From the NCBI GenBank assembly GCA_016874675.1, contig VGTL01000071.1, forward strand, positions 1-16,951: a stretch of DNA of 16,951 nt. The letters are read 5' to 3'. A program made the position numbers and the translations under genes. Below are positions 1 through 16,951 of the stretch, one piece after another; positions within the stretch are counted from its first letter, which is position 1, and each line of letters begins with the position of its first letter. This DNA is from Methanobacteriota archaeon. Its GTDB lineage: Archaea; Thermoplasmatota; DTKX01; VGTL01. Below the pieces are notes generated by a model that saw only the letters and a program-made list of their open reading frames with translations, did not search any database and had not been told where the DNA came from.

Positions 1-301
1 GACGATAAATATACTTCGCTCGAGCAGAACATTTCCGGAATCCTCGATATCCTTGATGTTGTCAATGCGCCAGGGGCCCCCGCCTAAAAGTTCGACATTC
101 TGTCGAGGTTCGAAGGATTTACACTATTCCCTAGCTTACAACCCCGTATTAGAAATACGAGGCATCTACTCTCCGCATCAATTCCCTTACTAGCTAGTAC
201 GCCCCCGATGCCATCCAACCTCCAATCATCAATCCCCCTGAGCCCTATTAAACCTATCCTTCGCCCCGCCGGCAGCCGGCCCCAATTCCGCGCAAACCAT
301 C

Positions 302-383
302 CCCCCGGAGCCTTTGCCCCCGGAGCCAGGCTGCCCCGGTACCGGCATCCGGGGCCGCTAGCCCCGCCCTTCTGCGGCTCCGG
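302..383. other. structured GC-rich region: 11-mer direct repeat plus nested inverted repeats
   Basis: cccccggagcc occurs at 302-312 and again at 317-327. ccggagcc (320-327) is the reverse complement of ggctccgg (376-383). Enclosed within that pair is gccccgg-taccggcat-ccggggc (332-356), a 7-bp stem. The region lies just 3' of the tnpA stop, so it is a candidate IS right-end hairpin or RNA stem-loop. Confidence 0.4.
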
Positions 384-426
384 TCCCCCCGTCGGCAATG
401 AGGGGCATCACCTGCCGCGCCCAGAT

Positions 427-822
427 TCAGCCCCGCCGCAGGCTCTCGATTCTTTCCCCGGTTGTCAGGCCCTCCTGCGACTCGATGTATTTTTCGACCA
501 CCTCCGCCCCGTGCCCCACCGACCCGTGGAAGCTCCCCGGCGACCACAGCCCGTCCTTGCACCACGTCTTCAGCTCGGGGAACCTCTCCCGCAAGAGCCT
601 CGAGCTCCTCCCCTTGATCTTCTTGGCTATCTCGCTCACCGAGTACCTCGGCGGGTACCTGTAAAAGATATGCACGTGCTCCGCCCCGATGGCCATCCTT
701 GTCACCTCAAGACCCATCTCCCCGCATATCTTTAAAATCGCATTCCGGGCGTACTCGCGTATCCCCGGCCTCAATACCGCTCCCCGGTACTTCGGGCAGA
801 ACACGGGATGGTCCGCGAGCAT
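427..822 (-). CDS. tnpA: IS200/IS605-family transposase TnpA (HuH Y1 transposase)
   Basis: The translation has the family hallmarks. FCPKYR is near the N-terminus. HVHIF is the HuH motif. KGRSSRLLRERFPELK, LWSPGSFHGSVG and the C-terminal EKYIESQ follow; the tyrosine in EKYIESQ is the presumed catalytic Tyr. Size (~131 aa from the ATG at 822) fits the family. The ORF track extends it to a TTG at 876; the start is ambiguous. Confidence 0.85.
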   Translation of the reverse strand: MLADHPVFCPKYRGAVLRPGIREYARNAILKICGEMGLEVTRMAIGAEHVHIFYRYPPRYSVSEIAKKIKGRSSRLLRERFPELKTWCKDGLWSPGSFHGSVGHGAEVVEKYIESQEGLTTGERIESLRRG

Positions 823-838
823 CGATGTCGAGTGCCTG

Positions 839-1093
839 TCACGCCTGAGCTTCAATTCCCGTCCCCTCCGTTCCAACCGTCCGGCCGGCGAGCTGGCATA
901 TCCCGGCGACCGGGATCTTCCCCTCCAGCACGTCCAGGACCTTCTCGATGGACACCACCATGTTCACCCATTCCCTCCCGTCCTTTGTAACGAACCTGTC
1001 CGCCAGCAAAAACGCTTCCAAGTTGATGTCGAGCTTCAGCGCGCGCCCGCGTCTGCTGCGCCGCAGATATCCGATGTGATTGACGACCTTCAT
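839..1093 (-). CDS. hypothetical small basic protein (84 aa) immediately upstream of tnpA
   Basis: ATG at 1093 (minus strand) is preceded by the SD-like sequence gtgagg 5 nt upstream and a TATA-like ttcaaatac about 35 nt upstream. Its stop lies 17 nt before the tnpA ATG. I do not recognise the family; it could be an IS-associated accessory ORF or a gene remnant. Confidence 0.3.
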   Translation of the reverse strand: MKVVNHIGYLRRSRRGRALKLDINLEAFLLADRFVTKDGREWVNMVVSIEKVLDVLEGKIPVAGICQLAGRTVGTEGTGIEAQA

Positions 1094-1409
1094 GAGCCTC
1101 ACATCATTTGAAGACCCGTAACCTGTATTTGAACCGTGCGGGGGGGTGGATGAAACTGCAACCGCAAGCCCATGAAAAAGCCTAATACCCTCGAGGCATA
1201 ATATCCACGCTGGAAGGTGAACGCACCGTGCGTGGCGAAGGGCCCGCAAGCCGATTCGGCCAGGGCTGCCCCGGCAACGACCCCGGAGGAGTCATGACGC
1301 CGCCCCCCGAAGCCATGTCGCGGGCGCGTCCCCTGGCTGTCGCCCAGGCATGCCATCACCAGCCCAACGCACGGGTAGGAACAAGCCCCCCCTGACCGGA
1401 GCCACCGAA

Positions 1410-2255
1410 ATGCCCTGCGTCGTCTGCCACAAGCCCGTCCCGCCCCGCTGCCTGTACTGCCCTCGCCACCGCCGCTTCGGCCTCCTGGCCTCCGACGACC
1501 AGTCCATTTTGGAAATCAGGTTCGCGATGATCGCCGGCTGGGTCCCGGCGCTCGACGGCTTCGTCTGCGAATACTGCGGCCGTCTCCTGGACGAGACCGA
1601 CCCGGGACGCGACGACTACGCCGGCTTCGACCACATCGTCCCCGGCGAGAGGCGCCTCGCGACTTGCTGCCGCCGGTGCAACTCGATGAAGAACGCCCTC
1701 ACCGGCATCGAGTTCCGGACCGTCGTCCCCGCCCTGGCCGACCTCTGGCTGGAGGGCGTCCCTTTCAAGAAGGACATCGTACAGTTCGAGCGCTGGGACT
1801 GGAGGCGGCTCGCGCCGGCCGCGCCGGCGCCCCCTCGCGGGGTCGCCCCGTTCGAAGCGCAATTGAAAAAGTACGCCGACTGCCTGGTCTGCCACGGCAT
1901 TCTCTACCCCAGGTCGCGCTACTGCGCCCGCTGCCGGAGGTTCATAACCTCCCAGCGCGAGAACGCCGCCCGCTGCAAGGCGATGGTCGTCTCCTGGGAC
2001 CCGGTCGCGAAGGGCTTCCGCTGCCTGTATACCGGCGTCCTCTTGGACCTCCACAACCCGAAAAGCCCCTGGTACCTGACGTTCGACCACCTCGTCCCCG
2101 GGAGGGCCCCGTTGGCGGTCTGCGCCGCATGGGTCAACCGCATGAAGGGGTCGATGGCCGAGCCCGCCTTCCGCGCCCTGATACCGAACCTCGCCCGGCA
2201 CATGCGCACGGGTGCCCCCCTCGCCCCCGTTAGAATCCGCCACCCCCCTATTTAA
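1410..2255 (+). CDS. tandem-duplicated HNH endonuclease-domain protein with CxxC zinc-ribbon pairs
   Basis: Module 1 reads CVVCHK..CLYCPRH..CEYCG..FDHIVPG..CCRRCNSMKNAL, a classic HNH signature (DH..N plus a CxxC zinc site). Module 2 reads CLVCHG..YCARCRR..FDHLVPG..CAAWVNRMKG; His and Asn are retained but the CxxC is lost. The ATG at 1410 has a ggag SD 9 nt upstream. An alternative ATG at 1350 would add a low-complexity 20-aa extension. Confidence 0.7.
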   Translation: MPCVVCHKPVPPRCLYCPRHRRFGLLASDDQSILEIRFAMIAGWVPALDGFVCEYCGRLLDETDPGRDDYAGFDHIVPGERRLATCCRRCNSMKNALTGIEFRTVVPALADLWLEGVPFKKDIVQFERWDWRRLAPAAPAPPRGVAPFEAQLKKYADCLVCHGILYPRSRYCARCRRFITSQRENAARCKAMVVSWDPVAKGFRCLYTGVLLDLHNPKSPWYLTFDHLVPGRAPLAVCAAWVNRMKGSMAEPAFRALIPNLARHMRTGAPLAPVRIRHPPI

Positions 2256-2323
2256 GCGGCCCCCCCTATCCCATCCAAGGTCCCCCCCATCCCATTTAAA
2301 TTCCACTATTATATCAAAAATTG

Positions 2324-2348
2324 CTTATATGTGTATATATCATATAAC
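2324..2348 (+). promoter_or_regulatory. putative archaeal TATA/BRE region for the giant surface-protein gene
   Basis: An A/T-rich island (cttatatgtgtatatatcatataac) sits in otherwise GC-rich DNA 30-55 nt upstream of the ATG at 2378. An SD-like aagggag lies between it and the ATG. Confidence 0.45.
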
Positions 2349-2377
2349 ACCCGACGAACCCAAGGGAGCGTCTTCGC

Positions 2378-5300
2378 ATGAGAGGCAGTACCACTCGTAG
2401 GGCCGTCCTTTTCGCTGCAATGCTGCTACTGGGCAGCGTGGTCATCCTCACCCCGCCGGCCGCGGCCGCCGGCTGGACCAAGACCGACATGGGCATGCCC
2501 TACAGCCCTCTGGGCAGCTACGGCATGATGGGCATCGCCGTCGGCAACGGGGACGGCGTCAACGGGACCGACATATTCACCATCTGCGGCGACAACGCCC
2601 GCATCTACATGTACCGCTACGAGGCCGGCAAGTGGGTGACCACCGATGTGGTCCAGCTCATACGGGGCAGCTCGGTCTACGCCAACGCGATACTGATAGG
2701 CGACGGCGACGACGACGGAAACGACGAGGTGTACGCCACCGCCACGAACTACTCGTCGTTCCCCTACCAGGGCCGCCTGTTCCAGGTCCAAAACGGCACC
2801 AACGGCTGGAAGAGGACCGACTGCGGCGCCACGGGCTACTGGTGCTACGACCTTGCCTCCGGCGACGGCAACCGTGACAGCTCCAAGGAGGTCTACTCGG
2901 CCGACTACGACGGCCACATCTACGAGTACTCGAAGGGCCAGACCTGGAACTCCCAAGACATCGGCAGCTCTCCCGGGTTCGTGTACGGCGGCTACACCTA
3001 CTCCACCCGGATGAACGGTGTGGCGGTGGGCGACGGCGACAACGACGGGAAGCTCGAGGTCTACGGCGCCTCCTCGGACAACCACATCTACATGTTCACC
3101 TACTCGGGCTCGGCCTGGTCCCGGACGGACATGGGGACGGGCGAGACGCCCCAGTACTGGTACTACGGGATGCAGAAGCTCGTCGTGGGCGACGGCGACA
3201 ACGACGGCAAGAACGAGGTGTACGGCGCCTCCTACTTCAACGGGACGATCTGGCGCTACAAGTGGGACACCTCCACCTCCAAGTGGGGCATAACGAAGCT
3301 GGCATCGCTGGGCACCGGGATCACGGCCAACGACATCTGCATCGGGGACGGGAACTCCGACGGGAAAAACGAGATATACGTCGGGACGAGCAACCGGCAG
3401 GTATACGAGGTCCGGCTCAACTCGGGCAACTGGGAGTACTCCGCCGTGGGCTCCGGCAACGGCGCGATAACCGGCGTCGGGACGGGCACCGTGACCGAGG
3501 ACACGAGCGTCCTGGAGGTGTTCGCCTCCTCCGGCGACGGCCACGCCTACGAGTTCTACAACGACGCGGTGCCCCCGGCCAACCCGTACGTGTGGAGCGA
3601 CACGCACCCCGACCAGGGCACCTGGTACGCCAAGAGCAAGGTCCACGTGATGTGGAAGGACGTGGGCTACGACCGCAGCGGCATAGACGGCTACTCGGTC
3701 GATTGGGACAAATCCTCCGAGACGGTCCCCGACGAGGCCAAGGACTTCGAGCAGAGCGTCCACGAGGACACCCGGAACCTCGAGGACGGCCTCTGGTACT
3801 TCCACATCCGCGCCCGCGACAACTCCCTCAACTGGAACAAGACCGCCACGCACTTCGGCCCGATACGCATCGACACCAGACCCCCCGACGGCCTGCAGAT
3901 AACGGTGAACGGCGGCGCCGAGTACACCAACGACAAGCTGGTGACGCTCTCCCTGACGGCCTCGGACGCCGGCTCGGGCGTGGCGTCCATCTCGTTCAGC
4001 AACGACGGCTCCACCTGGAGCGAGTGGGAGTCGTTTTCGGCCACGCGCGGCGGCTGGGACCTCACGGACCCCCGCTTCGGCGCAAACGGCTCGGACGGGC
4101 CCAAGACCGTGCACGCCAGGATAAGGGACCTCGTGGGCAACGAGATCCCAGCCGACAGGCGCGCAAGCGACGGCATCTTCCTGGACCGGGTGGCGCCCCA
4201 GGGGCTCGCCATCGTCGTCAACGGCGACGCCACCTACACCGCCTCCGCACAGGTGTCGCTCTCGCTCAAGGGCTACGACCCCGATCCCGCCTCGGGGCTG
4301 TCCCAGATGTCGTTCAGCAACGACGCCGCCACCTGGGGCGACTGGACCCCCTGGAGCGAGTCGGCCTCCTGGTCCCTGGTCGCCGGCGCCGGGGGCACCG
4401 ATTCCGACGGCACCAAGATAGTGTATTTCCAGCTGCGCGACCGGGCCGGCAACGTCGGGGGCCCGGCCAAGGACTCGATATTCCTGGACCGCCGGGAGCC
4501 CGGGAGCCTGTCCATCCTGATCAACGACGGGGAGGATTACACCAACAACGCCCTCGTGACGCTCAGGATGGACGCCGTGGACCCGGACCCCGGCTCGCAG
4601 CTTGGGGACATGACGCTCGCCAACGCCGAGTCCTCCCTGGGCGACTGGGAGCCCTTCTCCAAGTCCAAGGGCGGCTGGAGCCTCGTCTCCGGGATGGGCG
4701 GCACGGACACCGACGGCGACAAGCTCGTGTACCTCAAGGTCCGCGACAACGCCGGCAACATCGGGGGCCCGGTCAGGGACTCGATATTCCTCGACCGCGT
4801 GAAGCCCTCGGCGCTGGGGATAATGATAAACGGGGGCGCCAAGTACGCCACGAGCCGGGACGTGATGCTGTCGCTTCGGGCCGTAGACGCCGACCCGTCT
4901 TCGGGGATAAGCCGCATGCAGTTCAGCAACGACGGCATCGTGTGGACGGACTGGGAGCCCTACACCCCCGACCGGACCTACACCCTCCCGGCGCCCGACG
5001 GCGAAAAGACCGTCCACTTCCGGGTGCGCGACCGCGCCGGCAACATCGCCGACGCCGTCTCCGCCTCCATAATCCTTGACACCGCCGGGCCGGTGATAGC
5101 CAACGTGCGCGTCTCGGCGCTCACCGACACGACCGCCCTCATAACCTGGACCACGGACGAGGATTCCGACTCGCTTGTCGAGTTCGGACTGAGCGCGAAC
5201 TACGGCTCCTCCGTCCCCGTGAATGACTTCGTCACCTCTCACTCGGTGTGGCTCAAGGGCCTGGCCCCGACCACCACCTACCATTTCCGGGTCCAGTCGC

Positions 5301-7528
5301 GCGATCTTGCGGGCAACCCGCCCACCGTCACGGGCGATTACATCTTCATCACCACGGCCACGCCGGACACCACCCCGCCCTCCATAAGCAACCTGGCGGT
5401 CTCCGGGATAGCCGACACGCTGGCCGTGGTCACCTGGACCACCAACGAGCCCGCCGACAGCGTCGTGCAATACGGCACGGACTCTTCCTACGGCCTGAAG
5501 GTCTCCGACCTCAAGAACTTCGTGCTCAAGCACAGCCTGACGCTGACCAACCTGCAGCAGTCCACCACCTACCGGCTGCGCGCCTACTCCATCGACCCCA
5601 GCGGCAACGGTCCGGCGCAGAGCGAGGAGATATCCTTCACGACGCTCGCCACCCCCGACACCCGGGCGCCGGTCATATCCAACGTCAGGGTCTTCGGCAT
5701 CACCGACCGGGTGGCCGTGGTGACCTGGGAGACCGACGAGCCGGCCGACGGGGCCGTCGAGTTCGGCACCGACGCGTCCTACGGCTCGAAGGCCGCCCAC
5801 GTCGGCATGGGGGCGCTCCACGAGGTCACGTTGCTCAACCTGGTGCCTCGGACGACCTACCACTTCCGCGTGCTCTCGGGCGACGCCAGCGGCAACGGGC
5901 CGGGCGCTAGCGAGGACTTCTCGTTCACGACGCTCGCCGAGCCCGACACGACAGCCCCCAGGATATCGAACCCCCGGGTGGTCGCCGTGACGCGGACCGG
6001 CGCCACGGTGCTCTGGGAGACCGACGAGATAGCCGACGGGTTCGTGGAGTACGGGACGACCACCGCCTATGGCCTGTCCTCCTCCGCCTCGGAGTACTCG
6101 CTCAGCCACAGCCTGCCCCTCAACGGCCTTTCGCCCGACACGCTCTACCACCTGCGCGTGCGCTCTGCGGACCCCAGCGGCAACCTGGGGATCGGCCCCG
6201 ACGTCACCTTCCGCACGCTCAAGACCCCCGCCGGGCAGGACCTCGTCCCGCCGGTGATATCGGCCCTGCAGGTCACCGGCGTCACGAACAGGCTTGCGAT
6301 TGTCATCTGGACGACCGACGAGCCGGCCAACGCCGAGGTCGAGTACGGGACGACCACCGCCTTTGGCCTGCGCGCGAGCGACCCGGCATACACCTACTAC
6401 CACAGCATCACCATCGACAACCTCCAGCCCTCGACGGATTACGTGCTGAGGGTCCGCTCGTTCGACATCCCGGGCAACGGCCCGACCGTCAGCGCCGAGG
6501 TCCGCTTCACCACGAAGGCGACCCCCGACACCACCGCGCCCCGGATAACCGCCGTCACCTTCTCCAACCTGACCAACACGAGCGTTCTTGTGACCTGGAC
6601 CACGGACGAGCCCTCCGACAGCCTGGTCGAATACGGCACGAGCGTGTTCTACGACCGGAACCAGACCTCGAGGCTCTTCGTGCTCGAGCACGCCATCCTC
6701 GTCACCGGCCTGGAGCCGGGCACCACCTACCACTTCCGGGTCCGGTCGACCGACCCCAGCGGGAACACCGCCGACCCGAGCGCCGACCAGAGCTTCACGA
6801 CGCTCAGGAAGTACACCCCGCCGGGCGGCGCGAAGCCGGCCCCGACGGGCGGCGAGTTCCCGTGGCTCTGGGCGGCCATTGCCGTCATAATCGTGGCGCT
6901 CGCCGTCGGGCTGTACGCGGCGAGCCGCTCCGGGCCGAGGAAGCTCCCCCCGAAGGCGCTGGACGAGCCGCGGCCCGAGCCGCGCCCGGAGGCGCCGCCG
7001 GTCGAGGCACGGTCCGCCGCGCTCGAGTCGATATCGGAGATCCCGGTGGCCGAGGCCGAAGTGGTCGAGACGCTCGACATGGACGAGGGCCCGGAGCCAG
7101 CCGGCGTGCGGCCGGCGGCCTTCGCCCCGGCCCCCCGGCCCGCCCCCGAGCCCCTGCGCCACATCCGCTGCCCCTCGTGCAAGACCCGCATCCCGATATA
7201 CAAGGAGGGAGCGCAGCAGATCACCTGCCCGGGCTGCGGAAGGACGGGCCCGTACCGGCCGAAGGCGGTCGGGACGCTCTACGCAACGGAGGCAGCGGCG
7301 CCCGAACCGCCGGCGCCTCCGGCGCCGGCGGCTTCCCCGGTGCACGCGGGCGCACCCTCGCCGATAGGAGAAGCCGCCCCGCAGGGCGGCGCGCAGACGC
7401 CCGTCCGCATGACCCGCTGCTCGGGCTGCGGGAGCCAGGTGCCGATATACAGCGACAACTACCCGGTCAGGATAACCTGCCCCGGCTGCGGAAGGAGCGG
7501 GATGTATAAAGGGCCGAGGAGATACTGA
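2378..7528 (+). CDS. giant secreted cell-surface protein (1716 aa), C-terminally membrane-anchored with a cytoplasmic double zinc-ribbon tail
   Basis: The N-terminus is a signal peptide (MRGSTTRRAVLFAAMLLLGSVVILTPPAAAAG). Four or more FG-GAP-like repeats follow (GDGDDDGNDEVY, VGDGDNDGKLEVYGA, VGDGDNDGKNEVYGA, IGDGNSDGKNEIYVG). Five ~100-aa repeats of the form DR(V/R)xP..L.I.VNGGA.YT......L.L.A.D..SG...M.FSND...W..WE follow. Then come six FN3/purple-acid-phosphatase-N-like repeats (W.TDEP.DS.VEYG......Y.H...L..L.P.T.Y..RV.S.D..GN). A single TM helix (FPWLWAAIAVIIVALAVGLYAA) precedes a Pro-rich tail containing two C-P-x-C-x(14-16)-TCPGCGR zinc ribbons. Codon bias is consistent throughout. Confidence 0.9.
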   Translation: MRGSTTRRAVLFAAMLLLGSVVILTPPAAAAGWTKTDMGMPYSPLGSYGMMGIAVGNGDGVNGTDIFTICGDNARIYMYRYEAGKWVTTDVVQLIRGSSVYANAILIGDGDDDGNDEVYATATNYSSFPYQGRLFQVQNGTNGWKRTDCGATGYWCYDLASGDGNRDSSKEVYSADYDGHIYEYSKGQTWNSQDIGSSPGFVYGGYTYSTRMNGVAVGDGDNDGKLEVYGASSDNHIYMFTYSGSAWSRTDMGTGETPQYWYYGMQKLVVGDGDNDGKNEVYGASYFNGTIWRYKWDTSTSKWGITKLASLGTGITANDICIGDGNSDGKNEIYVGTSNRQVYEVRLNSGNWEYSAVGSGNGAITGVGTGTVTEDTSVLEVFASSGDGHAYEFYNDAVPPANPYVWSDTHPDQGTWYAKSKVHVMWKDVGYDRSGIDGYSVDWDKSSETVPDEAKDFEQSVHEDTRNLEDGLWYFHIRARDNSLNWNKTATHFGPIRIDTRPPDGLQITVNGGAEYTNDKLVTLSLTASDAGSGVASISFSNDGSTWSEWESFSATRGGWDLTDPRFGANGSDGPKTVHARIRDLVGNEIPADRRASDGIFLDRVAPQGLAIVVNGDATYTASAQVSLSLKGYDPDPASGLSQMSFSNDAATWGDWTPWSESASWSLVAGAGGTDSDGTKIVYFQLRDRAGNVGGPAKDSIFLDRREPGSLSILINDGEDYTNNALVTLRMDAVDPDPGSQLGDMTLANAESSLGDWEPFSKSKGGWSLVSGMGGTDTDGDKLVYLKVRDNAGNIGGPVRDSIFLDRVKPSALGIMINGGAKYATSRDVMLSLRAVDADPSSGISRMQFSNDGIVWTDWEPYTPDRTYTLPAPDGEKTVHFRVRDRAGNIADAVSASIILDTAGPVIANVRVSALTDTTALITWTTDEDSDSLVEFGLSANYGSSVPVNDFVTSHSVWLKGLAPTTTYHFRVQSRDLAGNPPTVTGDYIFITTATPDTTPPSISNLAVSGIADTLAVVTWTTNEPADSVVQYGTDSSYGLKVSDLKNFVLKHSLTLTNLQQSTTYRLRAYSIDPSGNGPAQSEEISFTTLATPDTRAPVISNVRVFGITDRVAVVTWETDEPADGAVEFGTDASYGSKAAHVGMGALHEVTLLNLVPRTTYHFRVLSGDASGNGPGASEDFSFTTLAEPDTTAPRISNPRVVAVTRTGATVLWETDEIADGFVEYGTTTAYGLSSSASEYSLSHSLPLNGLSPDTLYHLRVRSADPSGNLGIGPDVTFRTLKTPAGQDLVPPVISALQVTGVTNRLAIVIWTTDEPANAEVEYGTTTAFGLRASDPAYTYYHSITIDNLQPSTDYVLRVRSFDIPGNGPTVSAEVRFTTKATPDTTAPRITAVTFSNLTNTSVLVTWTTDEPSDSLVEYGTSVFYDRNQTSRLFVLEHAILVTGLEPGTTYHFRVRSTDPSGNTADPSADQSFTTLRKYTPPGGAKPAPTGGEFPWLWAAIAVIIVALAVGLYAASRSGPRKLPPKALDEPRPEPRPEAPPVEARSAALESISEIPVAEAEVVETLDMDEGPEPAGVRPAAFAPAPRPAPEPLRHIRCPSCKTRIPIYKEGAQQITCPGCGRTGPYRPKAVGTLYATEAAAPEPPAPPAPAASPVHAGAPSPIGEAAPQGGAQTPVRMTRCSGCGSQVPIYSDNYPVRITCPGCGRSGMYKGPRRY
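3872..5090 (+). repeat. four tandem ~306-nt intragenic repeats encoding ~102-aa Ig-like domains
   Basis: The period is exactly 306 nt between 4445-4493 and 4751-4799, which are about 90% identical at DNA level (gccggcaac.tcgggggcccgg..ca.ggactcgatattcct.gaccgc). A more diverged copy lies upstream at 3578-3871. Confidence 0.7.
5083..6830 (+). repeat. six tandem ~290-nt intragenic repeats encoding FN3/PAP-N-like domains
   Basis: A ~96-aa unit recurs, each ending in the linker TT(L/A)ATPDTT(A/P)P. The DNA-level period is 288-291 nt: compare 5361, 5651, 5939 and 6520, each reading acgccggacacc or acccccgacacc. Confidence 0.7.
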
Positions 7529-8309
7529 CGAATCCGGGCGCCCCCACCGCCCTTCCCCTTCCCGGCCTTGTCGAGCGCCGGATGGCCTCCGCCACCCGGG
7601 CCTTGGCGAACAGGACCGCATTCTCCAGCGGCATCCCCGTGGCCAGCATGCCCGCGACCAGCGCCGACAGCATGCACCCGGCGCCGTGAACGTCCCTCTT
7701 GTGCCTGCGCGCGGCGAGGAAATGGAACTCGCCATCGTAGAACAGGTCGCGGGCGTCCCGCCCGGAGAGATGCCCGCCCTTGAGAAGGACGTTTTGGGCG
7801 CCCATCCGGCTGAGCGCCGCGCAGGCGAGCTTCATGGAATCCAGCCCGTCCATCCTGACGCCCGTGAGCGTCCCGGCCTCGGCGATGTTGGGCGTTACCA
7901 GCAGGGCCGCCGGCAGCAACCTCCTCCGGATGGCGCCCACCAGATCGGGCCGCGCCAGAGGCGCCCCGTGAGTCGCCGAGAGCACCGGGTCGACGACGAG
8001 GGGCGTGCCCTCTTTCCGCATCCTGTCGGCCACCACACTGACGATTCCCGCATCGTGCAGCATGCCCGTCTTGGCCGCTGCAACATCGAAATCGTCGTAC
8101 ACGGCGTCGAGCTGCGCCCGCACGACCCTGGGCGGCACGGGATTGGCGGACCGGACACCCTGCGTGTTCTGCACGGTCACCGCGGTGACCACGGAGCACC
8201 CGTGCACACCGGCGGAAGCGAAGCACCTGAGGTCCATCTGGAGGCCGGCGCCCCCTGACGGGTCGGAACCGGCAATCGTCAGCGCCACCCCGGGCCTCTT
8301 CAGGGGCAC
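7467..8309 (-). CDS. thiD: hydroxymethylpyrimidine/phosphomethylpyrimidine kinase ThiD
   Basis: The N-terminus (VALTIAGSDPSGGAGLQMDLRCFASAGVHGCSVVTAVTVQNTQGV) and later segments (LLKGGHL, THGAGCMLSALVA) align convincingly with bacterial and archaeal ThiD. The start is a GTG at 8309. The last ~20 codons overlap the 3' end of the convergent giant gene (7467-7528). Confidence 0.85.
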   Translation of the reverse strand: MPLKRPGVALTIAGSDPSGGAGLQMDLRCFASAGVHGCSVVTAVTVQNTQGVRSANPVPPRVVRAQLDAVYDDFDVAAAKTGMLHDAGIVSVVADRMRKEGTPLVVDPVLSATHGAPLARPDLVGAIRRRLLPAALLVTPNIAEAGTLTGVRMDGLDSMKLACAALSRMGAQNVLLKGGHLSGRDARDLFYDGEFHFLAARRHKRDVHGAGCMLSALVAGMLATGMPLENAVLFAKARVAEAIRRSTRPGRGRAVGAPGFVSISSALYTSRSFRSRGRLS

Positions 8310-8344
8310 GGAAGGGAATCGCTTTCTGGGGTTTTAATGATTAA

Positions 8345-8540
8345 GGGGCAAGGGAGCGAGGGAAAAGGCAGCAAGGCAGCAAGGCAGCAAGGCAGCAAGG
8401 GAGAAAGGGAGCCGGGACGCCGCGTTTCAGTCCCCCGTTCCCTTTCACCGTTTCTCCCTTGCTCCCTTGCTGCCTTGCTGCCTTGCTGCCCTGCTGCCCT
8501 GCTGCCCTGCTGCCTTTTCCCTCGCGCCCTGCGCCTTGCC
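8345..8540. repeat. large imperfect GC-rich palindrome built from tandem octamers (GGCAGCAA x4 / TTGCTGCC and CTGCTGCC x6-7)
   Basis: gcgagggaaaagg (8357-8369) is the exact reverse complement of ccttttccctcgc (8515-8527). Between them lie (ggcagcaa)4 on the left and (ttgctgcc)3(ctgctgcc)3 on the right. Near the centre, gggagaaaggg (8399-8409) pairs with ccgtttctccc (8449-8459). The centre is around 8430. It sits between the divergent thiD and DUF116-like genes. Confidence 0.85.
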
Positions 8541-8568
8541 TTCAAATATACCAATAAGTTCATAAAGG

Positions 8569-8585
8569 AAATTATTATAAATAGG
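8569..8585 (+). promoter_or_regulatory. putative TATA box (attattataaatag) for the DUF116-like gene
   Basis: It is the only A/T-rich island between the palindrome and the GTG at 8637. The leader contains a small hairpin, ccgggggtc-ccaaa-gaccccgg, at 8600-8621. Confidence 0.4.
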
Positions 8586-8636
8586 AATCGGTTACCAGAC
8601 CGGGGGTCCCAAAGACCCCGGCCTGTCAGGAAAAGG

Positions 8637-9947
8637 GTGGCACCGGTGCGCAAGAAGACCGCCATAAGCGATACCATGCTGGCGCTCTACAACCGGCTCC
8701 AGCGCGACAAGTTCCGCGCCGTTCCGGCCAGCCGCAGGATTCTCTTCCTGCCCCACTGCCTGCGCAAGCCCCGGGGCTGCCGGGCCGACAACACCCCCGA
8801 CGGGCTGGTCTGCAAGCGCTGCTCCCCGGACTGCTCCGTCAACCGCCTCTCCGCCTACGCCGTTTCAAAGGGCTACCGGTGCTTCATAGTCCCCGGCGGC
8901 GAGATGCTCTTCAACATCGTCGAGCGCGAGAGGCCCGGCGGCATCATCGGCGTCGCCTGCCACCACGAGATGGGCCAGGCGGCCGACCGCATCACCGGCG
9001 GCGAATCATCCGTCCCGTTCGCCTACCAGGGCGTCACGCTCAGAAAGAGCGGCTGCGTCGACACGAAGGTGAACGAGGCGGCCGTGATGGCCGTCATCGA
9101 CCTTTCGGGCCCGTCGCCCGGGGCCGCGCCCTCGGTTCCCTCGGAGGCCGCCGGCCTCTCGCGCCGCACCATCTACAAGCGCGCCGGCGGCGTGGCCGCC
9201 GCGGTGACGGTCGCCCTGGCGGCGATGTTCTTGCTCCTCCCGGGCCTGTTCCCGGCGGCGCTCGAGCGGCCGTCCGCCCCGGAGCCGGCCATATCGTATT
9301 CGTCCAACCCGACCGCCCGGTATTACAAGGACCAGGGGGGCAACCCGTGGGCGGAGGTGAAGGCCACCGTCCACAACGGCGGCCCGGGCGAGGCCCGGAA
9401 CATGCTCGTTCGGGCCACGGCCTTCTACTGCGGCAAGCCCTTCGAGCCCGACAAGGGCGGGGTCCAGGTGGTCCCCCTCAACGGGACGCTGAAGGCGGGC
9501 GGGCGCGCCGAAGCCCTCGTGCAGGTCAGGGTCCACGGGTTCAACGACACCTCGATAACCGTCGAGACGTTGCGCCACAACATGGTGGAGCTCGTCGGCG
9601 TGATCAAGGCGCCCAAGGCGGTCTTCCTGCGCAACGCCGGGGTCACCGGCTACGAGGTCTCCCTGTCCAGCGGCAAGAGGGCCAACCTGAGCGTCCAGGT
9701 CTACAACGAGGGCCCCGGCAGGTCCTCGGGCTCCCTGCGCATCGTCGCCACCTCCTACTCCTCGTTCGGCGTCTGGACGGGCACCGCCGAAGTGGCGCAG
9801 GAGAGGTTCCTGCCTTCCGGCGACACCTGGACGTCGAACTTCCAGGTCAAGGTCTCCGAGCTCGACCCCGGCCACCCGAGGTTCTCGGTCGAGCTCTACG
9901 AGGGCCAGAGCCAGCTCCCCACAGACGTCGCCTGGTTCGACGGTTGA
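8637..9947 (+). CDS. DUF116-like Cys-rich cytoplasmic domain + TM helix + two Ig-like (CARDB-like) extracellular domains
   Basis: The N-terminal region (RRILFLPHCLRKPRGCRADN..CKRCSPDCSVN..GYRCFIVPGG..GIIGVACHHEM) matches my memory of the DUF116 family (COG1852), with moderate confidence. One TM helix follows (VAAAVTVALAAMFLLLPGLF). Two ~100-aa domains carry V.NxGxG motifs typical of CARDB/Ig-like folds. The GTG at 8637 has an SD-like aaagggtgg; an alternative ATG lies at 8676. The ORF-track N-terminal extension from 8337 merely translates the palindrome. Confidence 0.6.
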   Translation: MAPVRKKTAISDTMLALYNRLQRDKFRAVPASRRILFLPHCLRKPRGCRADNTPDGLVCKRCSPDCSVNRLSAYAVSKGYRCFIVPGGEMLFNIVERERPGGIIGVACHHEMGQAADRITGGESSVPFAYQGVTLRKSGCVDTKVNEAAVMAVIDLSGPSPGAAPSVPSEAAGLSRRTIYKRAGGVAAAVTVALAAMFLLLPGLFPAALERPSAPEPAISYSSNPTARYYKDQGGNPWAEVKATVHNGGPGEARNMLVRATAFYCGKPFEPDKGGVQVVPLNGTLKAGGRAEALVQVRVHGFNDTSITVETLRHNMVELVGVIKAPKAVFLRNAGVTGYEVSLSSGKRANLSVQVYNEGPGRSSGSLRIVATSYSSFGVWTGTAEVAQERFLPSGDTWTSNFQVKVSELDPGHPRFSVELYEGQSQLPTDVAWFDG

Positions 9948-9953
9948 GGGGGC

Positions 9954-9994
9954 CGCTTTTTTCATATTCCCAGTAGGAATTTCAACTCTTTTTC
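9954..9994 (+). terminator. oligo-T archaeal-type terminator after the DUF116-like gene
   Basis: gccgcttttttcat lies immediately after the stop at 9947, and a second T5 (ctctttttcc) occurs at 9990. Confidence 0.45.
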
Positions 9995-10000
9995 CAGCAA

Positions 10001-10176
10001 GGAGGAAGGCGCGAGGCGCAGGGCGCAAGGCTTGGGGGGAAAGGCGCAAGGGAAAAGGGACAAGGGGGAAGGGCGGCGGGGACAGCGCGACCCCCCGGGC
10101 CCCTTTCCCCTCGCGCCATGACCCTTGCGCCTTGCGCCCTGCGCCCTGCGCCTTCCCTCGCGTCTTCCCGCGTCCT
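10001..10176. repeat. large imperfect GC-rich palindrome, GGCGCAAG/GGCGCAGG-unit variant
   Basis: The left arm reads ggcgcgaggcgcagggcgcaaggc..ggcgcaagggaaaaggg. The right arm reads cccttgcgccttgcgccctgcgccctgcgccttccctcgcg. The centre is around 10085. It shares the gggaaaagg / caaggg core with the other two elements. Confidence 0.8.
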
Positions 10177-10177
10177 T

Positions 10178-10194
10178 GGCCCCGGCCCGGGGCC
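10178..10194. promoter_or_regulatory. perfect 17-bp palindrome ggccccgg-c-ccggggcc just upstream of the V4R gene TATA box
   Basis: The sequence is reverse-complement symmetric about an odd centre. It lies ~12 bp upstream of the TATA-like aacatttatagc at 10205-10216, the position where a BRE or operator would sit. Confidence 0.3.
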
Positions 10195-10204
10195 CGAGAC
10201 CAAA

Positions 10205-10216
10205 AACATTTATAGC
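10205..10216 (+). promoter_or_regulatory. putative TATA box for the V4R-domain gene
   Basis: The A/T island catttatag lies 43 nt upstream of the GTG at 10259, with ggagcg between them. Confidence 0.4.
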
Positions 10217-10258
10217 AAGCTGCCTTATGTGAAAAACGCCCGGAGCGCGTGATGGCCA

Positions 10259-10726
10259 GTGATTGACGAGGACGGCCGGTTCGTGAAGTACCGCAGGACC
10301 GACATCATCGCCGTGCGGCGGCTGGAGGAATCGTTCATGCACGACGCCGCCTACGGCCTGCTCTTCCGGGCCGGCCAGGCTGTCGGCTCGCGCATCGCGC
10401 GCAACGCCCGGCCCTACAAGCAGCAGTACTTCGAGGCCGCCCGGCGCATGCTCATCGACGAGGGCTGGGTCCGGGACATCCAGTTCCAAGACGACCTCGT
10501 GACCGCCGCCGCCTCCATCGAGACCGAGAAGGGCGCCGCCAGGAACTCCTGCCACATGCTCCGGGGAATTGTCGCCAAGGTCTACGAGGGCTACTTCGGC
10601 AAGCTCATGAACTGCGCCGAGTCGGAGTGCGAGAGCACCGGCCGGCCCCGCTGCGTCCTCAAGGTGAGCTTCCAAAACAACGGCGACAGGACGCGCAAGG
10701 CCAATGGGAACAACGCCATGCAGTGA
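10259..10726 (+). CDS. V4R (vinyl-4-reductase-like) domain protein
   Basis: The C-terminal sequence AESECESTGRPRCVLKV fits the V4R signature E-x-x-C-x-x-x-G-x-x-x-C-x-h-x-h. Size (155 aa) fits this archaeal small-molecule-binding family. The start is a GTG. An in-frame upstream ATG at 10252 stops after 4 codons. Confidence 0.55.
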   Translation: MIDEDGRFVKYRRTDIIAVRRLEESFMHDAAYGLLFRAGQAVGSRIARNARPYKQQYFEAARRMLIDEGWVRDIQFQDDLVTAAASIETEKGAARNSCHMLRGIVAKVYEGYFGKLMNCAESECESTGRPRCVLKVSFQNNGDRTRKANGNNAMQ

Positions 10727-10732
10727 CCTATT

Positions 10733-10897
10733 GGGAGCAAGGGAGAAAGGCAGCAAGGCAGCAAGGCAGCAAGGCAGCAAGGCAGCAAGGCAGAAAGGCA
10801 GAAAGGGAGGCAGGAAGGCAGCAAGGGGGGACGTGAAGAGCCGTCGTTCCGCTGCCCTGCTGCCTTTCTGCCTTCCTGCCTTGCTGCCTTTCCCTAG
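10733..10897. repeat. large imperfect GC-rich palindrome, GGCAGCAA-unit variant (asymmetric; left arm has ~4 extra units)
   Basis: The left arm reads gggagcaagggagaaagg(cagcaagg)5 cagaaagg cagaaaggg aggcaggaaggcagcaagggggg. The right arm reads cgctgccctgctgcctttctgccttcctgccttgctgcctttccctag. The outer gggagaaaggcagcaagg pairs with ccttgctgcctttccc. It fills the whole gap between the convergent stops at 10726 and 10894. Confidence 0.85.
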
Positions 10898-11283
10898 CCG
10901 TACCCGTCCATCTCCGTCCGGATGGCCGTGGACCTTGAGACGCACTCGGTGCGGTGGCGGATGAAGTCCTTTATCGTGTTGCGGAGGACGGTGGTGTTGA
11001 CCTCGCCGACTATGTCGCCGATGGGGCGGCCGCGGCAGAAGAACTTGATGGTCGGGACGCCCATTATGCCAAAGCGCGCCGCGAGCGTCGCGTGGGCGGC
11101 GGCGTTCAGGCGCGTGAAGCGGGCCTCCGCGCCCATCTCCGCCGAGAGCGCCTCGTACACGGGCCTCAGGGCGGCGCAGTTGGGGCAGGTGTCCGTGTAG
11201 AACTCGACGACCACGAGGCGGTCCCCCTGCTCCAGCGCCTCGCCGAAGGAGGTGGGGTCGAGCTCCAGGACGGTGCCGGCCAT
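10894..11283 (-). CDS. thioredoxin (CPNC active-site variant)
   Basis: VVVEFYTDTCPNCAAL and GVPTIKFF show thioredoxin-fold spacing. The protein is 129 aa. The ATG at 11283 has a TATA-like ggatatatagtg 24-34 nt upstream on its own strand. Confidence 0.8.
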   Translation of the reverse strand: MAGTVLELDPTSFGEALEQGDRLVVVEFYTDTCPNCAALRPVYEALSAEMGAEARFTRLNAAAHATLAARFGIMGVPTIKFFCRGRPIGDIVGEVNTTVLRNTIKDFIRHRTECVSRSTAIRTEMDGYG

Positions 11284-11376
11284 CGGGGCCCGAATCGCCC
11301 TGCCGCACTATATATCCGTTCCCGCCCGCAGTATTAATATATGATAAACTGTAATTGCCTCCCGAGAGGGAGCCGC
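11284..11376. promoter_or_regulatory. divergent promoter region with two TATA-like boxes
   Basis: cactatatatcc (11306-11317) serves the minus-strand thioredoxin. agtattaatatatgataaa (11330-11348) serves the plus-strand array; an SD-like gagggag lies 5 nt before the ATG at 11377. Confidence 0.5.
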
Positions 11377-11856
11377 ATGGGTTTGATGAACACCTATTAC
11401 ACGTATGTGCACGGAAAAAGGAAGGAGGACGACATCGCGGTGCGAAAGCGCATCGTCTCCGAGATACAGAAGTCCCGCACCAACATCATCAACATGCTGG
11501 AGGAATCGTCGGTCTCGAAGCAGAAGGAGACCGTCGACTTCTGCCGGCGCGCGGTGGACGAGCTCGACGGCTTCGCAAACGAGGTCGACCTCTCCGAGAT
11601 GGGGCACCGCTACCCGTTCTTCTCCATCCAGCGGACCACCGACTCCGGGGCCATCGAGAAGCTCGTCGGCTTCGACCGCACGATAATCGACCGGATGCAG
11701 AACGTGACCGAGGCCACGCTGCGCCTGCACGACCTGATGATAGAGAGGAAGGCGGGCCTGGACGCCACGACCGAGCTCAAGAAGGTGAGGCAGTACATCT
11801 CCAACGCCCGGAACGCGTACAAGGACCGCCGGGACTTCATAAGGGGGCTGAGATGA
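11377..11856 (+). CDS. hypothetical ~159-aa predominantly helical protein; first gene of the zinc-ribbon/SPFH array
   Basis: The ORF shows good codon bias and has an SD. The ORF-track start at 11341 lies inside the TATA box and is rejected in favour of the ATG at 11377. Its stop overlaps the next gene's start (ATGA). No family is recognised. Confidence 0.6.
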   Translation: MGLMNTYYTYVHGKRKEDDIAVRKRIVSEIQKSRTNIINMLEESSVSKQKETVDFCRRAVDELDGFANEVDLSEMGHRYPFFSIQRTTDSGAIEKLVGFDRTIIDRMQNVTEATLRLHDLMIERKAGLDATTELKKVRQYISNARNAYKDRRDFIRGLR

Positions 11857-13400
11857 TGGTGTGGACCTGGAAGGAGTTCGACAACAAGGGCAACGTGGTC
11901 AACGACGTGGGGATGGTCGCCCGGCTCCTGAGCCAGACCGACATCCACGGGATACTCAGGCAGGATGTGATCGTCAACCCGGGCGAGGCGTGCGTGTTCA
12001 TCAAGGACGGCAAGATCGAGGACGTGATGACCCAGACGCGCCTCAAGGAGGTCGGGGGCGGGTTCATGAACTGGCTTCGGGGGAAGATGAGCGTCGGGAC
12101 GAACGTCAACCTGCTCTTCATCGACACCACGCCCATCGACCTCCAGTTCCCCATCGCGGCGACCACCAAGGACTACGCCGAGATAAAGGGCGCCTGCACC
12201 GTGCGCATCCAGATAATCCCCGAGAACGCCACGAAGATAATCAACATGATGAGGCGCGCCCCGGTCAAGTCCGACCTCGTCCCCGGCTTCCTCTGGGACA
12301 GCGTCCGCACCGGCCAGGTGCTCACCCGCGAGGTCATCCAGTCCCGGCTCAGCGAGGAGCTCGTGGCCACGGTTTTCACCGCGCAGATAGCGCAGTACAC
12401 CGCCCCCGAGTTCCGGGGCAACGTCGAGATACTGCGCAACATGGAGAACCAGGCCCAGCTCGAGATGAGGAAGTCTTTGGAGATGTGGGGGCTGAGCCTC
12501 CTGCGCCTCTTCACGGTCTGGGGCAAGACCGACTTCGACGGCGTGATGGCCGCCCAGAGGCAGTACTCGATGCAGCTCCAGTCGTGGGACGGGGTGCAGA
12601 ACCTCTACCACTCGGGCGTCCTGGCCGACCTGCGGCGCCAGCAGGAGAAGGCGATGACGGAGCAGGCCGACAAGTGGGCCCGGGTGCGCGGCGGGGTCGC
12701 CGGCGAGGAATCGGTGACGACCCAGCGCGTCATCTCGCAGAAGGACCGCGACCAGATAGCGGCCGAGGCCGACGTCAAGCGCCAGAAGACCACGGCGACG
12801 GGCCTCGAGGACATCGCCACCATGCGCACCGAGCAGGAGGTCAAGCGCATCGACATCCAGCACGGCCAGGACATGAAGATGAAGCGCGACGGGCTCGGCT
12901 TCGAGAAGGACAAGCAGATGACCCGGCTCGACGTCGAGGCGCGCGAGGACGAGCAGGACGCCGTCCAGATGAGGCGGCTCATCGAGATGAAGAAGGACAT
13001 GAAGAGCCACTCGGTGGACCAGGACATCCGGCGCCATGCCGGCATCGAGATGGAGTCCAAGCGGCTCGACTCGATGACCGCCATCGAGCTTGCGAAGCTC
13101 GAGGCCGAGAAGGCCAAGGCGCTGGCCCAGGCCGACGCCGAGAAGGCCCGGTACTCGATGGAGACCTTCACGCGCGCCGAGGACCGCGAGCGGGCCCACC
13201 AGTACCAGATGACCGGGCTGTCGTCGAACATGATGCAGGCCTCCAAGCAGGGCACGCCGCAGACGCTCGTGCAGGGCGGCGGCTTCACCTCGACCTCCAT
13301 CGGCCACGGGCCCGGGGGCGACGACACGACCATGTGCCCCAACTGCGGCGAGAAGGTGAGGAAGGGCAAGTTCTGCCTGAGCTGCGGCGCCAAGCTCTGA
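11853..13400 (+). CDS. SPFH/Band-7-like protein with charged coiled-coil region and C-terminal zinc ribbon (COG4260; B. subtilis YdjI-like)
   Basis: The N-terminal segments VIVNPGEACVFIKDGKIEDV and NVNLLFIDTTPIDLQFP match the conserved xPGxxAxFxxxGKI and LhFhxT blocks of the SPFH-with-Zn-ribbon family as I recall it. A long K/E/R/D/Q-rich helical segment follows. The protein ends in CPNCGEKVRKGKFCLSCG. The start is an ATG at 11853 with an aggggg SD. The other two forward frames over this span give R/G/P-rich nonsense. Confidence 0.75.
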   Translation: MMVWTWKEFDNKGNVVNDVGMVARLLSQTDIHGILRQDVIVNPGEACVFIKDGKIEDVMTQTRLKEVGGGFMNWLRGKMSVGTNVNLLFIDTTPIDLQFPIAATTKDYAEIKGACTVRIQIIPENATKIINMMRRAPVKSDLVPGFLWDSVRTGQVLTREVIQSRLSEELVATVFTAQIAQYTAPEFRGNVEILRNMENQAQLEMRKSLEMWGLSLLRLFTVWGKTDFDGVMAAQRQYSMQLQSWDGVQNLYHSGVLADLRRQQEKAMTEQADKWARVRGGVAGEESVTTQRVISQKDRDQIAAEADVKRQKTTATGLEDIATMRTEQEVKRIDIQHGQDMKMKRDGLGFEKDKQMTRLDVEAREDEQDAVQMRRLIEMKKDMKSHSVDQDIRRHAGIEMESKRLDSMTAIELAKLEAEKAKALAQADAEKARYSMETFTRAEDRERAHQYQMTGLSSNMMQASKQGTPQTLVQGGGFTSTSIGHGPGGDDTTMCPNCGEKVRKGKFCLSCGAKL

Positions 13401-13412
13401 GGGGGCGGTCCC

Positions 13413-15161
13413 TTGGCCACCCAGTGCCCGAAGTGCGGGGAGCGCATCCTGTTCCAGATGGAGCGCTGCCCCCGCTGCCAATCGCCGGCGGACCAACGGC
13501 CGCCGGAGGCGACGGACAACTACTTCGGCATGGGCCGCCGGGACCGCGCGAGGGACCGCACGGACGCGGGCGACCGGAGCGCCGGGCGGTCCGAGCGCGC
13601 CTCGCTCGAGGGGGAGTTGAAGGGCGGGACGGCGGACACGGGCCGCAACGTCGTGCGCTCCGAGCTCGACGGCTTCGTCAAGGGGCCGGACGGCTACCGG
13701 CCCGGCCCGGCCGCGCCGCCGGCGCCGGCGCCCACCCCGACCTACCACCAGCCGGCGGCCTACCGGAACCCCTATCTCGACCGGGCCAACCTGCCCGACC
13801 CGAGGGCGCAGTTCATGCCCCCGGCCCGGCCCCAGGAGCCCCTGCCGGGCACGACGCCCAGGCCACCGATGCAGGGCCCGATACCGAACCAGCCCTACCA
13901 GGGCGAGCGCGTGGGGCAGGCCGCCCCCGGGACGTTCGAGCGCATCGGCCTGGGCGCCGCGGGCTTCGCCACGGCCGAGTTCGTCCTCGACAACCGGTTG
14001 CCCGAGCTGGGCGAGGCGGACCAGGTGGCGTTCGATGCGCTGGGCATAGACATGAGGAGGCAGAAGAGCACGTTCTGCGAGAACGCCCAGGAGTGGACCG
14101 AGAGGCTGAGGGGCGGCGAGGAGATCCCGCCGGCGATACGGCAGGCCATAATCCAAAACGCCCGCGACGACCCGCATTTCCTGGGCGTGTTCCTGCCCGC
14201 GCAGGGGCTCTTCGTCAACGGAGCGGCCTTCCGCGACCCGATGGGCTCCGACAAGCCGCGGGTCGTCTCAACGGCCGTGCACGAGAAGATAGGCCACGGG
14301 TTCTGCAACACCTTCACGATGAAGGGCGACGAGGAGACGCGCGCCGGAAGCGCGCTCTTCCGCCTGGCCTCGACGTTCGGCCTCAAGCAGATCGACGAGC
14401 CCATGTACCCGCTCTGGTACCAGAAGAAGCAAATCTCCCTGCGCTCGTCCTTCTTCCTCGAGGAGGGGTTCGCCTCGTGGGTCCAGTACCACGTGATGCG
14501 ACTGATGGGGGCCCGCCACCCGGGCGCGGGCTACGACCGGGTGCCCACGCACGAGACGACCCCGGAGCGCCTGCTCGGGGACATCCAGGGGGCGGAGCAG
14601 AGGCTGGCCGGCGCGCCGATTGCCTACCGGACCCTGGAGGAGTACCTGGCCCGCTGGCTGAACAACGAGGCGGAGCGCCTGCGCGAGGAGGGCCTGCTGG
14701 AGTTCAGGGGAACGCGCCTGGAGACGGTCGACCAGGTGATGCGGCTGGCGCGCCAGTGCCTGGGCAGCCTGCTCTCCGACGGGAAACTGGGCCCATCCCG
14801 GGCCCAGGGCATGATGATGGCTCTGGAGGCCGCCGACCGCCTGTCGGACGTGCACCAGGCCGGCCTCCAGCTCCGCTACGAGGGCGGCTTCCTGATGATG
14901 GAGAGGCTCCGGGCCCTCTTCGGCGAGCGCTGCGTCCCGGCCGCGGTGCGCATCGCCGGCAACGTGCGCTACAACCTGGCGGCCGTTTCGGTGGATGACC
15001 TGACCAAGGCGGTCTCCGATCCGAACTACAACACCGACTGCCGGCTGGCGGCGATGCTCAGGCTCCCGGCGGCCGCAGCGCCCCGAAACGACGCAAGGCA
15101 GTTCGCAGGACTGGTGAACGAGAGGCTGGGCTACTCCGTCCCGGAGGGACTGGGAAACTAG
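13413..15161 (+). CDS. N-terminal zinc-ribbon protein with Pro-rich linker and uncharacterised ~380-aa C-terminal domain (contains HEKIGHG)
   Basis: The only possible start is a TTG at 13413, 4 codons after the upstream TGA and in the same frame, with a gagggggcgg SD. The zinc ribbon reads CPKCGERILFQMERCPRCQ. A P/A/Q-rich segment follows. The C-terminal domain carries VHEKIGHGFCN and EEGFASWVQYHV, a possible metal site. The family is not recognised. Confidence 0.7.
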   Translation: MATQCPKCGERILFQMERCPRCQSPADQRPPEATDNYFGMGRRDRARDRTDAGDRSAGRSERASLEGELKGGTADTGRNVVRSELDGFVKGPDGYRPGPAAPPAPAPTPTYHQPAAYRNPYLDRANLPDPRAQFMPPARPQEPLPGTTPRPPMQGPIPNQPYQGERVGQAAPGTFERIGLGAAGFATAEFVLDNRLPELGEADQVAFDALGIDMRRQKSTFCENAQEWTERLRGGEEIPPAIRQAIIQNARDDPHFLGVFLPAQGLFVNGAAFRDPMGSDKPRVVSTAVHEKIGHGFCNTFTMKGDEETRAGSALFRLASTFGLKQIDEPMYPLWYQKKQISLRSSFFLEEGFASWVQYHVMRLMGARHPGAGYDRVPTHETTPERLLGDIQGAEQRLAGAPIAYRTLEEYLARWLNNEAERLREEGLLEFRGTRLETVDQVMRLARQCLGSLLSDGKLGPSRAQGMMMALEAADRLSDVHQAGLQLRYEGGFLMMERLRALFGERCVPAAVRIAGNVRYNLAAVSVDDLTKAVSDPNYNTDCRLAAMLRLPAAAAPRNDARQFAGLVNERLGYSVPEGLGN

Positions 15162-15172
15162 AGGTCAGCAAG

Positions 15173-16627
15173 ATGCCGACGAACTTTTGCCCCGAGTGCG
15201 GCACCAGGGCGGTGCCGGGCCAGAAGTTCTGCGGGGAGTGCGGCGCCCGATTCTCGGGGGGGGACGCCCCTGCCGAGACCGACGCGGGGGCCGGCGCCCC
15301 GATCGCCGCGGTCCGCTCCGGGCTCTCCCCGGACGCCCCGCTGAAGGACTCGGTGGTCAGCCGCTCCACGGTCCGGGCCGGCGGCGCGATAGAGGGCTCG
15401 GCGATAGGCCGCTCCAACGTGAGGACGCAGTCTGCGGGCATCCGGGACACGGTGATCTCACACAGCACCATAACCCAGACGGAGACCCACCAGCACTTCG
15501 GCGAGTCGGTAGGCACGTACGATGCGCAGATGGACCTCGGCAAGACCGCCTACGAGGGGAACAACTGGCAGGAGGCGGTGGAGTTCTTCAACACCGCCCT
15601 CAAGATAGACGCCCGGGGCCACGCGCCCTGGTACTACAAGGGCCTCTCCTGCGCCGAACTGGGGCGGACGGACGAGGCCGTGACCAACCTGCGCCGGGCC
15701 CTCAAGCTGGCCGGCAAGGGTTGCCCCGGCCTGCTCGGCGAGGTGCGGGCCCTCGCCGAGAGGCTCGCCAAGCGGGGGGGGTTGCAGGAGGGCTCCGCCA
15801 ACGAGCTCGTCGCCAGGGCCAACGCCGAGCGCGCCCGGTCGGCCAACTACCAGGCGCAGGCCTCGTCCGGCAAGGAGCGGGGGCTCGCCCAGGCCCTGGC
15901 GCTGGACCTTCTGGTCATCCCCGGCCTGGGCTCGTCGATGAGGACCACCAAGGCCGTCGAGGGCCTCGAGAAGCGCCAGGCCGCCGACAAGCACGAGACC
16001 GAGGGGCGAAGGCTCGAGGAGCAGGCCAGGGGCCACGCCTCGGAGGCGGTCCGGCTCTACAACGCGTCCATCCGGCTCTGCAGCCTCGTTTTGGAGTTCG
16101 AAAAGCAAGACGAGTACAGCCTGCTCAAGCGCGGCGAGCTCTATTACCGGTTGAGGTTCTACGACGACGCCTGCAAGAGCTACGAGGAGCTGCTCGGGTT
16201 CTCCCCGGGCCACCCCGACGCGATCAAGATGAGGGCGATGTGCTTCAACGCCCTGGGCAAGCGCGCCCCGCCCCTGCCCAGCCTCGCCGAGCCACCCCAG
16301 CCCGAGGCGCCCCCTTCCGGCGGACGGCCCGGCCCCCTGATACCCCAACCGCTCCCGGCGGTCCACCGGACGGAGCCGGCGCCACCAGCGGCCGCTCCCG
16401 ACCAGCAACACGCGCAGGCGCCGACCCGTCCGGCGCCGGCTGCCATGGTGGCTTCACAGGCAATCCACGGCGCCCCCCAGTCACCGGTGACCGGCGCCGC
16501 CCCGCCCGCCCAGCCCCAAAACATCAACCCCTGCCCGTTCTGCAGGGGCGAGATGACGTTCGTGCGCTCTAAGGGGGTGTGGCAGTGTTCCTCCTGCAGG
16601 CAGTACAGCGCCAGACCGGCGCATTGA
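15173..16627 (+). CDS. zinc ribbon - TPR repeats - Pro-rich linker - zinc ribbon protein
   Basis: The ATG at 15173 lies 11 nt after the upstream stop, with a gaggt SD. The N-terminal ribbon is CPECGTRAVPGQKFCGECG. TPR-like helices follow (NWQEAVEFFNTALKIDARGHAPWYYKGLSCAELGRTDEAVTNLRRALKLA, and later YSLLKRGELYYRLRFYDDACKSYEELL). The C-terminal ribbon is CPFCRGEMTFVRSKGVWQCSSCRQ. Confidence 0.75.
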   Translation: MPTNFCPECGTRAVPGQKFCGECGARFSGGDAPAETDAGAGAPIAAVRSGLSPDAPLKDSVVSRSTVRAGGAIEGSAIGRSNVRTQSAGIRDTVISHSTITQTETHQHFGESVGTYDAQMDLGKTAYEGNNWQEAVEFFNTALKIDARGHAPWYYKGLSCAELGRTDEAVTNLRRALKLAGKGCPGLLGEVRALAERLAKRGGLQEGSANELVARANAERARSANYQAQASSGKERGLAQALALDLLVIPGLGSSMRTTKAVEGLEKRQAADKHETEGRRLEEQARGHASEAVRLYNASIRLCSLVLEFEKQDEYSLLKRGELYYRLRFYDDACKSYEELLGFSPGHPDAIKMRAMCFNALGKRAPPLPSLAEPPQPEAPPSGGRPGPLIPQPLPAVHRTEPAPPAAAPDQQHAQAPTRPAPAAMVASQAIHGAPQSPVTGAAPPAQPQNINPCPFCRGEMTFVRSKGVWQCSSCRQYSARPAH

Positions 16628-16648
16628 GGCCCCGTTCCCGCAAGGGAC

Positions 16649-16663
16649 AGGTTTATTATTTTA
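16649..16663 (+). promoter_or_regulatory. T-rich tract (gtttattattttaaa): terminator for the upstream gene and/or TATA box for the next
   Basis: It is the only A/T island in the 95-bp gap between 16627 and 16722. Confidence 0.3.
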
Positions 16664-16721
16664 AAGGTGGATTATACCCCCGCGACCCAGGGAAGGAATC
16701 CAACCGGAAGGATGTGATGAT

Positions 16722-16951
16722 ATGCCGATCTGCCAGTATTGTGGAGCCCCGATGGAAGGAATAGTCTGCCCGAGGTGCGGGGGCCAGGCCACGCCCGCTC
16801 CGGCCTCCAGCCCGCCGCCCGCATACGGCCAGGCGCCCTACGCGCCGCAGTACCCGCCGCAGCAGGCCCCGCCGCAGTACCCGCCCCAGCAGGCCCCGCC
16901 GCAGTACCCGCCGCAGCAGGCCCCGCCGCGGTACCCGCCCCAGCAGGTCCC
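16722..16951 (+). CDS. zinc-ribbon protein with tandem QYPPQQAPP repeats (3' partial; runs off the window)
   Basis: An ATG at 16722 opens with MPICQYCGAPMEGIVCPRCGG, then a Pro-rich stretch, then at least three and a half 27-nt repeats in frame. There is no stop before the window end. Confidence 0.55.
   Translation, partial: MPICQYCGAPMEGIVCPRCGGQATPAPASSPPPAYGQAPYAPQYPPQQAPPQYPPQQAPPQYPPQQAPPRYPPQQV
16848..16951 (+). repeat. 27-bp tandem repeat cagtacccgcc(g/c)cagcaggccccgccg (at least 3.8 copies, truncated by the window edge)
   Basis: Copies lie at 16848-16874, 16875-16901 and 16902-16928, with a partial copy at 16929 onward. Each encodes QYPPQQAPP. Confidence 0.85.

Follow-up and report, generated by a model that had tools for sequence, protein, structure and literature searches.

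High-copy REP/BIME-like palindromes with tandem-repeat arms as the probable identity of three inverted repeats in consecutive gene gaps of a freshwater archaeon

Three consecutive intergenic gaps of an archaeal contig are each occupied by a large GC-rich palindrome, which raises the question of what kind of element can reside between divergent, tandem, and convergent genes alike. The window analysed here is the stretch of 16,951 nucleotides that constitutes contig VGTL01000071.1, part of a MAG of an uncultured freshwater archaeon that bears the NCBI label Euryarchaeota and whose relatives are labelled Thermoplasmatota. Extragenic palindromic repeats of the REP, BIME, and MITE types have been well studied in bacteria. 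To our knowledge, no comparable high-copy family has been known for Thermoplasmatota-type archaea, and none with microsatellite-like stems. The three palindromes (E1, E2, and E3; Table 1) are best explained, with a probability of roughly 0.65, as copies of a high-copy, REP/BIME-like superfamily of non-coding extragenic palindromes that evolves by slippage and forms a hairpin barrier at gene boundaries. This superfamily is apparently undescribed and new for archaea.

Table 1. Palindromic elements and neighbouring features (window coordinates).
Feature	Position	Strand	Description
thiD	7467..8288	-	phosphomethylpyrimidine kinase (PF08543, E = 3e-78), left of E1; coordinates per JGI gene call
E1	8345..8540	.	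composite palindrome, flanked by the diverging thiD and DUF116-gene promoters
E1 outer arms	8345-8366 and 8517-8540		degenerate, heptamer-like
E1 octamer arms	8367-8412 and 8457-8516		(GGCAGCAA)n; (TTGCTGCC/CTGCTGCC)n
E1 centre	8413-8456		
DUF116 gene	8637..9947	+	DUF116-domain protein, 436 aa, between E1 and E2
Small hairpin and T6	9941..9964	+	directly after the DUF116 stop, upstream of E2
E2	9997..10176	.	heptamer-type palindrome, GGCGCAR / YTGCGCC
V4R gene	10259..10726	+	V4R-domain protein, between E2 and E3
E3	10733..10897	.	octamer-type palindrome filling the convergent V4R/thioredoxin gap
E3 left arm	10733-10826		
E3 centre	~10826-10851		GGGGGGACGTGAAGAGCCGTCGTTCC
E3 right arm	10851-10896		
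Thioredoxin gene	10894..11283	-	stop codon adjoins E3

E1, E2, and E3 are confirmed as real, strong imperfect palindromes and lie where a preliminary description of the locus had placed them. Their inverted-repeat arms are 78-93% complementary (E1, 8351-8412 with 8469-8530, 62 nt, 89%; E2, 10004-10068 with 10092-10156, 65 nt, 78%; E3, 10745-10786 with 10851-10892, 42 nt, 93%), and none of 200 shuffles was as stable as the corresponding fold (-142.6 kcal/mol, z = -11.4, for E1; -128.7 kcal/mol, z = -5.5, for E2; -98.1 kcal/mol, z = -5.9, for E3). Tandem Repeats Finder detected a period of 8 in E1 (8365-8412, 6.0 copies; 8457-8516, 7.5 copies) and E3 (10736-10826, 11.9 copies; 10851-10890, 5.0 copies), and a period of 7 in E2 (9997-10031 and 10123-10154). 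The octamer arms first described for all three elements are thus found in E1 and E3, as tandem GGCAGCAA units, but not in E2, the arms of which are tandem GGCGCAR heptamers (GGCGCAA/GGCGCAG). E1 has octamers in its inner arms only and is composite, its outer arms being heptamer-like. A palindrome-specific pattern matches E1 on both strands, and the 18-mer GGCAGCAAGGCAGCAAGG with up to three mismatches has 22 matches in the window versus 0.01 expected, all of them within E1 and E3. The motif caagggagaaagg, initially regarded as a shared core, is a unit variant and not a positional core, because its place within the left arm is innermost in E1 and outermost in E3; the core conserved in the family is the hairpin tip.

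Gene coordinates agree with the divergent, tandem, and convergent contexts originally assigned to E1, E2, and E3, respectively. E2 lies 3' of the DUF116 stop and the T6 tract and 5' of the V4R promoter. The small hairpin with its T6, already recognised in the preliminary description as an oligo-T signal, is on sequence grounds a conventional oligo-T termination signal.

The family to which these elements belong is dispersed and intergenic. Scanning with the palindrome-specific pattern revealed at least 55 further palindrome stretches on 44 metagenome contigs. This number is a minimum, since the scan output lacks the contig of the window itself, although it fits the pattern. In about 500 kb of loci, which were picked for containing an element so that densities are biased upward, 89 elements were located at no fewer than 79 distinct sites, 76 of the 79 being fully intergenic. 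All but 2 of the 107 large inverted repeats found by a unit-blind scan belong to this palindrome class. Element length ranges over 78-422 bp and arm length over 20-217 nt, unit number per arm varies greatly, and the unequal arms noticed in the window are a general feature, with an at least two-fold difference at 23 of 79 sites. Element ends consist of GAAAGG...CCTTTC or heptamer units and fade into degenerate units, with uncertain boundaries. Elements occupy 13 of 60 divergent, 42 of 213 tandem, and 13 of 54 convergent gaps, in line with how frequent each gap type is overall. In tandem gaps they are mostly positioned 0-25 nt past the upstream stop, leaving 45-300 nt before the next start, while at least 36 nt remain free on either side in divergent gaps. 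This breadth of sites and contexts sustains the original proposal of a dispersed MITE/REP-like family over a context-specific terminator; far from being three isolated copies, the elements have the further stretches described above and analogous palindromes in the same gaps of syntenic relatives. The palindrome pattern had no match in viral contigs, and a genome scan with the bare 18-mer returned at least 76 bacterial loci; those listed were chance matches or simple arrays of octamers in direct orientation, and none was palindromic. An exact-protein look-up of the V4R protein for more strains returned no record.

Repeats of this kind assemble poorly, and three Logan contigs all end at window position 10868 within the E3 right arm, as expected for a multi-copy repeat. 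The notion that the elements are assembly artefacts or chimeric joins at simple repeats is nevertheless scarcely credible, since independent samples and assemblers agree: an independent JGI assembly of a different sample (L004) reproduces E2 and E3 base for base, which speaks against the misassembly considered at the outset, and sites in L083/L093, L090/L126, and L113/L114 are base-identical in two samples. Analogous elements likewise occupy these gaps in relatives sampled at other sites and in one taken from an ENA assembly. As short-read contigs end inside such repeats, they are expected at contig ends in the MAGs of this clade.

The copies share one layout, in which optional (GGCGCAR)n is followed by (GGCAGCAA)n, a short centre derived from GGACGACGG/CCGTCGTCC, complementary octamers, and complementary heptamers, with small accessory hairpins among the modules (e.g., GAAGACCGC..GCGGTCTTC). 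Whichever strand is read, the purine-rich arm comes first (5') and the pyrimidine-rich arm second (3') in 89 copies versus 0 reversed, and the same polarity is observed in other units of the host (GGGCAGC, GGGTGCR) and in the different units of its relatives. The asymmetric centre is common to many copies, and identical variants of it, AAGG-GGACGGCCGTCGTC-CCTT and GGTACGGAACGACCCGTCGTCC, occur at unlinked sites in both orientations. Where arms are composite, the heptamers lie outside the octamers in 16 of 17 cases and the octamers outside in 0. The unit CAGCAAGG was counted 258 times in left and 290 times in right arms, while CGTC is confined to the central GACGACGG/CCGTCGTC core at the hairpin tip. 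The common unit consensus, centre variants, and module order at unlinked sites indicate that the copies were made from one another.

Syntenic relatives, retrieved with the DUF116 protein as query (46-65% protein identity), again contain purine-first palindromes in the same gene gaps. Their units differ (CGGGCAAT, CGGTAAAC, GACAAGTT, and GGCAACA), and each left arm matches its own right arm only. The V4R/thioredoxin gap holds a purine-first palindrome in all five lineages examined, with different units and with own-arm complementarity scores of 36, 9, 28, 31, and 42 versus 5-18 for cross-lineage arms; pairing is good in four of the five. Significant folds were obtained in three of four relatives (L139, L142, and, for the other gap, L137; L144 was outside the folding set), and the E2-type heptamer unit recurs in the corresponding gap of L139 and L142. 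Such conservation of position could be mimicked by lineage-specific families re-inserting into permissive gaps.

Change inside the elements is fast. The orthologous pair L128 and L135, from two samples, differs by indels of 5, 3, and 11 nt and about nine substitutions, all inside the element, and the aligned downstream flank is identical. Between L116 and L136, the element is retained at the 3' end of the same gene with its interior rewritten, and the two loci also differ by a whole gene together with its element. Of the variation between strains that had been anticipated, L128 and L135 provide one instance within the element; E2 and E3 are identical in two samples, with no difference in copy number. 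Length differences between L096 and L103, and some of those between L128 and L135, were rejected as polymorphism; the loci simply end there. Purine-first polarity, the conserved centre, and unit turnover at conserved positions were all absent from the preliminary description.

Could these be purely selfish MITE- or REPIN-like elements, mobilised by a trans-acting transposase, devoid of host function, and positioned merely by the few permissive gaps of a compact genome? Such an origin appears unlikely. High copy number, a centre and module order common to unlinked sites, and the lack of gap-type preference per gap would all be in keeping with it, as would a random centre orientation relative to the upstream gene (6 versus 9) and mismatches without strand bias (G:U 54 versus A:C 74 on the sense strand, so that G:U is not favoured). 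The extra gene in L116 comes with its own element, and bacterial REPs are similarly distributed (PMC3733652). However, no empty site was detected among six overlapping locus pairs, few as these are, and a tblastn search of about 500 kb with the window's Y1 protein as the only query found one Y1 transposase gene, IS200-like and with ends differing from the elements, and no autonomous parent. This gene (427-876) scores 114 bits with the IS200 TnpA model and 18 bits with the RAYT model, for which the cut-off is 80; no large inverted repeat lies near it, and the hairpin TAGATGCYTCG..CGGRGTT, which is conserved downstream of the gene, bears no relation to the palindrome family. The neighbouring IS200-like Y1 was therefore rejected on present evidence as the mobilising enzyme. 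Finally, occupancy of the V4R/thioredoxin gap in all five lineages at protein identities down to 46% would require repeated re-colonisation or active maintenance.

A role as double-stranded DNA, in which the arms are binding-site arrays for a nucleoid, chromatin, or boundary protein reading AAGG-N4 and the hairpin is irrelevant, is rather improbable. A GG-containing motif at regular 7-8-bp spacing, a unit number free to vary, and the same motif in both arms on opposite strands would suit such a protein, and the arrays are also found between divergent promoters. Several unit types coexist in one genome, however, and the units of relatives at the same sites are quite different (CGGTAAAC, GACAAGTT, and CGGGCAAT, for example), so that the binding protein would need to co-evolve with every unit.

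Integron attC sites, the imperfect palindromes that end each gene cassette, were considered because many genes here are directly followed by an imperfect palindrome whose sequence is lineage-specific and whose structure is conserved. The neighbours are housekeeping genes in mixed orientation and not a same-strand cassette array, 13 of the 68 sites that have a gene on each side fall between divergent promoters, and the window contains no integrase; this identity is thus extremely improbable and was rejected on context. A small-RNA gene, the structured alternative put forward initially, found no support and was also rejected on context. In a search of 140 kb, the elements matched no Rfam 15 family at the gathering threshold, and the E-value mode gave sub-threshold generic miRNA-precursor hairpin models only, on both strands.

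The REP/BIME-like reading attributes the elements to two processes. Arms would lengthen and shorten through replication slippage of 7-8-nt units, and their complementarity would be upheld by arm-to-arm template switching or by selection. Slippage combined with arm matching would explain how orthologous gaps of relatives that have diverged can retain good palindromes although their units differ. By analogy with bacterial REP/BIME, the probable role of the element is that of a gene-boundary hairpin working in either orientation. Briefly, a transcript arriving from either side would contain the purine-rich RNA arm first and then the pyrimidine-rich arm pairing back on it, which would yield a long hairpin at the gene boundary, while the distal arm would form an intrinsically weak pyrimidine-RNA:purine-DNA hybrid. 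The element may thereby serve as a transcription barrier and 3'-end hairpin in both directions, tolerated or retained in the interval from a stop codon to the promoter that follows. A precedent comes from Haloferax volcanii, a GC-rich archaeon in which a hairpin lacking a U-tract led to 59% termination of reporter transcripts (PMC7237163). Several observations argue against a dedicated RNA-level role: divergent promoter gaps are occupied as often per gap as others, the mismatches and centre orientation show no bias, few element ends have a T5+ tract, and E2 lies downstream of an ordinary T6 signal. The arms are often very unequal, and a large part of an arm can therefore stay unpaired.

A bolder formulation is that these are self-renewing purine-first palindromes, rebuilt by 7-8-nt slippage and arm-to-arm copying around GACGACGG/CCGTCGTC and kept over deep divergence as two-way transcription barriers, in which a strong purine-RNA hybrid would form first and a weak pyrimidine-RNA hybrid would then be stripped off by the hairpin. 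Such an undescribed archaeal class of gene-boundary elements is a doubtful proposition at present, but if true it would constitute a hairpin-based, U-tract-independent system of termination or insulation in a GC-rich archaeon. The palindrome family is, in any case, a testable candidate for direction-independent hairpin transcript-end formation in a GC-rich archaeon with rare T-runs. Strict polarity, a conserved centre, and unit turnover at fixed positions with both arms changing in concert also provide a natural experiment on palindrome maintenance, opposing selection for pairing to correction by template switching.

How do these elements compare with known systems? Neither of two element 16-mers was found in any publication, and the literature search found no REP- or MITE-like palindromes in archaea whose stems are tandem arrays. 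The suffix in "MITE/REP-like" is apt, as the elements lack hallmarks by which true REPs and MITEs are recognised. With REPs, REPINs, and BIMEs, the elements share a high copy number at extragenic sites, hairpin formation, lineage-specific sequence, a location mostly 3' of genes, and module mosaics. Bacterial REPs are 20-40 bp long and have one end tagged by GTAG or CGTC, those of the GTAG type flanking a RAYT gene (PMC3733652). In contrast, the present elements are far longer, with stems that are tandem 7-8-nt arrays, have CGTC at the hairpin tip only and no such tag at the palindrome end, and belong to an archaeon whose sole Y1 gene is unflanked by them.

Similarity to MITEs that fold into long hairpins, some of them with internal tandem repeats (Correia, ERIC, RPE, Nezha, and Chunjie), lies in a size of 100-400 bp, inverted symmetry of the whole element, intergenic location, and probable co-transcription with neighbouring genes. 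Terminal inverted repeats are present here in a trivial sense only, because the entire element is an inverted repeat; MITEs differ further from these elements, which have microsatellite-like stems and for which the Y1 search of about 500 kb yielded no autonomous parent with matching ends. Terminator hairpins of GC-rich prokaryotes are likewise GC-rich, located just past the stop, and often common to convergent genes, but each is short, has a sequence of its own, and usually has a U-tract behind it, whereas the palindromes are long, form a repeat family, and also lie between divergent promoters. No more than 14 of 200 palindrome ends have a T5+ tract in the interval from -10 to +30 nt, and the T6 of the window precedes E2. 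Cyanobacterial STRR and other intergenic heptamer arrays, such as the Beggiatoaceae TAACTGA repeats, also comprise 7-nt tandem units in variable copy number at many loci and exclusively in intergenic regions. The TAACTGA repeats are reported to form 169 direct sets versus one indirect (PMC4679880). Those are direct arrays, while each array of the archaeal family is paired with its own reverse complement across a conserved centre.

E1, E2 and E3, the three palindromes of the window, belong to a real and abundant family of extragenic palindromes of a Thermoplasmatota-type archaeon and its relatives, which has apparently not been described before. Tandem arrays, inverted-repeat arms and folds located all three where the preliminary description had put them, and their contexts were also as described: E1 separates the divergent starts of thiD and the DUF116 gene, E2 follows the DUF116 stop and precedes the V4R start, and E3 fills the convergent V4R/thioredoxin gap. 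The arms of E1, E2 and E3 measure 62, 65 and 42 nt with 89%, 78% and 93% complementarity, and the RNA folds reach -142.6, -128.7 and -98.1 kcal/mol (z = -11.4, -5.5 and -5.9), energies matched by no shuffle of any of them. The octamer arms proposed for these elements hold for E1 and E3 but not for E2, whose unit is the heptamer GGCGCAR; E1 is a composite with heptamer-like outer arms. A two-unit 18-mer (up to 3 mismatches) matched the window 22 times against 0.01 expected, in E1 and E3 only. The 'caagggagaaagg' taken for a core shared by these two turned out to be a mere unit variant: of the two ends of the left arm, it occupies one in E1 and the other in E3.

Coordinates of the palindromes, the surrounding genes and the Y1 locus
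Feature	Contig	Position	Strand	Details
Conserved hairpin, TAGATGCYTCG-loop-CGGRGTT..AAGCTAGGGAA	window	~140-175	-	directly downstream of Y1 gene
Y1 gene, IS200-type TnpA	window	427-876	-	114 bits against IS200 TnpA model
ORF upstream of Y1	window	839-1093	-	~85 aa (~85-93 aa across lineages)
thiD	window	7467-8288	-	Pfam and JGI gene call; left of E1
E1	window	8345-8540		period 8; arrays 8365-8412 (6.0 copies), 8457-8516 (7.5 copies)
DUF116 protein	window	8637-9947	+	Pfam and JGI gene call; between E1 and E2
Small hairpin and T6	window	9941-9964		ahead of E2
E2	window	9997-10176		period 7; arrays 9997-10031, 10123-10154
V4R protein	window	10259-10726	+	Pfam and JGI gene call; between E2 and E3
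E3	window	10733-10897		period 8; arrays 10736-10826 (11.9 copies), 10851-10890 (5.0 copies)
Thioredoxin	window	10894-11283	-	Pfam and JGI gene call; right of E3
Y1 and upstream ORF	L137	84-771		
Y1 and upstream ORF	L139	72-747		
Y1 and upstream ORF	L145	9736-10429		

Misassembly, raised earlier as a possible source of these repeats, does not account for them. The JGI contig Ga0194126_10005698 (L001) is 100% identical to the window over 16,058 overlapping bases, and L004, an independent assembly of another sample, matches it at 99.94% and runs gap-free across E2 and E3. Three independent Logan contigs (L002, L003, L005) end together at window position 10868, inside the right arm of E3, as contigs commonly do at multi-copy repeats. 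The only recorded Logan contigs of the DUF116 gene are ~1.5 kb long and thus cut at E1 and E2; short-read assemblies of the host are broken up by these repeats.

As had been proposed, E1-E3 are members of a dispersed family rather than three lone copies. A bare 18-mer scan of genome contigs (at least 76 loci) was uninformative, the 76 loci listed being simple direct arrays or chance matches with no palindrome among them. A palindrome-specific pattern, GGCAGCAAGGCAGCAAGG-N45-75-CTGCCYTGCTGCC, recovered at least 55 further stretches on 44 metagenome contigs of GC 0.60-0.70, a lower bound since the window fits the pattern and its contig is absent from the matches listed. These stretches come from Ga0233425 and from Ga0194111, Ga0194112, Ga0194125 and Ga0194126, whose contig names carry the JGI prefix series of the window's own contig and which we take to be Lake Tanganyika water-column samples. 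A simple arm detector, run over 0.5 Mb, counted 89 elements, which fall at 79 distinct sites; a unit-blind detector found 107 large inverted repeats, all except two of this class, and added the unit types GGGCAGC and GGGTGCR on the same metagenome contigs. Element size ranges from 78 to 422 bp, and arm lengths are at least 2-fold unequal at 23 of the 79 sites.

The copies are built alike. The purine-rich arm comes first in 89/89 elements and the pyrimidine-rich arm in none, and because a palindrome reads identically on both strands, this polarity is intrinsic and not orientation-dependent. An asymmetric centre is conserved and was found in both orientations at unlinked sites, in the variants AAGG-GGACGGCCGTCGTC-CCTT and GGTACGGAACGACCCGTCGTCC, both derived from a perfect GGACGACGG|CCGTCGTCC; that of E3 is a diverged version, GGACGTGAAGAGCCGTCGTTCC. 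Where arms mix the two unit lengths, heptamers lie outside in 16 cases and octamers in none, with 1 mixed. Accessory hairpins such as GAAGACCGC..GCGGTCTTC and GGCGAGC-TTC-GCTCGCC are met repeatedly next to elements or within them, and these small hairpins at large palindromes give the intergenic regions a mosaic build. Since the same idiosyncratic features appear at many unlinked sites, the copies are derived from one another, and their independent origin by local expansion is ruled out. The module GAAGACCGC-N-GCGGTCTTC was located at L082 7686, L088 6713, L110 3882, L122 609, L130 3210, L134 5436, and L139 9776 and 9807 (fetched loci), and often adjoins GGCGAGC-TTC-GCTCGCC.

With gene calls from a codon-usage caller trained on JGI calls, 76 of the 79 sites overlap a gene by at most 2 nt. 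Elements occupy 42 of 213 tandem, 13 of 54 convergent and 13 of 60 divergent gaps, a similar per-gap occupancy that indicates no preference for gap type. For gaps of at least 100 nt, the occupancy (convergent 19/29, tandem 51/100, divergent 15/57) is confounded by gap length, because divergent gaps, with two promoters to hold, are long anyway. In tandem gaps the element mostly lies 0-25 nt past the upstream stop, with 45-300 nt left over for the promoter that follows; convergent gaps are filled by it from stop to stop, and divergent gaps keep at least 36 nt free on either side. Unlike V4R/thioredoxin, one convergent pair of the window has no space for a palindrome: the gene at 2378-7528 (+) runs ~60 nt into the 3' end of thiD. 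Its product has 1716 aa and combines FG-GAP, fibronectin-III and purple-acid-phosphatase-N repeats with a weak double-zinc-ribbon match at the C-terminus.

Syntenic contigs from other environments, reached via DUF116 homologues, revealed the conservation in relatives that the preliminary description had set as a test: palindromes stand in orthologous gaps, with units replaced and arms co-varying. In the V4R/thioredoxin gap, complementarity between a lineage's own arms scored 36, 9, 28, 31 and 42, against 5-18 for left arms paired with the right arms of other lineages. The palindromes of L139 and L142 fold significantly (z = -3.4 and -5.9), and the L137 copy in the V4R/thioredoxin gap is degenerate (z = -0.9). 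No such element was found in L143, an NCBI Thermoplasmatota MAG (DUF116 45%). Neutral DNA would be randomised at such divergence; the candidate explanations are selection for pairing, active arm-to-arm correction and repeated re-colonisation of the gaps. L143 also contains a 541-nt uncalled stretch (17240-17780; 81% GC, long G runs), possibly a low-complexity coding region, possibly a fault of assembly.

Repeat units in orthologous gaps of the window and its relatives
Contig	DUF116 identity	DUF116>V4R gap	V4R><thioredoxin gap
window	100%	heptamer GGCGCAR (E2)	octamer GGCAGCAA (E3)
L137	64%	GGGTGGAA / CCACCCTT	CGGGCAAT / ATTGCCCG, centre GACGACGGCGTCCGTCC
L139-L141	57%	heptamer type like E2	CGGTAAAC / GGTTTACC
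L142	65%	heptamer type like E2	GACAAGTT / AACTTG..
L144	46%	no element (67 nt)	GGCAACA/GGGAGCA heptamers, centre GGGAACGACGG

Change over shorter times was seen in orthologous pairs. A 2.3-kb stretch common to L128 and L135, which come from two samples, is 98.7% identical; in a 368-column alignment across the element all differences (indels of 5, 3 and 11 nt and ~9 substitutions) fall within it, and 61/61 aligned columns of the downstream flank are identical. An identity of 98.7% over 2.3 kb corresponds to ~30 differences, and these changes explain roughly that number. In the more diverged pair L116/L136 (82-89% identity), the element is kept at the same gene's 3' end with its interior rewritten. 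The predicted slippage-type variation is therefore supported, in a few cases where assembly error inside the repeats is possible; E2 and E3 are identical between two samples. Compared with L136 (4025-4131), L116 (1681-4950) is longer by one 2.8-kb gene. The insertion lies between a promoter and the neighbour gene's 3' palindrome, and the inserted gene carries an octamer-type palindrome of its own at the 3' end, as though gene and element moved jointly.

A dedicated role of the sense RNA strand is disfavoured by several observations: on the sense strand of the gene upstream, G:U is not in excess among the mismatches between arms (54 G:U vs 74 A:C, p = 0.09), the centre is oriented randomly to that gene (6 vs 9), T5+ runs lie near few element ends (14/200), and elements are as frequent in divergent gaps as in the others. 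A boundary hairpin is favoured by the location of elements directly past stop codons, their persistence at relatives' boundaries and the purine-first polarity. RNA polymerase arriving from either side would make the purine-rich arm first and the pyrimidine-rich arm second. Among RNA:DNA hybrids, those of pyrimidine RNA with purine DNA are the weakest class and those of purine RNA with pyrimidine DNA the strongest, so the distal arm would come off the template most easily as the hairpin forms. Palindromes of the pyrimidine-first type would be expected to perform poorly, and none was seen. Also favourable to a boundary hairpin is a Haloferax volcanii reporter study, in which a U-tract-free hairpin terminated 59% of transcripts (PMC7237163). 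We infer that the elements serve as direction-independent hairpins at gene boundaries, their arms probably being maintained by slippage and arm correction.

The IS200-like Y1 transposase near the window start was considered as mobiliser of the family and, as far as seen, rejected: its gene is single-copy in 0.5 Mb, unit-blind inverted-repeat detection found no palindrome flanking it, and its downstream hairpin, present in every lineage (L137 ~58, L139 ~46, L145 10437, 10832, 12539, 13480), bears no relation to the palindromes. Against the model of RAYT, the transposase class tied to bacterial REPs, Y1 scores 18 bits (cut-off 80). Y1 and its upstream ORF are syntenic in at least 4 further lineages. 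The protein is 72-85% identical pairwise among the window, L137 and L139, conserved like adjacent host genes, and the L145 ortholog is 68% identical to that of the window. Close Y1 homologues form clusters of 1-8 sequences, and distant ANME/Methanosarcinales IS200 copies clusters of 44-72. Judged from these sequence comparisons, Y1 resembles a domesticated gene passed on by vertical descent, not a mobile one. L145 has repeated copies of a related motif, CATGCCTCG..CGGGGTTCGTGACTTTCGT, in the spaces separating small toxin-antitoxin genes that share one strand; motifs of this type could be Y1's true cognate repeat or a cassette-array signal. At the opposite end of the window, a 27-nt tandem repeat (16843-16951; 4 copies, 93% matches) continues past the window's edge; it lies in an ORF from 16752, whose product has a CPRCG zinc-ribbon-like N-terminus followed by PQYPPQQAP repeats.

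As to the host, the Y1 protein is identical to NCBI MBM4249660.1, labelled Euryarchaeota archaeon MAG, and a DUF116 homologue of 45% identity is labelled Thermoplasmatota archaeon. TATA-like AT-rich hexamers are most frequent 26-45 nt ahead of start codons. At L119 1811-1934, where ARAGORN made no tRNA call, an Rfam tRNA match spreads the full 71-position model over 124 nt, which suggests an intron of ~50 nt; both features fit an archaeal host.

An Rfam search of the element sequences matched no family, a literature search found neither 16-mer in the papers covered, and a scan of viral contigs gave no match to the palindrome pattern. The elements depart from the definition of REPs in size, end tag and lack of RAYT association, and from that of intrinsic terminators in the U-tract; the MITE hallmarks of a parent element and empty sites were not found in the loci compared. 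By behaviour, their nearest analogues are bacterial REP/BIME elements and hairpin MITEs. For the arms, the nearest are intergenic heptamer arrays such as cyanobacterial STRR and Beggiatoaceae TAACTGA repeats, which are direct arrays, whereas the archaeal elements are palindromic.

Follow-up and report, generated by a model that had tools for sequence, protein, structure and literature searches.

Gene layout and probable transcription units of the locus

The DNA under study, referred to below as the window, is a stretch of 16,951 nucleotides (contig VGTL01000071.1) from an uncultured archaeon of the Thermoplasmatota, and five genes are encoded on its plus strand from position 11377 to its end. 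Gene A (11377..11856) specifies a four-helix bundle of 159 aa that is the conserved partner of an SPFH protein. The latter is the product of gene B (11853..13400), a soluble protein of 515 aa whose helical middle part is charged and whose C-terminal region carries a conserved motif and a C4 zinc ribbon. Gene C (13413..15161) encodes 582 aa comprising an N-terminal zinc ribbon, a disordered linker and a zincin-like domain. Gene D (15173..16627) encodes a putative scaffold or adaptor of 484 aa, in which ribbon, TPR, helical region, TPR, Pro-rich linker and ribbon follow each other. Gene E (16722..16951) is cut off by the end of the window; its full-length product of 182 aa combines a ribbon, QYPPQQAPP repeats and a C-terminal multi-TM DUF4190-like domain. 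The outlines of these products in an earlier sequence-only reading (helical A, Band_7 domain plus ribbon in B, ribbon, linker and domain in C, ribbon-TPR-ribbon in D, ribbon plus repeats in E) hold. It had also taken the host for an archaeon, and all named homologues indeed come from Thermoplasmatota or 'Euryarchaeota archaeon' MAGs.

The stop codon of A and the start codon of B overlap in an ATGA at 11853-11856. B may alternatively start at the second ATG (11856), so that its overlap with A shrinks to 1 nt; this is the start called on loci L020 and L021. B ends with a TGA at 13400, and after a 12-nt gap (GGGGGCGGTCCC) C starts at 13413 with a TTG, not an ATG. The TAG of C ends at 15161 and is separated by an 11-nt gap (AGGTCAGCAAG) from the ATG of D at 15173. 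These junctions had been described correctly; the distance between the end of D at 16627 and the ATG of E at 16722, previously given as 95 nt, is 94 nt. Purine-rich SD-like motifs (GGGGG, GAGGGGG and GAGGT) can be read upstream of B, C and D.

In this sequence of 65-70% GC just two strong AT-rich islands border the A-D block, and none is internal to it. The first (GTATTAATATATGATAAACTGTAATTG, 11327..11357, plus strand) lies 20-50 nt upstream of the ATG of A (11377) and is a candidate archaeal TATA/promoter element for an A-D operon. The second (16646-16676) follows a terminator-like hairpin (16634-16648), and this region (16634..16676, plus strand) likely separates the A-D unit from gene E. 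The hairpin was found by a terminator scan (positions 14782-14796 of locus L001) and is suggestive only, the count of that scan not being above shuffle expectation. The 12-nt and 11-nt gaps and the SD-like motifs, with no AT island inside the block, speak for a common transcript of A to D. Because the hairpin and the AT island precede E, this gene probably has its own promoter. The proposal that all five genes form one transcription unit thus survives for the tightly coupled A-D part, and a single five-gene transcript is doubtful. Homologues at the protein level were found for A, B, C and D. Together with the recurring adjacency of A and B (see below) and the position of the AT islands at the ends of A-D only, this indicates that the genes of the block are real, beyond chance. 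An Rfam scan of the window detected no RNA families.

The SPFH protein B and its small partner A

Residues 40-217 of B match the Pfam family PF01145 (Band_7) with E=1e-5 and 26.1 bits, above the gathering cutoff of 23.6. The same model was matched by 19 of 20 close members of the B family (best E=2.7e-8) and by 19 of 43 broader members. On these profile matches B is an SPFH protein, as had been supposed. An exhaustive profile search with B yielded 115 clusters at E<=1e-30, rising to 391 at E<=1e-10. When the B profile was compared with PDB sequences, no SPFH chain was found and the ribbon alone was matched (9sfa_A and L32). Residues ~250-440 are charged, the middle of the protein being coiled-coil-like or helical, and all four cysteines of the ribbon CPNCG..CLSCG (C495, C498, C508 and C511) are invariant. 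A TM segment is not evident in B (maximal KD19 1.04).

A is modelled as a confident four-helix bundle (AF2 pLDDT 84), and its most conserved residues are situated in a low-confidence loop of this model. Homologues of A possess an N-terminal hydrophobic segment with KD19 values of up to 2.0; the A protein of the window is without this segment (KD19 0.24). Of 11 independent lineages across the Thermoplasmatota, about 9 have A directly 5' of B (loci L001-L022 and L024). The junctions measure -8 to 0 nt in most lineages; no A adjoins B in L023 and L025. Because of this recurrent and usually translationally coupled arrangement, A-B is the conserved core of the locus.

The architecture of B recalls that of YdjI/SamI, likewise without TM segment, in which a low-complexity middle is followed by a zinc finger at the C-terminus (PMC8581546; Baur et al. 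2026 SamGHI preprint). In Bacillus subtilis, YdjI needs YdjG and YdjH for its recruitment to the membrane and itself recruits PspA (Scholz et al. 2021, PMC8581546). B had been assigned to the YdjI-type family (COG4260). If it were the YdjI orthologue, the locus would be an archaeal pspA-ydjGHI envelope-stress module, for instance one in which A replaces PspA. Besides the soluble, unanchored SPFH protein with its helical middle and zinc finger, the two systems share ribbon- and TM-bearing partners that are encoded alongside and could recruit the SPFH protein: E carries a ribbon and TM segments, YdjG is called a TM protein and the ydjG primer encodes MIISYKCPNC (PMC8581546). E is hence an architectural analogue of YdjG by description, homology not being implied. 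In addition, the genomes of relatives of the window locus link the core to a member of the ESCRT-III superfamily.

However, the listed matches of the 20 close members (E<=1; best 25 of 38 families) did not include PF13421 (Band_7_1, the YdjI-type model), nor did the full list of 19 families for the 43 broader members (E<=0.01), while PF01145 was matched by 19 members in each set. On these scans B was rejected as a member of the PF13421/YdjI family. Neither the window nor its contig contains a PspA gene. Among the top 60 matches of a fold search with A there was no PspA or ESCRT-III, and neither an ESCRT-III-like helical hairpin nor a Snf7/PspA profile placed A in the ESCRT-III/PspA superfamily. 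Moreover, the partners in this archaeal host are the four-helix protein A, the zincin-like C and the TPR protein D, of which C and D lack an equivalent in the operon of Bacillus, and relatives link the core to Snf7-like and CdvC/Vps4-like ATPase genes instead of PspA. An archaeal YdjI/PspA-type module is therefore rather improbable.

Ribbon-bearing and membrane proteins downstream of the core

In C the N-terminal ribbon is connected by a disordered Pro/Arg-rich linker of ~150 aa to a domain of ~400 aa, which had been regarded as an unknown, putatively metal-binding domain. It contains the motif HEKIGH (290-295), i.e. HExxxH, and, 55 residues downstream, the invariant E350/E351. With MA-clan gluzincins and M49 (DPP III) as comparators, the combination of HEKIGH and EE (350-351) is unusual for an MA-clan peptidase and recalls M49. 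A Foldseek search with C was negative. A zincin-type peptidase fold is the most likely candidate for the domain, and C is a putative zinc metallopeptidase with moderate support. D matches TPR_2 in three stretches (E=2e-15) and several further TPR models above their cutoffs. One ribbon is located at residues 5-26 (Zn_Ribbon_1) and a second at 454-475; the N-terminal one (CPxCG...KFCxxCG) is of the same type as the ribbon of B. Hydropathy gave no evident TM segment in C or in D.

The sequence-only reading had stated that no partner of B has a TM segment. This does not apply to full-length E (positions 14870-15418 of L001), in which four copies of a 27-nt repeat (9 aa, QYPPQQAPP) follow the ribbon and which ends in strongly hydrophobic TM segments (KD19 3.26). 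Its match to DUF4190 (E=1.2e-5) scores 25.4 bits, below the cutoff of 35. The next gene, F, encodes TM helices as well, and both E and F are predicted membrane proteins.

The five genes had been presented as one array. Only A-B proved to be widely kept. C homologues are confined to 12 proteins of relatives with at least 51% identity. Orthologues of D accompany the core in L010-12 (61% identity) and L003 (35%), one lineage further than C. E is absent even from the relatives with an 89%-identical B, where F directly follows D. Being poorly conserved, C, D and E may be loosely associated with the core. A-B could then be the sole functional unit, C, D and E being unrelated, fast-evolving ribbon proteins that lie downstream by chance, in a compaction due to streamlining. 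The narrow distribution of C and E, the hairpin and AT island before E and the fact that the genes 3' of B differ in almost every lineage would fit such an explanation. Part of the ribbon clustering could be background, given how common ribbon proteins are among archaea. On the other hand, the short gaps, the SD-like motifs and the lack of AT islands within the block favour co-transcription of A to D, and D occurs with A-B also in L003, a lineage that is only 51% identical. The ribbons of B and D are of one subtype. Furthermore, ribbon, TPR or ribbon-TM proteins that are non-homologous recur beside B in L023, L024 and L025, as modular docking on B would predict; ribbon-plus-TM proteins flank B independently, three in L023 and one in L024. 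On balance we consider a chance association of C, D and E unlikely.

Several candidate partners were rejected. The 186-, 385- and 445-aa genes upstream in L024 are not Snf7, Vps4 and G (the coiled-coil protein described below), their BLAST matches being the neighbours in L023 instead. The 501-aa protein of L016 aligned poorly with G and was kept as a possible homologue. A transglutaminase-like enzyme in L003 that might have filled the place of a protease is a hint, from a Pfam match of E=0.044 alone with no PDB match. Giant surface proteins beside A-B were dismissed as a conserved ribbon-bearing partner, since tail ribbons are present in the clade of the window only.

Neighbourhoods in relatives and a possible membrane platform

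In one subclade, A-B is followed, in three arrangements, by genes for a coiled-coil protein, G, and for Snf7-like and CdvC/Vps4-like proteins. The Snf7-like and MIT+AAA genes adjoin A-B-G in L004-6, L022, L013 and L014. Identity among the three arrangements is about 40%, and they may represent a single subclade and a single evolutionary event. The Snf7-like neighbour matched its Pfam model over near full length at E=1.5e-3, which is sub-threshold. Its assignment rests on this match and on the context, because a profile search of the PDB found no ESCRT-III chain. The ATPase aligns over its full length with the NCBIfam CdvC model NF041006 (E=3e-66), an alignment more informative than its PDB matches, in which two-domain Cdc48 chains dominate. 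No ESCRT-III or Vps4 gene was found on the contig of the window or within +/-10 kb in L010-12, which have an 89%-identical B. The earlier observation that no PspA- or ESCRT-III-like gene is visible here thus stands, and the adjacency in relatives makes the suggested role in membrane remodelling or stress plausible.

The module cannot be called undescribed without qualification. A link between an archaeal SPFH plus coiled-coil plus Zn-ribbon protein and ESCRT, and the parallel with YdjI-PspA, have already been published (Makarova et al. 2024, PMC10936438; Scholz et al. 2021). The SPFH component of the 'Meth_adaptin' ESCRT locus in Methanosalsum zhilinae (WP_013898576.1; PMC10936438), compared here by architecture, is likewise archaeal and in three parts, and Vps4/ESCRT-III genes are likewise nearby in L004, L013 and L014. 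In contrast, the window locus has no ESCRT gene, and no adaptin-appendage, GOLD or ProX domain was detected by Pfam in its products or in the neighbours scanned. The ESCRT clade of the Thermoplasmata was described as minimal, with Vps4, ESCRT-III and arCOG07400, and with no SPFH protein and no known targeting factor (PMC10936438).

Other neighbours could hint at conflict with viruses, with B as SPFH scaffold, a protease effector and a TPR sensor. Genes for HerA/DUF87 and DO-GTPase2 or P-loop proteins neighbour A-B in L016, L017 and L018, downstream genes in L010 encode PIN and DUF6036 proteins, and the accessory genes vary in a manner typical of defence islands. Yet PADLOC 2.0 gave no defence-model match for any of six products of the locus except a marginal TPR match (E=0.007), and the chromosomal context of A-B is stable, thioredoxin, V4R, DUF116 and ThiD being common to the relatives with an 89%-identical B. 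As the ESCRT/CdvC linkage also points to membrane biology, a defence function is highly unlikely.

With somewhat more confidence than doubt we favour the view that in this block a conserved two-gene A-B module, present across the Thermoplasmatota, has been elaborated in a lineage-specific way, and that the module serves as a membrane-domain platform for quality control or remodelling. The function that we infer for the operon would be as follows. Solved SPFH assemblies form a ring or cup, and B may oligomerise through its SPFH and helical regions into such a structure on the cytoplasmic face of the membrane. Since B is without TM segment, partners would have to bring it there; in most lineages this is probably done by A through its N-terminal hydrophobic segment. 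A would be made in a fixed ratio with B by translational coupling and probably binds it via the invariant loop (residues 70-86). Because the clade of the window has lost the hydrophobic segment of A, the candidates for recruitment here are E, with its ribbon, linker and TM segments, and the membrane protein F, analogous to YdjG and YdjH recruiting YdjI. The ribbons of B, C, D and E, carried on long flexible Pro-rich linkers, could serve for docking and so assemble clients on the scaffold. In the clade of the window these clients would be the probable zinc metallopeptidase C and the two-ribbon TPR adaptor D.

Such an SPFH-plus-protease arrangement would follow a logic comparable to that of HflK/C-FtsH, stomatin-STOPP/NfeD (PH1511-PH1510) or prohibitin-m-AAA, pairs in which the scaffold is thought to control access of substrates to the protease. 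As in these pairs, a putative peptidase is encoded in the same operon as an SPFH scaffold. Unlike them, C would be a soluble, ribbon-tethered, non-AAA and zincin-like protein with HExxGH, B is unanchored and there is no NfeD-type OB-fold partner. In the one subclade of relatives the core would be coupled instead to G and to the ESCRT-III-like and CdvC/Vps4-like proteins, and it is because of this coupling that A-B is best seen as a membrane-domain platform. More tentatively, A-B might be an unrecognised two-component SPFH platform with the ribbon as a general dock for clients that bear ribbons themselves. In one subclade it would then serve, together with G, as a hitherto missing factor that targets the 'minimal' Thermoplasmata-type ESCRT-III/Vps4 machinery to the membrane or nucleates it, and in the clade of the window it would have been redirected to a tethered HExxGH metallopeptidase and a TPR adaptor; we regard this extension as speculative.

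In bacteria, archaea and eukaryotes alike, SPFH proteins organise domains of the membrane. To our knowledge, the arrival of a soluble SPFH protein at the membrane and its recruitment of partners are understood for one bacterial case only, YdjI/SamI with PspA. Together with its relatives, the present locus delimits a family of archaeal SPFH proteins, so far uncharacterised and comprising hundreds of sequence clusters. Its small partner, A, looks obligate, and its ribbon-bearing neighbours are interchangeable, among them a putative protease, TPR proteins, membrane anchors and, in some relatives, ESCRT-III/Vps4. If the proposed platform is wrong, what stands is a well-conserved gene pair of unassigned role with lineage-specific neighbours. 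If modular docking is true, it would offer a testable handle on the membrane targeting of archaeal ESCRT-III or of a protease in the Thermoplasmatota. It would also add weight to the proposed ancient connection between SPFH proteins and ESCRT-III, modular in archaea and parallel to YdjI-PspA in bacteria.

Genes and products of the array

The window was recovered in a JGI metagenome contig (Ga0194126_10005698, 18.2 kb; locus L001), which holds the same DNA at an offset of -1852 and runs 1.2 kb past its 3' end. Because the GC content of the window is 63-73%, long spurious antisense ORFs are frequent, and the genes were therefore defined by homology. All lie on the plus strand: A (small four-helix-bundle protein) at 11377-11856, B (soluble SPFH protein) at 11853-13400, C (zinc ribbon, Pro-rich linker and zincin-like domain; TTG start) at 13413-15161, D at 15173-16627 and E from 16722 onward. 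The junctions described in the sequence-only reading were found, i.e. an ATGA overlap of A and B, gaps of 12 nt (B/C) and 11 nt (C/D), and then 94 nt between D and E (95 in that reading). Only two strong AT-rich islands flank the A-D block in this GC-rich sequence, one directly upstream of A (11327-11357, +) and one between D and E (16646-16676, +), the latter behind a terminator-like hairpin (16634-16648, +); within the block, the sole further AT-rich sequence belongs to the coding region of B. On this basis we infer that A-D form one operon and that E probably has its own promoter. The single transcription unit suggested earlier for the five genes would hold for A-D, but probably not for E.

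In a profile search B matched Pfam Band_7/SPFH over residues 40-217 (26.1 bits; gathering score 23.6), as did 19 of 20 of its relatives, which bears out its earlier assignment as SPFH-like. Beyond this domain follow a charged region, the conserved motif AEKARYSMDTY..AEDRER.HQ...MQASKQ..P.TLVQGG and a ribbon with four invariant cysteines; by hydrophobicity (KD19) a TM segment was not evident. D has the architecture ribbon-TPR-helical-TPR-linker-ribbon. L001 contains E at full length, with a ribbon, four QYPPQQAPP repeats and a strongly hydrophobic DUF4190-like tail. It is followed beyond the 3' end of the window by F (L001 15422/15632-16048), with two predicted TM helices and a soluble domain of ~110 aa, for which a family match was not found. 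The earlier statement that TM segments are missing from all partners was an artefact of the window end, since the membrane features of E and F lie past it.

Upstream, a 1716-aa surface protein with FG-GAP, fn3 and PhoD_N-like repeats (2378-7528, +), conserved in the close relative L010, contains one TM segment (aa 1494-1516), followed by a cytoplasmic Pro-rich tail with a CxxC...CxxC ribbon at aa 1598 and another at aa 1681, which brings the ribbons in the window to seven in five proteins; the large proteins adjoining A-B in other lineages lack them. Read from translation only, an IS200/IS605-type transposase-like ORF lies at the 5' end (427-876, -) and a 301-aa protein with two similar halves bearing CxxC pairs and an HNH-like pattern at 1350-2255 (+). 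Two intergenic regions, upstream of a DUF116 gene and between V4R and thioredoxin genes, contain mutually reverse-complementary arrays of 8-nt units, (AAGGCAGC)n facing (GCTGCCTT)n (8365-8516 and 10736-10890), and either pair may fold into a long hairpin; (CCTTGCG)n repeats occupy 10101-10154. The repeat arrays create spurious ORFs with 'LAALLPCC' repeats.

Distribution of the genes and neighbours of A-B

A word-indexed search returned 29 relatives for B and 31 for A. Gene neighbourhoods at 25 loci were compared by BLAST and, when grouped by divergence, fall into about 11 lineages from Thermoplasmata, Poseidoniia (MGII) and MGIII. Organism names on identical or related proteins were only 'Euryarchaeota archaeon', 'Candidatus Thermoplasmatota archaeon' and 'Thermoplasmata archaeon' MAGs. 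In nine of the 11 lineages A directly precedes B, mostly with a 1-8 nt overlap or no gap; it was not found beside B in L023 and L025. C is limited to close relatives of the window (12 proteins, all at least 51% identical) and D to these and L003 (35% identity). E is restricted to this species; at the loci with an 89% identical B (L010-12), an F homologue (43% identical) comes straight after D. As A-B adjacency is widespread and C, D and E are narrowly distributed, the comparison argues for A-B as conserved core and for a lineage-specific elaboration in the five-gene array, earlier taken as the unit. By exhaustive profile search the B family is far larger than the word-indexed search had suggested, comprising 115 clusters at E<=1e-30 and 391 at E<=1e-10, with full-length matches in many cases. 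In public records its members are named just 'hypothetical' or 'zinc-ribbon domain-containing protein'.

The neighbours of A-B vary. L003 (A-B-X-D-G, G being a coiled-coil protein) bridges window-type and ESCRT-linked loci. In this locus (51% identical) the position of C is held by a non-homologous 348-aa protein (2228-3274) with a weak transglutaminase-core match (E=0.044) and a GNC...GHAF pattern; a PDB match was not found, and it could conceivably be a non-homologous replacement of a protease. Non-homologous ribbon-plus-TM proteins adjoin B in L023 (three) and L024 (one), as do TPR or HEAT proteins in L024, L025 and L007, and HerA-like ATPases in L016-18. The latter loci, from a 'Methanobacteriota' MAG, Poseidoniia and MGIII genomes, combine HerA/DUF87-type ATPases with a DO-GTPase2-like or large P-loop protein (L016 14435-17721, -; L017 3038-7877; L018 3923-8763). 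Upstream of the SPFH gene, L023 and L024 share a conserved pair (L023 4331-5686 / L024 1808-3145 with L023 3384-4331 / L024 628-1785), a ~450-aa protein with a Gly/Val-rich repetitive middle and a ribbon at its C-terminus, plus a coiled-coil protein whose SMC-like matches are weak. That A and B are a functional pair and their neighbours unrelated to it is considered unlikely.

ESCRT-type genes beside A-B

Snf7-like and CdvC/Vps4-like genes lie close to A-B in four related loci (L004-6, L022, L013 and L014). The order in L004-6 and L022 is A-B, G (481 aa), GcvH, a protein of 186 aa and an ATPase of 393 aa. In L013 the ESCRT-type genes adjoin G convergently, and L014 has them downstream in the same orientation. 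The 186-aa protein covers nearly the whole Pfam Snf7 profile below threshold (E=1.5e-3) and its profile did not find a solved ESCRT-III; it is probably an ESCRT-III protein. The ATPase has an MIT-like N-terminus (E=7e-4), AAA and AAA_lid_3, and aligns full length to NCBIfam CdvC (E=3e-66, under the equivalog cutoff), Cdc48 and PAN models covering only its AAA core; this points to a CdvC/Vps4-like protein. B is about 40% identical among the three ESCRT-linked arrangements, which may therefore form one subclade. Nevertheless, the linkage has survived an inversion and insertions.

G (L003 4375-5652; L004 11938-13383; L013 12091-13461; L014 ~3290-4246; L022 9976-11421) comprises 318-481 aa, with a conserved domain at the C-terminus and repeated units carrying W-x-x-x-G-[FY]-x-[VT]-x-x-L-E. 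Its gene invariably separates the SPFH gene from those for the Snf7-like and CdvC-like proteins. Pfam and NCBIfam matches were not found; in the Thermoplasmatota ESCRT system G may serve as an adaptor. Its short motif also ends the ribbon proteins L023 7470-8438 and L024 5148-6029.

A proposed scaffold module and its alternatives

In Bacillus, YdjI, a soluble SPFH protein with a low-complexity middle and a zinc finger at its C-terminus, is recruited by the membrane proteins YdjG and YdjH, and PspA placement at the membrane needs YdjI (Scholz et al., PMC8581546). 'Meth_adaptin' ESCRT loci encode a protein that combines SPFH, coiled-coil and zinc-ribbon parts, and an ancient SPFH-ESCRT-III link was proposed with reference to YdjI-PspA; the Thermoplasmata ESCRT clade, from cultured Thermoplasmatales, was described as minimal (Vps4, ESCRT-III, arCOG07400) (Makarova et al., 2024, PMC10936438). 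Given these studies, the claim of an undescribed module does not hold for the SPFH-ESCRT idea in general. Earlier descriptions were not found for A as a partner of B, for a linkage of A-B(-G) with ESCRT genes in uncultured members of Thermoplasmatota, or for the zincin-like, TPR-bearing variant of the window's clade. The YdjI Pfam family (PF13421) is absent among the matches listed in profile scans of 20 close and 43 broader members of the B family, so that calling B a YdjI is untenable, whereas the view that B works like YdjI is tenable. A truly orthologous YdjI/PspA system is considered improbable. The gene array was observed correctly, its interpretation being supported in part only.

We consider it somewhat probable that the A-B locus encodes an SPFH scaffold module, whose functional steps we infer as follows. 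B would oligomerise at the membrane with A as stoichiometric partner. The anchor in most lineages is probably a hydrophobic segment at the N-terminus of A (KD19 up to 2.0 in homologues versus 0.24 in the window's A, which has no such segment); in the window's clade E and F are candidate anchors. Ribbons on flexible linkers would dock clients onto the scaffold, here C, a probable metallopeptidase, and D, a two-ribbon TPR adaptor. The same SPFH-plus-protease logic, proposed here for B and C, has precedents in HflK/C-FtsH and stomatin-STOPP. A conflict system is very improbable, PADLOC being negative. A less probable extension of the scaffold reading is that A-B would act throughout Thermoplasmatota as a modular platform, bringing ESCRT-III/Vps4 or proteases to the membrane.
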